Positions 1-64,000 of a stretch of 64,000 bases of DNA are shown here, in pieces. The translations under genes and the position numbers were made by a program. Below the pieces are notes generated by a model. That model made no database searches. It was not told where the DNA came from and saw nothing but the letters and a program-made list of their open reading frames with translations. The stretch is taken from positions 10,988 through 74,987 of the forward strand of contig ONAT01000001.1 of assembly GCA_900315885.1 (NCBI GenBank), read 5' to 3'. Every line of letters starts with the position of its first letter. Within the stretch, counting starts at the first letter, position 1. This DNA comes from an uncultured Erysipelotrichaceae bacterium (GTDB taxonomy: Bacteria > Bacillota_I > Bacilli_A > RFN20 > CAG-826).

Positions 1-2
1 TT

Positions 3-143
3 AGAAGCAAATTTGAAGAAAAACTTAATAAAAAATTAGGAAAATATGAAGTTGCATTAGTGGAACCTAATGGTTGTTCAGATTTTCAATTTGGGGAATA
101 TCAATTTATAGGCTGGTATGATGATATATATGATTTATTATAA
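3..143 (+). CDS. 3' end of an unidentified CDS entering from upstream of the window (...GEYQFIGWYDDIYDLL*)
   Basis: Frame is open from position 3 to TAA at 141-143. No start is visible and the product is not recognised. Confidence 0.35.
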   Translation, partial: RSKFEEKLNKKLGKYEVALVEPNGCSDFQFGEYQFIGWYDDIYDLL

Positions 144-364
144 AATTGTTATATTGATGTAATGAAATTCAAAGACGTTATTATGGACGATAACACAATA
201 ATTGAAGGAAAAGATGAATTTGTTAAATATGAAAAGACTTGATTATAGTAGTGCTACTATGGAAAAAGTTTGTATATTGTGTTTAAGCGCTTACTTTTTT
301 CCTTTGAAAGATTTGGTTGTATATGGTAATATAATAAGGTTGAAAAAAGAGAGGTATTTATTAT

Positions 365-1840
365 ATGAAAAAATTTATTGATAAGTTCTTCCACATTTCA
401 GAAAAAAAGTCCACTTTAAAAAGTGAAATTATTGGCGGATTAATCACATTCATCGCAATGTGTTATATCTTACCAGTTAACGCATCAATTTTATCTGCAA
501 TGGGAATGAGCAAACTCGGTGTATTTGCGATGACTGCTTTAGTAGGCGCATTTGTAACATTCATTATGGGAATTGTTGCAAATTATCCAGTCGTATTAAG
601 CGCTGGTATGGGCTTAAATGCATATCTTGCTTATACATTATGTCTTGGTTCTGACTATAATTGGCATCAAGCAATGATTTTATTAACTATTTCTGGATTG
701 TTGTTTTTAATCTTATCTTTAACACCAGTAAGAAAGATTATTATTGAGGCAATTCCAAAAGATTTGAAATTAATTATTTCTAGTGCTTTAGGTGCATTTA
801 TTTGCTTTGTTGGTTTAAGAAACTCTGGTATTATTGCTGGAGGTTCAACACTTGTTGAATTAGGTAATTTATTAAACCCATCAACAATAATTGCTTTAGT
901 AGCAGTATTAATTTGTTTTGGTTTAATGTTTAGCAAAAATAAGATTGTATCTACACTTGCTATTCCACTTGCTATTGTCATTGCTGCGGTTGCGGGTGTT
1001 ATCACTTCATCAATTATGATTAATAATGGTGGATTAGTATTAGTTGATGGTGTATGGATATATACATCTGATAGTTTAAAAAATTTAGCTTGCAATTTAC
1101 CAATCGCTCCTTGGAAAGATCCAAACGTTACATGGGGAATGAATGGTGTAAAAGATGTCTTATTTTTTGGCTTATTAAATGATGGCTATAATGGTGATAA
1201 ATTTGTTAGTGATATCGGTATGGTATTCTCTACACCTACATCATATGTTGCAATTTTCTCATTAATTTTCGTTAACTTATTCGATACAACAGCTACATTA
1301 TTAGCAGTTGGTAGAAACACTGGAATTATTGATGAAAATGGTAAAATGCAAAATTATCAAAAAGCAGTTCTAGCTGACGCTGTTGGCGCTGCAGTTTGTG
1401 GTCCATTAGGAACATCAACAGTTACATCATTTGCTGAAAGTAATGTAGGTGTTGAAATGGGTGCAAAAACTGGATTTGCAGCAGTTGTAGCAGGATTTAT
1501 GTTCTTATTATCAGCATTTATTTATCCAGTATTCTCTATTTTTACTGCTGGATCTGTTACAGCACCTGCTCTAGTATGTGTTGGCGCAATGATATTTGTT
1601 GGTAACTTCAAAGATATTGACTTCAACGATCGTGTTGTTTCGTTTACAGGATTCATTACTGTTATATTCTCATTACTAACATACTCAATTGCTTCTGGTA
1701 TTGGCATTGGATTAATTGCCTATATCATTATGATGATGTTTGCAGGAAGAAGAGAAGAAATTAGCTTACCAATTTATATTGTTGGTGCTTTATTCGTTGT
1801 TTCGTTCACCTTATCTGCAATCATGCCATTGCTTGGATAG
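365..1840 (+). CDS. AzgA/PbuG-type (NCS2 superfamily) adenine/guanine/hypoxanthine permease
   Basis: 491-aa polytopic membrane ORF. The N-terminus FFHISEKKSTLKSEIIGGLITFIAMCYIL and overall layout match the PbuG/PbuO/AzgA family. A hairpin terminator follows. Confidence 0.85.
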   Translation: MKKFIDKFFHISEKKSTLKSEIIGGLITFIAMCYILPVNASILSAMGMSKLGVFAMTALVGAFVTFIMGIVANYPVVLSAGMGLNAYLAYTLCLGSDYNWHQAMILLTISGLLFLILSLTPVRKIIIEAIPKDLKLIISSALGAFICFVGLRNSGIIAGGSTLVELGNLLNPSTIIALVAVLICFGLMFSKNKIVSTLAIPLAIVIAAVAGVITSSIMINNGGLVLVDGVWIYTSDSLKNLACNLPIAPWKDPNVTWGMNGVKDVLFFGLLNDGYNGDKFVSDIGMVFSTPTSYVAIFSLIFVNLFDTTATLLAVGRNTGIIDENGKMQNYQKAVLADAVGAAVCGPLGTSTVTSFAESNVGVEMGAKTGFAAVVAGFMFLLSAFIYPVFSIFTAGSVTAPALVCVGAMIFVGNFKDIDFNDRVVSFTGFITVIFSLLTYSIASGIGIGLIAYIIMMMFAGRREEISLPIYIVGALFVVSFTLSAIMPLLG

Positions 1841-1857
1841 TTTAGTGATAAAACAAA

Positions 1858-1888
1858 ATAAAACGGCTTGTGAAAGCCGTTTTTTTAT
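1858..1888. terminator. Bidirectional intrinsic terminator between the permease gene and pepT
   Basis: AAAACGGCTT-GTGA-AAGCCGTTTT hairpin flanked by an A-run and a T-run. Confidence 0.85.
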
Positions 1889-3087
1889 TTGACTAATTCT
1901 AGTAAGATATTAACCATTTGTTTCATTTGGTTTAGAGAAACATATTCGTATCGTCCATGATAATTATATCCACCAGTTCCTAAGTTAGGAGTAGGCAAAC
2001 CTTTAACTGTTAAGGTTGCGCCATCTGTGCCTCCACGAATAGGTAAGAATTGATAAGGTATTTTAAGATTTTTATATGTTTCCACAACTTTATTTAATGA
2101 ACGCGGATCCTTTTCAATGTAAGGACGCATGTTTTCATAAGAATCAGTAATAGTTAATTTAATAATTTCATATTCATATTTATGATTGAGAATATTCTTA
2201 GCAATTTCGAAATCATTTTTTTGCTTTTTAAATAATTCTTTGGAATGGTTACGGATGATGTATTCCATAACTGTGTTTTCAACATTACCTTTTATTTCGC
2301 ACAAGTGATTAAATCCTTGATAACCTTCGGTTTTACTTGGAATCATATCACGAGGTAATAAATCATTAAATTCTTCAGCGACAAGCAAACTATTAATCAT
2401 CTTGTCTTTAGCAGAACCTGGGTGGATACTTTTACCAAATATTTCGACTTTTGCGCTCGCGGCATTGAAGTTTTCATATTCAATTGCGTGAATATCTCCT
2501 CCATCGACTGTATAAGCATAATCAGCGTCAAATTCTTGAATGTCGAAATGCTCTGTGCCACGACCGACTTCTTCATCAGGAGTGAAAGCAATTGATATTT
2601 GACCATGTTTAATATCGCTAGCGAGTAATTTTTCTAAAAAAGTCATAATTATAGCTACACCAGCTTTGTCATCAGCCCCAAGTAATGTTTTACCATTTGT
2701 AACAATTAAATCTTCACTAACATTTTCTAATAGTGAAGGGAATGTTTTAGTATCAAGAATTATGTTCTCTTCGGAGTTTAAAACTATATCATTTCCATCA
2801 TAAGATTTAATTAGTCTAGGTGTAACATCTGCTCCAGAACAATCAGGAGATGTATCCATGTGTGAAATAAAACCAATTTTATCTTTAGTCTCGTCATTCG
2901 CAGGAATGTGTGCATAAACCACACCGAATTTATTTAAATACGCATCACTTATACCTAATTTTTGTAATTCATCAACAAGTTTTTTAGCTAAATCTAATTG
3001 TTTTAGTGTTGAAGGAGATGAAGTAGAGTTTTCATCACTTTGTGTGTCGATTTTTACATAGCTAATAAATCTGTCTTTAATATCCAT
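1885..3087 (-). CDS. pepT: Peptidase T (tripeptide aminopeptidase, M20B)
   Basis: MDIKDRFISYVKIDTQSDE..., HMDTSPD, GADDKAGVA and PDEEVG motifs. Start moved to ATG 3087, which is preceded by GGAAGGTGA; the track ORF starts 30 nt earlier. Confidence 0.9.
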   Translation of the reverse strand: MDIKDRFISYVKIDTQSDENSTSSPSTLKQLDLAKKLVDELQKLGISDAYLNKFGVVYAHIPANDETKDKIGFISHMDTSPDCSGADVTPRLIKSYDGNDIVLNSEENIILDTKTFPSLLENVSEDLIVTNGKTLLGADDKAGVAIIMTFLEKLLASDIKHGQISIAFTPDEEVGRGTEHFDIQEFDADYAYTVDGGDIHAIEYENFNAASAKVEIFGKSIHPGSAKDKMINSLLVAEEFNDLLPRDMIPSKTEGYQGFNHLCEIKGNVENTVMEYIIRNHSKELFKKQKNDFEIAKNILNHKYEYEIIKLTITDSYENMRPYIEKDPRSLNKVVETYKNLKIPYQFLPIRGGTDGATLTVKGLPTPNLGTGGYNYHGRYEYVSLNQMKQMVNILLELVK

Positions 3088-3173
3088 AAGAGTCACCTTC
3101 CATGCTAAATGATACACTATTTTTTGATGTACGATAAGTTAAACGATAAATTAAGTGATTTGTATATGTAAGT

Positions 3174-3203
3174 TTGACAGTAACTATATAAAAAAAGTAT
3201 AAT
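3174..3203 (+). promoter_or_regulatory. SigmaA-type promoter for the 3224 ORF
   Basis: TTGACA(3174-3179)-18 nt-TATAAT(3198-3203). Confidence 0.6.
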
Positions 3204-3223
3204 AAAAATTAGAAGAAATTATT

Positions 3224-3865
3224 ATGGAAAACGTATTTGAAAAAGCAAAAAAAGCCTATGACAACATAATGAAAACTGCACAAGCAATGTTTGAAATTCA
3301 TGAAGAAGCAATGAAAGGAAATGGCGTTGACTTTAGTGTAGAAAGTGCAATGTGTGAACTTGATGTATTAATCCAATATTCAATGTTACAAATTGCGCTC
3401 AATGATGGCAATTTAAATGAAAATGAAGTTGCTTTTATTAAGAACTTATCTAGTTATTTGGATTTTTGTGGATATTTAAATCAAAGAGGCTATCAAGATG
3501 TCACTTGGGATGTAATTTTCTCAACTGATGAAGAATCATTAAAGGAAGTTTTAAAAGAAGCAAAAGAAGATATTCTTGCTTTAAGTAAAAACTTTGTCGT
3601 TATATTTTCACTTATTGATGCAATGACACCACAACAAGACTACTTAGAAGAATTAAAGCAAGATTTCGTAAATATCACATGTGCAGTTATGCAATCTGAT
3701 GGCGAGATTTATAAATGTGAAATTACTAACGGATGTATGTTCTTAGAAATTTTAAATACAATTTATAAGACAAAAGCCGCAAATGTTGAAAATATTAATA
3801 ACAAAAAAGCACAAGAAGCACCAAAAAAGAAAACATTAAAGGATTATTATGTAAAAAAAAACTAA
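3224..3865 (+). CDS. Hypothetical cytoplasmic protein, possibly TerB-like
   Basis: 213-aa ORF. Two DG-x-I/L-xx-E type segments (IALNDGNLNENEVAFIKNL and VMQSDGEIYKCEI) resemble the TerB fold signature. The ORF ends inside an A9 run. Confidence 0.6.
   Translation: MENVFEKAKKAYDNIMKTAQAMFEIHEEAMKGNGVDFSVESAMCELDVLIQYSMLQIALNDGNLNENEVAFIKNLSSYLDFCGYLNQRGYQDVTWDVIFSTDEESLKEVLKEAKEDILALSKNFVVIFSLIDAMTPQQDYLEELKQDFVNITCAVMQSDGEIYKCEITNGCMFLEILNTIYKTKAANVENINNKKAQEAPKKKTLKDYYVKKN
3853..3861 (+). repeat. A9 homopolymer (slippery tract) at the junction of two ORFs
   Basis: GTA AAA AAA AAC TAA. The downstream protease frame is open back to 3802, so one extra A or a -1 slip joins the two frames. Confidence 0.9.
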
Positions 3866-3924
3866 TTAATGCGCGAAGCAGAAAATTAGTAAATTATAAA
3901 GATAAAGAAGAAGCTTTAGCGTTC

Positions 3925-4467
3925 GTGGAAACAAATATTGGAACAGGTTCTGGTTTTATGATTACTGAAACTGGATTATGTTTCACATGTTTTCACGTTA
4001 TTAAAGATGCAAATGAAATTTTTGTTGGTTTATTAGACAAAAAGGGTAAGAAGCAAGTTTATAAAGCTGAAGTTGTTTTAACAAGTGAAGATAATGACTT
4101 TGCAGTGTTACAACTTTTAAATTGTAATAATTGCTATTTCTATCATCTTGAAACGGATTTTACAAAGTTAAAAACTGGCGACGATGTAGCAATTTATGGT
4201 TATCCTTTCGGTGTGGCTTTAAATGATGATGTTATGGAATTAGCGCCATCATTAACTAAAGGATACATATCTTCAAAAAATAAAATTAATGGACATGATT
4301 GCTATTTTTTAGATATTAATTCGGCGCCAGGATTTAGTGGCGGACCAGTGTTTTCTTTAAATAACAAGAAAGTTATTGGATACTTATGTGGTTCATATGG
4401 CACAAATCGTGCAGATATAATTTACATAAGAACTTTAGAAACATTTATAAAAGGGTTTGTTAAGTAA
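3925..4467 (+). CDS. Trypsin-like (S1/chymotrypsin fold) serine peptidase domain protein, apparently lacking its own N-terminus
   Basis: Catalytic contexts TCFHV (His), DFAVLQL (Asp) and GFSGGPVF (Ser). The track start is a GTG with no good SD, only 6 codons before GTGSGF. The same frame stays open upstream to 3802. Confidence 0.7.
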   Translation: METNIGTGSGFMITETGLCFTCFHVIKDANEIFVGLLDKKGKKQVYKAEVVLTSEDNDFAVLQLLNCNNCYFYHLETDFTKLKTGDDVAIYGYPFGVALNDDVMELAPSLTKGYISSKNKINGHDCYFLDINSAPGFSGGPVFSLNNKKVIGYLCGSYGTNRADIIYIRTLETFIKGFVK

Positions 4468-4474
4468 ATAATAC

Positions 4475-4503
4475 TTGCAATATGGTCTAATATTTGTTAG
4501 AAT
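4475..4503 (+). promoter_or_regulatory. SigmaA-type promoter for rplS
   Basis: TTGCAA-17 nt-TAGAAT with TGt extended -10. Confidence 0.6.
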
Positions 4504-4509
4504 AACAAA

Positions 4510-4593
4510 GCGTTTAAATGAAACGCCGCAAGCGGTCCGCTGGAGCTCACTACTCGAATGAACGCCCAAGACAATGTAAGGAGCGTGGAAATT
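4510..4593 (+). promoter_or_regulatory. Possible ribosomal protein L19 leader (structured 5' UTR)
   Basis: GC-rich, hairpin-forming 5' UTR (GCGTTT-AAATG-AAACGC; CCGCAAGCGG) in an AT-rich genome, directly upstream of rplS. An L19 leader is known in Firmicutes. Not aligned to a model. Confidence 0.35.
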
Positions 4594-4941
4594 ATGAATA
4601 ATAATTTAGTCAATGAGATTTCAAAATCTCAACTCAAAAAAGATATCCCAGCATTTAATTCTGGCGATACAATCAACGTTTATGTAAGAATTATTGAAAA
4701 CGGCAAAGAAAGATTACAATTATTCCAAGGTGTTGTTATTGCACGCCGTGGCGGTGGAGTTAGCGAAACATTTACTGTTAGAAAAATTAGTAATGGTGTC
4801 GGTGTTGAAAGAACATTCCCATTACATTCTCCAACAATCAACAGAATCGAAGTTGTCAAAAAAGGTAAAGTTCGTCGTAACAAAATCTTCTACATCCGTA
4901 AACTTTCTGGTAAAGCTGCACGTATTAAAACAGTTCTTTAA
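4594..4941 (+). CDS. rplS: 50S ribosomal protein L19
   Basis: [38 protein letters not shown]...[11 protein letters not shown] 4594 follows AAGGAG; the longer track ORF start is rejected. Confidence 0.95.
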
Positions 4942-4957
4942 TTCTAAAATAGTGACT

Positions 4958-4986
4958 AAAAGGTTCCAATACTGGAGCCTTTTTTG
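4958..4986 (+). terminator. rplS terminator
   Basis: AAAGGTTCC...GGAGCCTTT hairpin plus a T-run. Confidence 0.7.
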
Positions 4987-5055
4987 TTGCTCGGGAAATT
5001 GTGTTTGTAAATAATTATAATTTTATTTATAATTATTGCGTAAAGAAGGGCTGTT

Positions 5056-5643
5056 ATGAAAAAGAAAACTTTAAAAATTATTGATATTCTTATTACAGTT
5101 GCGACAGTTATTTGTTTAATCGTAACAGGTCTTTTTGTTTACCGAAATATCGTATATGAACATGTCATAGTTTCTGGAACATCAATGCAAGACACTTTAG
5201 ATAGTGGTGACTATGGATTAATGAATGTCACTGAATCACGAAAACAAAATATTCAAAGATTTGATATTGTTATTTTTGATTTATCAGAAGAACAAAAAAA
5301 TTATGACATTATTAAACGCGTAATAGCGTTACCTGGTGAAACTATTAAAATTGATACAACAGGTACGATATATATTAATAACGAAGAACTTGATCAATCT
5401 TCCTTTTTGGTTGAATATCAAAAGGATTATACATACTCCAATAATGGTGTTGCTTGTGGCGAAGAATATAAAGTACCAAATGATGCATATTTTTGCTTGG
5501 GCGATAATCGTAAAGTATCATTAGATTCAAGAGTGCGCGGAGCACTATCTCGCGATAAAATTGATGGTGTTTTAAGAGTTATTTATAAACATTGTAATGA
5601 AGAAGGAAAAGCGTGTAAGAGTATTCCTGCACGTTGGTTTTAG
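5056..5643 (+). CDS. lepB: Signal peptidase I
   Basis: N-terminal TM segment, SGTSM (Ser box), KRVIALPGE (Lys box) and GDNRKVSLDSR. Confidence 0.9.
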   Translation: MKKKTLKIIDILITVATVICLIVTGLFVYRNIVYEHVIVSGTSMQDTLDSGDYGLMNVTESRKQNIQRFDIVIFDLSEEQKNYDIIKRVIALPGETIKIDTTGTIYINNEELDQSSFLVEYQKDYTYSNNGVACGEEYKVPNDAYFCLGDNRKVSLDSRVRGALSRDKIDGVLRVIYKHCNEEGKACKSIPARWF

Positions 5644-5652
5644 GTGATTTTT

Positions 5653-6504
5653 ATGCAACAAAAGAATATACATTGGTTCCCAGGTCATATGCAAAAAGCC
5701 ACTCGTGAGATTGAAGAGCGAGTTAAAATTGTGGATGTAATTATTGAGTTGTTAGATGCACGCGCCCCATTATCAAGTCGAAATGAAAAATTATATAAAA
5801 TAACTCAAAATAAAAAAAGAGTTTTGATTTTGACAAAAAAAGATTTAGCAGATGATGTAATAACTGAAAAATGGAAAGAATATTTTACTTCTTTAAATTA
5901 TCAAGTTGTATGTGCTGATTTAAACGAAAAGAAACTCATTAAAGTAATTGAAGAAAAAATTAATATTTTAGGCAGAGATAAACGCGAAAAAGAAATAAAA
6001 AAAGGTATGAAGCCTCAACCAATTCGCGCAATGATTATTGGTATTCCTAATGTAGGAAAGTCGACATTAATAAATCGTATCTCCAAAAGAAATGCTGCTT
6101 CGGTTCAAAATACTCCAGGACACACTAAATCCCAGCAATGGATAAAAGTTGATAATTCTTTTGAATTACTTGATACCCCTGGTATTTTGCCTGCGAACTA
6201 CGAAAATAAAGAATACGCAATTAACCTTGCTTTAGTGGGCTCAATAAGAGAAACAATCTTACCAATTGAAGAATTAGCGGATATTCTTTTAAACTATTTA
6301 AGAAAATATTATCCTGAAACAATCAAAAACCGCTACGTAATTGATTTTAATGAGAAAGATGATAATAATTCAATCTTATGCAAAATTGCTCTTAAACGTG
6401 GCTTCTTGCTCAAACAAGAGCCAGATGTAAGCAAAGCATCAAGTCTTTTATTAAAAGAATTTAGAGATGGCATTTTAGGACACATCTCTTTGGAGAGATT
6501 ATAA
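5653..6504 (+). CDS. rbgA: Ribosome biogenesis GTPase A (YlqF/RbgA)
   Basis: IHWFPGHMQKA, circularly permuted GTPase motifs (TKKD ... GIPNVGKST ... DTPG). ATG 5653 follows AGGTGA. Confidence 0.9.
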   Translation: MQQKNIHWFPGHMQKATREIEERVKIVDVIIELLDARAPLSSRNEKLYKITQNKKRVLILTKKDLADDVITEKWKEYFTSLNYQVVCADLNEKKLIKVIEEKINILGRDKREKEIKKGMKPQPIRAMIIGIPNVGKSTLINRISKRNAASVQNTPGHTKSQQWIKVDNSFELLDTPGILPANYENKEYAINLALVGSIRETILPIEELADILLNYLRKYYPETIKNRYVIDFNEKDDNNSILCKIALKRGFLLKQEPDVSKASSLLLKEFRDGILGHISLERL

Positions 6505-6505
6505 A

Positions 6506-7126
6506 ATGTTAGATTACGAAAAAAAATATTATGGCAAAGATATTGCTTTTATTGCTGGATGTGATGAAGCAGGGCGTGGTCCTTTAGCAGGTCCAGTTGT
6601 CGCAGCCGCGGTGATTATGCCAAGTGATTTCCAAAATGAAGAAGTTAATGATTCAAAAAAATTGACAGATAGGAAACGCCGTAAATTGTTTGAAATAATC
6701 AAAGAAAACGCTATTGCGTATGCTGTTGCTATAATTGATGCTGATACGATTGATAAAATAAATATTTATGAGGCGTCAAGACTAGGAATGGAAACGGCGT
6801 TACGAAATTTAAACCATAAATACGATATGGTTTTAACAGATTACATGCCATTGCTTCATGAACAAGTAAACGTTGAAGCTATAGCAAAAGGAGATACCAA
6901 ATCATTTAATATTGCTTGTGCTTCAATTCTTGCTAAAGTAACGCGAGATGATTTGATGATTGAATTAGATAAGAAATATCCAGAATATGGCTTTAAAAAG
7001 CATAAAGGATATGGCACGAAACAACACTTAGAAGCTTTAGAAAAATATGGGGCAATTCCACATATTCACCGTCAAACATACGCTCCAGTGAGTAACTTAA
7101 AATGTAAACAATTAACGCTTTTTTAA
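6506..7126 (+). CDS. rnhB: Ribonuclease HII
   Basis: AGCDEAGRGPLAGPVVAAAV and DSKKL motifs. Confidence 0.92.
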   Translation: MLDYEKKYYGKDIAFIAGCDEAGRGPLAGPVVAAAVIMPSDFQNEEVNDSKKLTDRKRRKLFEIIKENAIAYAVAIIDADTIDKINIYEASRLGMETALRNLNHKYDMVLTDYMPLLHEQVNVEAIAKGDTKSFNIACASILAKVTRDDLMIELDKKYPEYGFKKHKGYGTKQHLEALEKYGAIPHIHRQTYAPVSNLKCKQLTLF

Positions 7127-7131
7127 AAATG

Positions 7132-7164
7132 ATCACCTATCTTATTATAGAGGTGATTTTTTTT
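7132..7164 (+). terminator. rnhB terminator whose 3' arm is the dprA Shine-Dalgarno
   Basis: ATCACCT-12 nt loop-AGGTGAT followed by T7. The dprA TTG start uses the last two T of the run. Confidence 0.7.
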
Positions 7165-7954
7165 GCTTAAGGCTAGAGATGTATTACTTTATTTTTCTCT
7201 CAAATATATTGGTGATTGGGATAAAATTTATAGTGCGATTAGAAATAAAGAAAAATTTGATGAAAATGATTATATTCTTTTAAAAAGTGAAGTAAAGAGC
7301 AATTATATTACGATGCTTGATGATGAGTATCCAGAGTCATTAAAAAATATTCATAAACCACCATTTGTAATTTATTATTATGGCGATATAAATCTTTTAA
7401 AAAATGATAAATTAATTACGATTGTCGGATCAAGAGATTATAGTGAATATGGTGAATATTGTTGTGTCTCTATTACTAAAGAATTAGTCACAAAAGGATA
7501 TGTTGTAGTTTCAGGTTTAGCAAGAGGTATTGATGTTATTGCGCATAACGTAGCTTTAGAAAATGAAGGAAAAACCATTGCTATACTTGGTTCAGGAATT
7601 GATTATTGTTATCCAAAACAAAATTCAAAAACATATGAGCAAATAAAAGAAAAAGGATTATTAATGAGCGAGTATCCCAATAATTTTACAGCAATTAAAG
7701 AAAACTTTCCTAAGCGAAATAGAATTTTAGCGGGTTTAAGTCCTAATTTGTTTGCTCCAGAATTTAAAATAAACTCAGGAACAAGTATAACGATTTCATT
7801 AGCGTTATCGTATGGTAAAAATATTTTTTGTCCTCCACATCCAATTTCGTCGATGACGGGGAATAACATCTTAATTAAAGAAGGGGCAATGCTTGTTGAA
7901 ACCGCAAACGACATAATTTTTGAAATAGAAGGTAAAAATATGTCGAATCAATAA
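7163..7954 (+). CDS. dprA: DNA processing protein DprA (Smf)
   Basis: IVGSRDYSEYG...VVSGLARGIDVIAHNVAL...ILGSGIDYCYP (Rossmann-like DprA core). TTG start. Confidence 0.85.
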   Translation: MLKARDVLLYFSLKYIGDWDKIYSAIRNKEKFDENDYILLKSEVKSNYITMLDDEYPESLKNIHKPPFVIYYYGDINLLKNDKLITIVGSRDYSEYGEYCCVSITKELVTKGYVVVSGLARGIDVIAHNVALENEGKTIAILGSGIDYCYPKQNSKTYEQIKEKGLLMSEYPNNFTAIKENFPKRNRILAGLSPNLFAPEFKINSGTSITISLALSYGKNIFCPPHPISSMTGNNILIKEGAMLVETANDIIFEIEGKNMSNQ

Positions 7955-8065
7955 AAATCATAAAAAATTTTTATTTAGTATAAATAAATATATATATAAA
8001 GAAAAAAAGGTTTGACAAACGACTTATAATAATTGAATAATTGATACTTGAAAGGGGCGGATATT

Positions 8066-10168
8066 ATGAAATTAGTAATCGTTGAATCTCCAACTAAGTG
8101 TCACACAATTGGAAGATATCTAGGTGAAGATTACAAAGTTGTAGCATCGTTAGGACATGTCAGAGATTTATCTATTAAAGGAAAAAGTGGTTTAGGTATT
8201 GATGTAGAAAATGGGTTTAAACCTACTTATGAAATTCAACCTAAACAAGCTAAAGTTGTTAAAGAATTAATTAAAGATGCTAAAAGTGCCGATGAAGTTA
8301 TTATCGCAACCGACCCTGATCGTGAAGGAGAGGCAATTGGCTGGCATCTTATTGAGATTTTAGGATTAGATCTTAAAACAACTAAAAGATTAGAATTCCA
8401 TGAAATCACTAGAACTGCAATTGCCGAAGCACTAAATAGTCCACGTCACATTGATATGAATTTAGTAGCGTCGCAAGAAACACGTAGAATTTTAGATCGT
8501 ATTATTGGTTTTAAATTGTCCACTCTTTTACAAAGCAAGATAAAATCTCGTTCGGCAGGAAGAGTGCAATCATCATCATTAAAACTTATTGTTGATCAAG
8601 AAAAAGAAATCAATAGTTTTATTCCTGAAGAATATTGGACAATTGAGACAAGTCTTACTAATGGTAAAAAGAAAATTCAGGCTTCTCTAGATGGCTCATA
8701 TAAAATTAAAAATGAACAAGAAGCACTTGATTTAGAAAATCAAATAAGTGACATCGCAAAAGTTATCGAAATACAAAAAACACGTCGTGTTACGGAATCA
8801 AAGCCAGCATTTACAACTTCAACAATGCAACAAGAGGCATTTAATCGTTATAAATTCTCAACAAAAAAGACATCTATTATTGCTCAAAAGCTTTATGAAG
8901 GTGTACAAGTTGATACCGAAGTCGTTGGTTTAATTACTTATATGCGTACAGATTCCACTCGTTTAGCACCTGTTTTTGTAGAGAAAGCGAAGAATTATAT
9001 TTTAGAGCACTATGGCCAAGCTTATGTTGGAAAAACTAAAACATCAAAATCAAAAGCAGTAATTCAAGACGCTCACGAAGCAATTCGCCCAACATCTTTA
9101 CATAGAACTCCAGAATCTATTAAGCAATATTTAAGTAATGATGAATATAAACTTTACAGTTTGATATATAATCGTGCTTTAGCATCGCTCATGAGTGCAC
9201 GAATTGATGAAATCACTTCCGTTAAGTTTGAATCAAATGGCGTAATCTTAAAAGCAAGTGGGGTAGCAAAAATCTTTGATGGTTATAGTTATATTCTTGG
9301 AAGTAAAGATAAAGAAGAAATTAAAGAATTACCAATTATTGAAGAAAACGAAGTATTTAATGTAGCAAAAATTGAAAAAGAACAACACTTCACTAAAGCA
9401 CCCGCAAGATTTAGCGAAGCTAAGTTAGTTAAAACAATGGAAGAAGTAGGTATTGGTCGTCCATCCACTTATGCTTCTACGATTGAAATTTTAAAAGCTC
9501 GTAAATATGTTAGTGTTGATTCAGGAACCTTAACTCCAACAGAGCAAGGTTTAAAAACAGATACAGTATTAGAAGAATATTTCCCATCTCTAGTAGACCC
9601 ATCCTTTACTGCTGACATGGAGAAAAATTTAGATAACATTGTGGCGGGTAGTGAATCTCGTCTTCAATTATTAGAGAATTTCTATAAAAACTTTATGGAA
9701 AAATACGATTACGCTAAAGAGCATATGGAAAAAACAAAAGATGAACCATCGGGGAATATTTGCCCAAGATGTGGATCGCCTTTGGTTTATAAAAATTCAC
9801 GTTATGGAAGATTTGAGGCATGTTCAAATTATCCACATTGCCATTACATTGTGCCAAAAGCCAAGGCAGAAATTCCTAGTGACGCTCCGATATGCCCAGA
9901 ATGTGGAGCACCACTCGTATTAAGAAAAAATAAAAAAGGACAATCTTTCTATGGTTGTAGTAATTTTCCAAAATGTCATTATGTCAAAGGTGAAAATGAT
10001 GCAGCCCCAAAGAAAGAAGAAGAACCACCTGTTGTAGTAGGTAACTGTCCAGAATGTGGTGGGGATTTAATTATTAAAAAAGGTAAATATTCAAAATTTA
10101 TTGGTTGTAGTAATTTCCCGAAGTGTCATCACATGGAAAAATGTTCAAGCAAAGAGACTAAAAAATAG
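8066..10168 (+). CDS. topA: DNA topoisomerase I with three C-terminal C4 zinc ribbons
   Basis: MKLVIVESPTK TOPRIM, DPDREGE, YMRTDS active-site Tyr region, and three CPxCG...C..C modules. Confidence 0.95.
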   Translation: MKLVIVESPTKCHTIGRYLGEDYKVVASLGHVRDLSIKGKSGLGIDVENGFKPTYEIQPKQAKVVKELIKDAKSADEVIIATDPDREGEAIGWHLIEILGLDLKTTKRLEFHEITRTAIAEALNSPRHIDMNLVASQETRRILDRIIGFKLSTLLQSKIKSRSAGRVQSSSLKLIVDQEKEINSFIPEEYWTIETSLTNGKKKIQASLDGSYKIKNEQEALDLENQISDIAKVIEIQKTRRVTESKPAFTTSTMQQEAFNRYKFSTKKTSIIAQKLYEGVQVDTEVVGLITYMRTDSTRLAPVFVEKAKNYILEHYGQAYVGKTKTSKSKAVIQDAHEAIRPTSLHRTPESIKQYLSNDEYKLYSLIYNRALASLMSARIDEITSVKFESNGVILKASGVAKIFDGYSYILGSKDKEEIKELPIIEENEVFNVAKIEKEQHFTKAPARFSEAKLVKTMEEVGIGRPSTYASTIEILKARKYVSVDSGTLTPTEQGLKTDTVLEEYFPSLVDPSFTADMEKNLDNIVAGSESRLQLLENFYKNFMEKYDYAKEHMEKTKDEPSGNICPRCGSPLVYKNSRYGRFEACSNYPHCHYIVPKAKAEIPSDAPICPECGAPLVLRKNKKGQSFYGCSNFPKCHYVKGENDAAPKKEEEPPVVVGNCPECGGDLIIKKGKYSKFIGCSNFPKCHHMEKCSSKETKK

Positions 10169-10180
10169 TCTCTTTTTTTC
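10153..10180 (+). terminator. topA terminator (includes the stop codon)
   Basis: AGAGACTA-AAAAA-TAGTCTCT plus a T-run. Confidence 0.75.
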
Positions 10181-10245
10181 TTTTTGCAATAAAGGTTATG
10201 CGAAGTTGTTTATGTTGTTGTATAATAAAAAAGGTGATTTTAGAT

Positions 10246-11535
10246 ATGAAAAAAGTTATTGTTGTTGGCGCTGGTTTAGCAGGTGTTGAAGCAACTTATT
10301 ACCTTATTAACAAAGGAATTGAAGTAGATTTATATGAGCAAAGGCCAAAGGCTAATACAGGAGCACATCATACGAGTTATTTTGCAGAACTAGTGTGCTC
10401 TAATTCTTTGAAATCAAATAATTTAGATAATGCATGTGGACTTTTAAAAGAAGAAATGCGCCATATGAATAGTCTTACGATGAAAATAGCTGAGATGACT
10501 AAGGTGCCAGCTGGTAATGCTTTAGCGGTGGATCGTGATTTATTTGCTAAAAAAATCACAGATATAATTATGAGCTCGCCTCTAGTTCATTTTCATAATG
10601 AAGAATACGCGGATTTTGATAACAAAGAAGCCTTTATAATTATTGCAACAGGACCATTATCAAGCAAAAAAATATTAGAAGGATTAGAAAATATTACAGG
10701 TGATAAGATGTTTTCATTTTTTGATGCATGTGCACCTATTATTGAAAAAAGCAGTATTGATTTTGATAAAGCATATTTTAAATCCCGCTACGAACAAGGC
10801 GATAATAGTTACATAAATTGTGCAATGAATAAAGAAGAATATGATGTTTTTTATCATGAATTAGTCAATGCCGAATTAGCAGAACTACATGAATTTGATA
10901 AAAAATATTTTGAAGGCTGTATGCCAATTGAAGCAATGGCAAAAAGAGGAGAAAAAACATTAAGATATGGTCCTTTAAAACCAATGGGATTACGTCGCAC
11001 TGTTGATGATAAGCCATACGCAGTTGTGCAGTTAAGACAAGATAACGTGGTCGGAACTTTGTATAATATGGTGGGTTTCCAAACAAACTTAACATACAAA
11101 GAACAAAAGCGTGTTTTTTCACTTATTCCTGGTCTTGAACACGCTGAATTTGTGCGTTATGGATTGATGCATAGGAATTCTTATATTTGTGCACCAAAAC
11201 ATTTAAATGGGGATTTGTCCTTAAAAAAGAATGATAATATTTTTATTGCTGGTCAATTATCCGGCGTTGAAGGATATGTTGAAAGTGCGGCAACAGGAAT
11301 ATATGTTGCTATTAACGTTTATCGTAAATTGCAAGGCTTAGATGCATCGATGCCACCTATTAATACAATGCTTGGGGCAATCTTAAATTACTTACGTTTA
11401 TGTTCGCCTTCAATGTTTTCACCAATGAATGCAAATTATGGAATATTAAAAAGAGATAACAAAAAAGATAAATTAGAAGTGAGCAAAGAAGCACTTGAAT
11501 CAATAGATAAATGGCTAGGTGATATCAATGAGTGA
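10246..11535 (+). CDS. trmFO: Methylenetetrahydrofolate--tRNA-(uracil54-C5)-methyltransferase TrmFO (Gid)
   Basis: MKKVIVVGAGLAGVEA FAD motif, SNSLK, and topA-trmFO-xerC synteny. ATG 10246 follows AAAGGTGA. Confidence 0.9.
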   Translation: MKKVIVVGAGLAGVEATYYLINKGIEVDLYEQRPKANTGAHHTSYFAELVCSNSLKSNNLDNACGLLKEEMRHMNSLTMKIAEMTKVPAGNALAVDRDLFAKKITDIIMSSPLVHFHNEEYADFDNKEAFIIIATGPLSSKKILEGLENITGDKMFSFFDACAPIIEKSSIDFDKAYFKSRYEQGDNSYINCAMNKEEYDVFYHELVNAELAELHEFDKKYFEGCMPIEAMAKRGEKTLRYGPLKPMGLRRTVDDKPYAVVQLRQDNVVGTLYNMVGFQTNLTYKEQKRVFSLIPGLEHAEFVRYGLMHRNSYICAPKHLNGDLSLKKNDNIFIAGQLSGVEGYVESAATGIYVAINVYRKLQGLDASMPPINTMLGAILNYLRLCSPSMFSPMNANYGILKRDNKKDKLEVSKEALESIDKWLGDINE

Positions 11536-12436
11536 TGAGATTTCTCTTTACCAAGAGTATTTGCGCCTTGAGAAAAGATATTCAGAAAGAACCATTGAAA
11601 GTTACACGGAAGATATAAAGAAATTTTATGATTATGTCATTTCTAAAGGTTGGAATCCATTAAAGGTAAATACAAGTATTATAAGAAGTTTTTTAAGCTA
11701 TGAAAGACTAAATGATATCTCAAAAAAGACGATAAAACGACGTCTAAGCGGACTTCGTAGTTTTTATGGTTTCTTACAAGAAAATGAATATGTAAAATAT
11801 AATCCTTTCTTATCAATTACATCACCAAAACCAGATATAACTTATCCTAAAGTTTTGTTTGAAGACGAAGTAGAAAAGTTATTAAAAGCAAATTCTCAAC
11901 GAACTGATAATTTGAAAGATAGAGATCAAGCCATTCTTGAATTACTTTACGCTTCTGGTCTTCGTGGTTCTGAATTAGTAAATCTTGAATTAAGTTCAAT
12001 TGATTTTCGAAATCGTATCATTAAAGTCTTTGGTAAAGGCTCAAAAGAAAGACTTGTTCCGTTTTCTTTGGAAGCTAAGACGTCAATTGAAAAATACGTC
12101 AATGGATTAAGAAAACAATTGTTACTTGCGTCAAAAGATGAAGAATTACCAACCGTGTTATTTTTAAATAACAAAGGCGAAAAAATGACTTTGCGAGGTC
12201 TTGAATATATTTTAAAGAAAATCGAAGAAAAGACTGGAATATTTGTTGATTTACATCCTCATATGATGCGTCATACTTTTGCCACGCACTTGCTAGAACA
12301 TGGCGCAGATTTACGTACGATTCAAGAAATATTGGGCCATGCTTCAATATCTACAACACAGGTATACACTCACGTCACTACCGAGGCAATGAAATCAGAA
12401 TATATGGAATCACATCCGAGGGCTAGAAAAAAATAA
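11528..12436 (+). CDS. xerC: Tyrosine recombinase XerC (CodV-type, chromosome dimer resolution)
   Basis: Catalytic motifs are present (ASGLRGSEL; HMMRHTFATHLL; LGHASISTTQVYTHV). The gene sits in the topA-trmFO-xerC core context. Confidence 0.88.
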   Translation: MSDEISLYQEYLRLEKRYSERTIESYTEDIKKFYDYVISKGWNPLKVNTSIIRSFLSYERLNDISKKTIKRRLSGLRSFYGFLQENEYVKYNPFLSITSPKPDITYPKVLFEDEVEKLLKANSQRTDNLKDRDQAILELLYASGLRGSELVNLELSSIDFRNRIIKVFGKGSKERLVPFSLEAKTSIEKYVNGLRKQLLLASKDEELPTVLFLNNKGEKMTLRGLEYILKKIEEKTGIFVDLHPHMMRHTFATHLLEHGADLRTIQEILGHASISTTQVYTHVTTEAMKSEYMESHPRARKK

Positions 12437-12455
12437 TCATGGGACAAAAAAACAA

Positions 12456-12484
12456 TTGCATAGTAATACTTACTATGATAAAAT
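12456..12484 (+). promoter_or_regulatory. SigmaA-type promoter for rpsB-tsf
   Basis: TTGCAT-17 nt-TAAAAT with TGa extended -10. Confidence 0.6.
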
Positions 12485-12614
12485 AAATAGGCCTGAAATT
12501 TTAGGACTACACACATCATGGATTCATCTTTCGTGTCTCAATGCACACGGGTGCGAATATTGAGGAAGGATGTTCGAAGTGGTGGAGGAAAAAAACAAAA
12601 GGGAGGATTCACAC

Positions 12615-13553
12615 ATGAGTGAAGAAAAGGAAGTTCTCGTTGAAGAGACAAATGTTATGGAACAAGCAATGCCTGAAGAAGGTACACCTGTCATAACAAT
12701 GAAAAAACTTCTTGAAGCTGGTGCACATTTTGGTCACCCAACAAGAAGATGGAACCCAAAGATGAAAAAATACATTTTTGGTTCAAGAAATGGAGTATAC
12801 ATTATCGATCTCCAAAAGACTGCTGCTAAGATTGAAGAAGCTTATGCTGCTTTAAAGAAAATCGTTGAAGAAGGCGGAAAAGTATTATTCGTCGGAACAA
12901 GAAAGCAAGTCCAAGAAGAAGTTGTTGAAGAAGCAAACCGTTCAGGTTCTTTCTACATCACAAATCGTTGGTTAGGCGGAACATTAACAAACTTCAAGAC
13001 AATCACAAATTCAATCCGTCATTTAAAAGAATTAGAAAAAATGGCTGATGATGGCACATTTGATGCTTTACCTAAGAAAGAAGTTGCTCTTTTAAAGAAA
13101 GAACAAGATCGTTTAACAAAGAACTTAGAAGGTATTAAAGAAATGCGTAAAGTACCTAACGCAATTATCGTTGTAGACCCACGTATGGAACACAATGCAG
13201 TTGCTGAAGGTCGTAAATTAGGAATCCCTGTCTTCGGTATCTGTGATACAAACGCTGATCCAGAAGAAGTAGACTATCCAATTCCTGCAAATGATGATGC
13301 AATTCGTTCTGTACATTTAATTCTTGCAGTATTAGCAGATGCAATTGTTGAAGCTAAAGGCGGACAAACAATTATTGCTTATACAAAAGATGAAGATGGC
13401 GCAGAAGTTACTATGAACGATGCTTTAAAAGCAGAAGACAAAGTTGAAGAAGAAAAGGCAGAAGAAGAAAAAGTCGAAGAAAAGCCTGCTCGTAAACCAG
13501 CAAGAAGAAAACCTGCTAAAGAAGAAGCAAAATCAGAAGAAACTAAGGAGTAA
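12615..13553 (+). CDS. rpsB: 30S ribosomal protein S2 with N-terminal acidic and C-terminal Lys/Glu-rich extensions
   Basis: [22 protein letters not shown] core. ATG 12615 follows GGGAGG. The tail is [27 protein letters not shown]. Confidence 0.93.
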
Positions 13554-13560
13554 TAAAACA

Positions 13561-14439
13561 ATGGCAAAACCTATTATCGAATTAATTAAAGTTTTACGTG
13601 AACGTACTGGTGCAGGAATGATGGACTGCAAAAAGGCTCTTGAAGAGACTGATTGCGACATCGAAAAAGCTTGTGACTGGTTAAGAGAAAAAGGTATTGC
13701 TAAGGCTGCTAAAAAAGCAAGCCGTATTGCTGCAGAAGGTTTAACTTTTGTTAAAGCATGTGATAAATGCGGAAAAGCAATTATTATTGAAGTCAACTGT
13801 GAAACAGACTTCGTTGCTAAATCTGATGCTTTCAAAACTCTTGTTGAAGAAGTTGCACATTTAATTATGCAAAACGACATCAAGACAGTTGAAGAAGCAA
13901 AAGCACATCCTGCAATCGCAGAATTATTCACTAACGCTACTGTTAAAATTGGCGAAAAATTAGATTTACGTCGTTTTGAAATCGTTGCATTAAATGGTGA
14001 AGAAAGCTTTGGCACTTACATCCATATGGGTGGAAAGATTTCTGTTTTAGTTGTTCTTGATAAAGCAGATGAAGCAGCAAAAGGTATTGCAATGCACATC
14101 GCAGCAAACAATCCTTTATACATTAACAAGGAAGACATTCCTGCTGATGTATTAGCACACGAAACTGCAATCCAAATGGAAGCTAGTAAGGCTGATGAAA
14201 AATTAGCTAATAAGCCAGAAGCAGTTGTTAAGAAAATTGTTGAAGGAAAAGTTAACAAGCAATTATCAGAAACAACTTTAGCAGAACAAGACTACTTACT
14301 AGAACCAGGAACAAGTGTTGGCAATTTCTTAAAACAACATAGTATTAAAGTTGTCAAATTTGTACGTTATATGGTTGGCGAAGGCATCGAAAAACGTAAA
14401 GATGATTTTGCTAGCGAAGTAATGAGCCAACTTAAATAA
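13561..14439 (+). CDS. tsf: Elongation factor Ts
   Basis: MAKPIIELIKVLRERTGAGMMDCKKALEE. The upstream part of the track ORF overlaps the rpsB tail in another frame. Confidence 0.95.
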   Translation: MAKPIIELIKVLRERTGAGMMDCKKALEETDCDIEKACDWLREKGIAKAAKKASRIAAEGLTFVKACDKCGKAIIIEVNCETDFVAKSDAFKTLVEEVAHLIMQNDIKTVEEAKAHPAIAELFTNATVKIGEKLDLRRFEIVALNGEESFGTYIHMGGKISVLVVLDKADEAAKGIAMHIAANNPLYINKEDIPADVLAHETAIQMEASKADEKLANKPEAVVKKIVEGKVNKQLSETTLAEQDYLLEPGTSVGNFLKQHSIKVVKFVRYMVGEGIEKRKDDFASEVMSQLK

Positions 14440-14444
14440 TTTAT

Positions 14445-14470
14445 GAACACTCTTTTTGAGTGTTCTTTTC
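14445..14470 (+). terminator. tsf terminator
   Basis: GAACACTC-TTTTT-GAGTGTTC plus TTTT. Confidence 0.8.
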
Positions 14471-14489
14471 ATAAAAGGAGGATACAGGC

Positions 14490-15212
14490 ATGAAAAATTA
14501 TAAACGTGTATTACTAAAATTAAGTGGAGAAGCACTTGCAGATAAAAACAATAAAGTTATCTTAGAGTCATATAGCTTAGACCATGTAGCTGCTTCAATT
14601 AAAATGATGGTTGAAAAAGGTATGCAAGTCGCCATCGTCGTTGGAGCAGGAAATATTTGGAGAGGCAAATTAGCTGAACAAATCGGTATTGAAAGAAGTA
14701 CCGCTGACTATATGGGAATGCTAGGAACAATTATTAATTCTTTAGCATTACAAAGCGCAATTGAAAATGCAGGCATGGATTGTCGAGTTATGAGCGCTAT
14801 TGAAGTTCGTTCAGTAGCGGAACCTTACATCCGTAGAAAAGCAATTAGACATCTTGAAAAAGGACGTGTTGTTGTTTTTGCAGGTGGTACAGGAAACCCA
14901 TATTTTACAACCGATACTTGTGCAACGTTACGTGCAATGGAAATCCAAGCTGATGCTATTTTAATGGCTAAAAATGGTGTTGATGGCGTTTATTCTGCTG
15001 ATCCTCGCGTTTCAAAAGATGCAAAATTCATTAAGAATATTACATTTGCAGAAATGCTTCAAATGAATCTTAAAGTAATGGATCCAACCGCAGTTGCGTT
15101 ACTTCAAGACCATGACATTGAAATTCGTGTCTTCAATATGAATGATGCATCAAATATTGAAAAATTAGTTAATGGTGAAGATGTTGGAACAACCATTAGA
15201 AAGGGAGAATAA
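14490..15212 (+). CDS. pyrH: UMP kinase
   Basis: YKRVLLKLSGEAL, VVGAGNIWRG and FAGGTGNPYFTTD. Confidence 0.95.
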   Translation: MKNYKRVLLKLSGEALADKNNKVILESYSLDHVAASIKMMVEKGMQVAIVVGAGNIWRGKLAEQIGIERSTADYMGMLGTIINSLALQSAIENAGMDCRVMSAIEVRSVAEPYIRRKAIRHLEKGRVVVFAGGTGNPYFTTDTCATLRAMEIQADAILMAKNGVDGVYSADPRVSKDAKFIKNITFAEMLQMNLKVMDPTAVALLQDHDIEIRVFNMNDASNIEKLVNGEDVGTTIRKGE

Positions 15213-15214
15213 AA

Positions 15215-15766
15215 ATGGAACAAGATGAATTAATTCTTGAATGCGCTGAAGAAATGTCTTTAGCAAACGAAAACTTTGAAAAATCATTGAGCACATTACG
15301 TGCTGGAAGAGTTTCTGCCGCAACAATTGCAGATATCAAAGCAGATTATTATGGTGATAAAACACCTATTACTTATATTGCTTCAATTAGTAATTTACAA
15401 GCTAATGTCTTAGTTATTAAGCCGTTTGATCGTAACGATGTAAAAGCAATTGTTACCGCAATTAACGAAGCAAATATTGGCGTTAACCCAATTAATGATG
15501 GTGATTCAATTCGTTTGGTTTTCCCTACATTAACGGAAGATCGTCGTCGCGAATTAGTTAAAACCGCTAAAAAATATGGTGAAGAAGCTAAAGTTGTAAT
15601 TCGTAATATCCGTCGTGATTATAACGACAAGGTAAAGAAAGATAAAGATTTACCAGAAGATATTGCAAAAGGATTAGAGAACGAAATTCAAAAAGCTACA
15701 GATGATGCTGTTAAAGCTATCGATGCTTCAATAGCCAAAAAAGAAAAAGAAATCATGGAGATTTAA
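15215..15766 (+). CDS. frr: Ribosome recycling factor
   Basis: LSTLRAGRVSAATIADIKADYYG...PTLTEDRRRELVK...IRNIRRD. Confidence 0.95.
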   Translation: MEQDELILECAEEMSLANENFEKSLSTLRAGRVSAATIADIKADYYGDKTPITYIASISNLQANVLVIKPFDRNDVKAIVTAINEANIGVNPINDGDSIRLVFPTLTEDRRRELVKTAKKYGEEAKVVIRNIRRDYNDKVKKDKDLPEDIAKGLENEIQKATDDAVKAIDASIAKKEKEIMEI

Positions 15767-15767
15767 G

Positions 15768-15793
15768 AGTCAGCAGTTTGCTGACTTTTTTTA
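15768..15793 (+). terminator. frr terminator
   Basis: AGTCAGCA-GTT-TGCTGACT plus T7. Confidence 0.85.
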
Positions 15794-15866
15794 AAATAAT
15801 TTTTTTACTATTTATATTACTACATAAAATGTATAATATAAATAAAGTCAGGGTGGTGGCCAAAAA

Positions 15867-16598
15867 ATGAAGAAAGAAGAATTTAAACTAACAAAAAAAT
15901 TAGAACACATTGCTTTCATTATGGATGGTAATGGTAGATGGGCGAAAAGAAGATTACTCCCACGTCATTTAGGTCATAAAGAAGGATGCAAACGCGTCAT
16001 AGAAATTGTGCGTGCTTGCGCAGATTTAGGCATTTATTGTGTTAGTCTTTATGCTTTTTCAACAGAAAATTGGTCTAGACCACAAGATGAAATTGATCAC
16101 TTATTTTATTATCTTGATGATTTCTTTAATGATAACATCGCCGAATTCATTGAAAGAGGAGTACGCGTTCATTTAATGGGAGATATAACAAGACTTCCAG
16201 AACATAGTCAAGAAACAATTAGAAAATCAATTGAAATGACAAAAGATTTAAAGAAACACGTCTTTAATATTTGCCTTAATTATGGTGGAAAAGATGAAAT
16301 TACTCGCGCTGCTAAATCTTTAGCGTTAGATGTTAAAAATGGAGTAATTAATTTAGATGATATAAATGAACAAGTTTTTGAGAATCATATGATGTGTGCT
16401 AACTTGCCGCCAGTGGATTTGATGATTAGAACATCAGGTGAGCAAAGAATCTCAAACTATATGCTTTGGGAATTAGCGTACGCGGAAATGATTTTCCCAG
16501 TTACACCTTGGCCAAGTTTTACTAAAAAAGAATTAATCAAGTGTTTAAAGATTTATGAAGGAAGAAATAGAAGATTTGGAGGTTTAAAAAATGAATAA
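15867..16598 (+). CDS. uppS: Undecaprenyl diphosphate synthase
   Basis: HIAFIMDGNGRWAKRR, FSTENWSRP and RTSGEQRISN. Confidence 0.93.
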   Translation: MKKEEFKLTKKLEHIAFIMDGNGRWAKRRLLPRHLGHKEGCKRVIEIVRACADLGIYCVSLYAFSTENWSRPQDEIDHLFYYLDDFFNDNIAEFIERGVRVHLMGDITRLPEHSQETIRKSIEMTKDLKKHVFNICLNYGGKDEITRAAKSLALDVKNGVINLDDINEQVFENHMMCANLPPVDLMIRTSGEQRISNYMLWELAYAEMIFPVTPWPSFTKKELIKCLKIYEGRNRRFGGLKNE

Positions 16599-17556
16599 AT
16601 TAAGTAATGAAACTAAAACCTCTATGGGACAAAGAATTGTTACAGCAATTATTTTAATTGCTATATGTTTACCGTGTTTATTAATAGGACACTGGTTCTT
16701 TGCGATTCTTGTCTTTGTCGCTTCGTTCTTTGCGTGTCATGAATTTATCAATGCACCAAAGAATAAAGCTTATAATTTGTTTTTACATGTGTTTGTCCAT
16801 TTATTAACATATTCGTTTATATTTTGGATTTTAGTAAAAAATAATTTAAATCAATCACAATGGAATTTGAATTTGTGGTCGTTCTCAAATGGTTTTGAAA
16901 CCTTAAATGCTTCAGTTATTGGTATAGCTTTTGCTTTTGTGGTTTTATTCTCAATGACTTTAAATCATGAAAAGTTCAATGTATCTGATGCAACATATTT
17001 ATGTACAATGATGGTATTCATTGGTTTAGCAATACAATCAATTTTATTTTTAAGATATCATCCAGGTTTCTCTTATCCTAAAGAATCATTTTTTGATTTA
17101 AGAAATTCTTTATTACTTATTTATGTGATTTTAGGTACTTGCTTATGTGATGCAGGAGCTTATTTTGCGGGAGTATTATTTGGCAAACACAAAATGAATG
17201 AAAGAATTTCTCCAAAAAAGACTTGGGAAGGATTTGTAGGTGGCGTTATAGTATCTGCTTTATTGAGTTTTACTTTTGCATATGTTATGGCAAAAATTAA
17301 TTATCCATTACTACCAATTTTAGACATAAATCACGTCTATAATATTGTTATTATCTCTTTGATAATACCTTTAACCTCAAATATTGGAGATTTCATTTTC
17401 TCTTCAATTAAAAGAAATTACGGCATTAAAGATTTTGGAACTGTCTTAAAAGGACATGGTGGGGTATTAGATCGTTTAGATTCAATATTAGTTACTTCTT
17501 TAATTGTGGCAATTGTCATAATCTTTATGGAACACGGATGGAGTTTTTTAGCGTAA
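16591..17556 (+). CDS. cdsA: Phosphatidate cytidylyltransferase (long form)
   Basis: Polytopic ORF with C-terminal SPKKTWEG...GDFIFSSIKRNYGIKDFG...GHGGVLDRLDS signature. Confidence 0.88.
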   Translation: MNKLSNETKTSMGQRIVTAIILIAICLPCLLIGHWFFAILVFVASFFACHEFINAPKNKAYNLFLHVFVHLLTYSFIFWILVKNNLNQSQWNLNLWSFSNGFETLNASVIGIAFAFVVLFSMTLNHEKFNVSDATYLCTMMVFIGLAIQSILFLRYHPGFSYPKESFFDLRNSLLLIYVILGTCLCDAGAYFAGVLFGKHKMNERISPKKTWEGFVGGVIVSALLSFTFAYVMAKINYPLLPILDINHVYNIVIISLIIPLTSNIGDFIFSSIKRNYGIKDFGTVLKGHGGVLDRLDSILVTSLIVAIVIIFMEHGWSFLA

Positions 17557-18708
17557 ATGGAAAGATTAATTTTATTAGGAGCTTCAGGTTCAATTGGCTC
17601 ACAAACAATTGACATTATATTGAAACATCCTCGCAAATTCTTCTTGCGTGGCTTTTCGGTTGGTAAAAGAGTAAATGTTATTCACGATATTTTAAAAAAG
17701 TTTAAAGAAGTATCTTTCGTTGTTGTAAAAGAAGAAAAAGACTATCTAGAACTAAAAAAGCAGTACCCGAATATTAGATTTGGTTATGGTGATCAAGGTT
17801 TAATTGATTTAATTAACGAAGTAGATTGTGATTTAGTGGTTAACGCTCTCGTTGGATTTGTGGGCTTTATTCCAACAATCACAGCAATCAAAGCACACAA
17901 AGATGTCGCTTTAGCTAACAAAGAATCTTTGGTTGTTGGAGGAGAAATTGTTAATAAATTACTTAAAGAAAATAATGTTAATTTATATCCAATTGATAGC
18001 GAACATGTCGCATTAGCAAAGTGTCTCCATGGAAATAAAAAAGTTAAAAGATTAATTTTAACAGCATCTGGCGGAAGTTTCCGTGATTTATCAAGAGATG
18101 AATTAACTAATGTAACTGTCGAAGATGCTCTTAAACATCCTTCTTGGAATATGGGAAAGAAAATAACCATTGACTGCGCAACGATGATGAATAAAGGATT
18201 TGAAATTATTGAAGCGTATCATTTATTCCATTATCCATTAGCGCAAATAGATGTATTATTACATGACGAATCACATATTCATTCACTTGTGGAATTTGTC
18301 GATGGTTCTTATCTAGCCGATATTGGACCTGCAGATATGCGTGTTCCAATTGCGTATGCTTTATATCGTAAAAAACGCACTAAAAATACATTTTCCTCTT
18401 TACCATTAGAGGACTTTGGAACATTCCATTTCCGTAAGTTCACTTACGAAAGATATCCGTGCGTGTATTACGCTCGCGAAGCTTTACAAAAAGGATTAAC
18501 TTTTCCAACGGTATTAAATGCTGCAAACGAAGAAGCAGTTTATGCTTTCTTAGATAAAAAAATAGCTTTCTTAGACATTGAAAAGATTATAAAGACAGTG
18601 TTAGATAAACACGTTCCAAATAATCATTTGTCAGTGGAAGAGATTGTTAAGGCGGATAAATGGGCTCGCCTTGAAGCCCAAAAAATTATAAAGGGGGATA
18701 AAAAATGA
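17557..18708 (+). CDS. dxr: 1-deoxy-D-xylulose 5-phosphate reductoisomerase
   Basis: ILLGASGSIGSQTIDI, ANKESLV, PIDSEH and TASGG. Confidence 0.93.
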   Translation: MERLILLGASGSIGSQTIDIILKHPRKFFLRGFSVGKRVNVIHDILKKFKEVSFVVVKEEKDYLELKKQYPNIRFGYGDQGLIDLINEVDCDLVVNALVGFVGFIPTITAIKAHKDVALANKESLVVGGEIVNKLLKENNVNLYPIDSEHVALAKCLHGNKKVKRLILTASGGSFRDLSRDELTNVTVEDALKHPSWNMGKKITIDCATMMNKGFEIIEAYHLFHYPLAQIDVLLHDESHIHSLVEFVDGSYLADIGPADMRVPIAYALYRKKRTKNTFSSLPLEDFGTFHFRKFTYERYPCVYYAREALQKGLTFPTVLNAANEEAVYAFLDKKIAFLDIEKIIKTVLDKHVPNNHLSVEEIVKADKWARLEAQKIIKGDKK

Positions 18709-19895
18709 TTTTAGCATCAATTAGTATTGTTTCAATTTTGCTTTTTATTGTAAGTATCGGATTATTAGTAACAATTCATGAATTAGGTCACTTCTCAATG
18801 GCGAAACTTTTTAATGTTTATGTTAATGAGTTTTCAATTGGCTTTGGACCTCAATTGTTCCACAAGAAAAAAGGTGAAACCACTTATTCAATTCGTGCGA
18901 TTCCTTTAGGTGGCTATGTTTCTATGTTTGGTGAAGGAATTGAAATTGAAGATGGTTCAGTACCTCAAACACGTAGTTTAACAGGTATCAAGAAGTGGAA
19001 AAGAGCAATTATCATGGCAGCGGGTATTATTTTAAATTTTGTCCTTGGTTATGTATTGTTTTTCTCTAATAATGCGTTTTGTAATCAACGTGAACTAACA
19101 AATCAAGTAACAGTTATAGAAGAATCTCGTATTGCCAATGAAACAGATATTAAGACTGGAGACTACATTATACGTATTGAAAAAGATTGCTCTATTAACG
19201 GGGCAAATGCATGTAGTTCTTTGAAAAAATCAGATATTAGTTCCTCTAATCCAAGCGAATTATGGTCAAGTGAATATGGCTTTACTTATACATCAGAAAC
19301 TACTCCAAAAAGTAAAGATGACACGATGACTATTAAAATTACTTATGCAAGTGAAAAAGATAATACGATAAGTAGTAAAGTTGCAACTATAGTATTACAT
19401 CCTGTTTTAGATGAACAAGGCAATTTGAAATTAAATGAGAATAAACAAGCAGAGTGGGAAAAAATGGGCGTTTCATCATATTTCCGTCAATTCCGTTATA
19501 CATTTGGCGAAGCTGTTAGACAAACTAACAAAGACTTTGGTGAAAATACCGTTTTAATTTTTAAAACTTTAGGTGGCTTGTTTGTTGGTAAGAACTGGGA
19601 TCAAATCGGTGGACCAGTCGCAATTTTATCAACATCAAGTCAAGTCCTTGAAATGCATTATTTTGGACTTTATCTATATTTATGGGGCGCTCTATCGGTA
19701 AACTTAGCAATATTTAATTTATTGCCATTCCCTGGTTTAGATGGCTGGCATTTATTAGTTGTCGCAATCGAGGGCATTACACGAAAAGAAGTTCCAGAAA
19801 AGGTCAAGAGCGTTATGTCCGCGATAGGATTAGTGTTGCTCTTTGGCTTAATGATATTTGTTACAGGTAGAGATATAATTGGGTTATTTAAGTAG
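18705..19895 (+). CDS. rseP: Site-2 (RIP) zinc metalloprotease RseP/RasP
   Basis: HELGHF in TM1 and C-terminal NLLPFPGLDG motif. Confidence 0.9.
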   Translation: MILASISIVSILLFIVSIGLLVTIHELGHFSMAKLFNVYVNEFSIGFGPQLFHKKKGETTYSIRAIPLGGYVSMFGEGIEIEDGSVPQTRSLTGIKKWKRAIIMAAGIILNFVLGYVLFFSNNAFCNQRELTNQVTVIEESRIANETDIKTGDYIIRIEKDCSINGANACSSLKKSDISSSNPSELWSSEYGFTYTSETTPKSKDDTMTIKITYASEKDNTISSKVATIVLHPVLDEQGNLKLNENKQAEWEKMGVSSYFRQFRYTFGEAVRQTNKDFGENTVLIFKTLGGLFVGKNWDQIGGPVAILSTSSQVLEMHYFGLYLYLWGALSVNLAIFNLLPFPGLDGWHLLVVAIEGITRKEVPEKVKSVMSAIGLVLLFGLMIFVTGRDIIGLFK

Positions 19896-19912
19896 TATTG
19901 CAGGTGAAGTAA

Positions 19913-22900
19913 ATGGATCGAAGTGTTTTCGAAAGATTTTTAAGAAATATACATATTGAAAATGTCGATGATTATGACATGTCTTTTGATATGTGCGAAT
20001 GGTCACCACTTAGTACAAAAGAAAAAATATTAGAGATGGTTATCCGTAAGGATATTCCTTGGGATTATAACCGTCTAATGACTTTCTTATATTGCTTAAC
20101 AACCATAACAACATATAAATATCACATTATTTATAAATATAATACAATGCCTACAAATGATGACGTTTATCACTTGTTTAGTGATTGGTATTATGCAAAT
20201 AACAATATTGCGTTTTTAGATGACTATCATTTTGAAAAAAACAAATTAGTTATTGAATCTAATAACGCTGATGAACTTGCTAATAAAGTTAAAGATTTCA
20301 ATAATATTTTAAATACTATTAATTATGATTATGAAGTCGTAGTTTTTGCTTCAACTATTCATCAAGATATAGAAGAAAAAACTGAAGATGTTGAGGAAGT
20401 TGAAGAAGATGATGAAGATGACTACATTGATGAAGATGAATTTTTAAAAGAAGATTATGAGCAAAAAGAGAATGAAAGAATTGAGGCTGCAGATAATGCT
20501 TTAGATAATTATGAGCCTTTTAAAGAAAGTAGCAAATTTAATAAATTCTCGTATATTCATATTAAAATTGCTTCAATCGATACAAATTCCGAAAATGTTG
20601 ATTTTGATGGAAAAATATTTAACACTACTTCAACCACTACCAAAAAAGGTAAGATGCTTGCAACATTTGGAATTGTGGATGAAACAGGAGCAATTCATGT
20701 TAAAGTTTTTGAAAGCAAAGTATTAAATGTTGAAAAACTAAAGTCACTAAAACCAGGTATGAATGTTAGAATACGCGGTAATGCATCATATGATATATTC
20801 TCGAAAGAATTAGTGGTTATGGCTCGATTCATTGATATTTTACCAGATGATGAACCACGTGTTGATGACGAAGAAAATAAAAGAGTAGAACTTCATTTAC
20901 ACACTAAAATGTCCACCATGGATGGTGTAACTGATATGAAAGATTACATTGCCTTAGCTAAACAATTAGGGCATAAGGCTATTGCGGTTACAGACCATGG
21001 AGTCGTTCAAGCATTCCCAGAAGCTCAAAATGTAGGTAAAAAATTAGGCGTTAAAATTCTTTATGGATGTGAACTTTATGTTGTGGATGATGAAGTAAAT
21101 GCGATAAGAAATCCTTGCAACCGTGAACTGTCGAGTGCTGAATATGTTGTATTCGATTTTGAAACCACAGGATTATCGGCAAAATATGATGACATTATTG
21201 AGTTTGGTGCCGTTAAATTTATTCACGGTATCGTAACTGAACATATTGATTTATTTGTAAAAGTTAATAGAAAATTATCAAAGAAGATTAGTGAACTTAC
21301 TGGTATTACTGATGATATGCTAAAAGATGGATTAAGTTTAATTGAAGCAGTTCACAAAATGCGTGAATTTATTGGCAATGCTATCTTAGTTTCACATAAC
21401 GCAGACTTCGATATTGGATTTTTAAATGAAGCATGTCGCAAAGTTGGCGAAAAGCCATTTACAAATCCAGTTGTTGATACACTTGCTTTAGCAAGATATA
21501 TATTTCCTGAGTCTCGTAACCATCGTTTAGGTACTTTGTGTCGTAATATGGATGTTATTTATAACGAAGATGAAGCTCACCGTGCGGATTACGACGCAAG
21601 TGTTACAAATGATGTATGGCAAGCAATGATTGCTTTGCTTACTAAAAATAATCCACACATGACACATGCGGACTTAGGAGACCTTAAGTTAGAGGAAAAA
21701 CACTATAAACATTTAAGACCTTTCCACGTTGTGGCGTTAGTAAAAGATGCGGAAGGGATGAAAGATTTATTTAAACTAGTTTCATATTCACATATCAAAT
21801 ATTTTGCTAATGTACCGAAAGTACCACGAAGTGTTTTAATAGAACATCGTAAACATTTACTTTTAGGTAGTGCTTGTTTTAATGGCGAAGTCTTTGATAC
21901 TGCTCGTACTAGAACAAAAGATGTTTTAAAAAGAGTGGTTTCATTTTATGACTACATTGAAATTCAACCAGATGCCAATTACTCATATTTAATCAATATG
22001 GGTGATATTGAAGATGTGGAACAATGTCATACTTTTGTACGTGATATTATTGCCGCAAGCAAAGAACAAAACAAATTAGTTGTAGCAACTGGCGATGTTC
22101 ATTACCTAAATCCAGAGCAAAAGAAATATCGTGATGTATTTATTAGTGCAAAAGCAATTGGTAATATCAATCACCCATTGATGCCATATTCACGTGAAAA
22201 TATGGATTATTTTGAAAATCCAGATCAACATTATCGTACTACTAGAGAAATGCTTGATGCTTTTGAGTATTTAGGTAAAGATTTAGCGTATGAAATTGTT
22301 GTCACTAATACAAATATTATTGCTGATTCAATTGAGAGTTTAAACCCAATAAAAGATAAACTTTATACACCTACAATTGAAAACTGTGCAAATATGTTAA
22401 AAGAAATGTGTTTTGAAACTGCACATAAAATGTATGGTAAGCAATTACCTGCAATTGTTGAAGACCGTTTAACAAAAGAACTTAATGGTATTATTAAGGG
22501 CGGATATTCCGTTATTTACTATATTGCTCATAAAATTATTAAAAAAGCCAATGAAGATGGTTACATGGTAGGTTCGCGTGGATCTGTTGGTTCATCGTTT
22601 GTTGCGACCATGGCAAATATTACAGAAGTTAATCCGTTACCGCCACATTATTATTGTCCGCATTGTCAACATAGTGAATTTGAAGGTTTACCAAAAGTTT
22701 CTTCTGGTTTTGATTTACCAGAAAAGAACTGCCCAATATGTGGCACAAAGATGGTACATGATGGTCAAAATATTCCATTTGCTACTTTCTTAGGATTTAA
22801 CGCTGATAAAGTTCCAGATATTGACTTGAACTTCCCAGGTGATTACCAACCACGTGCGCACTTATATACCAAAGAATTATTGGGCGCTGATAACGTATTT

Positions 22901-24277
22901 AAAGCTGGCACTATTGAAACAGTCGCTGAAAAGAATGCGTATGGTTACGCTAAAGGATATTTTGAACGTATTGGACCAAAGATTGGTAAGAATTTAGATA
23001 AGATTAGCAAAGCGGAAATTGAATATTTAGCTGCGGGATGTATTGGTGTTAAAAGAACAACTGGTCAACACCCAGGTGGAATTGTTGTTATTCCTACCGA
23101 ATTTGAGGTTTATGACTTTACACCAATTCAATACCCTGCTGATGATAAAGAAGCAGCTTGGAAGACTACACACTTTGACTTCCACGCTATTCACGATAAT
23201 GTATTAAAACTTGACTTACTAGGACATGTTGACCCTATGGCGTTAAAAGCATTGTCGGATATTACGGGTATCGATGTTAAAACTATTCCTATTAATGACC
23301 CAGAAACATTATTATTATTCTCTTCTAGAGAACCATTAAAATGCCATTCTAATTACTTAAATGAATCCACTGGTGCTTTAGGTATTCCAGAATTTGGTAC
23401 GAATTTAGGAAGAGAAATGTTAAAGGAAACTAATCCAAAATTATTCTCGGACTTATTAATTTTGTCTGGTTTATCACATGGTACTGGTGTTTGGGCTGGA
23501 AACGCACAAGAATTAATTCGTAACGGAACTTGTACTTTACGTGAAGTTATTGGATGTCGTGATGATATTATGACTTATTTATCCGCGCATGGCGTTGAGC
23601 CATTAACGGCATTTAAGATTATGGAAGATGTCCGTAAAGGAAGAAAAGTTAATAAAGAGTACGAAGCCATTATGAAACAGAATAATATTCCACAATATTA
23701 TATTGATTCATGTAACAAGATTCAATACATGTTCCCAAAAGCTCATGCGACCGCATATGTTATGATGGCTATTCGTGTTGCCTGGTTTAAGGTTCATATG
23801 CCACTAGAATATTACGCAGTATTCCTTTCTGTTCGTTGTAAGCAATTTGAACTTGAAACTATGTTAAAAGGTGAAAAAGCAATTATTGCTAGATTAGATG
23901 AAATCAAACAAAAAGGATTCAATTCTTCACAAAAAGAAGAAGATATATCTAAGACTTTAACAATTTGTCTTGAAATGGCGGAACGTGGTTACAAGTTTGA
24001 AAATATTGATTTATATAAATCAGATGCAACACATTTTGTTGTTAACCATGAAGATAAGACACTAATTCCTCCATTTGTTACAATTGATGGACTTGGTGAT
24101 GCTGCCGCAATATCAGTGATTGAAGCTCGAAAAAACGGCAAATTTATATCTAAAGAAGATTTGTTAGAGCGTACAAGATTATCACAAACCCATGTGGCAA
24201 AGTTAGAGGAATTAGGCGCTTTAAAAGGTTTAGCTGAAACAAATCAAATGGACTTGTTCTCATTCTTTAATATATAA
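19913..24277 (+). CDS. polC: DNA polymerase III PolC-type (alpha subunit with internal 3'-5' exonuclease)
   Basis: 1454 aa with PHP (ELHLHTKMSTMDG), DEDD exonuclease (VVFDFETTGL ... HNADFDIGFL ... HRADYDA), a Zn finger CPHC...CPIC, and the polymerase core. Confidence 0.97.
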   Translation: MDRSVFERFLRNIHIENVDDYDMSFDMCEWSPLSTKEKILEMVIRKDIPWDYNRLMTFLYCLTTITTYKYHIIYKYNTMPTNDDVYHLFSDWYYANNNIAFLDDYHFEKNKLVIESNNADELANKVKDFNNILNTINYDYEVVVFASTIHQDIEEKTEDVEEVEEDDEDDYIDEDEFLKEDYEQKENERIEAADNALDNYEPFKESSKFNKFSYIHIKIASIDTNSENVDFDGKIFNTTSTTTKKGKMLATFGIVDETGAIHVKVFESKVLNVEKLKSLKPGMNVRIRGNASYDIFSKELVVMARFIDILPDDEPRVDDEENKRVELHLHTKMSTMDGVTDMKDYIALAKQLGHKAIAVTDHGVVQAFPEAQNVGKKLGVKILYGCELYVVDDEVNAIRNPCNRELSSAEYVVFDFETTGLSAKYDDIIEFGAVKFIHGIVTEHIDLFVKVNRKLSKKISELTGITDDMLKDGLSLIEAVHKMREFIGNAILVSHNADFDIGFLNEACRKVGEKPFTNPVVDTLALARYIFPESRNHRLGTLCRNMDVIYNEDEAHRADYDASVTNDVWQAMIALLTKNNPHMTHADLGDLKLEEKHYKHLRPFHVVALVKDAEGMKDLFKLVSYSHIKYFANVPKVPRSVLIEHRKHLLLGSACFNGEVFDTARTRTKDVLKRVVSFYDYIEIQPDANYSYLINMGDIEDVEQCHTFVRDIIAASKEQNKLVVATGDVHYLNPEQKKYRDVFISAKAIGNINHPLMPYSRENMDYFENPDQHYRTTREMLDAFEYLGKDLAYEIVVTNTNIIADSIESLNPIKDKLYTPTIENCANMLKEMCFETAHKMYGKQLPAIVEDRLTKELNGIIKGGYSVIYYIAHKIIKKANEDGYMVGSRGSVGSSFVATMANITEVNPLPPHYYCPHCQHSEFEGLPKVSSGFDLPEKNCPICGTKMVHDGQNIPFATFLGFNADKVPDIDLNFPGDYQPRAHLYTKELLGADNVFKAGTIETVAEKNAYGYAKGYFERIGPKIGKNLDKISKAEIEYLAAGCIGVKRTTGQHPGGIVVIPTEFEVYDFTPIQYPADDKEAAWKTTHFDFHAIHDNVLKLDLLGHVDPMALKALSDITGIDVKTIPINDPETLLLFSSREPLKCHSNYLNESTGALGIPEFGTNLGREMLKETNPKLFSDLLILSGLSHGTGVWAGNAQELIRNGTCTLREVIGCRDDIMTYLSAHGVEPLTAFKIMEDVRKGRKVNKEYEAIMKQNNIPQYYIDSCNKIQYMFPKAHATAYVMMAIRVAWFKVHMPLEYYAVFLSVRCKQFELETMLKGEKAIIARLDEIKQKGFNSSQKEEDISKTLTICLEMAERGYKFENIDLYKSDATHFVVNHEDKTLIPPFVTIDGLGDAAAISVIEARKNGKFISKEDLLERTRLSQTHVAKLEELGALKGLAETNQMDLFSFFNI

Positions 24278-24312
24278 TAATCATTAGCCCATATTTATAT
24301 ATGGGCATAAAT

Positions 24313-24388
24313 CGGGACGTGGCACAGTTGGTAGCGCGCTTGCTTCGGGAGCAAGAGGTCGTGAGTTCGATTCTCACCGTTCCGACCA
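24313..24388 (+). tRNA. tRNA-Pro (anticodon CGG) with encoded CCA
   Basis: Folded by hand: acceptor CGGGACG/CGTTCCG, anticodon stem CTTGC/GCAAG with loop TTCGGGA, T-arm GTGAG-TTCGATT-CTCAC, then discriminator A and CCA. Confidence 0.9.
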
Positions 24389-24448
24389 GTATAAAAACAG
24401 TAATATTACTAATAAAATATGCGTTGTAAATCATATCTGAAGGAAATA

Positions 24449-24477
24449 TTGCTTCTCTATAACAATATCTCTATACT
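24449..24477 (+). promoter_or_regulatory. SigmaA-type promoter for the 24501 cluster
   Basis: TTGCTT-17 nt-TATACT. Confidence 0.5.
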
Positions 24478-24500
24478 ACATATCTTACGAGGGGAAAACG

Positions 24501-24911
24501 ATGAAAAAGATTGTTAATGGTTTAATGCTTATAGCGATGTTTGTCTTAGAATTATTACCAAAATCACTTGTTTTATATTTTTCAAGCGAGGATCAAAACG
24601 GGAACATAATACTAAAGCCTACTTATACGTCATACTTTGATATGCTTCCTTGTGGATACGCAGATTTCTTGCCGCTTATCATCGGGATTTTCACTGGTGT
24701 TTGTATAATAATGCTAATCTATAGTTTCTTTAAACCTAATAAAAAAGTCGAAGGCTTAGTATGTTATTTTGAAATTGCAATAGTGATAATGACTTTAGTT
24801 CGTGTCATTTTAGGTATGGGAATGACATGGATGGGATATGTTATTATGGCATTAGCGTTGTTATCGTCGATTATGTATATTTTTGATGAAAAACAGTTAG
24901 TTAATAAATAA
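24501..24911 (+). CDS. Hypothetical integral membrane protein (about 4 TM segments)
   Basis: 136-aa hydrophobic ORF with a GAGGGGA SD. No family recognised. Confidence 0.65.
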   Translation: MKKIVNGLMLIAMFVLELLPKSLVLYFSSEDQNGNIILKPTYTSYFDMLPCGYADFLPLIIGIFTGVCIIMLIYSFFKPNKKVEGLVCYFEIAIVIMTLVRVILGMGMTWMGYVIMALALLSSIMYIFDEKQLVNK

Positions 24912-24972
24912 TACACATTGTTATTCGAATATGGTAATATTTGAGTGTAAGTTAATTTTAGGGGTGAACTAA

Positions 24973-26733
24973 ATGATAAGTCCAGTTGATTTGTTAAATC
25001 CGAGAAAGGCGTATGAACTTCAATTAAAAGAAGATCATCATAAGAATGCGAGTGACTTTTTCGATGAATTAGCTAAAAAATCCAATATAAATATTGAAGA
25101 AAACAGAGCTACAGTTAAGAATTATTATAAAACACAAAAAGATTTAGAAAATTCAAAATCACAAAGAGAAAAAAAGAGAGTGTTGAAGACATTCCTATAT
25201 ATTCTTGCTGTTTTGCTAATTATTTTAGCAGTGGTAATGTTCTTACTTATGTTTACTAATGATGATAATTTTGCAGTTAAAATCATTATTGCTTGTGTTA
25301 GTTTGCCACTAGCGTTTCTCATTATTTATTTAACTAAGAAGAAGATTAATCCACAGATTAAAGAATTTGACACTATAATTGAAAAAATAGAAAAAAATGC
25401 TGGAGAACTCTTAAAGACAGCATATGAACAAATGTCAGGATTAAACAATAGCTATGACTGGGGAATGTGTGCAAGACTTGTTACTAAAACGTGTCCGTTA
25501 ATTGAACTTGATGAAAACTTTCAACCTAGTAAAGCTGAGTTCTTGCGTGAAAGATTTGGTTTTAGTGAATATGAATCATCAGAAACCACTGCTTCAACGT
25601 GTTTCGTTCAATCAGGATCTATCTTAGGAAATCCATTCGTATTCCAAAAAGTTTATATTCAAGGAATGGTCGATACAACATATTCAAATTCTATTGTTAT
25701 TACTTGGACAGAATATCAAACCGTTAATGGCAAAAGACAAGCTGTAACGCGTTCTCAAACACTTACTGCTTATGTGACTAGACCTGCTCCTAATTATTAT
25801 TATGAAACTTGGTTAATATATGGAAACGATGCAGCGCCTAAATTGTCTTTTTCACGTAAACCATCAAACGCTAATAACATGGATGAAAAAGAAATTGAAA
25901 GATATGTAAAGCAATCAGAAAAGACTTTAGATAAGATGGTTCGTGAAGATATCGGTGATAAAGCTGGCTCACAATTTACGGCTTTATCAAATATTAAATT
26001 TGAAGCACTATTTAGAGCGTTTAACCGTGATAATGAAGTTGAGTTTAGATTATTATTTACACCACTTGCCCAACAAAGTATGATTAATCTCATTACTACT
26101 AAAGAGCCATATGGTGATGACTTCGTTTTTGTGAAGAAGAAAAAAGTTAACTTTATTAAAACTGAACATGGACAAAAACATGATATTACAGCTGCGCCAA
26201 CCAACTTTACACACTTTGATTACGAGTATGCTAAAAAGCACTTCGTTGATTTTAACGATGAATATTTCAAGAGTATGTTCTTTGATTTTGCACCACTCTT
26301 AAGTATTCCACTTTATCAACAACATAAAACTCCAGAATACATCTATAAAGATACTTACCGCAGTAACACTACAATGTTTGAACAAGAGACATTAGCTAAC
26401 GCATTTGATCACAGTGTGTTTGCGCATCCTGATTCAGATACTGATGTTATCTTAAAAGCTGGTAACGTTGTTAAAGAAGGCAAAAAAGACATTGTTTCTA
26501 TTTCAGCTCATTCATTCCAAAAGATTGAAAAAATTGAAAATGTAAGCAAATTAGGCGGAGATGGAAGATGGCATACAATCCCAGTTACGTATTATGAATT
26601 TGAACCACTAGAACAAGTTACAGAAATTGTGACAGAAAATGTAAATGATAGTTCGCAAAATGATTCTATTGGTGCTATAATAAAACAAAGAGGATTACTA
26701 GCGTATATTCGTGATTCTCTCAACAATAATTAG
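24973..26733 (+). CDS. Hypothetical 586-aa membrane-anchored protein (two adjacent TM helices near residues 73-120, large C-terminal domain)
   Basis: Long ORF with a GGGGTGA SD and coherent codon usage. No family recognised by eye. Confidence 0.75.
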   Translation: MISPVDLLNPRKAYELQLKEDHHKNASDFFDELAKKSNINIEENRATVKNYYKTQKDLENSKSQREKKRVLKTFLYILAVLLIILAVVMFLLMFTNDDNFAVKIIIACVSLPLAFLIIYLTKKKINPQIKEFDTIIEKIEKNAGELLKTAYEQMSGLNNSYDWGMCARLVTKTCPLIELDENFQPSKAEFLRERFGFSEYESSETTASTCFVQSGSILGNPFVFQKVYIQGMVDTTYSNSIVITWTEYQTVNGKRQAVTRSQTLTAYVTRPAPNYYYETWLIYGNDAAPKLSFSRKPSNANNMDEKEIERYVKQSEKTLDKMVREDIGDKAGSQFTALSNIKFEALFRAFNRDNEVEFRLLFTPLAQQSMINLITTKEPYGDDFVFVKKKKVNFIKTEHGQKHDITAAPTNFTHFDYEYAKKHFVDFNDEYFKSMFFDFAPLLSIPLYQQHKTPEYIYKDTYRSNTTMFEQETLANAFDHSVFAHPDSDTDVILKAGNVVKEGKKDIVSISAHSFQKIEKIENVSKLGGDGRWHTIPVTYYEFEPLEQVTEIVTENVNDSSQNDSIGAIIKQRGLLAYIRDSLNNN

Positions 26734-26752
26734 ACCAAAGGAGGAAATGTAA

Positions 26753-27415
26753 ATGGCTAATGAATTAGACGAAATGACAGGCCCAGTCAATAAAGAGGGT
26801 AGAGACGTTAATGTTATTGAAAAACAAATCCCCGTTAAAGTTGGTGTTGGTTCCACGATATTTGAAATTTTTCTTTGGTTCCCATTAATTATTCCAGGAA
26901 TTATCTTCTTATTTAAGAAAATACACGCTAAAGAATATTTAGATAAGTTACAACAAAAAATCCAACACGATGCTTCACAAATCGATAACTATTTAGAACA
27001 AAGAGTTGTTATCTTAACAAACGTTGCAAAACTTTTAGAAAAAGCTGTAGATTTAGACAAATCAACATTTAAAGACATCGCTGCTTACCGTGCAGGTGTC
27101 AATCCAAATGCTGACTTAAACGCTACTGCAACACAAGTTGATAATATGAATGCAAAAATCAATGTTGCGGTTGAAAAATATCCTGAATTACAAGCTCATA
27201 AAGAAATCGCTGATGCAATGCAACAAAACGCATACTTACAACGTGAAATTACAGCGGCTAGAGAAGTTTATAACGACACAATTAGACAATGGAACTCTGA
27301 CATCATGGATTGGCCAACAAAGAAAATTGTTGCAGCTAAGAATGGTTATACAACAAGAATTCCTTTCTCAACATCTAAAGAAATTAAAGATAAAGCAAGA
27401 GAAGTATTATTTTAA
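26753..27415 (+). CDS. LemA family protein
   Basis: One TM segment followed by LemA-like helices (QIDNYLEQRVVILTNVAKLL...KYPELQAHKEIADAMQQ...REITAAREVYNDTIRQWN). AAAGGAGG SD. Confidence 0.8.
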   Translation: MANELDEMTGPVNKEGRDVNVIEKQIPVKVGVGSTIFEIFLWFPLIIPGIIFLFKKIHAKEYLDKLQQKIQHDASQIDNYLEQRVVILTNVAKLLEKAVDLDKSTFKDIAAYRAGVNPNADLNATATQVDNMNAKINVAVEKYPELQAHKEIADAMQQNAYLQREITAAREVYNDTIRQWNSDIMDWPTKKIVAAKNGYTTRIPFSTSKEIKDKAREVLF

Positions 27416-27420
27416 TAACT

Positions 27421-27447
27421 AAAGACCAACTATGTTGGTCTTTTTTC
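27421..27447 (+). terminator. LemA-cluster terminator
   Basis: AAAGACCAAC-TATG-GTTGGTCTTT plus T-run. Confidence 0.85.
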
Positions 27448-27484
27448 ATGCTTGTTTTTATGCTATTATTTATTCAAGGTGATA

Positions 27485-28765
27485 ATGATGAATAAGATTT
27501 TTAAAAACGAATCTAGTTTATTTGGAAAAATAGAAAAATTATTTTGGACATTATATTCAAAAGAATCATTTCGCTTTTTAATCGCTGGTGGTATTAATAC
27601 AGTTTTAGGTATGGTTGGAGCTATGCTTATGCGTGCACTTTTTGTTAGTTTGAATTGGAATGCAAAAATAGAAATTCCAGTTAATTTTCCATTGCCTAAT
27701 TGGGACATACCTTATTTAATTGTTTTCGTTTTATTATTACCAGTTGCTTATACATTTCAAGCTTTAATCGCCTTCCAAACCAAATGGAGTTTGAAACGTA
27801 TGTTAGTTTATCCAGTAAGTTCTATTCCTAACTTTATTTGCCAAGAATTATTTATTTGGCTATTTGAAGGTGTCATTGGATTATCTGCGAACTGGTCATA
27901 TTTCCTTTCACCAATATGTTCGTTACCAATTATGTTCTTTATTATACGTTTTCTTGTTAAACCAAAGAAAAAACCGATGGAGCGCTTAAATGAAATTACA
28001 AGTATTTTTTGCGATATAGATGGAACATTAGTGAATTCTAAATCTCGTTTAGATGAAGAAACAATTACGTCGGTAAAACGCATTAAAGATAATAAAAACT
28101 TTTTCCTTGTAAGTGGAAGAAATTTTGGTGGTATGAAAAAAATTTACGATCAATTAGATCTCGATACTATATTAATATGTAGTAATGGAGCGCTCATAAC
28201 TGACGCAAATAAGAATGTTATAAAATCATACCCATTACCAAAGCAAATTGCGTATGATATCTTTGAAGAATTTAAAGAAAGTGAATATTCCGTTTCTGTT
28301 TTTGATGAATTTAATTGGTATGTAAATAAACGTAATAATTATACAAAAATAGAAGAAAACATTGTTGAAATGGAAGCAACAGAAATTGATGATGCAAAAA
28401 AATTAAATAGCATTATTAAAGTTATGTTTATTGCCGATGAAGCAATTATAGAAAAATTATATCCAGCTTTAAAGCAAAAATATAAAGAAGTTTTAGTAAA
28501 GAGAAGTAAACCCACTTTTATTGAAATATCAAGTAAAGATATTGATAAAGGTATAGCTATACATGTTTTGAAAAAAATATTAGGACTAAAAAAGAAAAAT
28601 TGTATGAGTTTTGGGGATTCTATTATAGATATTCCAATGTTTAGAGAATGCTCTATTAATGTTTTAATGGCGAATGCGAATGATAACATCAAAGCAAAAG
28701 CGGATATTATTGCTGAATCAAATGATAATCACGGCGTAAAAAATATATTAGATAAATTAAATTGA
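27485..28765 (+). CDS. Fusion protein: GtrA-like 4-TM domain plus Cof-type HAD phosphatase
   Basis: N-terminal FRFLIAGGINTVLG (GtrA family). C-terminal FCDIDGTLV, VSGRN and FGDSIIDIPMF (HAD IIB). ATG follows AAGGTGA. Confidence 0.75.
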   Translation: MMNKIFKNESSLFGKIEKLFWTLYSKESFRFLIAGGINTVLGMVGAMLMRALFVSLNWNAKIEIPVNFPLPNWDIPYLIVFVLLLPVAYTFQALIAFQTKWSLKRMLVYPVSSIPNFICQELFIWLFEGVIGLSANWSYFLSPICSLPIMFFIIRFLVKPKKKPMERLNEITSIFCDIDGTLVNSKSRLDEETITSVKRIKDNKNFFLVSGRNFGGMKKIYDQLDLDTILICSNGALITDANKNVIKSYPLPKQIAYDIFEEFKESEYSVSVFDEFNWYVNKRNNYTKIEENIVEMEATEIDDAKKLNSIIKVMFIADEAIIEKLYPALKQKYKEVLVKRSKPTFIEISSKDIDKGIAIHVLKKILGLKKKNCMSFGDSIIDIPMFRECSINVLMANANDNIKAKADIIAESNDNHGVKNILDKLN

Positions 28766-28820
28766 GACAAAATTTTAGATAAATGATGTTATAATTAAAA
28801 TGCAAAAAGGAGGAAAAAAT

Positions 28821-29990
28821 ATGAATATTGTTATATTTACTGATACTTTTCCTCCAGAAATAAATGGGGTGGCAACGTCCACCTTTAATTTATTTAATGT
28901 GCTTAGAAAAAACGGACATAATGCGTATGTAGTGTGCACAAACCCTTTTAATAAAGAAATGATGTATGAAGATAATATTTTAAGAATTCCTGGTATTGAA
29001 CTTAAAAAATTGTATTCATATCGCTTTTCTAGTTTTTATAGTTCAAAAGCTATGAAAATTATTAAAACAATGAAGCCAGATGTAATTCATGTTAATACAG
29101 AAGCTAGCATTGGAATATTTGGACGAATTGTCGCCAAAAAACTAAAGAAACCTTTAGTTTATACATATCATACAATGATTGAAGATTATACATATTATGT
29201 GACTAAAAGTAATGGATTCTTTGATCGAATTGCTAAACAAATTGTTCGTTCTTTTTCAAAGACAATGGCGTCTACTACTACAGAATTTATTTCTCCTAGT
29301 GAGAAGACAAAAGATGCAATTAGAAAATATGGCTATGAATCATATATCAATATTGTCCCAACGGGTATTGATTTTTCAAAATATGAAAACGTAAATGAAA
29401 CAGAAGTTGAAGATATTAAAAGACGTTACGATTTAAACGATGCTTTTGTTATTTTGTCTTTAGGAAGAATCGCTAAAGAAAAATCAATTGATGCTATTAT
29501 TGATGGCTTTGCTAAATTAAAAACAAAAACTAAGAAAAAAATTAAACTATTAATTGTTGGTGGAGGGCCAGATTTAGATAACCTTAAAGAACAAGCAAAT
29601 AGACTCAAATTAAATGATGATGTTGTGTTTGTGGGTCCAGTTGATGCAAGTAAAGTGCCAGGATTTTATCACGCCTCTAATATCTTTGTCTCTGCTTCCG
29701 TTACTGAGACTCAAGGATTAACATTTATGGAGGCTATGGCCTCTCGCTTACTAGTTTTAGCAAAGTTTGATGAGAATTTAGCGGATGTCATAATTGATAA
29801 CGAGACAGGTTATTTCTTTAATGATGTCGATGATATGGCAAGACGTGTTTTAGCTATTATGAAGCAAGATGAAGCAAAACAAAAACAAATTATTGAAAAT
29901 GCTTATAAAATTACTCAAAAGTATTCTTTAGATAACTTCTATTCAAATATTATGGAGGTATATAAACGTGCAATTAGAAAGTACTGGTAA
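28821..29990 (+). CDS. GT4-family glycosyltransferase (glycolipid/diacylglycerol glycosyltransferase-like)
   Basis: MNIVIFTDTFPPEINGVATS N-terminus and the E-x7-E region (ETQGLTFMEAMA). Confidence 0.8.
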   Translation: MNIVIFTDTFPPEINGVATSTFNLFNVLRKNGHNAYVVCTNPFNKEMMYEDNILRIPGIELKKLYSYRFSSFYSSKAMKIIKTMKPDVIHVNTEASIGIFGRIVAKKLKKPLVYTYHTMIEDYTYYVTKSNGFFDRIAKQIVRSFSKTMASTTTEFISPSEKTKDAIRKYGYESYINIVPTGIDFSKYENVNETEVEDIKRRYDLNDAFVILSLGRIAKEKSIDAIIDGFAKLKTKTKKKIKLLIVGGGPDLDNLKEQANRLKLNDDVVFVGPVDASKVPGFYHASNIFVSASVTETQGLTFMEAMASRLLVLAKFDENLADVIIDNETGYFFNDVDDMARRVLAIMKQDEAKQKQIIENAYKITQKYSLDNFYSNIMEVYKRAIRKYW

Positions 29991-30774
29991 GATTTTTATT
30001 AAAGACATAAAGCACTTTAAGAAAAAAGTGTTATTAATCCTTTCTAATGGTGAAGAAATGGAAATAACAGAAGGTATAGTTATGGATTATTATCTTTTTC
30101 CTAATAAAGAATTAAATAAAGAAGACTTAAATAACATCTCTAAAAGTGGTAATATGACTAAAGCATTAAATAAAGCATATCGCATTTTATCGCATGGACT
30201 TTATACTGAAAAAGAGATTTATTTAAAACTTGTTAAATCCAATTATTCCAAAGATATTATTCGCGATGTTATTTTAAAACTTAAGAGATTAAATTATTTA
30301 AACGACAGTAACTATGTTAATGAATATCTATATAATGCCTCTATTAAAGGATATGGGCCACATAAAATCAAGAATGAATTACTTAAAAAAGGAATAGATG
30401 AAAAAGTGGTTAATAGTATTTCTTTTAACGAAGAAGAAAAGATGAATCAACTTGAAAATATAGTTAAAAAATTAGATAAAAAATATCGTAATTATAATTA
30501 TCAAAAGAAATGTGATAATATTTTACGAAGCTTGATTAATTTGGGTTATGATTTTGATGATTCTAAAGTAGCAATTGATAAATTTGTAACAGAAAATGAA
30601 GAAACAGATGCTTTAGCGTTAGCTAAAGATTTAGAAAAAATATACAAAAACAAATATAAAAAATATAGTGGTAGAGATTTAATTAATGAAGTAAAGCATA
30701 GCCTAATGAAAAAAGGCTACAAATATGATAAAATTAATGCAGCAATTAAGGAGCTTGATGATTATGAAGATTGA
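29968..30774 (+). CDS. recX: RecX family regulatory protein
   Basis: Repeated three-helix units (ALNKAYRILSHGLYTEKEI...; YLNDSNYVNEYL...GYGPHKIKNELLKKGI). GTG start follows GGAGG. Confidence 0.75.
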   Translation: MQLESTGKIFIKDIKHFKKKVLLILSNGEEMEITEGIVMDYYLFPNKELNKEDLNNISKSGNMTKALNKAYRILSHGLYTEKEIYLKLVKSNYSKDIIRDVILKLKRLNYLNDSNYVNEYLYNASIKGYGPHKIKNELLKKGIDEKVVNSISFNEEEKMNQLENIVKKLDKKYRNYNYQKKCDNILRSLINLGYDFDDSKVAIDKFVTENEETDALALAKDLEKIYKNKYKKYSGRDLINEVKHSLMKKGYKYDKINAAIKELDDYED

Positions 30775-31690
30775 AGATTTAAAAGATGGTACAAAAGTTG
30801 ATTTGATATGTCTTGTTAGCAATGTGACAAAGGGTGTATCAAATAACAATTCACAATATTTAAATGTAACATTACAAGATTCTACTGGGACAATCGAAGC
30901 TAAAAAATGGGACGCAACAGAAGATGATATTAATCTCTTTAAAATAAGAAATATTGTTCACATTTTAGGCGAATCAAATATGTATCGTAATAATTTACAA
31001 CTAAAGATTATTAGTGCTGAAGCAATTGAAGATTACAACGCTTCAGATTTTGTGATGTCCGCGCCGGTAGAGGTTAAAACTCTTGAAAATGAATTACATG
31101 AATATTTAAACATGATTAAAGATAAAGATGTTAAAGCAATCGTTGAAGAATTAATTAATAAAAACTATGGCGATTATTTAAAACATCCTGCCGCGACAAG
31201 AAATCATCATGAGTATTGCTCTGGTTTATTATATCATTCAATTTCCGTTACTAAATTAGTGGTAACTCTTGCAGATATATATAAGGATTTAGATAAAGAT
31301 ATCTTAATTGGTGGCGCTTTAATTCATGATTTAGGCAAAATTAAAGAATTATCAGGACCAATTATTCCAACTTATACAACCGAAGGAAAACTTATTGGAC
31401 ATATCTCTATTATGCAAGCAGAGATTAAAGAAGCTGCGGATAAACTAAATATTAAAGGTGAAGTACCAATGCTTCTTGAACATATGATTTTGTCACATCA
31501 CGGAAAGAAAGAATTTGGTTCACCTGTTCTTCCAATGACTAGGGAAGCTTTAGTGCTCAGTATTGCAGATGATTTAGATGCCAAAATGAATATCCTTGAA
31601 AAAGCTTATAAAGACACAAATGAAGGGGAATTTACTAATCGTATTTATCCTTTAGAAGATCGAGCTTTTTATAAACCTAAAAAGAGATAA
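30764..31690 (+). CDS. yhaM: 3'-5' exoribonuclease YhaM (OB fold plus HD domain)
   Basis: N-terminal OB segment (YLNVTLQDSTGTIEAKKWDA) and HD motifs (HH...GGALIHDLGK...SHHG). Confidence 0.88.
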   Translation: MKIEDLKDGTKVDLICLVSNVTKGVSNNNSQYLNVTLQDSTGTIEAKKWDATEDDINLFKIRNIVHILGESNMYRNNLQLKIISAEAIEDYNASDFVMSAPVEVKTLENELHEYLNMIKDKDVKAIVEELINKNYGDYLKHPAATRNHHEYCSGLLYHSISVTKLVVTLADIYKDLDKDILIGGALIHDLGKIKELSGPIIPTYTTEGKLIGHISIMQAEIKEAADKLNIKGEVPMLLEHMILSHHGKKEFGSPVLPMTREALVLSIADDLDAKMNILEKAYKDTNEGEFTNRIYPLEDRAFYKPKKR

Positions 31691-31724
31691 AAAACTAAAT
31701 GTCGTAATGCGATACACACAATTT

Positions 31725-31756
31725 AACTATCTAGATTAGTTTTTAGATAGTTTTTA
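31725..31756 (+). terminator. yhaM terminator
   Basis: AACTATCTA...TAGATAGTT plus TTT. Confidence 0.7.
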
Positions 31757-31760
31757 TGTG

Positions 31761-31793
31761 CAAAAAAGCACCTTTGATGCTATCGCTGGTGCT
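31761..31793 (-). terminator. Terminator of the island cargo operon
   Basis: Minus strand reads AGCACC-15 nt loop-GGTGCT followed by T6. Confidence 0.7.
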
Positions 31794-31935
31794 AAGTTAC
31801 TAAATTGTACTTTCTTTTAAATTAAGAATATTAGTATTTTTTATTAGGACATTTAGACTCAAAATTTTCTATTATCACAACTAGCTTAACAAAATTTATG
31901 CTTTTGTGTTTTAAACTATTCGATAATTTTTTTGC

Positions 31936-32271
31936 TTATTGATTTAATCTATTGAGTTGTTCAGAAACCATATCATTCAATTCAAAAGACCCATCGTTTA
32001 ATATATTAAGTCTATCTTTAATCTTGGTGATTAACTTCATTAGTTCATCGAGGTGTTCCTTTGCCATTAAAATATTAAATCTACATGCATTATTTTCATC
32101 AAACTCATAAAATGAACTATATAATGCGGATGCTTTATCATTTAAATTGTTTATTTCCGAATCATTATCAATAACATCTACTCCTGTAACCAATTTGTTT
32201 TTACTAATACTAAATACATCTTTAATAATAGGGCCGATTAAAAAATCCAATTCTAATTTTACTTTTTTCAT
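31936..32271 (-). CDS. Hypothetical 111-aa acidic helical protein (immunity/antitoxin-like by position)
   Basis: Starts 2 nt after the stop of the toxin-like ORF. No TM segment, no family recognised. Confidence 0.65.
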   Translation of the reverse strand: MKKVKLELDFLIGPIIKDVFSISKNKLVTGVDVIDNDSEINNLNDKASALYSSFYEFDENNACRFNILMAKEHLDELMKLITKIKDRLNILNDGSFELNDMVSEQLNRLNQ

Positions 32272-32273
32272 TT

Positions 32274-32750
32274 CTATTTACCTCCATCCAGTGGATACAT
32301 TGAAACAATATAACCATTGGTACCTACGGCACCAAGTGTATAATATTTTCCTTTGTATAAATATATTTTTTCTAGTCCCACTTTTCCATTACTTAGAATT
32401 TTTTCTTGGGAATGTATGATAACACCTTTTGTAATTACATTTTTAAGATGTACAACTAAATGTTTTTCTTGTATGTTGTGTTTATCAACAAAATCATTAA
32501 TATGTTTTTTGATGTGTTCTAATCCTTTAATTGTGTTTCCTTTTTCGAGCCACACTACTTGACCACTTTTGTCTTTTGCAGTAAAGATAACATCCTTAGG
32601 ATTTATTTTAACACCATTTTTTATTAGATCACCTAGTAAAGGATTATTTTTTATTAGGGCATTTGTTTCATTTTGGAGATTTGCTCTCCCACCTTTTGTA
32701 CCAAGTCCATCTCCTCTTAAACCTTTGCTAAATTTACTACCTTGTCCCAT
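32274..32750 (-). CDS. Hypothetical 159-aa protein, toxin-like (Gly-rich N-terminal linker plus small C-terminal domain ending ...GTNGYIVSMYP)
   Basis: ATG 32750 follows AGGAGGG and overlaps the DUF4417 stop by 14 nt. The longer track start (32867) lies inside the upstream gene. Confidence 0.65.
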   Translation of the reverse strand: MGQGSKFSKGLRGDGLGTKGGRANLQNETNALIKNNPLLGDLIKNGVKINPKDVIFTAKDKSGQVVWLEKGNTIKGLEHIKKHINDFVDKHNIQEKHLVVHLKNVITKGVIIHSQEKILSNGKVGLEKIYLYKGKYYTLGAVGTNGYIVSMYPLDGGK

Positions 32751-33468
32751 ATATCGCACCCTCCTTCTTATACATGTCAATCTTAGAATGAGGAATAATA
32801 ATTTTGATGCCTTTAGATTCAGCATATCCAAAGATTTCATCAAAATTAGATTTGGTAACAAAGCCATAAACGACTATTATTTTAGGCTCTATTCTATCAA
32901 CAGCTTCTTTAAGACCATCTAAGAACATTTTCTTATTTTCTTTGTCTTTAATTTGACCCAAGATGCTAATAGCAATATTAGAACCTTTCATTATTCCGTC
33001 AAAAGAGAAATCATAACAGAAATTAAATGTCCATCTTATATTTGGAATAACGATTGCGTTTGTATTAGCTTTCAACCAAGCAATACATAATCTTGATCTA
33101 TAAACATTAAATATTTGAAGCGCTACTGGGAAATCACCAAAGAGTGAATAATCAGGACCTACTATATATTTAATATTTCTAAATCGTTCACGAAACATAT
33201 TTAATCTTTTTTCATCTTTATAGATGATTGAATTATAGAGTCCGTGAACTCCATCAAATACATGGTCGTACTGATAAAAACAAACACATGTATTTTTTGT
33301 CTTTTGATATTCCTGTAAATCTGAATATAATGCTAAATAATCTATTTCACTAATATCATCAAAGCAACCAATTACAGGTATGTCATAATCACCTTCAAAT
33401 GAAAGTGATTCAAGTAAATAGACACCAAAGATGTCTTTGAAATTATTTCTTACATTGTAACTTGCCAT
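32737..33468 (-). CDS. DUF4417-like protein (function unknown)
   Basis: 243 aa. GPDYSLFGDFPVALQIFNVYRSRLCIAWLKAN..AIVIPNIRW....CYDFSFDGIMKGSNIAIS matches my recollection of the PF14386 pattern. GGAGGA SD. Confidence 0.6.
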   Translation of the reverse strand: MASYNVRNNFKDIFGVYLLESLSFEGDYDIPVIGCFDDISEIDYLALYSDLQEYQKTKNTCVCFYQYDHVFDGVHGLYNSIIYKDEKRLNMFRERFRNIKYIVGPDYSLFGDFPVALQIFNVYRSRLCIAWLKANTNAIVIPNIRWTFNFCYDFSFDGIMKGSNIAISILGQIKDKENKKMFLDGLKEAVDRIEPKIIVVYGFVTKSNFDEIFGYAESKGIKIIIPHSKIDMYKKEGAIYGTR

Positions 33469-33547
33469 AATCTTCCTCCGTTAAATGAAGGAAATGACAA
33501 ACACATGCAAGAAAAAATTTCTGAAAACCAATTAATTTTATGTACAT
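33443..33547 (-). CDS. Candidate 34-aa hydrophobic/cationic small ORF (MYIKLIGFQKFFLACVCHFLHLTEEDYGKLQCKK)
   Basis: ATG is 9 nt after GGAGG. The ORF overlaps the DUF4417 start out of frame and is below the ORF-track length cutoff. Confidence 0.3.
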   Translation of the reverse strand: MYIKLIGFQKFFLACVCHFLHLTEEDYGKLQCKK

Positions 33548-33614
33548 ATTCGTACACCTCCAATTCTTAAAAATTTTTGTGTCAATCTAGCGTTCGTTAA
33601 AAACACACAAAAGA

Positions 33615-33644
33615 TTGATATTTTTAAGACAGTTGTGCTACAAT
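33615..33644 (+). promoter_or_regulatory. Plus-strand promoter of the sRNA candidate
   Basis: TTGATA-18 nt-TACAAT with TGc extended -10. Confidence 0.55.
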
Positions 33645-33650
33645 GTACTT

Positions 33651-33718
33651 GCTGAAGGTGGCATCATAGCATGCTGTCTTAACGGCTCAAGTCACTGTAA
33701 TGGCTTGAGCCGTTTTAT
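33651..33718 (+). ncRNA. Candidate ~70-nt small RNA (promoter-to-terminator unit without an ORF)
   Basis: Lies downstream of the 33615-33644 promoter. It ends at hairpin AACGGCTCAAG/CTTGAGCCGTT (33681-33714) plus TTTTATTT. Only a 3-codon ORF lies inside. Confidence 0.45.
33663..33690 (-). promoter_or_regulatory. Minus-strand promoter facing the sRNA promoter, directed at the sORF/DUF4417 operon
   Basis: Minus strand reads TTGAGC-16 nt-TATGAT with TGc extended -10. Confidence 0.45.
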
Positions 33719-34282
33719 TTAATGCTTACTTATAAATTCAGCAATAAATTCGTTTTCATAATCGTTCAAATCAGACTTGTTGCTAAGAATTCTATTTTCT
33801 GCTGCTTTATATGCATTACAAGCTGCTTCATATGATATATCGAAATCATCAGTAATTTCCATAAAAGAAAAATGGTTAATATATGGCATTACAAGACATG
33901 TTGGAGCAAGTATATACCTTGCAAAATGGTTTGCCAAATCTTCATCTTTTTCATTTGGGTTAAATTCAAGACAAACAACATGCTTGATTTCGTGAGCAAT
34001 TGTTAATCTTATTCTAGCAGTTCCTATTTGATCGTTGTAAAAAGTATAAAATTCATATTTACCATTCTTCTTTTTGAAAATTGTGAAACCATCTTTTAAT
34101 TCTTCTTTACTCGTTATAACTTCCAATTGCTCCTCTGTCAAAGAAGAATATTTGATAAGGACAATATTTAATTGCTTGGCTAATTTGAAGACATCTAGAC
34201 GTTTTTCAAAATGACAATAGTCAATTCTTAGTCTTAATGCCAATTCATCCACTTTTTTATAATCCCTACCACTATGATACAT
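33719..34282 (-). CDS. ImmA/IrrE family (COG2856) zinc metallopeptidase
   Basis: HEIKH (HExxH) within IAHEIKHVV, typical size, and the start overlaps the stop of the XRE gene. Confidence 0.8.
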   Translation of the reverse strand: MYHSGRDYKKVDELALRLRIDYCHFEKRLDVFKLAKQLNIVLIKYSSLTEEQLEVITSKEELKDGFTIFKKKNGKYEFYTFYNDQIGTARIRLTIAHEIKHVVCLEFNPNEKDEDLANHFARYILAPTCLVMPYINHFSFMEITDDFDISYEAACNAYKAAENRILSNKSDLNDYENEFIAEFISKH

Positions 34283-34599
34283 TACTTACCTCCGAATAGA
34301 ACTTTTATGATTTCCGCTTTTTGAGCATCATCCAATTTTGATTTGTTACGAGTAACAACGCACAAAGTTTCCTCATATGCATCCGGTTGAACTGCGTTAT
34401 CCATTTCTCCAACTAAATAAGATGTGCTTACATTAAATACTTTAGCAATATTAGCTAATATATCCATTCTAGGTCTTAAATCGCCTGATAGATATCTGCT
34501 GACGGAAGCTTCAGATATTCCAGAAAGTTTGGCCAATTCTTTTTGTGAAATATTATCACGTTCCATCAAACTTTTTACGCGCTCCTTAAACTCTTTCAT
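34282..34599 (-). CDS. XRE-family helix-turn-helix transcriptional regulator (ImmR-like)
   Basis: ISQKELAKLSGISEASVSRYLSG...ANIAKVFNVSTSYLVG. Confidence 0.88.
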   Translation of the reverse strand: MKEFKERVKSLMERDNISQKELAKLSGISEASVSRYLSGDLRPRMDILANIAKVFNVSTSYLVGEMDNAVQPDAYEETLCVVTRNKSKLDDAQKAEIIKVLFGGK

Positions 34600-34637
34600 G
34601 AGTTGTACCTCCTAAGCTTTTATTCTAAAGCAATTCA

Positions 34638-34666
34638 ATTATACCAATTTCATTTCTGCAAGTCAA
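34638..34666 (-). promoter_or_regulatory. Promoter of the XRE-ImmA genes
   Basis: Minus strand reads TTGACT-17 nt-TATAAT with TGg extended -10. Confidence 0.65.
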
Positions 34667-34802
34667 TATGTTTACTTAAATAAATTGTTTTTATAAATTT
34701 GGATTGTGTAAAAGTTGCTATAGTGTAATGCTAATTTATTAAGAATATAAATGATCATTTGAATAAGTTAATATAATTATGTAGTATGAATTTTTAACAT
34801 AT

Positions 34803-34833
34803 AACAAAAGGATTACCCATAACGGATAATCCC
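34803..34833 (-). terminator. hit terminator
   Basis: Minus strand reads GGATTATCC-loop-GGGTAATCC followed by TTTTGTT. Confidence 0.7.
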
Positions 34834-34867
34834 ATCATAAATTTAATATATTCAGTTTTTATTATAA

Positions 34868-35284
34868 TTACATATTCTTTTTAATCGAATCTGCGATTTG
34901 AGGAAGAGATAATTCTCCAAGCAATTTGTTTTCTTTAAATTCGATAACTAGACCATCGGAATTTTTATAACGAGGAATTACGTGAACATGGAAGTGCATA
35001 ACAGTTTGACCAGCAGCAGCGTAGCAATTAGTGAGAATGTTAACACCACTTGCTTTTAAGTTTCTGATTTGTGATTGGCCAATTGTTTGAGCCACATCCA
35101 TGACTTTATGCATGATTTCTTTTGGTGTGGCTAAGAAGTTATCGTAATGTTTTTTACTAACTACTAAAGCGTGTCCTTTGGTTGTTTGAGAAATATCTAA
35201 GAACGCTAAGACATCATCATCTTCATAAATCTTTGCACATGGAATTTCACCACTTATTATTTTACAAAAAACACAGTCATCCAT
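34868..35284 (-). CDS. hit: HIT family (histidine triad) protein
   Basis: CVFCKI...GHALVV...HFHVHVIPR. Confidence 0.92.
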   Translation of the reverse strand: MDDCVFCKIISGEIPCAKIYEDDDVLAFLDISQTTKGHALVVSKKHYDNFLATPKEIMHKVMDVAQTIGQSQIRNLKASGVNILTNCYAAAGQTVMHFHVHVIPRYKNSDGLVIEFKENKLLGELSLPQIADSIKKNM

Positions 35285-35303
35285 AATATCAATCTCCTTT
35301 TAG

Positions 35304-35329
35304 ATAAAAAGGGAGAAATGAATCCCCCT
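35304..35329 (-). terminator. Terminator after the lipoprotein pair
   Basis: Minus strand reads AGGGGGA-TTCATT-TCTCCCT plus TTTTTAT. Confidence 0.55.
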
Positions 35330-35343
35330 AATTTTAATAATAA

Positions 35344-36930
35344 CTATTTATCGCTATCTTTATCCCAGACATCTGGATATGTTGTTTTGAAATATTCATA
35401 AACAGCAGTGTCGTGGAATTGAATATTAGCTTCTTCTAAGTAATGGCATAATGCTTTAGTCTTGTATGTTTCTCTTGCAGCATATTTCTCAGCCATTTCA
35501 TCAATAATCTCATTATACATATCGTCAGTGTATTGAGTTGAGTCTTTGCTAGAAGTCAATTTTCTAATATTGACAGCTTCTTCAACGATAACAATGTAAT
35601 ATGTTTTACTGCTCTTATCATAAATCACGCAGTCCATATTTTTATCAGCGGCGTTTTCTGGTGATTCAGGTTTTAAGTAGTAATTACCATTAACATTTGT
35701 AACATATTTGTTTTTGCCATCAGCAATAGTTTCTTTTAAGTTGCTATGAATGTTGTTGGCGACAGCGATATCAAATAACCTTGAAGAAATGGATGATGGT
35801 AATGATGTTGTATCATTTGATTTTGCAAACCAACCATCTTTGCTATATTCTGCCTTACGAATCTTATTCTCTTTTAATTTAAGACCAGTTTCTTTAGAAT
35901 AAGCACCATTATTAGTGAATTCGTTTTCAACAGTTGAATTTGTCGTTAATTCATCTGAAGTAATTTTGTTATAATCTGTTATTACGTCACCATAAAGTGT
36001 ATAATCATAGCCAGCTACAGCATCTTTGATATGTGCATCTTTTAGTAATTTATAAATTTCGTCTTTATCTTCATATGTATCAATATCGATGCCTTTCCAA
36101 GCTCTCTCTAATAAAGTTAAATCAATTGTCTTATTGCCAGTGATGTAATTCTTAACATATGTTTTAATTAAGCTAGAAGCAGCTTCTGGGTGGTTGCTGT
36201 TTTCCGCAATTGCAACATATTTAATTTTACGTCCTGCTGATTTGCCAAATGAATCAGCTTCTTCTTGTTTTACATATTTTTCAATAAGTAATTCACGATA
36301 TACTTCTGGCAAATATGTATCTTCCATATATCTTGTATAGTCACATTTCAAGACATATTTTCCTATGTTAGGAACACGTGTGTCAGCAGTATATGCTTTT
36401 CCATCACGATCAGTTCCACCTGCATATAAATGATCGATTGAGTCTTTTAAGAAGACATAATCTGTGGTGTAGTCTGAACTTGTTGTAGATGTTGAAATGG
36501 AATAAGTTAAATTTTGTTGGATAGTTGCAACAAACAATTGTTCATTAAATTGATTACGGAAACTATCGTATGTGCCAGTTGTAATAGCAGCATATAACTT
36601 TTCATTCATTCTACCTTTGATGTCAGTTACTAATTTGACATCTTCAGCTTTTGTACTCCTCTTTAATTCTTGGTAGTTACCAATTTCTTGTTCTGCTAAA
36701 GTATAGAGAACTTCATCAAGAACAGCGCTATTGATAGAACCATTTTCGTATAATTTGTCATAGACAATTGTACGAAGGTTATTTGTTACATCCTCGACTT
36801 TCTTACCATCGACTGTTTCGCCGGATAATAAGTAATCTTTATCATAGCTAGGCTTTGCTTCAATGTCACATCCTGCAAGTAACATCATTGCAGAGGCAAC
36901 AAGAATTACCTTATTTAATCGTTTTGACAC
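35344..36930 (-). CDS. Putative lipoprotein (about 528 aa), function unknown
   Basis: Signal peptide with lipobox LLAGC. I prefer GTG 36930 (GGGGGTG SD 6 nt upstream) over the track start 36939. It overlaps the upstream gene by about 20 nt. Confidence 0.75.
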   Translation of the reverse strand: MSKRLNKVILVASAMMLLAGCDIEAKPSYDKDYLLSGETVDGKKVEDVTNNLRTIVYDKLYENGSINSAVLDEVLYTLAEQEIGNYQELKRSTKAEDVKLVTDIKGRMNEKLYAAITTGTYDSFRNQFNEQLFVATIQQNLTYSISTSTTSSDYTTDYVFLKDSIDHLYAGGTDRDGKAYTADTRVPNIGKYVLKCDYTRYMEDTYLPEVYRELLIEKYVKQEEADSFGKSAGRKIKYVAIAENSNHPEAASSLIKTYVKNYITGNKTIDLTLLERAWKGIDIDTYEDKDEIYKLLKDAHIKDAVAGYDYTLYGDVITDYNKITSDELTTNSTVENEFTNNGAYSKETGLKLKENKIRKAEYSKDGWFAKSNDTTSLPSSISSRLFDIAVANNIHSNLKETIADGKNKYVTNVNGNYYLKPESPENAADKNMDCVIYDKSSKTYYIVIVEEAVNIRKLTSSKDSTQYTDDMYNEIIDEMAEKYAARETYKTKALCHYLEEANIQFHDTAVYEYFKTTYPDVWDKDSDK

Positions 36931-38620
36931 GGCAAGCACCCCCTACTGCATATAATGAACTTGTTGATGCATCAGCAAATGCGTTAGCACAATCTAAACT
37001 GATACGGCGGCTTTCGTTATCTTCGATAACTTCAAGTTTTTCTACGAATTCAGTCCATGTTTGGTTCATTGTATTTTTATTTGTGTAATCGTAATAGAAT
37101 TCAGTGTTATCAATGTATTTGTTGATAGCATCTTCTAATGTGATTGTTCCGTATTCTGGAATATCATATTTGATTTCATCATTAAATGTGAATCTTCCAG
37201 GTACTAAGTTAAAGTAATATTTGAAAATTGAATTATCAATTAACTTATCATAACTTTCAACTGCGGATTTAATTTTTTCCTTACGTTTATTGTATTCAAG
37301 ATTGCTCTTTTCATTGAAGTTTACGTACATAGTACCAATTGAACTATTGTATTCATCATTGCTCTTTTTGTAATCGTAATATGCTGCTAAAGTATCAGAA
37401 GTTTCTGTAATAGCAGATTTTTCAATAACCATAAAGAAAATACCTTGGTATGAATCGCCTGAGCCAGAACGGACAACTAAGATTGGTTTGCCTGTTGTAG
37501 TGCAAAGTGCGTACTCATCAGTGCCTAAGACATTACCCAATCCGTTATCAGCATCAGCAGCTTTAAATCCTACTAAATTGTTAGCTTCAACATAAGTTTT
37601 TGGAGCAGTGATTAAAGCGATACGATGCGAGTTGAATAAATTATTAAAGTAGACATTACGTGGATAATAATTTTCATCTCCATCATTAACTTTAATACCA
37701 TTGCTGTCTTTTGTTAAACTTACTAATTCGGACATCTTCATAATTTGTTCATAAGAAATCTTGTCCATATTAGTTTTGCTTGCGTAGTAGTCAGCAGCGT
37801 ATGTTGACATGTTGATATTTTCTGCTCTAGCATCTTTTGCTTTTGAATTGTAAATCTTATCGAATGCATAAATTCCCAATTTAAATTCATTAACATAAGA
37901 TGAATCTAAAGTAACAATATCACCTTCACCATAGTTTGATGCAGAACTTGAATCGCCAGATAAACTTTGTGCGACAGATCCGAATGTATCACCACGTGAT
38001 AAACGTTTGATAGCACCAGTTAGGTTAATTGCTTCTTGTTCGGTGATTTGACCCTTGTAACCACCATCAGTGTCAGAAGCACTGACATTGATTAACATAT
38101 GACTTACATGATATGGAAGTTTTTCATTGATATATTCTCTTAAGAGTTTATAATCATTTGCTTCGTTATCTTTAAAGTATTTGTCACGAGCTTTTGATTT
38201 CAATTGATCATAAATGAACTTATCTTTTAATTCATTTAAGTTTTCAACACCATTGTCTTTGAGAATTTTATCCAATTCTTCATCGTAAGTGGTTTTGGTT
38301 TTGTTTGTTTCAGCATTAGAACTAGCTTTGTCCTTTTGTTGATTGACGTTTTGTTCGGCAGTATTTTTGATTTCATCGGTGACTTCGATGGAAGCACGAA
38401 TAACTACTTCACACAATGCGTCATAGTAACTTGTAATGCCAGTTGATTTAGTAATGTATTTATTGAAAATATCATTAACATTAATCTCTTTTGCTTTATC
38501 GCTACCATTGTTGATTGTTAAAATTGCATCGGCTTTTTTACTTACTGGGTCACAACTAGTGAGTGTCATTCCACCAATCATGAAAGCAACTAAGCCAAGT
38601 ACAAGGTTACGTTTCTTCAT
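36911..38620 (-). CDS. PrsA-like lipoprotein (parvulin/PpiC-type PPIase-like foldase)
   Basis: MKKRNLVLGLVAFMIGGMTLTSC lipobox, a YHVSHMLI parvulin-like motif, and ATG 38620 after AGGAGG. It lies adjacent to hit, as prsA does in Bacillus. Confidence 0.7.
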   Translation of the reverse strand: MKKRNLVLGLVAFMIGGMTLTSCDPVSKKADAILTINNGSDKAKEINVNDIFNKYITKSTGITSYYDALCEVVIRASIEVTDEIKNTAEQNVNQQKDKASSNAETNKTKTTYDEELDKILKDNGVENLNELKDKFIYDQLKSKARDKYFKDNEANDYKLLREYINEKLPYHVSHMLINVSASDTDGGYKGQITEQEAINLTGAIKRLSRGDTFGSVAQSLSGDSSSASNYGEGDIVTLDSSYVNEFKLGIYAFDKIYNSKAKDARAENINMSTYAADYYASKTNMDKISYEQIMKMSELVSLTKDSNGIKVNDGDENYYPRNVYFNNLFNSHRIALITAPKTYVEANNLVGFKAADADNGLGNVLGTDEYALCTTTGKPILVVRSGSGDSYQGIFFMVIEKSAITETSDTLAAYYDYKKSNDEYNSSIGTMYVNFNEKSNLEYNKRKEKIKSAVESYDKLIDNSIFKYYFNLVPGRFTFNDEIKYDIPEYGTITLEDAINKYIDNTEFYYDYTNKNTMNQTWTEFVEKLEVIEDNESRRISLDCANAFADASTSSLYAVGGACRVKTIK

Positions 38621-38776
38621 AAATAGCTTCTCCTCCTTATAAAACATAAGCAAAGTTATTGTATACAATAATGGCTTACAATTCAAGAAAAAAATTATTA
38701 TTTTATATTTAAATATTAAATATAGGCCTGCTTATGCGATTTGGGCTCTTTACAATAAAGTTAATAAAAAAAAGTT

Positions 38777-38803
38777 ACCAAACGATTTTAACTGCATAGT
38801 ATA
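38777..38803 (+). promoter_or_regulatory. SigmaK-like (mother-cell) promoter upstream of the tiny peptide genes
   Basis: AC-16 nt-CATAgtaTA matches the AC-N16/17-CATA---TA consensus. Confidence 0.4.
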
Positions 38804-38829
38804 TCGTGAAAAACAAAGGAGGTTTGTTG

Positions 38830-38937
38830 ATGAATCCAACTTTAGGATACCAAAATGGTGGCTTCGGCACCGCTTTTGCCTTCATTCTTGTTCTTTTCAT
38901 TTTGATTGCTATTATTGGCTGTTTTGGATGCTGCTAA
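38830..38937 (+). CDS. YjcZ-family tiny transmembrane sporulation peptide (35 aa, ...IIGCFGCC)
   Basis: AAGGAGG SD. MNPTLGYQNGGFGTAFAFILVLFILIAIIGCFGCC resembles the tiny_TM_bacill/YjcZ pattern (G-rich N-terminus, FALIVVLFILLIIVG core). Below the ORF-track cutoff. Confidence 0.7.
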   Translation: MNPTLGYQNGGFGTAFAFILVLFILIAIIGCFGCC

Positions 38938-38967
38938 TAAAAACAATTGTTATTGGGAGGTGAATGT

Positions 38968-39057
38968 ATGAACAACAGTTATTTTGCAATTATCCTTGTA
39001 TTGTTTATTTTACTCGTCATTATCGGTTACGGTTGCTGGACTGGATGCGGTTGCTAA
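38968..39057 (+). CDS. Second YjcZ-family tiny transmembrane peptide (29 aa, ...IIGYGCWTGCGC)
   Basis: GGGAGGTGA SD. MNNSYFAIILVLFILLVIIGYGCWTGCGC is a paralogue of the preceding peptide. Confidence 0.7.
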   Translation: MNNSYFAIILVLFILLVIIGYGCWTGCGC

Positions 39058-39063
39058 GTTAAG

Positions 39064-39092
39064 AGAGGGCAAAGGAAACTTTGCTCTTTTTA
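39064..39092 (+). terminator. Terminator after the tiny peptide genes
   Basis: AGAG(GG)CAAAG-GAAA-CTTTGCTCT plus TTTT. Confidence 0.6.
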
Positions 39093-39132
39093 ATTTTTAA
39101 ATTTATAATTTAAACAAATTTTATCGTTTTCA

Positions 39133-39161
39133 TTGTAGACATGCTAATATCGGTGTAAAAT
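39133..39161 (+). promoter_or_regulatory. Candidate promoter of the suf operon
   Basis: TTGTAG-17 nt-TAAAAT with TGt extended -10. Confidence 0.45.
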
Positions 39162-39188
39162 AATTAAGATTTTAGGAGTGTGAATACA

Positions 39189-40016
39189 ATGGCAACATTA
39201 GAAATTATCGATTTACATGCAAGTGTCGAAGGAAAAGAAATATTAAAAGGCGTTAATTTAAAAGTATCAACTGGTGAAACGTTAGCTCTTTTAGGACCTA
39301 ACGGACATGGTAAATCTACTTTACTTGCTGTTATTATGGGACACCCAAAATATGCAGTGACAAGTGGCAAAGTACTTCTTGATGGAAAAGATGTACTCAG
39401 TATGTCAGTGGATGAAAGATCAAGAGCAGGTTTATTCCTTGGTATGCAATATCCAAGTGAAGTCCCTGGCGTAATAAACGCTGACTTTTTAAAAGCGGCA
39501 ATGAACGCCCATTTAGAAAAACCTGTTACTTTATTCCAATTCTATCGTGCATTAGAAAGCAATTCTAAGGAAATGCATATATCTCTAGATATGGCTAATC
39601 GTTCTTTAAATGAAGGGTTTTCTGGTGGAGAAAAGAAACGTAATGAAATTTTACAAATGCGTTTGCTTAATCCAACATTTGCAATGTTAGATGAAATTGA
39701 CTCGGGTCTTGATGTGGATGCTTTACAAACTGTGGCTGAAGCTATTAAAAAGCAACAACAAGTAGGAACTGGCTTTTTAGTTATTTCTCACTATGCAAGA
39801 TTATATGATTTAATCTCTCCAACCCGTGTAGCGGTTATGGTTAATGGACGTATCGCTGTCGAAGGTGGAACTGAAATTATTAAGAAAATTGATACAACTG
39901 GATATGAATGGATAAAAACTGAATTAGGAATCAAAATTGAAAAAGACGAAATGAATATGCGCTATGTTTCTATTGGCTCATGTGCAACTAAAGAGGCAAT
40001 TAAAAGTGGAAAATAG
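39189..40016 (+). CDS. sufC: Fe-S cluster assembly ATPase SufC
   Basis: LLGPNGHGKSTL Walker A, LNEGFSGGEKKR signature and AMLDEIDSGLD Walker B. Confidence 0.95.
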   Translation: MATLEIIDLHASVEGKEILKGVNLKVSTGETLALLGPNGHGKSTLLAVIMGHPKYAVTSGKVLLDGKDVLSMSVDERSRAGLFLGMQYPSEVPGVINADFLKAAMNAHLEKPVTLFQFYRALESNSKEMHISLDMANRSLNEGFSGGEKKRNEILQMRLLNPTFAMLDEIDSGLDVDALQTVAEAIKKQQQVGTGFLVISHYARLYDLISPTRVAVMVNGRIAVEGGTEIIKKIDTTGYEWIKTELGIKIEKDEMNMRYVSIGSCATKEAIKSGK

Positions 40017-40851
40017 TTTGCTTACTTTAAAAAATGTTACACATGAAGTGGTAGATAATACTTTAGTAATAAGTATAACAAAAGGCGCACAATTTAATAG
40101 TTTTATCCATGTAGATGACATTATCGAATCTACTTCTAAAGTCAAAATTATTTGTAAAGAAAATAGCTTTGTTAAATTACTTGTTGAAAAATATGATGCA
40201 AAGCAAAAAATCGAATTTGTTTTAGAGAGAAACGCTAATGTTAAATTAAATTTTTTATCTTTAGAACATAATGCTGCTGGCGAATATACTTTTGATTTAG
40301 CCGAAGCAAGTGAATTACATGTTGCGATGGCGGATTTATCAGATGCAAATATTGACTTTACTTCATATATTAATCTTAATGGCGACAATTCCTACGCCGA
40401 ATGGCATCTTGCTTCTTTAGGTGCTGGAGACAACCAAAAAGTATTTAATATAAATTTTGACCATTATGGCAAAAATACCTATGGTAATATGTCTAACTAT
40501 GGTGTAGTTGAAGATGCTGCTTTTACACATTTTAAGGGAATTTCTTATATTCATAATAAATCAGTTGAATCTAAGACACATCAAAGTGCAAAAATCATGG
40601 TTTTTGATGAAAAATGTCGCGCAAAAGCCAATCCTATCTTAAAAATTGATGAAAATGATATTGAAGCTAGCCACGCTGCAGTAGTAGGAAAAGTAAATGA
40701 TGAACACATGTTCTATTTATGTTCTCGTGGCATTAAAGAAAATGATGCAAAACAACTTATAACTTTAGGCTATTTAAAACCTATTACCCAATATTTTGAA
40801 GATAAAAGCGATGTAAATCGTATTGTTCATGGCATAGAAAAGAGGCTTTAA
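40006..40851 (+). CDS. sufD: Fe-S cluster assembly protein SufD (short form)
   Basis: C-terminal SufBD motif (ASHAAVVGKVNDEHMFYLCSRGI...A.QLITLGYL). GTG 40006 is chosen as the start, giving only about 281 aa. Confidence 0.8.
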   Translation: MENSLLTLKNVTHEVVDNTLVISITKGAQFNSFIHVDDIIESTSKVKIICKENSFVKLLVEKYDAKQKIEFVLERNANVKLNFLSLEHNAAGEYTFDLAEASELHVAMADLSDANIDFTSYINLNGDNSYAEWHLASLGAGDNQKVFNINFDHYGKNTYGNMSNYGVVEDAAFTHFKGISYIHNKSVESKTHQSAKIMVFDEKCRAKANPILKIDENDIEASHAAVVGKVNDEHMFYLCSRGIKENDAKQLITLGYLKPITQYFEDKSDVNRIVHGIEKRL

Positions 40852-40853
40852 TT

Positions 40854-42080
40854 ATGATAAATTATAGGCAATTTTTAGTTGATTTTCCTATGCTAAATAA
40901 AACAATGCAAAATCATCGCTTAGTATATTTAGATAACGCAGCGACATCTTTTAAACCAACTATCGTATTAGATGCAATCCGCGATTATTACGAAAACTAT
41001 TGCGCTAATACACATAGAGGCGATTATGATATTGCTCATTTTGCGGATGTTAATTATGATAAAGCACGTCAAACTGTTGCTGATTTTATTAACGCTGATA
41101 AAAGTGAAGTTGTATTTACTGCTGGAACAAGTATGTCCATTAATATGATTGCGTATGGTTATGGCATGAAATTTTTAAAACCTGGTGATGAAATTTTATT
41201 AACTGAAGCAGAACACGCTTCAAATGTTTTACCTTGGTTTACAGTTGCTAAAGAAACTGGTTGCACAATACGTTATATTCCTTTAACAAAAGAAGGCCGT
41301 TTGACACCAGAAAATGTTGAAAAAGCTATGAACGAAAAAACAAAAATAGTAGCAATTGCGCAAGTAACCAATGTTTTGGGTTATGTTGTCGATATTAAAA
41401 CTATTAGTAAAATTGTTCATAAATATGGGGCTTTAATTATGGTTGATGGAGCACAAAGCGTGCCACATATTAAAGTTGATGTTAAAGATTTAGATTGTGA
41501 TTTCTTGTCGTTTTCCGGACATAAAATGTGCGGACCAACAGGAATTGGTGTAATGTATGGTAAATATGAATTACTAAAAGTTATGGAGCCATTAATGTCT
41601 GGCGGCGGAATGAATGCAAGATTTAATACTTGTGGTGAAGTTACTCTTTTATTACCTCCTGCTAAATTTGAAGCAGGTACTCAAAATATTGAAGGCGCAA
41701 TAGGTTTAGCTGCAGCTATAAAATATCTTGACAAAATCGGTATGGATAATATCGAAAAATATGAAAAAGGATTAAGAGATTATGCAATTTCTAAATTAAA
41801 AGAGTTAGACAATGTTATTTTATATAACGAAACAGCAGAATCAGGAATTATCACTTTTAATATTAAAGATGTATTTGCTCAAGATGCTGCAACATATTTA
41901 AATTCTCGTGGAGTTTGTGTTCGTTCAGGACAACACTGTGCTAAAATACTTATGGATTTCTTAGGAACAGTTGCAACTGTTCGTGCAAGTTTATATTTTT
42001 ATAATACAAAAGAGGACATCGATGTATTTGTCGATGCCTGTAAGAAAGCTGGTGACTTTTTAGATGCCTATTTCAATTAG
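40854..42080 (+). CDS. sufS: Cysteine desulfurase SufS (class V aminotransferase)
   Basis: YLDNAATS, PLP site FSGHKMCGPTGIG and active-site VRSGQHCA. Confidence 0.93.
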   Translation: MINYRQFLVDFPMLNKTMQNHRLVYLDNAATSFKPTIVLDAIRDYYENYCANTHRGDYDIAHFADVNYDKARQTVADFINADKSEVVFTAGTSMSINMIAYGYGMKFLKPGDEILLTEAEHASNVLPWFTVAKETGCTIRYIPLTKEGRLTPENVEKAMNEKTKIVAIAQVTNVLGYVVDIKTISKIVHKYGALIMVDGAQSVPHIKVDVKDLDCDFLSFSGHKMCGPTGIGVMYGKYELLKVMEPLMSGGGMNARFNTCGEVTLLLPPAKFEAGTQNIEGAIGLAAAIKYLDKIGMDNIEKYEKGLRDYAISKLKELDNVILYNETAESGIITFNIKDVFAQDAATYLNSRGVCVRSGQHCAKILMDFLGTVATVRASLYFYNTKEDIDVFVDACKKAGDFLDAYFN

Positions 42081-42519
42081 CCCAATGATGATGCGTCAAA
42101 TTATTATGGATCATTATGAACACCCACATAATAAAAGAACGCCAAATGATGATCGTTATTTAAAAATTAATATGAATTCTGCATCATGTATCGATAATAT
42201 TGATGTATTTTTGCTTGTCGAAAATGGAATTGTAAAAGACTGCTGCTTTGATGGCGTTGGATGTACAATTTCCACAGCTTCTACTTCTATTATGACTGAT
42301 TTAGTTGTTGGTAAAACTTTAGAAGAAGCGAAAAATATTATTGAAAACTATAAAAAGATGATTGCGGAAGATGAATTTGATGAAAATTTACTTGATGAAG
42401 CAATAGTCTTTATCAATACTTCCAAACAAGCAAGTCGTATTAAATGTGCTACTATTGGCTGGAACGGTTTAGAAGAGTTAATCAATGAGAGTGAAGGTGA
42501 AAAACATGAACAAAAATGA
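42064..42519 (+). CDS. sufU: Fe-S scaffold / sulfur acceptor SufU
   Basis: [24 protein letters not shown] and [10 protein letters not shown]. The exact start is uncertain (ATG 42064 or downstream Met codons). Confidence 0.88.
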
Positions 42520-43903
42520 TTTACCTCAAGAAGATTATAAATATGGTTTTAAAAACGAAGATGTCTCAATTTTAAACACAGGAAAAGGTTTAAATGAACA
42601 TGTTATTAGAGAGATTTCTGCTTTAAAACACGAACCAGAATGGATGCTTGAATTTCGTTTAAAAGCTTATGAGGCATTTAAAAAATTACCTTTACCTAAG
42701 TATGGACCTGATCTAAGTAATTTGGATTTTAATTCTTTTACTTATTTTATTAGACCATCAGAAAAAGTTGAAAACACATGGGATAAAGTTCCAGAAAAAA
42801 TCAAAGATACTTTTGATAAATTGGGTATTCCTGAAGCTGAACAGAAATATTTAGCGGGTGTCTCAACACAATATGAATCGGAAGTTGTTTATCACAATAT
42901 GCTTAAAGAAGTACAAGATAAAGGTGTTATTTTCCTTGACACTGATTCTGCTTTAAAAGCATGCCCAGAATTATTTAAGAAATATTTTAATAGTGTAGTA
43001 CCTTATGCTGATAACAAATTTTCAGCATTAAATGGCGCTGTTTGGTCGGGTGGCTCCTTTATTTATGTGCCAAAAGGTGTACATTTAGAAAAACCACTTC
43101 AATCATATTTTAGAATTAATAATGAAAAATCAGGACAATTTGAACGTACTTTGATTATTGTTGATGAAGGCGCAGATGTTCACTATGTTGAAGGATGTAC
43201 TGCTCCTACATATTCACGTGAATCATTACACGCGGCAGTTGTTGAAATTATTATTCTAAAAGGTGGAAAATGTCGCTATTCGACAGTTCAAAACTGGTCA
43301 AACAATATTGTTAATTTAGTTACTAAACGTGCATTAGTTATGGAAGATGCCCAAATGGAATGGATAGATGGAAATATTGGAAGCCAAGTTAATATGAAAT
43401 ATCCAGCTTGTATTTTAGCTGGTGAAAGAGCAAAAGGCACATGTATTTCTATTGCTGTTGCGGGTAAAGGACAATTTCAAGATGCAGGTGCACGTATGAT
43501 ACATATGGCACCAAATACAGTTTCAACAATTATCTCCAAATCAATTGTTAGAAATGGTGGAGTTGCTAATTACCGTGGAACGGTAAGACATATGAAAAAT
43601 GCTATAAATTGTCGTAGTCATGTTGAGTGTGATACGCTAATATTAGATAACATTTCTCGTAGTGATACTATTCCTACAAATGAAGTGTTAAATAATGAAT
43701 CTTATATTGAACATGAGGCAACTGTCTCAAAAATCAGTGAAGATCAATTATTCTATTTAATGTCACGTGGTATTTCTGAAAAAGATGCGACACAAATGAT
43801 TATTATGGGATTCATTGAACCATTCTCAAGAGAATTACCAATGGAATATGCGGTTGAATTAAATCAACTTATTAAAATGGATATGGAAGGAAGCGTAGGC
43901 TAG
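42506..43903 (+). CDS. sufB: Fe-S cluster assembly protein SufB
   Basis: YKYGF N-terminus and [22 protein letters not shown]...MIIMGF C-terminal motif. ATG follows GAAGGTGA. Confidence 0.95.
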
Positions 43904-45774
43904 TGAATTACGATTATGACATCATAGTTGTTGGTGGCGGACATGCTGGTATGGAAGCCGCTTTTGCAAGTGCCCATATGGGTGCTAAAACTTTGTTGTT
44001 GTCTTTAAATATAAAAATGATGTCAAATATGCCGTGCAATCCTTCAATCGGCGGTTCCGCAAAAGGTATTGTTGTTCGTGAAGTCGATGCTCTAGGTGGA
44101 ATGATGGGAAAAGGCGCCGACCACGAGTATTTACAAATGAAAATGCTTAATACTGGTAAAGGCCCAGGTGTTCAATGCTTAAGAGCGCAAGCTGATAAAA
44201 AATCATATCCTCGTTATATGCAACAACAGGCTTTAAACACAAAAAATCTCACAGTTAGAGAAGGAATGGTAACTGCTTTAATTCATGATGAAGAGAAAGT
44301 ATATGGCGTTGTTGTTGGTGAAGAAAAAATAATTTCTAAAGCTGTAATACTTACAACTGGAACATATATGGAATCTTGCATTTTACAAGGCCATACATCT
44401 CGTAGTGCGGGACCAGATGGTGAAAAGCCATCATTAGGACTTTCTCCATATTTAGCAACAATGGGAATAAAGTTATTCCGTTTGAAAACTGGTACACCAC
44501 CAAGAATTCAAAAAGATAGTATTGATTATTCTAAAGCGATACCACAATATGGGACAGAAGGAAATTTGGCGTTTTCTTATGAAACCACTACTTTTAAGCC
44601 TTTGAAAGATCAAGTCCTTTGTTGGCTTATTTATACTACACCAGAAACACATAAAATTATTCGTGATAACTTAAAAGAGTCCGCAATGTATAGTGGACTT
44701 GTTAAAGGAATTGGACCACGTTATTGTCCAAGTATTGAAGATAAAATTGTTAGATTTGCCGATAAACCACGTCATCAATTATTCTTAGAACCTGAATCTT
44801 TAGAAATGGATTCAATTTATTTACAAGGTTTTTCAACATCTATGCCAACAGATGTTCAAGAAAAAATGATCCGCTCTTTACCAGGACTTGAAAATTGTAA
44901 AGTTTTAAAATATGCTTACGCAATTGAATATGATGCAATTGAACCAACACAATTTGATGCCACTTTGCAAGTGAAAAGATGGCCAGGCTTATATTGTGCT
45001 GGACAAATAGTAGGAACTTCTGGATATGAAGAAGCGGCAGGCTTAGGATTAATGGCAGGTATCAATGCTACTTTAAAAATTCAAGGCAAAAAGCCACTAA
45101 TTTTACGTAGAGATGAAGCGTATATCGGTGTTATGATTGATGATCTTGTCACTAAAGGAACACAAGAACCATATCGACTCCTTTCTTCAAGAGCAGAGTA
45201 TCGTTTGTTAATGCGCCATGATAACGCAGACTTACGTTTAACAAAATATGGACACGAAATTGGCTTAATTAGTGATGAAAGATACGCAAAATTTGTTAAT
45301 AAAAAAGAACAAATTAATAAGGCTATTGAATATTTAAAAACACATTATATTGGCACAAAAAGTGAAATTACCAATTATTTAAGAAACTTAGGATTTAATG
45401 AACTTAATGGTGGCTTGTCACTTATTGATGTTTTGCGTAGACCTGGTGTTGAATATGCCAAAATGTGTGAATATATTCCAGAATTGTATGAATTTTCTCT
45501 TGATGAAACAGGGAAAAACCAACTTGAAATAATGGTTAAATACGAAGGATATATCGAAAAGCAAAGAAAAGAAGCATTACATTTGGCACGTTTAGAAGAA
45601 ATGAAAATTCCTGCTGATATGGATTACATCCATATGGATGGATTAGCGCTTGAAGCTAGACAAAAACTAGATAAAATTAGACCTTTATCAATTGGACAAG
45701 CGAGTCGTATTAGTGGAGTCAATCCTGCAGATATATCGATGTTAATTCTTAATATTAAAAAAGGAGCAAAATAA
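43903..45774 (+). CDS. mnmG: tRNA uridine 5-carboxymethylaminomethyl modification enzyme MnmG (GidA)
   Basis: YDIIVVGGGHAGMEAA, GPRYCPSIEDK and AGQIVGTSGYEEAA. GTG start overlaps the sufB stop. Confidence 0.95.
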   Translation: MNYDYDIIVVGGGHAGMEAAFASAHMGAKTLLLSLNIKMMSNMPCNPSIGGSAKGIVVREVDALGGMMGKGADHEYLQMKMLNTGKGPGVQCLRAQADKKSYPRYMQQQALNTKNLTVREGMVTALIHDEEKVYGVVVGEEKIISKAVILTTGTYMESCILQGHTSRSAGPDGEKPSLGLSPYLATMGIKLFRLKTGTPPRIQKDSIDYSKAIPQYGTEGNLAFSYETTTFKPLKDQVLCWLIYTTPETHKIIRDNLKESAMYSGLVKGIGPRYCPSIEDKIVRFADKPRHQLFLEPESLEMDSIYLQGFSTSMPTDVQEKMIRSLPGLENCKVLKYAYAIEYDAIEPTQFDATLQVKRWPGLYCAGQIVGTSGYEEAAGLGLMAGINATLKIQGKKPLILRRDEAYIGVMIDDLVTKGTQEPYRLLSSRAEYRLLMRHDNADLRLTKYGHEIGLISDERYAKFVNKKEQINKAIEYLKTHYIGTKSEITNYLRNLGFNELNGGLSLIDVLRRPGVEYAKMCEYIPELYEFSLDETGKNQLEIMVKYEGYIEKQRKEALHLARLEEMKIPADMDYIHMDGLALEARQKLDKIRPLSIGQASRISGVNPADISMLILNIKKGAK

Positions 45775-45777
45775 GCT

Positions 45778-46485
45778 ATGAATTTTGAAACCTATGAAGA
45801 ATTATTAAAAGACATGGATATATCAATTACAAATGTGCAGATAGAACAACTTAACACTTATAAAGAAATGTTAAAAGAATGGAATTCTGTTATGGATTTG
45901 ACTGCGATTTGTGATGATGAATCAATTATTGAAAAGCATTTTTATGATTCACTTCTCTCTTATAAAATCGTTAATTATGATAATCAGTCATTATTAGATG
46001 TTGGAACTGGTGCGGGATTTCCAGGATTAGTCTTAAAAATAGTTTTCCCAAGTCTTAAAGTTACTTTGCTTGAACCAACTACAAAAAGATGTAAATTCTT
46101 AAACGCGGTAATTGAAAAACTTAAATTAACGGATATTGAAGTAATTAATGAGCGTGCGGAAGATTTTATAAAAAAGAATCAAAGAGAAAAATATGATTAT
46201 GTCACCGCTAGAGCGGTATCTAGACTGAATGTTTTATTAGAACTAGTTACTCCTTTCATTAAAGTCAATGGTATATTTATTGCTTTAAAAGGAAAAAATG
46301 GTAACGAAGAAATTTTAGAAGCAAAAAATGCTATAAAAACACTTAATTTATCTTGTAAAGAGGTAATTAATGTGAGTTTACCAAGTGAAAACGAACAAAG
46401 AGTGATTGCTATTTTCCAAAAAGAAAAAGAAACGGATATTAAGTATCCAAGAAATTATGGAACTATTAAGAAGAAACCTTTATAG
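45778..46485 (+). CDS. rsmG: 16S rRNA (guanine527-N7)-methyltransferase RsmG (GidB)
   Basis: LLDVGTGAGFPGLVLKI and TARAV motifs, immediately after mnmG. Confidence 0.92.
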   Translation: MNFETYEELLKDMDISITNVQIEQLNTYKEMLKEWNSVMDLTAICDDESIIEKHFYDSLLSYKIVNYDNQSLLDVGTGAGFPGLVLKIVFPSLKVTLLEPTTKRCKFLNAVIEKLKLTDIEVINERAEDFIKKNQREKYDYVTARAVSRLNVLLELVTPFIKVNGIFIALKGKNGNEEILEAKNAIKTLNLSCKEVINVSLPSENEQRVIAIFQKEKETDIKYPRNYGTIKKKPL

Positions 46486-46499
46486 ATTTCTTCTTTTTG
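46468..46499 (+). terminator. rsmG terminator (spans the stop codon)
   Basis: AAGAAGAAA-loop-TTTCTTCTT plus TTT. Confidence 0.6.
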
Positions 46500-46573
46500 T
46501 TTTTAATAAAAAAACAAATACAATTGATTTATATAGTTTATTCATGATAACATAATTAGCGGAAGTGAACGTT

Positions 46574-47338
46574 ATGACTAAAATAATTGCAATTGCAAAT
46601 CAAAAAGGTGGGGTTGGAAAGACTACTACCGCCATTTCTTTATCTGCATCACTTGCACATTTTAATCGCAAGGTGCTTCTTTTAGATATGGACCCACAAG
46701 GAAATTCTTCACGAGGATTTAGTATTGATATTACTCTTATAAATAAAACTATGTACGATGTATTAGTTAAAGAAGCTGATATTAATAAAGTTATTCGCAA
46801 AACCATGATGAAAAATGTAGACATTTTGCCAGCAAATTTAAAACTTGCTTCAACTGATGCGGAAGTTACAAATAAAGTTGCTAAACCATTTTTCTTGCTT
46901 AAAAACGCAATTGAAAAAATACATAAAAATTACGATTACATTATTATAGATTGTCCACCATCTTTAGGACTTTTAAATATTAACGCTCTTGTTGCTGCTA
47001 ATAGCGTAATTATTCCAGTGCAATGTGAATATTTTGCGATGGAAGCTGTCGCTCAAATTCTTTCATCTATTTCTCGTATTCAAGCAGCATATAATCCACT
47101 CCTTGGTATTGAAGGATTCTTATTAACAATGTATGATCCAAGAACTAGACTTTGTGTTGAAATCACAACGCAAGTGCGTGGATTATTTAAAGAGAACACA
47201 TTCTTAACACAAATTCCACGTAATATCTCTTTGCCAGAAAGTTCAGCACGTGGTTTACCTATTACTTTATATCGCCCTTCTTCTGCGGGCAGTTTAGCTT
47301 ATTTAAATCTTGCCAAGGAAGTAATAGAGCATGAATAA
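46574..47338 (+). CDS. parA: Chromosome partitioning ATPase ParA/Soj
   Basis: [16 protein letters not shown] deviant Walker A and DCPPSLG. Confidence 0.93.
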
Positions 47339-48155
47339 AGATAATCAAATTTTAAAAAATAATCTTTCATCACTTTTAAAAAAGTTTGCTAAAACAAATG
47401 TAATCGAAAAGTTTGATGATGTAAATACTCTTTATAATGTCGTTAATTTGGAAACAAACCGAATTATGGACAATAAAGTGCTAAAAAGTGTTGAAATTGA
47501 TGAAAAAACTTTGAGTAATTTTGAAAAAGATATTAATTACCATGGCATAGTTACTCCTCTTTTAGTTCGCCCAATCAATGACAAAGATTTTGAAATTATT
47601 ACAGGCAGAAAACGCCTTATTTGCGCCAAAAAATTGCACATTGAAAATGTTCCTTGTATTATTCATGAGTTTTCTGATGAAGATATGTTACTTTATATGC
47701 TCTATTCTTTGCGCGATGATGAGACCAAATCAGCAATTGAAAGTGCAACAATATGCAAAGAATTATGTAAAAGATTTCATTATACACAAGCCACTCTTGC
47801 AGATATTTTAGATATGTCTAGATCTCAAATCACGAATCTAATAAGGCTATTAAAATTACCAAAAAAGATTCAAAAAGATGTAAGTAAGGGCAAACTTAGT
47901 TATGGACATGCACGAGCTTTAACATCTCTAAACGAAGAACAAATCTATATGGTTTTAGAATTAATTTATTCTAAAAATTTATCAGTGCGCGATACAGAAT
48001 ATTTTGTAAACGAATTAAAAAGTAAACAAAATTATGATGAATTAATGTCTAATTTTCAAAAGAGAAATAATTTAAAAGCAAAAATAACTGGAAAACAACT
48101 GATTTTGAGTTTTAAAACCAAAAAAGATATGAAAATGTTTATTGCAAAAAAATAG
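47331..48155 (+). CDS. parB: ParB/Spo0J-family protein (divergent)
   Basis: [10 protein letters not shown]...[15 protein letters not shown] (ParB box with GRKR instead of GERR) and an HTH ([23 protein letters not shown]). Confidence 0.8.
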
Positions 48156-48219
48156 ATGATTTTTCAAATTATAAGCATATAAGTGTCGCATTGTTATTAT
48201 TTTTATAATGGTGATAGCA

Positions 48220-49227
48220 ATGAGACATTTTTTAATGATTTTATTGAGTGTGTTTTCAGTTTTTATTTCAAATGTTAAAACAGATAATCAAACGATTTTT
48301 GCACGCTCATATGTAGTAATGGAACAAAATAGTGGAAAACTATTAGAAAGTAAAGACTGCAATCTTCAACGCAGTGTTGCAAGTGTATCTAAAATAATGA
48401 CCGCAATAATTGCTTTAGAGAGTGATAAATTATTTAATGCTGTCGTGGTAGATGATGAAATAGACACAATTGTTGGTAGTTCTCTATATCTTGAAAAAGG
48501 AACGGAAATTAATGTTGTGGAATTAGTTTATGGGTTACTATTAAGAAGCGGAAATGATGCCGCTGTAATAATTGCTAAAAACGTTGGAGGCACAATTGAT
48601 AATTTTGTGACGATGATGAATCAAAAAGCCTACGATATAGGAATGAAAAATACAGTATTTTCTAATCCGAGTGGTCTTGATATGTTTGATGATGGGAACT
48701 TATCAACAAGTTATGATTTAGCGTTATTAATGCGATATTGCATGACTAATGAGATGTTTCGTGAAATTAGTGGCACAAAGCAATTTAAATCAACGATTAA
48801 AGGAACATGGGCAAACAAGCATAAATTGATACAAAATTATGAGTACGCAATCGGTGGAAAAACGGGATATACCAAAAAAGCTCGTCGAACATTAATAACG
48901 AGCGCTAAAAAAGATGAATTTGAGTTAATTGTTGTCACATTAGATTGCGGGGCGGATTTTAATTTTCATAAACAAAAATTCGAACATTATTTTTCTCTTT
49001 ACACATATATTCCTTTTTTACATAAAGGAGAGAATAGAGTTTCTAATTATTTAATAGATTCAAACGATGAATATGGTGTAGTGGTTGATAATTTAAAAAT
49101 TAATGGTGGCGTTAAAGTATATAAAATCAACATTTCCAAAAAAGAAGTAATGATGTATTTAAAACTTTATAACGACGAAGTAGTGAATCTTGGAGTGATA
49201 AAAGTTAACTCGCTCAAAGAGATGTGA
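48220..49227 (+). CDS. dacB: D-alanyl-D-alanine carboxypeptidase (S11), sporulation-type DacB
   Basis: SVSKIMT (SxxK), SGND (SxN) and KTGYT (KTG). It is followed by spmA-spmB as in the B. subtilis dacB operon. Confidence 0.88.
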   Translation: MRHFLMILLSVFSVFISNVKTDNQTIFARSYVVMEQNSGKLLESKDCNLQRSVASVSKIMTAIIALESDKLFNAVVVDDEIDTIVGSSLYLEKGTEINVVELVYGLLLRSGNDAAVIIAKNVGGTIDNFVTMMNQKAYDIGMKNTVFSNPSGLDMFDDGNLSTSYDLALLMRYCMTNEMFREISGTKQFKSTIKGTWANKHKLIQNYEYAIGGKTGYTKKARRTLITSAKKDEFELIVVTLDCGADFNFHKQKFEHYFSLYTYIPFLHKGENRVSNYLIDSNDEYGVVVDNLKINGGVKVYKINISKKEVMMYLKLYNDEVVNLGVIKVNSLKEM

Positions 49228-49233
49228 GGGCGT

Positions 49234-49827
49234 ATGAATAAAATTTGGATAGGAATAATCGCAATTTGCACGATTTATGGACTTGTTACAGGTCGATTTG
49301 AAGAAATGACTACTTCTATACTTGCTTTACCAATGGATGGCTTACAACTAGTATGCACACTTGTGTTTTCGGCTTGTTTTTGGTCGGGCGTAATGATGAT
49401 AATGTACGATTCAGGTTTAATTGATAAACTTGCTAAATTATTAAATCCTTTTTTAAGAAAAATAATGCCGAATTTAAATGATGAAGAAGCATATAAATAT
49501 GTAGCCATGAACATTGCTGCGAATATATTCGGATTAGGATTTGCCGCCACTCCAGCAGGTTTAAAAGCTATAAAGCGAATGAAGGAATTATCAAAAGAGT
49601 GCGATAAAAGTGTAGCTACGGATGAAATGGTAACATTTTTGGTGCTAAATACAGCAGGAGTTACGATATTGCCAACTACGGTAATGGCTATAAGACAAAG
49701 CTATGGTTCTGCTAATCCAGCTGATTTTCTTCTTTTATCATTTGTTGGTACTTTAGCCTCATGTATTTTTGGTTTATTGCTTGATAAATACTATCAAAGA
49801 AAGGCAAAAAAGAAACATGGCAAGTAG
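49234..49827 (+). CDS. spmA: Spore maturation protein A (nucleoside-recognition/Gate domain membrane protein)
   Basis: Polytopic 197-aa ORF in the dacB-spmA-spmB context. Confidence 0.8.
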   Translation: MNKIWIGIIAICTIYGLVTGRFEEMTTSILALPMDGLQLVCTLVFSACFWSGVMMIMYDSGLIDKLAKLLNPFLRKIMPNLNDEEAYKYVAMNIAANIFGLGFAATPAGLKAIKRMKELSKECDKSVATDEMVTFLVLNTAGVTILPTTVMAIRQSYGSANPADFLLLSFVGTLASCIFGLLLDKYYQRKAKKKHGK

Positions 49828-50341
49828 AATATCTTTAATATTTATACCGCTTCTAATTCTCTTAGCTATTGGCTACTCTTACGCTAAAAAGAATAACGCT
49901 TATTCTTCTTTTGTTAAAGGTGTATTGGATGGTTTGCCTTTATTTAAAGAATTATTCCCAAGCATTATTGGTATGCTTTTATGTGTTACACTTTTAAAAA
50001 GTTGTGGCATTGTTGATGATTTAAAAAATCTTTTAATGGCATGGATTCCTAAGTCAGAAATAATTATTGATTTAACTCCTATGATTTTGTTTAGACCGAT
50101 TTCTGGATCAGCCTCAATTGCCTGTTTTGATACTATATGTAAAACTTTAGGTCCTGACTCATTGACAGCAAAAATTGCAGCGACAATTCAAGGTTCCACA
50201 GATACAACTATATACATATTGGCATTATATTTTGGTTCGGTAGGAGTTACAAAATGGAAGCATGCTTTAAAGACAGGATTGCTTACAGATATGGTGGGCA
50301 TTGCTTGTGGTATATTGCTTGCTTTATTATTTTTAAGATAA
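49817..50341 (+). CDS. spmB: Spore maturation protein B
   Basis: Polytopic ORF. ATG 49817 overlaps the spmA stop. Operon context supports the call. Confidence 0.8.
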   Translation: MASRISLIFIPLLILLAIGYSYAKKNNAYSSFVKGVLDGLPLFKELFPSIIGMLLCVTLLKSCGIVDDLKNLLMAWIPKSEIIIDLTPMILFRPISGSASIACFDTICKTLGPDSLTAKIAATIQGSTDTTIYILALYFGSVGVTKWKHALKTGLLTDMVGIACGILLALLFLR

Positions 50342-50356
50342 TAATTATTTGTAATA

Positions 50357-50384
50357 TTGACATATTTAAGAAGATGACTATACT
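50357..50384 (+). promoter_or_regulatory. Promoter of the FMN riboswitch-ribU unit
   Basis: TTGACA-16 nt-TATACT. Confidence 0.65.
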
Positions 50385-50389
50385 TATAA

Positions 50390-50507
50390 ATGAATTTCGG
50401 GGACAGGTGAAAATCCTTACCGACGGTATACTCCGTGAGCCTTGCAAAAGGTTGAACTAGTGAGATTCTAGTAGCGACAGTTAAAGTCTGGATGAGAGAA
50501 AATTCAT
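50390..50507 (+). promoter_or_regulatory. FMN riboswitch (RFN element)
   Basis: CGGGGACAGGTGAAAATCCTTACCGACGGTATA...CCGTGAGCC...GTGAGATTCTAGTAGCGACAGTTAAAGTCTGGATGAGAGAA matches the conserved RFN blocks. P1 pairs TGAATTTC with GAAAATTCA. Confidence 0.9.
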
Positions 50508-50512
50508 TTTTG

Positions 50513-50541
50513 AATCCCTGAATTTTGAAGGGATTTTTTTA
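50513..50541 (+). terminator. Riboswitch expression-platform terminator
   Basis: AATCCCT-GAATTTTGA-AGGGATT plus T7. Confidence 0.85.
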
Positions 50542-50553
50542 TTGGTGATTATT

Positions 50554-51168
50554 ATGGAACATAGCAAAGTCTTTACAACAAAATTTATGGTTAGAACATC
50601 AATATTTGGGGCAATAGCAACAATATTGTATTTAATACCGGGTATTAAGTTACCATTCTTCTTAGGCTTTTTAGAAATTCATTTTGATGAAATACCTGCC
50701 TTTATTGCTTCATTTGCTTATGGACCACTTTGTGGAACATTTGTCATTATTATTAAGACTTTAATAAAATTATTCTTTTCCACTTCAGCGGGTGTAGGAG
50801 AATTAATGGACTTAATATATGGTTTAGCTCTAATTCTTCCTGCAAGTATTTATTACAAAAAGAACCGCACATTTAAGGGTGCGATTATTGGTTTAGTTAT
50901 TTCTACTATTGTACATCTATTAGTAACATTTATTTGTTCTGCAACATTCGTTATAGATTTGTATTGTTTAATATATGCAGGATTAACACAAGAACAAGTT
51001 TTACAAATGGCGCAGTTATTAGTGCCACAAGTAAGTAATGTACATGCTTCAATTACATTCTATTGCTTCTTACCATTTAACTTATTTAAAGATGTTATTA
51101 TAACCACTTTAACTATCTTACTTTATCCTCGTGTGAGATATTTCACAGAAAAAAGATACAAGAAATAA
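50554..51168 (+). CDS. ribU: Riboflavin transporter RibU (ECF S component)
   Basis: 5-6 TM ORF directly controlled by the FMN riboswitch, with the LEIHFDEIPAFIASFAYGP motif region. Confidence 0.85.
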   Translation: MEHSKVFTTKFMVRTSIFGAIATILYLIPGIKLPFFLGFLEIHFDEIPAFIASFAYGPLCGTFVIIIKTLIKLFFSTSAGVGELMDLIYGLALILPASIYYKKNRTFKGAIIGLVISTIVHLLVTFICSATFVIDLYCLIYAGLTQEQVLQMAQLLVPQVSNVHASITFYCFLPFNLFKDVIITTLTILLYPRVRYFTEKRYKK

Positions 51169-51198
51169 AAAGGCTTCCTTTCTCAAGGAAGCTTTTTT
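51167..51198. terminator. Bidirectional terminator between ribU and the ferredoxin gene
   Basis: AAAAAGGCTTCCTT-TCTC-AAGGAAGCTTTTTT. Confidence 0.85.
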
Positions 51199-51200
51199 AA

Positions 51201-51392
51201 CTATTCAATAATGATAGCTTGTACTGGGCAGTTTGCTGCAGCATCTTCTGCTTCTGCAGGTACGTCTGCGCCATCTGCTAATGTAACTTTTGCTTTTCCA
51301 TCATCGTCGAAATCAAATACTCCAGCGGCGATTGATGTGCAAAGTCCACATCCGATGCAGAGGTCTTTATTAATTGTAACTTTTTTTGCCAT
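51201..51392 (-). CDS. fer: Small 4Fe-4S ferredoxin
   Basis: CIGCGLC ... CP motif in a 63-aa acidic protein. Confidence 0.88.
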   Translation of the reverse strand: MAKKVTINKDLCIGCGLCTSIAAGVFDFDDDGKAKVTLADGADVPAEAEDAAANCPVQAIIIE

Positions 51393-51596
51393 ATTCTTAT
51401 TTGCTCCTTTTAAGTATAAAAATTATAATAGATAATCGCTAATTTTTCAAGGCTTTATTGCTAAGTTCGGAAGCTAAATTTTGCCAAGGAGGTAAAGCCG
51501 ATTAACAAAAAGAGAAAATTTCTAGTTTTTTACATTTTCAACTATCTTTTTTATTTTAATTCTATTAAAATAGTCTAGGAAGCGGAGGCTAGGTAG

Positions 51597-51926
51597 ATGA
51601 AACGAGAAACACGGGTTCATAAATACGCAAAACTCCGTCAAGATATTGAAAACATTGACGATAATATGCTTAAAGATATTCAAGACAAAAAATTTAATGT
51701 TGTCAAAGAGTCAATGAAGCATTGCGGTAGTAATACCACTAACGATAAAAATCAGTCAATCGAACAAATATTAGAAGGACATTCAAAGTATGTTAATTTA
51801 GAAAATTACCATGGCTTTGACGAAACAAAGAAAATTAAAAAATACAAAAAATATCTGATTGTTGGAATCGGATTAATGTTTATTGTGGTTGTTACGATAT
51901 TAATAATCACAATTATGGGGAGGTAA
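51597..51926 (+). CDS. Hypothetical tail-anchored membrane protein (109 aa)
   Basis: GGAGG SD and a C-terminal TM segment (LIVGIGLMFIVVVTILIITIM). It sits upstream of cmk like the small ypfB-type genes. Confidence 0.55.
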   Translation: MKRETRVHKYAKLRQDIENIDDNMLKDIQDKKFNVVKESMKHCGSNTTNDKNQSIEQILEGHSKYVNLENYHGFDETKKIKKYKKYLIVGIGLMFIVVVTILIITIMGR

Positions 51927-51931
51927 TAACT

Positions 51932-52597
51932 ATGAAAAAAACAATCGTTGCAATTGATGGACCAGCCGCGGCAGGAAAATCCACTATCGCTAAAAGAGTT
52001 GCAAAAAAATTAGGATTCACTTATGTGGATACAGGTGCAATGTATCGTGCTTATACATATTATGTTTTACAACATGGCATTGATCCTAAAGATGAAAAAG
52101 CTTGTGTAGCAGTTATTCCTCAAGTTGACATTGAATTAAAACCAAATGATATTGTTTTATGTAATGGTGAAGATGTTACAAAACAAATAAGAGCAAATGA
52201 TGTATCACGTAATGTTTCTTTTATTGCTTCTTACAAAGATATAAGATTAGCGTTAGTTGAAGCACAAAGAAAATTGGCAAATAACGTTTCTTGTGTTATG
52301 GATGGCCGTGATATTGGGACATATGTTTTACCAAATGCTGATGTTAAGATTTATCAAGTTGCATCAGTTGAAGCACGTGCAGAACGTCGCTATTTAGAAA
52401 ACAAAGATAAAGGAATACCTTGCACAATCGAAGAATTGAAGAAAGATATCGACACTCGTGATTATATCGACTCAAATCGTGATTTTGCTCCATTAAGAAA
52501 AGCAGAAGACGCTATATATTTAGATACCTCAAATATGAGCATTGATGAAGTAGTAGACAAAGTCCTTGCTATTATTGAGGAAAAGGCTGGTAAATAA
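51932..52597 (+). CDS. cmk: Cytidylate kinase
   Basis: IAIDGPAAAGKSTIAK, DTGAMYR and GRDIGT. Confidence 0.95.
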   Translation: MKKTIVAIDGPAAAGKSTIAKRVAKKLGFTYVDTGAMYRAYTYYVLQHGIDPKDEKACVAVIPQVDIELKPNDIVLCNGEDVTKQIRANDVSRNVSFIASYKDIRLALVEAQRKLANNVSCVMDGRDIGTYVLPNADVKIYQVASVEARAERRYLENKDKGIPCTIEELKKDIDTRDYIDSNRDFAPLRKAEDAIYLDTSNMSIDEVVDKVLAIIEEKAGK

Positions 52598-52599
52598 AT

Positions 52600-53907
52600 A
52601 TGGCTAGAGGAATTGTTGCAATAGTTGGTTCGCCTAATGTTGGAAAATCAACTATTTTTAATAGAATTGTTGGAAAGCGCCAATCAATCGTTGATGATGA
52701 AGCAGGAATTACTCGTGACCGTATTTACGCTAAGGCAACATGGCTAACTAAGGAATTTTCTTTAATTGATACTGGTGGGGTAGAATTAGAGTCTCAACCA
52801 TTCCAAAAACAAATTCGCGCACAAGTAGAAATCGCTATTGAAGAGGCCGATGTTATTGTTTTTGTTGTTGATGCAAAAGTTGGTATTACACGTGATGATC
52901 GTATTGTAGCAAAAATGCTCTATAAATCTAATAAACCTGTAATTGTGGCAGTAAATAAAGTTGATTCTTATGATTATTTAAATAGTATTAATGAGTTCTA
53001 TGCTTTAGGCCTTGGAGATCCAATCGCTGTATCAGGTTCACATGGTATTGGCATTGGTGATTTATTAGATCAAATCATAAAACTTTTACCAGAGAAAACA
53101 ATTAAAGAACATGATGATACGATTTGTTTTTCACTTATTGGACGACCTAATGTGGGAAAATCAAGTCTTGTTAATGCGATTTTAAATCAAAATAGAGTTA
53201 TTGTTTCAAACATTGAAGGAACAACAAGAGATGCAATTGATACTACTTTTAAACGTGAAGGTCGTAACTATTGTATCATCGATACAGCGGGATTAAAAAA
53301 GCGTGGTAAGATATACGAAGCAGTCGACAAATATAGTGCTTTACGTGCTTTAAGTGCGATTGATAGAAGTGAAATAGTATTACTTGTTATTGACGCTGCG
53401 GAAGGAATTAAAGAACAAGATAAGCACGTTGTTGGTTATGCAATTGAAGCTAAAAAATCAATTATTATCGTTGTAAATAAGTGGGACGCTGTTGAAAAGA
53501 ATGAAAAGACTATGGCGGAATTTACAACTAAAGTTCGTGAAAACTTTAAATTCCTTGATTACGCTCCAATTGTATTCGTATCCGCTTTGAACAAAAGCAG
53601 AATCAATACAATTTTTGACGAAATTAATGTTTGCTATGATGCATTCAATACGCGTGTTGCCACTTCTGTATTAAATGAAGTCATGCAAGATGCGCAAATA
53701 ATGAATCCAGCACCATACTTTAATGGAGGAAGAATTAGGATTTATTTTGCAAACCAAGTTTCTGTTTGCCCTCCAACATTTGTTTTATTTGTTAATAATC
53801 CAACGTTTATGCACTTCTCATATAGTAGATATATTGAGAATAGATTAAGAGAAACTTTTGATTTCACAGGAACACCAATTAGTATAGTTTGTCGCGAAAG
53901 AAAATAA
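52600..53907 (+). CDS. der: Ribosome-associated GTPase Der (EngA), tandem GTPase domains
   Basis: GSPNVGKST and GRPNVGKSS P-loops, DTGG/DTAG, NKVD/NKWD, and a KH-like C-terminus. Confidence 0.95.
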   Translation: MARGIVAIVGSPNVGKSTIFNRIVGKRQSIVDDEAGITRDRIYAKATWLTKEFSLIDTGGVELESQPFQKQIRAQVEIAIEEADVIVFVVDAKVGITRDDRIVAKMLYKSNKPVIVAVNKVDSYDYLNSINEFYALGLGDPIAVSGSHGIGIGDLLDQIIKLLPEKTIKEHDDTICFSLIGRPNVGKSSLVNAILNQNRVIVSNIEGTTRDAIDTTFKREGRNYCIIDTAGLKKRGKIYEAVDKYSALRALSAIDRSEIVLLVIDAAEGIKEQDKHVVGYAIEAKKSIIIVVNKWDAVEKNEKTMAEFTTKVRENFKFLDYAPIVFVSALNKSRINTIFDEINVCYDAFNTRVATSVLNEVMQDAQIMNPAPYFNGGRIRIYFANQVSVCPPTFVLFVNNPTFMHFSYSRYIENRLRETFDFTGTPISIVCRERK

Positions 53908-53950
53908 CAAAATACCATGAACTGCATATTATATTTTGGGTGATAAGTTC

Positions 53951-54187
53951 ATGGATGATTCAATTTTTGATACTGTTGAGAAAAAAACTAATGTAAAGAA
54001 AGATGACATCTTGTCTTTAGCAAAGTCTTTATCGGGTAAAGATTTAAATGATGAAAAGGTTTTGCGTAATTTAATTAAAGATGTCGCAAAACTCGCTAAT
54101 AAAACAGTTTCAAAAGAAAAAGAGGAAAAAATTATTAACGCGGTAAAAAAGGATAAAATTCCAAAAAATCTCAATAAAATGCTTTAA
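53951..54187 (+). CDS. Stage VI sporulation protein F-like (SpoVIF/YjcC family)
   Basis: DSIFDTVEKKTNVKKDDILSLAKSL...DEKVLRNLIKDVAKLANKTVSKEKEEKII resembles SpoVIF. ATG follows GGGTGA. Confidence 0.65.
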   Translation: MDDSIFDTVEKKTNVKKDDILSLAKSLSGKDLNDEKVLRNLIKDVAKLANKTVSKEKEEKIINAVKKDKIPKNLNKML

Positions 54188-54192
54188 AAAAT

Positions 54193-54221
54193 GCACATTT
54201 GAAAAAAATGTGCTTTTTTTT
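54193..54221 (+). terminator. Terminator after the spoVIF-like gene
   Basis: GCACATT-loop-AATGTGC plus T8. Confidence 0.8.
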
Positions 54222-54284
54222 GGTCTTTTTTCAAACTTTCTAACATAACAATTAAAGAGAATGAAAAAATTAGGGGGATTTAAT

Positions 54285-55763
54285 ATGGAAACTCTTTCGA
54301 TTCTAAAAGATATTGGTTTGAGGAATAATGGTGATATATATCTTGGTGTTGTAGGACCAGTCCGTGTTGGTAAATCGACATTCATTAAACGCTTTATGGA
54401 AGTTATGGTTATACCACATATTACCAATGAAGATGATAAAAAGCGTGCGTTAGATGAGTTACCACAGTCAGGATTAGGTAAAACAATTATGACTATGGAG
54501 CCAAAATTTGTTCCTGCAAATGCAGTTGAAATTAATGTTGAAGAAAATTTATCAGTTAAGGTTCGTTTAATTGATTGTGTGGGATACATCATTGAAAACT
54601 CACAAGGATATCTTGAAGATGGCAAAATGCGTTTGGTTAAAACTCCATGGTTCAGTGAAACAATTCCTTTTGATGAAGCAGCAAAAATTGGTACACAAAA
54701 AGTTATTAAAGAACATTCCACATTAGGAATTTGCATTGTAAGTGATGGAACTATTACAGAGTTTAAACGCGAAGAATACGTAAGTGCGGAAGAGCAAGTT
54801 ATTGAAGAACTTAATTCTATTGAAAAGCCTTATGTTATTGTTTTAAACACAAAAACACCTAGTGCAGAAACGACATTTAATTTAAAGAATGAATTAGAAA
54901 AGAAATATAATGTTCCAGTAATCGCAGTTAATGTTGAAAGCATGACAGAAAATGATGCTACAGAAATTTTAAGACAAGCACTTTATCAATATCCAATTTC
55001 TAATATTGATGTTGCTTTGCCTAATTGGGTGAGTGTTCTTGATGAAAATCATTACTTAAAACAAAGCATTAAAAACTCAATTGAAGAAGCAATGGGTAAT
55101 GCTCGAACGATTCGTGACGTTAATACCATAAATGATGTAATTAAAAATAATGAATATATTGCAAATTCATCACTATCTAATGTTGATACAGGAACTGGTG
55201 TTGTCACAGTACAAATGGAAGTTAAAGACGGTTTATATGAAACAATCTTAAAAGAATTAGTGGGTTGTGAAATCTCTGATAAAGCCCAATTAATCGCAGT
55301 TTTAACTGAATTTGTAAAAGCAAAAAGAGAATATCAATTGATTGGTAGTGCCTTACAAATGGCGGAAACAACAGGATATGGATTCTCTAATGCCAGCTTA
55401 GAGACAATGAAAATTGAAAAACCAACGGCAACCAAGTCCGGTAATAGATATGGTGTGAAGATAAAAGCAGTTGCCTCTACTTATCATATCATTAAGGTTG
55501 ACTTAGAAACAAGTTTTGAGCCAACATTAGGATCAAAAATGCAAAGCGATTACTTCTTAGATTACTTATTAAAGGCATATGAAGAAGATCCAAAGAAAGT
55601 TCTTGAATGTGAGTTATTTGGACAAAAATTTGGTGATATTATCAAAGCAGGAATTACTGGCAAGTTAGCAACTCTTCCTGAACCAATCAAAATTAAACTA
55701 CAACAACTTATTAAAACAATTTCAAATAAGGGCAAATCAAATCTTATTGCATTTGTTTTCTAA
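54285..55763 (+). CDS. spoIVA: Stage IV sporulation protein A (spore coat morphogenetic ATPase)
   Basis: DIYLGVVGPVRVGKSTFIKRFME...DELPQSGLGKTIMTMEPKFVP is near-identical in pattern to B. subtilis SpoIVA. ATG follows AGGGGGA. Confidence 0.95.
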   Translation: METLSILKDIGLRNNGDIYLGVVGPVRVGKSTFIKRFMEVMVIPHITNEDDKKRALDELPQSGLGKTIMTMEPKFVPANAVEINVEENLSVKVRLIDCVGYIIENSQGYLEDGKMRLVKTPWFSETIPFDEAAKIGTQKVIKEHSTLGICIVSDGTITEFKREEYVSAEEQVIEELNSIEKPYVIVLNTKTPSAETTFNLKNELEKKYNVPVIAVNVESMTENDATEILRQALYQYPISNIDVALPNWVSVLDENHYLKQSIKNSIEEAMGNARTIRDVNTINDVIKNNEYIANSSLSNVDTGTGVVTVQMEVKDGLYETILKELVGCEISDKAQLIAVLTEFVKAKREYQLIGSALQMAETTGYGFSNASLETMKIEKPTATKSGNRYGVKIKAVASTYHIIKVDLETSFEPTLGSKMQSDYFLDYLLKAYEEDPKKVLECELFGQKFGDIIKAGITGKLATLPEPIKIKLQQLIKTISNKGKSNLIAFVF

Positions 55764-55779
55764 AACAGCATAAATCTTC

Positions 55780-55832
55780 AAACTCCTAATTGAAAAAATG
55801 ATTAATTATCGGCTTTCAATGGGAGTTTTTTT
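55780..55832 (+). terminator. spoIVA terminator (long hairpin)
   Basis: AAACTCCTAATTGAAA...TTTCAATGGGAGTTT plus T-run. Confidence 0.7.
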
Positions 55833-55939
55833 GTTAAAAAATCGCTAGAGCATAAAAAAATATAAAAGTCAAGACTTAACAATACAACTAATTATCATTA
55901 TTATTAAGAAAAAGAGAAGAAAAATGGAGGTCTCTAATA

Positions 55940-56212
55940 ATGAACAAAGTTGAATTAGTTGAATTAGTCGCAGAAAAAGCTCACTTAACTAAGAAAGACG
56001 CTGCTGTCGCAGTTGACGCAGTTTTCGATGGTATGGTAGAAGCTTTAGTGAAAGGTGAAGATGTCCGTATCGCAGGATTTGGTACAGTTGCTGTTAAAGA
56101 ACGCAAACCTCGTCAAGGTGTCAACCCTTCAACTGGTGCTAAAATGACAATTCCAGCAGCTAAAGTTGTTGGCTTAAAAGCTGCTAAAGTACTTAAAGAA
56201 AAATTAAACTAG
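55940..56212 (+). CDS. hup: DNA-binding protein HU
   Basis: MNKVELVELVAEKAHLTKKDA...GFGTVAVKERKPRQGVNPSTG. Confidence 0.95.
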   Translation: MNKVELVELVAEKAHLTKKDAAVAVDAVFDGMVEALVKGEDVRIAGFGTVAVKERKPRQGVNPSTGAKMTIPAAKVVGLKAAKVLKEKLN

Positions 56213-56234
56213 GATAATTTAAGCAAGATTTTTC

Positions 56235-56262
56235 AAGAAGGTTCGTTGCAACCTTCTTTTTT
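56235..56262 (+). terminator. hup terminator
   Basis: AAGAAGGTT-CGTTGC-AACCTTCTT plus TTTT. Confidence 0.85.
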
Positions 56263-56326
56263 ATTAGCCTTTTTTGCTTTGCTTATATTTTATATGTTGA
56301 ACGCATAAGATTTATGGGTGATATAA

Positions 56327-56965
56327 ATGAAATTAGTGTTACAGGGCTTTTCAGGAAAAATGGGAAAGGTTGTCTACAAATATTTAAAAGAAAATGGGTA
56401 TACATTTGTGGGACTTTTTGATGAAAAGCATAAAATTCAAGAGAAAAAAATAGCAAAATGCGATGCAATTATAGATTTTTCAACGATGGAAAGTGCTAAG
56501 AATATGTTTAATTTAGCAATTAAATATCATAAACCTATTATCATTGGAGTAACTGGTTTTACATCAGAAGACTTAGAAATGTTTGATAAAAAAGCACTTG
56601 AAGCTAAGATGTCGGTATATGTAATTTATAATTTTTTAATAAGTATACAGCGCTTAAAAGAATTTATAGATGCATTATCGGATAATTACGAGACAATTTA
56701 TGTTGAAGATATACATAATGTAACAAAAAAAGATGCACCAAGTGGTACAACTAACTTTTTGATTGATAAAATTGAAAAAAACAAATTAGAAGTTTCATCT
56801 ATTAGGACTAATTATTTTACTTATGAACACAAAATTAGATTATTTAATGAATTTGAATCATTAGAAATAACGCATAAGTGTTATAATAAACTTGGTTATG
56901 CAAAAGGCGTTGAAATTGCCTTAACACGTCTTAATACTTTTGTAGGACTAAAAAGGAGCATTTAG
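56327..56965 (+). CDS. dapB: 4-hydroxy-tetrahydrodipicolinate reductase, short form
   Basis: N-terminal GxxGxxG-like FSGKMGK, IIDFS, IIGVTGF and EDIHNVTKKDAPSGT (E-x-HH/K-DAPSGT signature). Confidence 0.7.
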   Translation: MKLVLQGFSGKMGKVVYKYLKENGYTFVGLFDEKHKIQEKKIAKCDAIIDFSTMESAKNMFNLAIKYHKPIIIGVTGFTSEDLEMFDKKALEAKMSVYVIYNFLISIQRLKEFIDALSDNYETIYVEDIHNVTKKDAPSGTTNFLIDKIEKNKLEVSSIRTNYFTYEHKIRLFNEFESLEITHKCYNKLGYAKGVEIALTRLNTFVGLKRSI

Positions 56966-57640
56966 ATGGTACTTGTCAAAATAATAAATGAGGTAAGCGA
57001 TATATTTGAAGAACATGGATATAAAATATATGCAGTCGGAGGAACTGTTAGAGATTTTTTGTTGGAGCGAGAAATTCATGATTATGATTTTGTCACTGAC
57101 GCCACACCAGAAGAAATGAAACTCTTTTTAGATACTTACAAGGATGTTTTTGCAAAATATGGAGTAATGATTTATAAGCATAAAGGAATCAAAATTGAAA
57201 TTACAACTTTACGAAAAGAATCTTCTTATAATGACTCAAGACATCCGGAAAAAATCAAATTTGTAAAACATTTAAAAGAAGACTATTTAAGACGAGATTT
57301 TACTATTAATGCCTTATATATGGATAAAAATAAAAAAATATATGATTTTTGTGATGGTTTAAATGACTTAAAGCAAAAAGAAATAAGAGTTATTGGAGAC
57401 ATTGACAAAAGAATGAAAGAAGATCCATTAAGAATTTTAAGAGCTTTAAGATTCTCTTTAGTATTAAATTTTAAACTTGATGATGCTCTTGACTCATACA
57501 TACAAAATAACATTGATTTGCTGAACAAATTAAATCCTAATAAGATACGTGAAGAGATAGCCAAAATGCAAAAAATAAACAGTGTTGGTACCAAAGATAT
57601 TTTGTTTAAATATGGTATTAATTTGTTTAATAATCATTAA
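56966..57640 (+). CDS. tRNA nucleotidyltransferase/poly(A) polymerase family protein, head+neck only (224 aa)
   Basis: GGTVRD, DYDF, RRDFTINAL and EDPLRILRALRF motifs are present. No body/tail region is visible. Confidence 0.75.
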   Translation: MVLVKIINEVSDIFEEHGYKIYAVGGTVRDFLLEREIHDYDFVTDATPEEMKLFLDTYKDVFAKYGVMIYKHKGIKIEITTLRKESSYNDSRHPEKIKFVKHLKEDYLRRDFTINALYMDKNKKIYDFCDGLNDLKQKEIRVIGDIDKRMKEDPLRILRALRFSLVLNFKLDDALDSYIQNNIDLLNKLNPNKIREEIAKMQKINSVGTKDILFKYGINLFNNH

Positions 57641-57677
57641 TTATATGTTAATATAATTGTTGATTGGTGGTGTTATT

Positions 57678-58325
57678 ATGCCAAATAACTTTAAAGCAAT
57701 TGACTTTGAATATCTTTTAATTGAACATTATAAAAATTTGAATATTTCTGAAAATGAGTTAGCGGTTATTTTGGTTTTAAATCATTTATTAAAACAAAAA
57801 AATGATATTATTACCGCGGAAGCATTGTCTTTTAAAATGAATTTAGAACCACGTGAAATTGATGAAACTCTTTCAATTCTTGTTAAAAAGAGTATCGTTG
57901 ATCTAGAAATCAAAGGAACTAGTGCTAAACTTTCATTACTCCCTCTTAGAAAGAAACTTTTCAATCAATTTAAGATTGATATCTTAAAAGAAGAGGAAGC
58001 ACAAAAAGAGGAAATGCTTTCCAAAATGCAGAATGTATACGGCATTTTAGAGAAAGAACTAAAAAGAACTTTATCACCAATTGAGATTTCTCGTATTCAA
58101 GAATGGTTTACTATTAATTACACTGAAAAAGACATTGAAAATGCAGTTAAAGATTTAATTGCAACGGGGAAAAAAGTAACAATAAATGCGGTTGATAAAA
58201 AATTACTTGCTAAAGCTAAAGCTGAAGAATTAAATAAAGAAGGCGTCACTGCTTTAAGCGATAAATGGTCTAAAAACATGGAAGAAACAATTAAGATTGC
58301 AAAAATGAAGTGGTTAGATGACTAA
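57678..58325 (+). CDS. dnaD: DnaD domain replication initiation/primosome protein
   Basis: Winged-helix N-terminus, C-terminal DnaD repeat (LSPIEISRIQEWF...YTEKDIENAV), and dnaD-nth synteny. Confidence 0.8.
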   Translation: MPNNFKAIDFEYLLIEHYKNLNISENELAVILVLNHLLKQKNDIITAEALSFKMNLEPREIDETLSILVKKSIVDLEIKGTSAKLSLLPLRKKLFNQFKIDILKEEEAQKEEMLSKMQNVYGILEKELKRTLSPIEISRIQEWFTINYTEKDIENAVKDLIATGKKVTINAVDKKLLAKAKAEELNKEGVTALSDKWSKNMEETIKIAKMKWLDD

Positions 58326-58965
58326 AAATATTGATACAATTTTTGCTTATCTTAGTGAATTGTTTCCTAATGCACAATGTGAATTAGAATACACGAAAGA
58401 TTATGAACTTTTGATTGCGATTATTCTTTCTGCACAATGCACAGATAAGCGAGTAAATATTGTTACAAAAAGATTATTTGCGGATTATCCTAGCCTTGAA
58501 TCTTTAAATGAAGCATCTCTTAAAGATATAGAAGAACATATTAAAGCACTAGGACTTTATAAGAATAAAGCAAAAAGTATTAAAAATACTACAAAAATTC
58601 TTATTGAAAATTATGATGGTGTCGTACCAAAAGATAAAAAATTATTGATTCAATTACCTGGTGTTGGTAACAAAACTGCGAATGTTTTTCGTGCGGAATG
58701 GTATCATGAGCCAGAAATTGCGGTTGATACACATGTCGCACGCGTAGCAAAACGATTAGGCCTTGCTAATGAAAAAGATGATGTGACTGTCGTGGAGAAA
58801 AAACTCCGTAAATATCTAAATGAAGACTATTACATTAAGGCACATCATCAATTAATTCATTTTGGGCGTTATTTCTGCAAAGCTATTAGTCCACATTGTA
58901 AAGATTGTAAACTAAAGCATATATGCAAATCATATAATTCTAAATTCGCTAGCAAAACTGTCTAG
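58318..58965 (+). CDS. nth: Endonuclease III
   Basis: HhH-GPD (LPGVGNKTANV), catalytic D (VDTHV) and a C-x6-C-x2-C-x5-C cluster. Confidence 0.93.
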   Translation: MTKNIDTIFAYLSELFPNAQCELEYTKDYELLIAIILSAQCTDKRVNIVTKRLFADYPSLESLNEASLKDIEEHIKALGLYKNKAKSIKNTTKILIENYDGVVPKDKKLLIQLPGVGNKTANVFRAEWYHEPEIAVDTHVARVAKRLGLANEKDDVTVVEKKLRKYLNEDYYIKAHHQLIHFGRYFCKAISPHCKDCKLKHICKSYNSKFASKTV

Positions 58966-61242
58966 CGTTTTTTCATATCTTGGTCGAATAATTAAATATT
59001 CAATATTATTAAAATTATGCGGAAGTGTTATGTTTTTATAATTATAAAATGTAGTTACTTCTTCGCTTTCGTATTCTTTAATGCGCACTTCAAATCCTTC
59101 TTCACCAAATATTTTGGTATAATCAAAAGGAGCGGACTTGCTTTCTTCATTTTCAATTGATATTTCAATTTGATTATCTAAAATATATGTTTTAACATTA
59201 GTTATCTCTGATAATTTTGGATTTGGTAGTATCATGTTAGGGACTTTATCAACATCAAAAATACCCTCGATAATGTAATTATTAGGAATGTATTCGTTTG
59301 CTAAAAATAATCCATCTGCACCTTTTACAACTTTGACATGTACTATGCCATTTGGTACTTCTTTCTTTTGATTCTTAAGATTAATCTTCTCCATGACTTT
59401 TTTAAATATCTGCTTTGGAATTTGTCGCCTTTTATCACTTTTTCCAAAATAATCTTTATATCCTTTTCTTGGTGTATCCCACCCTGACCATACGGCCATA
59501 GAATATTGTGTAGAAAAGCCAGCAAGCCACGAATCTTTATCCGCGTAACTTGGATAACCTAGACTTTTTCTTTGACTATCATCATAAGCATTTGTTCCAG
59601 TTTTAGCACCAATTTCCACATCATTTACTTTTACTACACCAATATTGTAGTAGTTTTCATTAACGATATTTACTAATGTTGAAGCGATTTTATAACTCGC
59701 TTTTTTTGATAATATTTGTTTTTTTTCTGTATTTCTAGTGTAAATTATTTCATCGGTATCAAGGTCTTTTATATATGAGATAGTGGATGGCTTATTAAAC
59801 ATTCCATCACTTGAAAGCATTGAATACGCTCCAGCAATTTGAGTTGTTGAAAGTCCGTATGACATTCCACCAATCCCATAAGAATAAGTAAAAGGTCCAT
59901 CATCCATGATGTCAATTGACTTTAAATAATTTTCAGCTTCATTGATACCTATTTTTTTAATGACGTTTTCTAATGTGTAAAGTGCAGCTGTATTTTTAGA
60001 ATATCCAAGCGCGTCTTGAACAGAAATATTACCTAAATAGTTTTTATCTGCGTTTTGCACAGTATAATTACTATTTGGATAAGTATATGGCTCATCAATA
60101 ACTGTGGTTGCATTAGTGTAATCTAAATATTCACTTGCTAAAGCATACTCAAAAATGGGCTTAATTGTAGAAGCAGGTTGCCTTTGCATGGAATACGCTC
60201 TATTGAAAAGACGAGAACCATTGTAATTTTTTCCGCCAATAACACCAACGATACTTGTATCATCGTTACTAATTACTGTTGCTGCAATTTGCTGAGTTTC
60301 ATCATCAAATTTGATGATATTTCCTTTTTGAATTTCATCCAAATAATATTGTAAAGAAGTATCTAGATATGTATGTATTTCTAAATTGCATTGTAATGGA
60401 TCTCTATTGATTAGTGACTCAACTTCTAAATAAACGACATCTAAATATGCTTGAAAGTTGTATGCTTTCTCGGCAACATCACTCTTACTCACAAGATTTT
60501 TTGTTAACACTTTTGTACTTGATTCATATTCGAATTTAGATATGTAACCATCTTTATACATATTTAGTAAAACAAGATTTTTTCTTTCGTCCATTCTTTC
60601 AGGATATTTTAAAGGATTATAATAACTTGCCGATTTAACGACTCCTGCAAGAATTGCCATTTCTGGAAGAATAAGTTGGTTTAGTTCTTTATGAAAGTAT
60701 CTTCTTGCAGCATATACGACACCGGGAGTGGTTTGCTCAAAATAAACACTATTAAAATACAAAGTAATAATTTCTTCTTTGGTAAGTTGCTGCTCAATAT
60801 TTAAAGCTAAATATGCTTCTTGTATTTTTCTTTTATATGTTTGTTCATTTGTAAGCATTATGTTTTTCACTAATTGCTGTGTAAGTGTGGAACCACCATG
60901 TTTGTTTGATGAAACAAGATTGTGCGCAAAAGCTTCGATAGTTCTTTTAGGGTCAATACCTTTATGAGTGAAAAAGTTTTTATCTTCAATACTTACTAAG
61001 GCATTTACTAAAAGAGATGGTAAGTCACTATATTCAATATATTCTTTTTTGTCTTTGCCAATGCTTTCGATAATATTGTTGTTTTTGTCATATATTTTTG
61101 AGTATTTTTTATTTTTTAACTCTTCAATATGTGGTGCTTTTACACCATTTAGTGCATACAAAACGTAACCAACAGTGAACGCTGTAGATATAATTGTGAA
61201 TAATGAAGAGATAACAAAAATGATTCTAATCGTTTTTTTCAT
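58930..61242 (-). CDS. ponA: Class A penicillin-binding protein 1A (glycosyltransferase plus transpeptidase)
   Basis: N-terminal TM segment, GT51 motifs (SIEDKNFFTHKGID, GGSTLTQQ), and TP motifs (STIKP, SKN, KTGT). Confidence 0.93.
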   Translation of the reverse strand: MKKTIRIIFVISSLFTIISTAFTVGYVLYALNGVKAPHIEELKNKKYSKIYDKNNNIIESIGKDKKEYIEYSDLPSLLVNALVSIEDKNFFTHKGIDPKRTIEAFAHNLVSSNKHGGSTLTQQLVKNIMLTNEQTYKRKIQEAYLALNIEQQLTKEEIITLYFNSVYFEQTTPGVVYAARRYFHKELNQLILPEMAILAGVVKSASYYNPLKYPERMDERKNLVLLNMYKDGYISKFEYESSTKVLTKNLVSKSDVAEKAYNFQAYLDVVYLEVESLINRDPLQCNLEIHTYLDTSLQYYLDEIQKGNIIKFDDETQQIAATVISNDDTSIVGVIGGKNYNGSRLFNRAYSMQRQPASTIKPIFEYALASEYLDYTNATTVIDEPYTYPNSNYTVQNADKNYLGNISVQDALGYSKNTAALYTLENVIKKIGINEAENYLKSIDIMDDGPFTYSYGIGGMSYGLSTTQIAGAYSMLSSDGMFNKPSTISYIKDLDTDEIIYTRNTEKKQILSKKASYKIASTLVNIVNENYYNIGVVKVNDVEIGAKTGTNAYDDSQRKSLGYPSYADKDSWLAGFSTQYSMAVWSGWDTPRKGYKDYFGKSDKRRQIPKQIFKKVMEKINLKNQKKEVPNGIVHVKVVKGADGLFLANEYIPNNYIIEGIFDVDKVPNMILPNPKLSEITNVKTYILDNQIEISIENEESKSAPFDYTKIFGEEGFEVRIKEYESEEVTTFYNYKNITLPHNFNNIEYLIIRPRYEKTLDSFASEFRII
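58947..58973 (+). terminator. nth terminator embedded in the 3' end of convergent ponA
   Basis: CGCTAG-9 nt loop-CTAGCG plus T6. Confidence 0.55.
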
Positions 61243-61855
61243 GGAAATATGCCTCGTCTATTGCTTTTAAAATTTCTAGTCTTGGCATATAACCTTGTTT
61301 TATTTCAATTCCTTTTTCTATAATATCGCTTAATGGAATGGAACAACGTGTTTTGTTTTCAAAGAAATCTATGACATATTGAGCGTCTAATAAATAAACT
61401 TTGTTAAGTGATTCAAGAGAAATAACAAAAAATGCAATTCCTCCGTGTTTTAGTACTTTCTTTAAGTGACTAATTTGATGAGTGGTTATGTTATGAAGTG
61501 GTAAAGAAGTTTTGCTTAAAGTGTTTTTGGCTTCAAAATCAATGTATTTTCCACGATACACCCCGTTATAGTCAGTGGTAGATTGCTTTTCAAAATATGC
61601 ATCAGTAATTCTAGCACCTTTAGTGTAATCGACATGTACTACATTAATTGGAGTTGGTCTTTTAGTGATAATGGCAAGCCCTTGCTCATCAAAAAATTCA
61701 AGTGATAAGTTAATGTCACTTTCAAAATCCATACCACGATTTTTGTATACGACATTCTCTTTGGTATGTTTTATTTTTGATTTTGTTTCGAAAAAAGTTT
61801 TTTTGCCATTTGGATAGTTTACCACATCATTCATCTCCTCAAAACTATATGCCAC
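61226..61855 (-). CDS. recU: Holliday junction resolvase RecU
   Basis: NYPNGKK N-terminus, NRGMDFE, FEAKNT, and recU-ponA operon context. Confidence 0.92.
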   Translation of the reverse strand: MAYSFEEMNDVVNYPNGKKTFFETKSKIKHTKENVVYKNRGMDFESDINLSLEFFDEQGLAIITKRPTPINVVHVDYTKGARITDAYFEKQSTTDYNGVYRGKYIDFEAKNTLSKTSLPLHNITTHQISHLKKVLKHGGIAFFVISLESLNKVYLLDAQYVIDFFENKTRCSIPLSDIIEKGIEIKQGYMPRLEILKAIDEAYFHEKND

Positions 61856-61872
61856 TTTTAGTTTGTGCTAAA

Positions 61873-62598
61873 TTATTCTAAATAATTACGAATATTTTCT
61901 TTGAATTCTTTAGATGTCACATCTTCGTCGTTTATTAATTTTATAACAGCGTTATGAATAGGATCTGGGAAGTGTTTCATGTTTTTTAATACCTTAAGGT
62001 ATTCTTCGTATAATTTGTCGGGTGATTTCAAGACAACTTTATAAAGTTTTAATAGGTCTAGAGCATCATTTAAAGGATCATGTGATTCACCAGTTGGCTC
62101 AGCACCAAATAATTTCAAATAATTCACTAGTGAATATGGGTTGCCGTGTTCATCTTTGACATATTGTGATAAAATTGCTGACATATCTATATCGTTTTTA
62201 ATAATATGATGCACCGCTTCAGCATCTGCACTTGGACTTGCCTCTAATGATTTGGCTAAAATTCTTAAATCATGGCTACCAAATGTCATAAATGCCATTT
62301 TCTTAAATGACAAGCCACAATATTTTTTGACTTGCTCAATAGCAGCTTTAAATGGTAGGCCTTCGCTACTTAATAGTTCAGGAGTAATACCAGTTAAATC
62401 TTGCACGAAATGACCAATTGGCCCGACAGATTTAACGTAGAACTTTATACCTTTATAAATCTTTTTGACTCTAAATTTGTAATCTAAATCAACTTTAACT
62501 GCACCTAACGCAATCATTTCATGTGAGAATTGCGTGCCTTCTAAGTCGATAAATAAAATGTGCTTACGCTTATTAATTGCCTTTACTAAACTTTTCAT
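61873..62598 (-). CDS. DEDDh 3'-5' exonuclease (KapD/DnaQ-like)
   Basis: ILFIDLEGT (Exo I), FGSHDLR (Exo II-like) and SHDPLNDALDL (Exo III, H-x4-D). Confidence 0.7.
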   Translation of the reverse strand: MKSLVKAINKRKHILFIDLEGTQFSHEMIALGAVKVDLDYKFRVKKIYKGIKFYVKSVGPIGHFVQDLTGITPELLSSEGLPFKAAIEQVKKYCGLSFKKMAFMTFGSHDLRILAKSLEASPSADAEAVHHIIKNDIDMSAILSQYVKDEHGNPYSLVNYLKLFGAEPTGESHDPLNDALDLLKLYKVVLKSPDKLYEEYLKVLKNMKHFPDPIHNAVIKLINDEDVTSKEFKENIRNYLE

Positions 62599-62728
62599 AA
62601 CTAGACCTCGTAATTAGTATACCATTCTTGAAAAAATAGTCTATTTAAAACGAAATAAGTCACTAACTTTTTTTCTTCTCATATACATAAGTGAGCTTAT
62701 TTGAAGCTCGAAAATGTAGGTGAAAGTT

Positions 62729-63220
62729 ATGTTTTGTTGTAATAATAGTTTTTTTAACTTAAATCGAACATGTGTTACTGATTGCACAAGTACATGTGGC
62801 CCAACGGTCGTAATGACTTGTAGCGATTGCTGTACTAGAGTTTGTTCAAGAGTAACATATACAGTTACAATTACAAACCCTGCAACTTGTACAATTGAAT
62901 GTGCGGCGTTACATTGTCGCTTAGCACCATCATTTTGTTTTAATAGAGGAACAGTAACAGTTAACGGAACCGCAAATGTGGATGCAACACCTGAATGTAT
63001 ATCATTAGGCACAATTGCTCCGGGTGCGACAGTTACAGTTACATATGTTGTAACAGTTATGGAATGCAAACGCTATAACAAATCACAAGCATGCTTAAGC
63101 GGCTTAGTCTGTTGCTGCTGTGAATCAAAACGTTTAGTAATTCCATCAAATGTTAGTGTATTGCAAGTATGTTGCTGCTGCGGTGGCTCATCAACAACTA
63201 CGGAAACAACCGGCAATTAA
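62729..63220 (+). CDS. Cysteine-rich protein with a DUF11-like beta-sandwich segment and CCCC motifs (possible spore surface protein)
   Basis: MFCCNN..., VTYTVTITNP...TVTVNGTANVD...LGTIAPGATVTVTYVVTV, LVCCCCES and QVCCCCGG. ATG 62729 follows AGGTGA. Confidence 0.7.
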   Translation: MFCCNNSFFNLNRTCVTDCTSTCGPTVVMTCSDCCTRVCSRVTYTVTITNPATCTIECAALHCRLAPSFCFNRGTVTVNGTANVDATPECISLGTIAPGATVTVTYVVTVMECKRYNKSQACLSGLVCCCCESKRLVIPSNVSVLQVCCCCGGSSTTTETTGN

Positions 63221-63260
63221 ATTAACGAAACCACGAGTGGTTAATTAAACTTAAATACTT

Positions 63261-63284
63261 AGGCCAACTATGTTGGCCTTTTTC
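63261..63284 (+). terminator. Terminator after the Cys-rich gene
   Basis: AGGCCAAC-TAT-GTTGGCCT plus TTTT. Confidence 0.85.
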
Positions 63285-63355
63285 TTATTCCCATAATCAT
63301 TTGTTGTTGAATAGTTATATGTAAAAATGTATAATAAACATTGTGGGAATAAATT

Positions 63356-63715
63356 ATGAAAAATAGTGTTATGTTAGATTCAAAAAAGATTTTAGATAAG
63401 ACATTTAATGTTGCAGTTAAAGGCTATCGTGCTTTGGAAGTTGATGAATTTCTTGATATAGTTGCCGACGATTATGACAAGTTTAATGAAGAAATTGAAA
63501 AATTAAAAAAGAACTATGAACTTTTAAAAACAAAGAATGATAGTTTATTTAAACAAATGTCTGATTTAGAAACAAAAAACGCTATTTTGAGTAACAAAAT
63601 TTCATCTATTGGTGAAAATACTGCAGTTTCTCTTTCAAATTTAGATTTATTAAATCGCATCAAAAAATTAGAAAGTGAATTATATAAAGCAGGTATAGAT
63701 CCTACAAAAATATAA
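63356..63715 (+). CDS. gpsB: Cell-cycle protein GpsB (DivIVA domain)
   Basis: KILDKTFNVAVKGYRALEVDEFLDIVADDYD plus a coiled coil. It lies immediately upstream of rnpB, as in Bacillus. Confidence 0.9.
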   Translation: MKNSVMLDSKKILDKTFNVAVKGYRALEVDEFLDIVADDYDKFNEEIEKLKKNYELLKTKNDSLFKQMSDLETKNAILSNKISSIGENTAVSLSNLDLLNRIKKLESELYKAGIDPTKI

Positions 63716-63720
63716 AAATA

Positions 63721-64000
63721 TTTCGACCTGGATAACTGCTGATACGAAAGTATTAGAGGAAAGTCCATGCTCGCACAAGCTGAGATGCTTGTAGTGTTTG
63801 TGCTAGATGAATAAATAAGTCTAGGTATATGGGAGCATATAACGGCAGATTGAGACCTAAGTCTTAGGATATGGTTAAAGTCTTGAAAGTGCCACAGTGA
63901 CGTAGTCTACAAGGAAACTTGGAGAGTGGAACGCGGTAAACCCCACAAGCGAGAAACCCAAATTTGGTAGGGGAAGCAAAGAAGGAGAATTCAATTCGAC
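63721..64000 (+). ncRNA. rnpB: RNase P RNA, type B (5' portion; runs off the window)
   Basis: GAGGAAAGTCCATGCTCGCAC, GAAAGTGCCACAGTGACG, GAGTGGAACGCGGTAAACCCC and GCGAGAAACCCAAATTTGGTAGGGGAA are collinear with B. subtilis rnpB. Confidence 0.93.

Follow-up and report, generated by a model that had tools for sequence, protein, structure and literature searches.

Pairs of an XRE-family helix-turn-helix (HTH) repressor and an M78 metallopeptidase, as in ImmR/ImmA, DdrO/IrrE and CapH/CapP, form derepression switches that respond to DNA damage (10.1101/2022.04.27.489752). Gram-positive bacteria carry a polymorphic toxin system with three components, S8-PTS (Li, Tan and Zhang, 2022; PMC9424270), temperate phages carry MuF polymorphic toxins (Jamet et al., 2017; PMC5576092), and in contact-dependent growth inhibition the CdiA-CT/CdiI complex of S. 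marcescens BWH57 (PDB 7M5F) contains a BECR RNase toxin (PMC8616854). [quoted passage not shown]

The presence of the segment depends on the strain within one species. Among contigs encoding an identical 308-aa YhaM, 13 are occupied and three are empty (L188, L190), and since the identical YhaM is found with and without the block and the flanks match, the insertion is proven, not inferred. Homology of the empty sites to the window, which reaches 98.8–99.8% identity in the flanks, breaks in blastn at 31694/31695 and 34850/34851, and the insert is therefore 31695–34850 (3,156 bp). The first-pass annotation had proposed an integrase-less insertion into core backbone at 31761–34666; the insertion is real, although slightly bigger than that span, and comparison of the yhaM–hit interval in related genomes found both states, with the empty junction also occurring in about 25 related MAG species. 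A search for terminal direct or inverted repeats of the insert found none, and no integrase, recombinase, structural or conjugation domains were among the domain matches of the block. The segment takes the place of 16–22 nt of the empty junction, which contain the shared bidirectional terminator of yhaM and hit (hit begins 38–44 nt past yhaM in empty-site contigs), and supplies its own terminators to both neighbours. For hit, this is a strong terminator of 11 pairs and a T-run detected by the terminator scan inside the insert (34809–34833, minus strand); for yhaM, it is AACTATCTA..TAGATAGTT followed by TTTAT (31725–31757, plus strand), read from the sequence inside the insert and missing from the scan list because it has just two G–C pairs. 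Terminator-like sites were enriched overall, with eight found against 1.2 expected.

All five minus-strand ORFs reported earlier between the two housekeeping genes are present at their coordinates. The first encodes an XRE-family HTH repressor of 105 aa (34282–34599, minus strand; HTH_3, 7.5e-14) that also matches PADLOC capH (5.4e-12), PHROG transcriptional regulator/repressor families (down to 1e-20) and, under that family's cut-off, the NCBIfam RstR family (1.5e-17). Its stop codon overlaps, as TAATG, the start of a 187-aa ImmA/IrrE-type M78 metallopeptidase (33719–34282, minus strand), whose translation contains HEIKH and whose Peptidase_M78 match (8.5e-5) lies barely above the Pfam cut-off at 22.8 against 22 bits. 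This protein also matches the phrog_87 metallo-protease (1.6e-7) and PADLOC capP (2.8e-7), the latter over profile positions 17–150 of 242 only, so that it lacks the GAF part. Domains, HExxH motif and gene overlap thus bear out an XRE–ImmA/IrrE-type switch. An XRE-family gene followed by an overlapping M78 gene is the arrangement of ImmR/ImmA (ICEBs1, phage phi105), DdrO/IrrE and CapH/CapP, and by analogy the protease would be expected here too to lift repression upon DNA damage or a signal from a mobile element. Unlike those pairs, that of the window is not in charge of excision genes or of a known immune operon, and a candidate antisense small RNA gene separates it from its cargo; it also differs from CapH/CapP in being co-directional with the cargo, where CapH/CapP are described on the opposite strand. 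The switch had been called orphaned, but it is no chance borrowing: XRE–ImmA is the commonest regulator of the cassette family, with an XRE-family gene upstream in 35 of 60 distinct DUF4417 cassette loci and M78 peptidases recognized in 19 of 60 (further ones via Pfam).

The putative promoter of the regulatory genes, TTGACT-17-TGgTATAAT (34638–34666, minus strand), precedes the start codon of XRE by 39 nt and, as noticed before, is near consensus, being the top match of the region in the promoter scan (11/12 with an extended –10). Taken together, promoter-like matches show no enrichment (27 against 24.9 expected), and the assignment therefore rests on quality and position, not on statistics. 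It probably drives the whole operon as well, which ends at a real, though weak, terminator of its own (31761–31793, minus strand; terminator scan) with a stem of six pairs (31781–31767) followed by TTTTTG, again as first described. Read-through into the cargo is an assumption, because the ImmA–DUF4417 gap has no positionally conserved operon-strand promoter across the loci.

That gap holds a plus-strand promoter–terminator unit (33615–33722) which the earlier gene inventory, correct on the minus-strand ORFs, had overlooked. Here the promoter and terminator scan predicts an antisense small RNA gene, with the promoter TTGATA-18-TGcTACAAT at 33615–33644 and a transcript of about 70 nt (ca. 33651–33722) consisting of the 5′ tail GCUGAAGG, hairpin 1, a 14-bp terminator hairpin (33681–33714) and TTTTATTT. 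An equivalent layout, in which an opposite-strand promoter is followed after about 69 nt by a terminator abutting the stop of the upstream gene, recurs in 46 of 60 distinct loci; under strict thresholds the unit is found on the opposite strand in 28/60, on the operon strand in 0/60 and in shuffles in 0–1/60. In 25 of 28 cases the 5′ part gives a better fold than its complement does, while hairpin 1 of the window is no more stable than shuffles (z = +0.16), and no Rfam family matched. On this comparison the candidate small RNA gene is predicted to be conserved among cassette loci. The hairpin after ImmA is no operon-strand terminator, but could still slow read-through. Downstream, a small ORF of 34 aa taken from the ORF list (33443–33547, minus strand), correctly noted earlier and preceded by a GGAGGTG ribosome-binding site, spans the ribosome-binding site and start codon of DUF4417. 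Small ORFs with their own Shine–Dalgarno (SD) sequence occupy the equivalent position in the intergenic sequences of three other loci (L106, L107 and L108), and are absent from more distant loci.

The cargo contains homologues of both chains of a solved complex, in agreement with its earlier description as toxin-like and immunity-like. The predicted 158-aa toxin (32274–32750, minus strand) comprises a Gly-rich N-terminal leader (about residues 1–32) and a BECR-fold RNase domain, of which residues 33–150 align in phmmer with PDB 7M5F_C, ‘Toxin CdiA’, at 3e-12 and retain the GLxHI..H and NGY motifs. By sequence this domain is homologous to the CdiA-CT of S. marcescens BWH57; it also has a weak PBECR1 match, and E69, H79, H83 and N145 are invariant in its family. 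Its SD sequence (AAGGAGG) and ATG are embedded in the final codons of DUF4417, which it overlaps by 14 nt, and 2 nt separate it from the gene of the cognate 111-aa immunity protein (31936–32271, minus strand), so that the tight coupling claimed for the cargo is confirmed at both junctions. The AF2 model of the immunity protein (pLDDT 93) has a single meaningful fold match in the PDB, the CdiI chain 7m5f_A (probability 0.96, TM 0.51/0.56; runner-up 0.11), a likeness in fold only at 16% identity, and its family is paired one-to-one with the toxin family across loci. Because the toxin aligns with CdiA-CT and the immunity model matches CdiI, the chemistry is most likely shared with CdiA-CT/CdiI, namely a BECR-fold RNase blocked by its bound immunity protein (PMC8616854). 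In contrast to contact-dependent growth inhibition, the cassette lacks a CdiB transporter, a CdiA filament and a translocation domain, and the genome is of Gram-positive type (Bacilli), the toxin standing alone as a protein that has just a short Gly-rich leader. No secretion signal, trafficking or receptor-binding domain or secretion machinery linked to the toxin was found, the leader matched no known export signal, and the window locus holds no orphan toxin–immunity module.

The largest cargo gene encodes a DUF4417 protein of 243 aa (32737–33468, minus strand; PF14386, 1.2e-36), which also matches phrog_8680 and phrog_940 (‘nuclease’). It was said to have no known function, and indeed no homologue of known function is detectable: its sequence has no match in the PDB, its AF2 model (pLDDT 86, pTM 0.86) matches no PDB fold at E ≤ 1e-3, the best matches being TIM barrels, and hhalign against E. 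coli Tgt gives a probability of 0.1%. The model predicts a (β/α)8-like fold, and the family alignment shows D68, D72 and N79 as invariant along with other conserved acidic residues. The literature searched contained no report of a connection between DUF4417 and toxins. The cargo could not be assigned to a named system from the sequence, and PADLOC, NCBIfam and PHROGs likewise name none of it as one, PADLOC returning capH/capP for the XRE/ImmA pair.

Profile scans of metagenomes and viruses with DUF4417, followed by ORF analysis, gathered about 60 distinct loci, and in these two coupled genes almost always come after DUF4417. Gene 2, which in dozens of independent loci directly follows DUF4417 and is translationally coupled to it, fuses a common Gly/Ser-rich N-terminal leader of about 30 aa to at least 12 unrelated toxin domains, among them BECR, EndoU, Ntox50, deaminase and ART types (matches include Ntox50, 9.6e-22; EndoU_bacteria, 1.8e-23; DUF6883, 6e-13; Ntox24 and YwqJ-deaminase), and gene 3 is the matching immunity gene, with 15 C-terminal clusters of gene 2 pairing one-to-one with gene 3 clusters. 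The unrelated toxins share the leader pattern M-G-x4-S-G-L..G-T-x-G-S-P-Q-x-S-h-E-Q, residue 2 being Gly in 43 of 66. Modules are shuffled in both directions: loci whose DUF4417 is 66–86% identical to that of the window carry toxins at 29–85%, and certain toxins are better conserved than the DUF4417 that accompanies them. Two loci (L108/L109) have a second toxin–immunity pair, an orphan module, after a duplicated 3′ piece of DUF4417, and there are fusions of DUF4417 with the start of a DUF6883-type toxin (P0407) and with two immunity repeats (P0280). In phages, where DUF4417 occurs in 494 records, Mycobacterium phage Equemioh13 encodes DUF4417 as gp2, a ‘VIP2-like toxin’ starting MGGRGGKGG as gp3 and a phrog_3585 ‘immunity protein’ (9e-29) as gp4, and comparable arrangements exist in a Christensenellales phage, Streptococcus phage IPP55 and Mycobacterium phage Gardann.

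Like S8-PTS, these cassettes combine a conserved enzyme gene with a cognate immunity gene and a polymorphic toxin whose alternative C-terminal domains are numerous and often BECR RNases. The enzyme of S8-PTS is, however, a subtilase that releases the toxin, whereas DUF4417 is TIM-barrel-like and not recognizable as a peptidase, and S8-PTS toxins carry both a signal peptide and a BetaH domain where those here have only the leader of about 30 aa and no signal peptide. The MuF toxins and head-packaged effectors of phages are likewise phage-borne, with C-terminal domains that can be exchanged and with immunity genes; ART (VIP2/Alt-type) toxins lie close to packaging genes, and DUF4417 cassettes in phages also stand next to terminase, MuF or tail genes. 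The cassette toxin, however, has no fused MuF domain, DUF4417 is a separate protein, and many cassettes, the window's included, are distant from any phage gene. With a constant partner, a common leader, swapped pairs and orphan modules, the cargo resembles a polymorphic toxin system in its behaviour, and this points to inter-cell conflict more than to defence or addiction, the three roles between which the first-pass annotation had left the choice.

A role in anti-phage defence, which we regard as rather unlikely, would have the XRE/ImmA pair sense DNA damage or infection in the manner of CapH/CapP and trigger a suicide RNase, while DUF4417, as sensor or activator, would release the toxin from the immunity protein inside the infected cell. 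The best PADLOC matches of the pair are to capH and capP, many immune operons are under the control of CapH/CapP-like pairs (10.1101/2022.04.27.489752; PMC13228613), the cassette is a small, strain-polymorphic accessory islet as is usual for defence genes, and swapping of effectors is typical of defence systems too. But no PADLOC model is matched by any cargo protein, the GAF-less 187-aa ImmA and its repressor depart from the CapH/CapP plan of an opposite-strand pair upstream of the cargo with a GAF-bearing CapP, and a co-varying dedicated immunity gene, orphan modules and immunity repeats are hallmarks of polymorphic toxins, not of abortive-infection effectors; lytic-capable and temperate phages themselves carry the same triad.

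The tight coupling of toxin and neutralizer could also be read as a three-part toxin–antitoxin (TA) system whose sole role is to make loss of the islet or its carrier element lethal, with DUF4417 as accessory chaperone or modifier. BECR RNases do include classical TA toxins such as MqsR and BrnT, structural neighbours of 7M5F (PMC8616854), and the module is found in a conjugative-element-like region and in prophages and persists between housekeeping genes without an integrase. In type II TA, however, it would be atypical for the toxin to precede its neutralizer, for the antitoxin not to bind DNA and for the regulators to be separate and dedicated; the common leader, the invariant DUF4417 and the secreted-toxin domains (Ntox50, EndoU_bacteria, CdiA-CT) are left unexplained; and since empty-site strains exist in the same species, loss or non-acquisition of the cassette is tolerated. 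Stabilization is, in our view, a distinctly improbable function. Least credible, and very improbable, is an inert block without present function, left from the lysogeny-control end of a prophage or ICE that has decayed, together with a moron. The classic immunity pair of ICEs and prophages does consist of XRE and ImmA (10.1101/2022.04.27.489752), and related cassettes do lie at prophage ends, adjoining lysis genes (L102) or MuF–portal–terminase genes (L104), yet none of the five ORFs is disrupted and each has a good ribosome-binding site, the same five-gene order recurs in many unrelated chromosomal settings without nearby phage genes, the proteins are kept at 60–86% identity over many clusters, and the insert has clean edges and new terminators for both neighbours. 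Had homologous blocks always been embedded in complete prophages or ICEs, this one would, according to the first-pass annotation, be only a decayed regulatory remnant. They occur, however, between housekeeping genes (the window, L017, L018, L179–L184) as well as in prophage or conjugative settings (L016, L102, L104), and the block is therefore a unit in its own right and no product of decay.

If the cassette is a polymorphic toxin system, XRE would repress its own promoter, and therefore only a trickle of XRE and ImmA would be made, while the strong convergent small RNA promoter and its antisense transcript would block read-through to the toxin genes. A stress signal like those to which ImmA/IrrE/CapP peptidases respond, be it DNA damage or one from a mobile element, would lead ImmA to cleave XRE, and transcription would then read through into DUF4417, toxin and immunity genes, the immunity protein shielding the producer from the RNase. 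DUF4417, as an enzyme-like TIM-barrel protein, may process, activate, package or release the toxin via or with the Gly-rich leader, and the toxin would reach cells lacking the matching immunity protein, probably through release tied to lysis or to phages, given that phages carry this triad as a late or accessory module. What DUF4417 does biochemically and how the toxin is delivered are the weakest steps of this scheme. It resembles that of colicin-type operons, in which a toxin, its immunity protein and a release gene are SOS-induced, with LexA as regulator and a lysis lipoprotein for release: by analogy, a stress-inducible promoter would here serve a nuclease toxin, its immunity gene and a third gene for exit or action. 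The regulator is XRE/ImmA rather than LexA, however, the third gene precedes the toxin and encodes an enzyme-like cytoplasmic protein instead of a lysis lipoprotein, and the cassette has no receptor or translocation domains. The family is common to gut bacteria and phages, and its DUF4417 cassettes apparently constitute a large, undescribed family of swappable toxin cassettes.

The block between yhaM and hit is a real and recent insertion that is polymorphic within the species. The exact 308-residue YhaM encoded in the window occurs on metagenome contigs of two kinds, occupied and empty: 13 contigs with identical YhaM carry five genes between yhaM and hit, and on three (L188, L190 and one similar contig) hit begins 38-44 nt after yhaM. 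The first-pass annotation had proposed looking for presence/absence in this interval, and both states are thus found with identical YhaM. Alignment of the occupied and empty sites gives flanks that are 98.8-99.8% identical, with homology stopping at 31694 and restarting at 34851, so that the insert comprises 31695-34850 (3,156 bp). What it displaces is a stretch of 16-22 nt, a bidirectional terminator shared by yhaM and hit (CCGAAC..GTTCGG), in place of which it carries a strong terminator for hit (34833..34809, minus strand) and, as read from the sequence, one for yhaM (31725-31757, plus strand), which also lies inside the insert. Neither terminal repeats nor a target-site duplication are present at the insert borders, and the block is not distinguished by its G+C content. 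Pfam assigns the flanking genes to HIT and to a YhaM-like protein with an OB fold and an HD domain. The host belongs to the uncultured low-G+C gut bacteria, and its nearest species representative in the genome collection has a YhaM of 68% identity; in about 25 related Bacilli/Erysipelotrichales MAG species recX-yhaM converges directly on hit and two lipoprotein genes, and cassette genes are absent from the junction in all of them. The two tandem minus-strand genes adjoining hit (35344-36939 and 36911-38686, encoding 531 and 591 aa) keep their synteny across the same approximately 25 species and have no Pfam match, and the label prsA that had been given beside hit finds no supporting domain match.

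ORF analysis returned the same coordinates as the first-pass annotation for all five minus-strand ORFs, and the description of the block as integrase-less agrees with the Pfam searches, which found no recombinase, structural or transfer gene within it. Transcription would start from a promoter (TTGACT-17-TGgTATAAT, 34666..34638) that is the top sigma-70-like site of the region. The XRE gene (34599..34282; 105 aa, HTH_3 at 7.5e-14 in Pfam) is followed by that for ImmA (34282..33719; 187 aa, with the motif HEIKH), the start of which overlaps the XRE stop as TAATG. The DUF4417 gene (33468..32737; 243 aa, Pfam 1.2e-36) overlaps by 14 nt the ORF for a 158-residue toxin (32750..32274), after which a 2-nt gap leads to the ORF for a 111-residue immunity protein (32271..31936) and a weak block terminator (31781..31767). 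The rest of the 64-kb window contains neither another cassette nor a further toxin or leader-like ORF.

The last two genes constitute a cognate toxin-immunity pair, as indicated by their homologies to both chains of 7M5F, the CdiA-CT/CdiI complex of Serratia marcescens BWH57, in which the toxin has the Barnase/EndoU/Colicin/RelE RNase fold (PMC8616854). The 158-residue protein matches the toxin chain at 3e-12 across residues 33-150. The 111-residue protein has no match in sequence searches; its AlphaFold model (pLDDT 93) has a single meaningful PDB neighbour, the immunity chain 7m5f_A (probability 0.96, the next being 0.11). An alignment of 22 toxin family members shows no variation at E69, H79, H83 and N145, and on our reading H79, H83 and N145 would correspond to the H47, H52 and N117 singled out by the authors of that structure (PMC8616854). 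In Pfam the window toxin gives a weak, sub-threshold match of its C-terminal part to PBECR1 (0.021) and no match to a trafficking or secretion domain. The 59 toxin homologues recovered are each a short protein in its own right, of 105-181 aa, and none forms the C-terminus of a large secreted protein.

The same gene order recurs in unrelated contexts, as seen from the surroundings of diverged toxin and DUF4417 homologues. Cassettes are flanked by isochorismatase genes in L011, adjoin thyA-folA in L014 and ruvX in L181, lie among purine genes in L017 and between recG and plsX-rnc in L183, and in L016 are part of a TraG/ClpP conjugative-element-like region. Scanning metagenome and viral contigs with a profile added 76 further loci, in nearly all of which two tightly coupled small ORFs follow DUF4417, the first of them (gene 2) starting between -25 and +2 nt relative to the DUF4417 stop. 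Gene 2 begins with a Gly/Ser-rich leader of consensus M-G-x4-S-G-L..G-T-x-G-S-P-Q-x-S-h-E-Q, which in the window toxin reads MGQGSKFSKGLRGDGLGTKGGRANLQNE. Past the leader the gene 2 proteins fall into 15 unrelated clusters, each paired one-to-one with its own cluster of gene 3 proteins, and representatives match Ntox50 (9.6e-22), EndoU_bacteria (1.8e-23), DUF6883 (6e-13), Ntox24 and YwqJ-deaminase, Pfam families that were defined from polymorphic toxins. DUF4417 is the constant, translationally coupled partner of these leader-tagged, swappable toxins. Within the close 243-residue DUF4417 subfamily (66-86% identical to that of the window) the toxins of the same loci are 29-85% and the immunity proteins 31-78% identical, and in distant lineages the toxin is sometimes more conserved than DUF4417, from which it follows that the modules are exchanged.

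Several loci record further rearrangement. In L108/L109 a 3' fragment of DUF4417 has been duplicated ahead of a second toxin-immunity pair, the order over 6001-8563 being DUF4417, first toxin, first immunity gene, DUF4417 3' fragment, second toxin (of a different subtype) and second immunity gene. Orphan toxin-immunity modules of this kind are known from CDI and Rhs loci. The window locus itself lacks such a module, and the 240 nt 3' of its immunity gene, which apart from one 20-nt repeat resemble none of the toxin and immunity families significantly, hold no orphan toxin remnant. The two copies of this repeat (95% identity) lie at 31835-31854, in non-coding DNA 3' of the immunity gene, and at 32645-32664 in the toxin gene, where the codons for NALIKNN mark the junction of leader and toxin domain; it may be the recombination scar of a lost orphan module. 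A search of representative proteins yielded a 525-residue protein (P0280) in which DUF4417 is joined to two tandem immunity repeats of the window type (1e-13 and 1e-11), and a 349-residue protein (P0407), possibly cut by the contig end, in which DUF4417 is joined to the beginning of a DUF6883-type toxin (4e-7). Some contigs (L019, L159) have two cassettes each. At the isochorismatase locus (L011) the cassette and a NERD-domain gene are bracketed by opposite-strand ORFs of the isochorismatase family, of 117 and 173 aa (4675-5028 and 8696-9217), which may represent a split or duplicated target gene, and a 31-residue ORF follows the immunity gene.

DUF4417 is a large family (2,505 clusters at 50% identity in a profile search) that the literature searched mentions in only four papers, which give it neither a role nor a link to toxins. 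The first-pass annotation could not assign the block to a named system, and PADLOC, NCBIfam and PHROGs likewise name none for the cargo, PHROGs returning no more than 'unknown function' or 'nuclease' for DUF4417. The AlphaFold model of the window protein (pLDDT 86, pTM 0.86) contains eight beta-alpha units. Foldseek finds nothing in the PDB at E<=1e-3, the list being headed by assorted TIM barrels, and neither the protein nor the family profile matches PDB sequences. Acidic and polar residues that do not vary, or hardly do so, in the family (D68, D72, N79, D106, D112, R126 and N143) suggest an enzyme. In a viral structure library three unnamed phage proteins match it strongly, followed by weak matches to phage 'tRNA-guanine transglycosylases' (TMq 0.52, E 0.05). 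The idea of a base-exchange enzyme of the TGT/DpdA type arose from such weak Foldseek matches and from an analogy between ParB-DUF4417 fusions and DpdB plus DpdA; the TGT matches are weak and at the level of the TIM barrel (6yiq, TMq 0.40, E 0.08), and hhalign of the profile against E. coli Tgt gives a probability of 0.1%. The relationship is therefore not claimed here and is at most a remote prospect.

The C-terminal tail YKKEGAIYG is conserved in the close subfamily, in part through nucleotide constraint, as it encodes the toxin Shine-Dalgarno sequence (AAGGAGG) and start codon. The toxin frame is open for approximately 117 nt upstream in the window and its close relatives. A DUF4417-toxin fusion produced by programmed frameshifting was considered and rejected, the toxin frame being closed in distant loci and the internal Shine-Dalgarno sequence and ATG conserved; the two are treated here as separate, coupled ORFs.

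The combination extends to phages. DUF4417 occurs in 494 phage records, 384 of them mycobacteriophages. In Mycobacterium phage Equemioh13 (L178) gene 2 encodes DUF4417 (phrog_940, 'nuclease'), the overlapping gene 3, annotated as a 'VIP2-like toxin', begins MGGRGGKGG, and gene 4 matches a PHROG 'immunity protein' at 9e-29. The mycobacteriophage gene labelled 'nuclease' or 'VIP2 protein' is DUF4417. VIP2-like toxins have been reported from subcluster A2, A15 and cluster D actinobacteriophages, with their role stated to be unclear (PMC7302621). A Christensenellales phage pairs DUF4417 with an ART-like protein beginning MGTRGSSS, between the major tail gene and a long ORF at the tape-measure position. 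In Streptococcus phage IPP55 a ParB-DUF4417 fusion, of a kind noted in the literature for prophages, overlaps the next gene, whose product has a Gly-rich stretch and a JAB-like motif, directly ahead of the terminase. Phage Gardann (L192, gp077/gp076) has DUF4417 in the middle of a tRNA gene array, followed by a 116-residue protein beginning MGGRGGGGGG. Two viral contigs have the complete regulator-DUF4417-toxin unit at the end of a prophage, beside lysis genes or MuF-portal-terminase. One of these prophage-borne cassettes (L104), which adjoins genes for an 881-residue MuF protein, portal and terminase, has an ISL3-family transposase (4546-5862) between the regulator genes and DUF4417, and its regulator is a fused XRE-M78 protein of 351 aa.

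The regulators of the window comprise an XRE-family repressor and an adjacent M78 (COG2856) HExxH metallopeptidase, both features of the ImmR/ImmA - CapH/CapP class of switches. XRE matches the PADLOC profile capH at 5.4e-12; ImmA matches Peptidase_M78 at 8.5e-5, its 22.8 bits being barely above the cut-off of 22, and capP at 2.8e-7 over profile positions 17-150 of 242 only. In the CapH/CapP layout the regulators lie on the strand opposite the cargo and CapP has a C-terminal GAF domain (10.1101/2022.04.27.489752). The 187-residue ImmA has no such domain and both regulators are co-directional with the cargo, and for these reasons the switch resembles ImmR/ImmA and is not a member of CapH/CapP. 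Of the 60 distinct loci, 35 have a same-strand XRE-family gene no more than 1.3 kb upstream; M78 peptidases were identified in 19 of the 35, and in others by Pfam scan. PIN-DUF3368 or Fic proteins take the regulator position in a few loci, and in eight it is occupied by a conserved gene for a protein of approximately 131 aa (MSSIFDNPNFQ..ISVTKNGVGFSKQ..) with no known domain and no Pfam or PDB match. At L016 5674-6069, L017 6363-6791, L018 6435-6827 and in L179-L184 it substitutes for XRE-ImmA ahead of otherwise very similar cassettes. This protein is probably an alternative regulator; its AbrB-like appearance is an impression only.

DUF4417 is separated from the upstream regulator, of whichever type, by a gap of 130-280 nt that contains a conserved promoter-terminator unit, antisense to the operon, which the first-pass annotation had not seen. 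The unit consists of a near-consensus promoter with 17-nt spacing, a transcript of approximately 69 nt and a G+C-rich hairpin with a T-run which abuts the stop codon of the upstream gene. In the window, between ImmA and DUF4417, it occupies 33615-33722 on the plus strand, with a promoter TTGATA-18-TGcTACAAT at 33615-33644 and a 14-bp terminator at 33681-33714; units at the same position are present in L101, L106-L108, L016-L018, L130, L162, L165, L174 and others. Strict thresholds recover it from 28 of 60 gaps on the strand opposite the operon, from none of 60 on the operon strand and from 0-1 of 60 dinucleotide shuffles. A MAFFT alignment of 14 predicted small RNAs, which is not structural, yielded no RNAalifold consensus, and per-sequence folding with strand-asymmetry and shuffle controls was used in its place. 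The predicted RNAs are built alike, a short 5' tail that ends in YNAGG being followed by hairpin 1 and then the terminator. In 25 of 28 the 5' part folds more stably than its reverse complement does (mean -4.0 kcal/mol), 56 of the 278 pairs are G-U, and the median z against shuffles is -2.5, with the hairpin 1 of the window copy alone not significant (z = +0.16). These controls support a real small RNA gene, as predicted from sequence, on the strand opposite the operon. The window unit and those of five other loci match no Rfam family. Terminator loops are often CUGCAA, CUGUAA or CGCCAA on entirely different stems, and an inverted repeat connects the promoter spacer with the region right before the terminator.

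In several loci the -35 box of the small RNA is merely 24-40 nt from the DUF4417 start, so cargo transcription must cross the small RNA gene in antisense. Candidates for a cargo promoter on the operon strand of the gap are weak and none is positionally conserved; in the window a face-to-face candidate reads TTGAGC-16-TGcTATGAT, with similar sites in about six other loci. In 29 loci the 5' 28 nt of the small RNA gave no sign of pairing in trans with the starts of the DUF4417, toxin and immunity genes (median z about 0). An upstream ORF (33443-33547, minus strand) with its own strong Shine-Dalgarno sequence spans the DUF4417 ribosome-binding site and start codon; with 27-34 codons it is present at the same position in L106, L107 and L108, in the closest cassette subfamily only, and could be a coupling ORF or encode a leader peptide or a small membrane peptide.

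Judged by its architecture and evolutionary behaviour, the system would belong with the polymorphic toxins. Of the features by which these are recognised (PMC3482391), the family has a conserved N-terminal part joined to many C-terminal toxin domains, those behind the common leader including the CdiA-CT(BWH57) type besides the Pfam toxin families, a downstream immunity gene that changes with the toxin domain and, in L108/L109, orphan modules that keep a conserved upstream piece. Pfam found no secretion or trafficking determinant (signal peptide, LXG/WXG, RHS, MuF or TPS); representative toxins of other loci match C-terminal toxin domains only, and the Gly/Ser leader of approximately 30 aa is not a known export signal. 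With CDI the window locus has in common only the toxin and immunity domains of the CdiA-CT/CdiI(BWH57) families, whereas the CdiB transporter and CdiA filament are absent and the toxin is a free ORF of 158 codons beside XRE, ImmA and DUF4417. The closest overall designs include MuF phage toxins and S8-PTS (PMC9424270), the latter alike in its three components of enzyme, polymorphic toxin and immunity protein; both differ from the window system in enzyme, leader, regulators and antisense RNA. In the passages searched of the 2012 polymorphic toxin survey (PMC3482391) no such partner is described, and, as far as the DUF4417 literature searched allows, the window system is rated a new type of polymorphic toxin system.

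As to its role, we favour competition between cells, with release linked to lysis or to phages, because inter-cell weapons are characterised by toxin families of these kinds, immunity genes that co-vary with them, orphan modules and immunity repeats. A defensive role through abortive infection is possible; in PADLOC-DB 2.0 the two regulators alone find matches (capH, capP and RmrA), and DUF4417, toxin and immunity protein have none. Addiction is also a possible role. A type II toxin-antitoxin module was rejected, as the neutraliser is encoded last, matches no DNA-binding domain and has a CdiI-like fold, and regulation is by separate genes.

The following working can be proposed from the repressor and peptidase gene pair, the RNase-type toxin with its immunity protein and the conserved antisense unit that the locus contains. 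XRE would repress the operon promoter, by analogy with ImmR/ImmA, DdrO/IrrE and CapH/CapP (10.1101/2022.04.27.489752), until DNA damage or a mobile-element signal leads ImmA to cleave it. Derepressed transcription would then override the convergent small-RNA promoter and its antisense RNA and reach the cargo; the producer would be shielded by the immunity protein, and the toxin would be made deployable by DUF4417 acting on or with the Gly-rich leader. A bolder reading, to which we give a probability of roughly one in four, is that DUF4417 represents a new way, common to bacteria and phages, in which protein toxins are armed or delivered. It would be an enzyme that recognises the Gly-rich leader, on which a free N-terminal glycine is likely after removal of methionine because most leaders begin Met-Gly, and it might modify, process or couple the effector for packaging, release or activation. 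The antisense small RNA would be integral to such a system, whether by gating expression or as something that DUF4417 works with or acts on.

If this tentative reading is true, the 'nuclease' and 'VIP2-like toxin' genes of hundreds of mycobacteriophages and the streptococcal ParB-DUF4417 fusions would belong to one effector-handling system. Apart from that reading, the large orphan family DUF4417 gains a concrete context, as the partner that stays constant while leader-tagged toxins with their immunity genes are swapped, and the trio of DUF4417, 'VIP2-like toxin' and 'immunity protein' at the left end of Equemioh13 would be supplied with one. The catalogue of polymorphic toxins would be extended by a new type, in small-genome gut Bacilli without the usual secretion machines, and the antisense unit suggests a new family of small RNAs, positioned to gate the passage from a stress switch to a toxin operon. 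At the yhaM-hit junction, occupied and empty strains of one species provide a natural experiment on strain competition.

Follow-up and report, generated by a model that had tools for sequence, protein, structure and literature searches.

A probable small antisense RNA gene conserved between an XRE-ImmA regulatory pair and the DUF4417 toxin cargo of gut Bacilli

In the 64,000-nucleotide stretch of an uncultured Erysipelotrichaceae bacterium that was analysed here as a whole (the window), positions 33615-33722 of the plus strand very probably constitute a genuine gene for a small non-coding RNA (sRNA) of ~68 nt. Comparison of related loci shows that its predicted promoter, first hairpin (hairpin 1) and terminator have been selected together as a plus-strand transcription unit. 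The putative RNA lies, in antisense orientation, in the leader that separates immA from the DUF4417-toxin-immunity cargo of a CapH/CapP-like cassette (table 1), and it represents, as judged by covariance-model searches, an undescribed family with no Rfam counterpart. We lean, if only somewhat, towards a role as a cis-antisense regulator or insulator limiting read-through from xre-immA into the cargo, a judgement that covers the whole statement including its proposed mechanism.

Table 1. Features of the xre-immA/DUF4417 junction, in positions of the window.
Feature	Position	Strand	Details
sRNA promoter, sigma-A-type	33615..33644	+	-35 TTGATA 33615-20, 18-nt spacer, extended -10 TGcTACAAT 33636-44
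Predicted sRNA	33651..33722	+	~68-72 nt: 4-nt 5' tail, hairpin 1, terminator hairpin, U-tract
Hairpin 1	33655..33680	+	AAGGUGGCAU / AUGCUGUCUU, 10 bp including 3 G·U, loop CAUAGC
Intrinsic terminator	33681..33722	+	14-bp stem 33681-94 / 33701-14, 6-nt loop CUGUAA, U-tract 33715-22
Left mirrored arm P	33624..33632		TTAAGACAG, in the plus-strand promoter spacer
Right mirrored arm	33674..33682		CTGTCTTAA / CUGUCUUAA; equals 3' half of hairpin 1
Candidate minus-strand promoter	33663..33690	-	TTGAGC 33690-85, 16-nt spacer, TGcTATGAT 33671-63
Variable hairpin V	33575..33612		TTTTGTGT / ACACAAAA; between cargo ribosome-binding site and sRNA-promoter -35
xre-immA promoter	34638..34666	-	TTGACT-17-TGgTATAAT, 11/12 with TG; ATGAAAT half-site in spacer
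XRE helix-turn-helix repressor gene	34282..34599	-	Pfam HTH_3 7.5e-14; PADLOC capH 5.4e-12
immA-like M78 metallopeptidase gene	33719..34282	-	Pfam Peptidase_M78 8.5e-5; PADLOC capP 2.8e-7
DUF4417 gene, first cargo gene	32737..33468	-	Pfam PF14386 1.2e-36
Toxin-like gene (32274-32750) and immunity-like gene (31936-32271)	31936..32750	-	Weak PBECR1 match, E = 0.021

The evidence for the gene is comparative. Around the unit, promoter-like hexamer pairs are not enriched (21 in 32500-35000 versus 16.1 +/- 4.7 in shuffles), so hexamers alone prove nothing, and the same chance-level scan returned four terminator-like sites where 0.7 were expected; the real support for the unit comes from conservation and covariation across related loci. 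The comparison set comprised ~60 such loci, with one alignment of 17 divergent homologues (A7) and one of a core subfamily (A3); since the loci are MAGs of related gut bacteria, many alignment rows are not independent. A preliminary description of this DNA had placed a plus-strand promoter, TTGATA-18-TGcTACAAT, ahead of a terminated RNA of ~70 nt antisense to the immA/cargo junction. The promoter is found exactly there (10/12 with TG in the promoter scan), and the RNA is upheld by promoter, hairpins and terminator that are conserved and covary over the ~60 loci. In A7, five positions of the -10 element TGnTAnnAT never vary (G13, T15, A16, A19 and T20) and at least 90% of rows retain T12, the invariant positions coinciding exactly with sigma-A contacts in the 17 divergent loci. 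With TG, -12T, -11A and -7T thus kept at a fixed distance upstream of the RNA, the element is predicted to be an extended -10 promoter. Conservation of the hexamers among homologues, which had been proposed as a check, extends to the extended -10, while the plus-strand -35 is good in the core subfamily only. The start at G33651 was inferred from the position of the -10; the 73-nt RNA folds with -29.5 kcal/mol (z = -4.9), and its gene is present as a single copy in its own genome.

The hairpins carry the strand information. Hairpin 1 shows double changes at two pairs, and 99% of its cells are paired as plus-strand RNA versus 76% as minus-strand RNA. It contains 27 G·U and no A·C cells in A7, and 44 G·U and no A·C cells in A3; the presence of G·U and absence of A·C cells indicate that it pairs, and is selected, as plus-strand RNA only. 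The second hairpin is an apparent rho-independent terminator. Its stem, described before as 11 bp, exists but is longer, at 14 bp, with seven G-C pairs followed by TTTTATTT at 33715-22, a U-tract that overlaps the immA stop codon (33719-21, minus strand). Compensatory changes affect 10 of 11 stem pairs compared in A7, where 94% of cells are paired versus 28-48% in slid controls, and 0 of 500 shuffles reach the covariation score observed; G·U cells number 12 in the divergent and 23 in the core set, versus two A·C cells in each. All homologues carry a U-tract after the hairpin, and only in the plus-strand direction. The minus-strand sequence beyond the stem in the window has none (AAGACAGCAUGC), and a terminator scan of the window detected no minus-strand terminator or attenuator in the immA-DUF4417 intergenic region, as the preliminary description had anticipated. 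The xre-immA transcripts should consequently continue into the cargo. The hairpin top, CAYUGCARUG, is conserved as well; it was considered as a U-turn loop and discarded, there being no YUNR motif inside.

The unit does not correspond to a known RNA or to a coding gene. Rfam 15 (cmscan, E up to 10) gave no family overlapping 33600-33725 of the window, and the same search at E up to 0.1 gave none at the RNA of L022, L037, L038 and L051, its only match being a tRNA elsewhere in L022; a tRNA/tmRNA search likewise found none at the sRNA site. The sole ORF with a ribosome-binding site inside the unit is ATG (33671) CTG TCT TAA. The corresponding AAGGTGG-9-ATG frame has three codons in the window and 10 in L022 and overruns the terminator in L014; divergent subfamilies have neither a ribosome-binding site nor an ATG, and a coding function was rejected. 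So was a 35-aa plus-strand ORF from TTG 33615, whose first codon falls within the -35 hexamer and thus ahead of the predicted transcription start.

The promoter spacer takes part in a further pairing. The inverted repeat reported earlier at 33624-32 and 33674-82 is present and perfect; perfect inverted repeats of at least 9 nt occur within 33600-33685 in 14 of 1000 dinucleotide shuffles. Every subfamily preserves the complementarity of arm P to the 3' half of hairpin 1, and the arms covary between subfamilies (AAGACAG..TGCT, GATATGCT, GAACATGCT, GAAGACGTGCT), with double changes at three pairs within the arms and a fourth, outer pair mostly unpaired; the covariation that had been suggested for inspection in homologous loci is thus present. 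Since 135 of 151 arm cells are Watson-Crick, the arm pairing is strand-neutral by itself; the distance between arms varies from 24 to 41 nt across loci. Alifold assigns hairpin 1 to the plus strand and a long-range arm helix to the minus strand, a conserved, minus-strand-specific helix that spans the sRNA region and would belong to a putative transcript crossing it. This helix forms in 16 of the 17 single-sequence folds, and in the window's own minus-strand fold the complement of the right arm pairs with the complement of P; the sole exception, L035, has a plus-strand ORF and no minus-strand gene downstream of its RNA.

The mirrored arms had also been proposed as operators for the XRE protein, which the comparison did not support. 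The window's XRE is 61-67% identical to the XREs of L041, L038 and L043, whose arms differ (GAACATGCT / GAACATGTT), whereas L022-type loci have an XRE without BLASTP match to the window's, yet the window's arms. Four loci whose XREs are related to it have operator-like palindromes of the ATTTCAT-N-ATGAAAT type at the xre promoter instead, and none was found in the immA-DUF4417 intergenic region. The arms are best read as forming a putative long-range helix in the minus-strand transcript and not as operators for XRE, although a DNA-level cause, either a protein site or quasi-palindrome correction, might in principle keep them complementary. A LexA (Cheo) box in the GAACATGTTC-type arms was dismissed by eye, the spacing being wrong.

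These observations bear on the arrangement initially favoured for the locus, a mutually exclusive switch between face-to-face promoters in which the cargo would be expressed from the minus-strand promoter (33690-33663) under XRE bound at the 9-bp arms. We regard it as unlikely. The minus-strand TTGAGC-16-TGcTATGAT does exist where it was described (9/12 with TG), its -35 within the terminator stem and its -10 within the hairpin 1 loop; both promoters have a TG-extended -10, and their predicted starts (~33651 on the plus, ~33656 on the minus strand) are, as claimed, only ~5 nt apart. It is kept in all core-subfamily loci and in L034, where the -10 differs but is valid (TTGAGT-16-TGcTATTAT). Moreover, L075 and L077 have the RNA and DUF4417 without xre-immA upstream, so the cargo can have another promoter, and some such promoter must exist near the RNA gene. 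Conservation of the -10 in the core nonetheless carries little weight, because the loci are ~90% identical in this stretch and most were found by a 20-mer containing it. Beyond the core and L034, the L035/L037, L038 and L041 types do not keep the promoter, and most L036-type loci have a weak one: the -10 counterpart reads TGAAGC or TTGAAA in the L037, L038 and L041 types and ends in A in most L036-type loci, while subfamilies in which the promoter is absent or has no -7 T still keep the RNA and the mirrored arms. Well formed only in the window's own close subfamily and absent or defective in divergent ones, the minus-strand promoter is a weak candidate, and the face-to-face switch is partly borne out. 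The arms, in addition, are indifferent to XRE type and variably spaced, and the operator-like palindromes for the window's XRE type lie at the xre promoter.

Convergent promoters that each lie within the other's transcribed region are known from IS10 RNA-OUT (pIN/pOUT) and from prgQ/prgX of pCF10, which resemble the arrangement predicted here in having a stable antisense RNA of ~70 nt and in combining antisense pairing with transcriptional interference. The likeness is partial: if the minus-strand promoter is used, the transcripts would share only ~6 nt here, compared with 35 nt for IS10 and 223 nt for pCF10, and, unlike those face-to-face pairs, the minus-strand promoter is not conserved across the sRNA family.

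Homologues of the RNA were detected in 59 of 401 genomes of the window's order, nearly always between immA and the DUF4417 gene, and the order XRE-ImmA-RNA-DUF4417-toxin-immunity recurs in nearly all loci. Of 69 RNA matches, 35 lie 97-261 nt from one of the 150 DUF4417 matches listed, and most of the remainder have a DUF4417-like ORF nearby in an ORF and BLAST check. One core RNA (mean column identity 89% in A3) accompanies three DUF4417/toxin types that are mutually 23-27% identical, as well as two XRE/ImmA types without BLASTP match to each other. The comparative evidence thereby shows the predicted sRNA unit staying at the junction while the flanking genes are swapped; its sole constant partner, in these alignments, is the intergenic region itself. 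Units of similar build, with a plus-strand promoter, hairpin and U-tract at the corresponding place, are also present in the non-homologous DUF4417 cassettes L082, L083 and L092, and in L083 and L092 the promoter spacer is again complementary to a hairpin arm. Pattern scans of IMG/VR viral contigs gave no match and no sign of a phage-borne unit. In other loci the third cassette gene is Cys_rich_CPCC (1.4e-21).

We propose that the RNA acts as a cis-antisense insulator in the following manner. Transcripts from the autoregulated xre promoter would run on into the cargo, the minus strand being without a terminator after immA, and the sRNA would be fully complementary to the junction stretch of that transcript. 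Within that minus-strand RNA, the segments complementary to the promoter spacer and to the 3' half of hairpin 1 would pair with each other; this arm helix would loop out the stretch complementary to the sRNA 5' tail plus the 5' half of hairpin 1, beside the antisense terminator hairpin, and two loops might thereby be presented for antisense pairing. Pairing with the sRNA could then lead to RNase III-type cleavage and decay, with the convergent sRNA promoter adding collision and occlusion. Together, pairing and promoter interference would hold basal read-through from expressing the cargo, while XRE and ImmA are still made; once XRE is cleaved, heavy read-through would override the block and run across the sRNA promoter. 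In the window's subfamily, the overlapping minus-strand promoter may add direct promoter competition.

A more ambitious version, which we hold to be improbable as a whole, sees the sRNA and the strand-asymmetric leader as a transcription-coupled lock, a general design of DUF4417 toxin cassettes. The plus-strand RNA would adopt the local hairpin by means of G·U pairs; in the minus-strand RNA these are replaced by C·A mismatches, which is why it would take the long-range helix. A nascent cargo transcript would either be caught by the antisense RNA before its distal arm is made, or close the helix and escape; a graded XRE/ImmA (CapH/CapP-like) signal might thus be turned into all-or-none toxin expression. 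The same design would recur in cassettes without sequence similarity (L083 and L092).

The swapping of cargo types also weighs against a very doubtful reading of the sRNA as an RNA antitoxin or trans-acting regulator, type I par/Fst-like or type III-like, of the toxin, of a 34-codon sORF or of DUF4417, acting on translation starts or by binding the toxin protein. A small convergent RNA with a strong terminator beside a toxin operon does resemble type I loci such as par of pAD1 (RNA I / RNA II, Fst), in which repeated sequence boxes likewise give complementarity at more than one place, and the leader does hold an sORF (33443-33547) that has a strong ribosome-binding site and encodes a hydrophobic product of 34 aa. 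That sORF, however, is restricted to the window's cargo type, a single RNA serves three different DUF4417/toxin sets, and a protein immunity gene is already in the cassette. No conserved complementary site of at least 8 nt was found within +/-1.8 kb, start regions included, besides the promoter-spacer arm; unlike the RNAs of par/Fst and hok/sok, the sRNA has no complementarity to the toxin start region by which type I systems are recognised. The window's terminator also differs from that of par in not being bidirectional, and the cargo in consisting of three proteins, one of them an immunity factor.

We give little credence, too, to countertranscript-driven attenuation as in pT181 and pIP501. 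Here, the sRNA would bind the leader of the minus-strand transcript as it emerges and thereby release the promoter-spacer segment, so that a terminator could fold before the cargo. The three-way complementarity of the promoter spacer and the two halves of hairpin 1 would suit such a device, as would a second inverted repeat of the window (33565-74 / 33620-29), which overlaps the arm and would exclude arm pairing. This repeat is AT-rich, however, and lost outside the core subfamily, and no minus-strand hairpin with U-tract is predicted between the arm and the cargo ribosome-binding site, as scanned in the window and inspected in the other subfamilies; the intrinsic terminator that the alternative leader fold provides in pT181 and pIP501 thus has no predicted counterpart. 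It is barely credible, lastly, that there is no functional RNA and that the hairpins are DNA-level features (a module recombination junction or a protein-binding palindrome) among chance hexamers of AT-rich DNA, for although the region is a breakpoint of module exchange without local enrichment of promoter-like hexamers, the bias of hairpin 1 and terminator towards G·U in the plus-strand sense, the plus-strand U-tract at every locus and the invariance exactly on sigma-A contacts all speak against it.

Among characterised antisense RNAs, the closest in layout come from lambdoid phages. OOP of lambda, 77 nt long, triggers RNase III cleavage and decay of the cII mRNA, and sar, in the immI region of P22, inhibits antirepressor synthesis (PMC5415839). 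Like both of these, the predicted sRNA is a small antisense RNA with its own promoter and terminator. Each is encoded within an operon but on its other strand, at or close to the place where a regulatory gene gives way to the following one, with a promoter that faces that of the operon. The sar RNA is ~69 nt long, and its layout was reportedly worked out by Liao, Wu and McClure in 1987. The present RNA differs in having no sequence or Rfam relation to sar or OOP and in its host, an XRE/ImmA toxin cassette of gut Bacilli instead of a lambdoid phage. It covers no ribosome-binding site, as sar does, that of the cargo included, and no coding 3' end, as OOP does; it overlaps only the immA stop codon. 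To our knowledge, a promoter spacer that pairs conservedly with the RNA's own hairpin arm has no counterpart in sar/OOP-type RNAs.

The flanking regulators, an adjacent XRE HTH repressor and M78 metallopeptidase, form a CapH/CapP-like (and ImmR/ImmA-like) module, the window's XRE matching the capH model and its ImmA the capP model. In the CapH/CapP system, single-stranded DNA stimulates CapP to cleave the repressor CapH, whereupon the adjacent immune operon is derepressed; the abstract describes control through CapH binding at that operon's promoter and mentions no RNA component (bioRxiv 10.1101/2022.04.27.489752). Compared with the system as presented there, the window's regulators lie upstream of the cargo on the same strand, with a predicted antisense RNA gene between, and it is the promoter of the regulators themselves that carries the operator-like sites.

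Descriptions of XRE/ImmA (CapH/CapP) pairs present them as switches that work through proteins alone, in prophages, mobile elements and defence operons. In the loci compared here, a conserved gene for an antisense RNA is predicted to separate such a switch from its toxic cargo. At least 59 of 401 genomes of one gut-bacterial order have it, and DUF4417 cassettes that are unrelated contain analogous units. Were the RNA to gate read-through, this would explain how repressor and toxin can share one transcription unit without leakage, and would add an RNA layer to the repressor-protease class. The sRNA also offers a way into the study of DUF4417, a phage-associated family that is still uncharacterised, and the G·U / C·A asymmetry, by which one DNA segment may fold differently on its two transcripts, a clean test case for selection on both strands. 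A further structure adjoins the unit: the variable hairpin V was considered as an XRE operator and rejected, its sequence being independent of XRE type, and a hairpin stands at this position in all loci, with unrelated sequences and exclusively Watson-Crick pairs.

All elements that the preliminary description had placed between immA and the DUF4417 cargo were recovered when positions 33300-34000 were read (table below), the terminator hairpin with a stem of 14 bp rather than the 11 bp assigned to it. The start sites predicted from the -10 positions fall at ~33651 (plus) and ~33656 (minus), and each promoter therefore lies inside the first transcribed bases of the other. ATG-CTG-TCT-TAA is the sole ORF of the plus-strand unit with a ribosome-binding site, and, as described, no U-tract follows the terminator hairpin on the minus strand. 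The site occupies a ~3-kb minus-strand block flanked by yhaM (+, 30725-31690) and hit (-, 34868-35284); scanning the stretch from immA to DUF4417 revealed no minus-strand terminator. Hexamer pairs resembling promoters show no enrichment over shuffles (21 vs. 16.1 +/- 4.7), and there are 4 terminator-like sites where 0.7 would be expected. The predicted fold of the 73-nt RNA is a pair of neighbouring hairpins (-29.5 kcal/mol, z = -4.9), and a perfect inverted repeat of at least 9 nt arises in 14 of 1000 shuffles of 33600-33685.

Features of the cassette and of its intergenic region (window coordinates)
Feature	Position	Strand	Remarks
xre promoter	34666-34638	minus	TTGACT-17-TGgTATAAT; strong; behind hit terminator
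XRE repressor	34282-34599	minus	HTH_3 7.5e-14; PADLOC capH 5.4e-12
ImmA-like M78 peptidase	33719-34282	minus	Peptidase_M78 8.5e-5; PADLOC capP 2.8e-7
Intergenic region with small RNA	33469-33718		between immA and DUF4417
Small-RNA promoter	33615-20 / 33636-44	plus	TTGATA, 18-nt spacer, TGcTACAAT
Inverted repeat (mirrored arms)	33624-32 / 33674-82		TTAAGACAG / CTGTCTTAA; perfect match
Candidate minus-strand promoter	33690-85 / 33671-63	minus	TTGAGC, 16-nt spacer, TGcTATGAT
Terminator hairpin	33681-94 / 33701-14		14 bp, 7 G-C pairs, 6-nt loop; then TTTTATTT
DUF4417	32737-33468	minus	PF14386 1.2e-36
Toxin-like ORF	32274-32750	minus	PBECR1 match weak, E = 0.021
Immunity-like ORF	31936-32271	minus	

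The small-RNA region has no family match in Rfam, and the RNA is present once in its own 1.32-Mb genome. BLAST against 201 family genomes gave two loci ~80% identical over the intergenic region, whose XRE and ImmA differ from the window's proteins. Searching with an invariant 20-mer brought in 12 contigs from genomes and 4 from metagenomes, and no viral contig; they belong to gut MAGs with the labels Anaeroplasmataceae, Mollicutes or Bacilli, apart from a few short ones binned to other taxa. With a covariance model built from these sequences (R1), 21 of 401 family genomes yielded divergent members, which scored 30-47 bits; across the order, a second model built from those (R2) found the small RNA in 59 of 401 genomes, covering 23 of 70 genera with up to three copies per genome. 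E-values of the covariance models are rough owing to a shortened calibration. The loci all come from related gut bacteria whose genomes are drafts or were assembled from metagenomes, so that sequence counts overstate the number of independent events. The small RNA is absent from the six other sampled genomes of the window's genus, which makes the cassette accessory. Copies on short contigs of 2.9-8.1 kb (L015, L018, L021) were binned to Elusimicrobiaceae, Eubacteriales and Alistipes; here a mobile element was probably misbinned, and these taxa are not its true hosts.

Comparison of these loci shows the plus-strand unit to be an RNA gene under selection that keeps its place at the leader of DUF4417 cargo. 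The small-RNA promoter of 17 divergent sequences has an invariant G in TG and invariant T, A, A and T in TAnnAT; the T of TG occurs in at least 90%, and adjoining bases vary. The conserved bases are the positions that sigma-A contacts. The -35 is good in the core subfamily (the window's close relatives) only. The terminator stem has changed on both sides at 10 of 11 pairs, with 94% of cells paired vs. 28-48% in slid controls, and the U-tract is on the plus strand in all homologues. Hairpin 1 is paired in 99% of cells on the plus strand vs. 76% on the minus strand. The divergent set has 27 G·U cells in this hairpin and the core set 44, neither with any A·C cell; in the terminator, G·U and A·C cells number 12 vs. 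2 and 23 vs. 2, respectively. All deviations of hairpin 1 from a perfect palindrome are transitions that keep pairing in the plus-strand RNA alone, a pattern that fits selection on RNA and not a protein-binding palindrome. The hairpin top CAYUGCARUG is conserved although the stem beneath changes completely. A coding role for the short ORF was rejected: it has 3 codons, 10 codons or no stop ahead of the terminator, and is missing in divergent subfamilies.

In nearly every locus the small RNA is opposite in strand to five genes ordered XRE-ImmA-RNA-DUF4417-toxin-like-immunity-like, with proteins of ~105-130 (XRE), ~185-260 (ImmA), ~226-243 (DUF4417) and ~125-170 aa (toxin-like). The immunity-like protein is often Cys_rich_CPCC (1.4e-21), which we take to be a family of immunity proteins of polymorphic toxin systems. 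Among the best 150 DUF4417 matches in the same genomes, one lies 97-261 nt from 35 of 69 RNA hits; beside most of the remaining hits an ORF and BLAST check found a DUF4417-like ORF. The modules form a mosaic. The core RNA (mean column identity 89%) accompanies three DUF4417/toxin sets mutually only 23-27% identical and two XRE/ImmA types without a BLASTP match to each other; the window's XRE, in turn, shares 61-67% identity with its counterparts in L041, L038 and L043, whose RNA subfamily differs. The intergenic unit is thus better conserved than either flank and, judging from these comparisons, has no constant partner other than itself. Two loci, L075 and L077, have it ahead of DUF4417 with no xre-immA upstream. 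Genome G096 contains two copies of the complete leader (ribosome-binding site, hairpin V, promoter, small RNA, terminator) 1.1 kb apart (L073, G096:C10, 377-464 and 1501-1588), one following immA and preceding a 17-codon DUF4417 remnant with toxin and immunity genes, the other ahead of an intact DUF4417. The toxin-like second cargo proteins of several loci (L017, L022, L036, L038, L039, L051, others) have in common an N-terminal Gly-rich tag, M-A/G-T/S-K-G-A-S-x-R-Y-G-N-T, contain no trafficking domain and are followed by Cys_rich_CPCC proteins.

The left mirrored arm lies in the promoter spacer and extends into TGCTA. All subfamilies preserve its complementarity to the 3' half of hairpin 1, with differing sequences (AAGACAG..TGCT; GATATGCT(A); GAGATATGCT; (T)GAACATGCT or GAACATGTT; GAAGACGTGCT). 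Covariation was borne out by double changes at three pairs within the arms; a fourth, outer pair also has a double change, yet is mostly unpaired. With 135 of 151 cells Watson-Crick, the comparison shows the arms to form a covarying helix, at least at the level of the alignment. Their proposed role as XRE operators was not supported, as the arms do not follow XRE type and operator-like palindromes occur at the xre promoter instead; an arm-to-arm distance of 24 to 41 nt across loci also argues against one rigid protein dimer. ATTTCAT-N-ATGAAAT-like palindromes or half-sites are common to the xre promoter spacers of loci with the window's XRE type, and none occurs in the immA-DUF4417 intergenic region. 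They probably represent the XRE operator, in which case xre-immA would be autoregulated. Such sites lie in or next to the spacer in the window (34638-34700, minus) and upstream of xre in L041, L038 and L043.

On the same alignment RNAalifold gave local hairpin 1 for the plus strand and, for the minus strand, a long-range arm-arm helix adjoining the antisense terminator hairpin. The window's minus strand alone folds in the same way, and the helix appears in 16 of 17 single-sequence folds, the exception being L035, where a plus-strand ORF replaces the cargo. In a minus-strand transcript the G·U pairs of hairpin 1 would become C·A mismatches, freeing the complement of its 3' half to pair with that of the promoter spacer; the resulting helix would loop out the stretch complementary to the small RNA 5' tail and the 5' half of hairpin 1. 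This reading implies a minus-strand transcript starting upstream of 33682, by immA read-through or from another upstream promoter.

The face-to-face promoter pair stands in part. TTGAGC-16-TGcTATGAT is kept in all core loci, which are close relatives mostly retrieved with a 20-mer that includes the minus-strand -10; L034, found by covariance model only, has TTGAGT-16-TGcTATTAT, a point in favour of the promoter. Family-wide it is not conserved: the corresponding hexamers of other subfamilies are without a -7 T (TATAAA, TACAAA), acceptable (TATAGT, TAGAGT) or poor (TATTTG, TGCAAA, TGAAGC, TTGAAA), and none has a usable -35. The pair may operate in the window's subfamily; by sequence conservation it is not the feature that the family conserves.

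We suggest that xre-immA transcripts read through into the cargo, that the small RNA pairs with the immA-cargo junction, and that its convergent promoter obstructs read-through. Basal transcription would then yield repressor and protease but little cargo. By analogy with CapH/CapP, XRE cleavage would derepress the xre promoter and override the block, and the derepressed transcription would cross and silence the small-RNA promoter. Among known arrangements, lambda OOP and P22 sar come closest, as does IS10 pIN/pOUT in promoter geometry. The alternatives weighed were a type I or III antitoxin, antisense-driven attenuation, a DNA-only feature and a pure promoter switch with XRE operators; each fails at least one test made here. 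Upstream of DUF4417, the window contains an sORF of 34 codons (33443-33547, minus) that has a strong ribosome-binding site; its first ~17 residues resemble the equivalent sORF of L013 (MxxKxxxxxKxxxxCxC), beyond which the frames diverge. A hairpin at 33470-33500 (UUCCUUC...GGAGGAA), which spans its 3' end, would mask the ribosome-binding site of DUF4417 and so points to translational coupling.

Across the order, 142 of 401 genomes encode DUF4417 (PF14386), often more than once, and an R2-type small RNA adjoins only 35 of the best 150 DUF4417 matches. Twelve DUF4417 loci without an R2 hit were inspected. The three with xre-immA upstream (L082, L083, L092) contain, between immA and DUF4417, an extended -10 on the plus strand followed by a hairpin and a U-tract terminator, all unrelated in sequence to the R2 type, and in L083 and L092 the promoter spacer could pair with the first hairpin's 3' arm; these look like analogous antisense units. 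In three others (L087, L089, L091) a ~775-aa protein precedes DUF4417 in place of XRE-ImmA. In genome G173 (L093 1382-2605, G173:C1, minus) an ImmA-like peptidase and DUF4417 are fused in a single 407-aa ORF directly after the XRE gene, an arrangement with no intergenic region and thus no room for a small RNA. The fusion may be a sign that DUF4417 and the ImmA/XRE switch act together.
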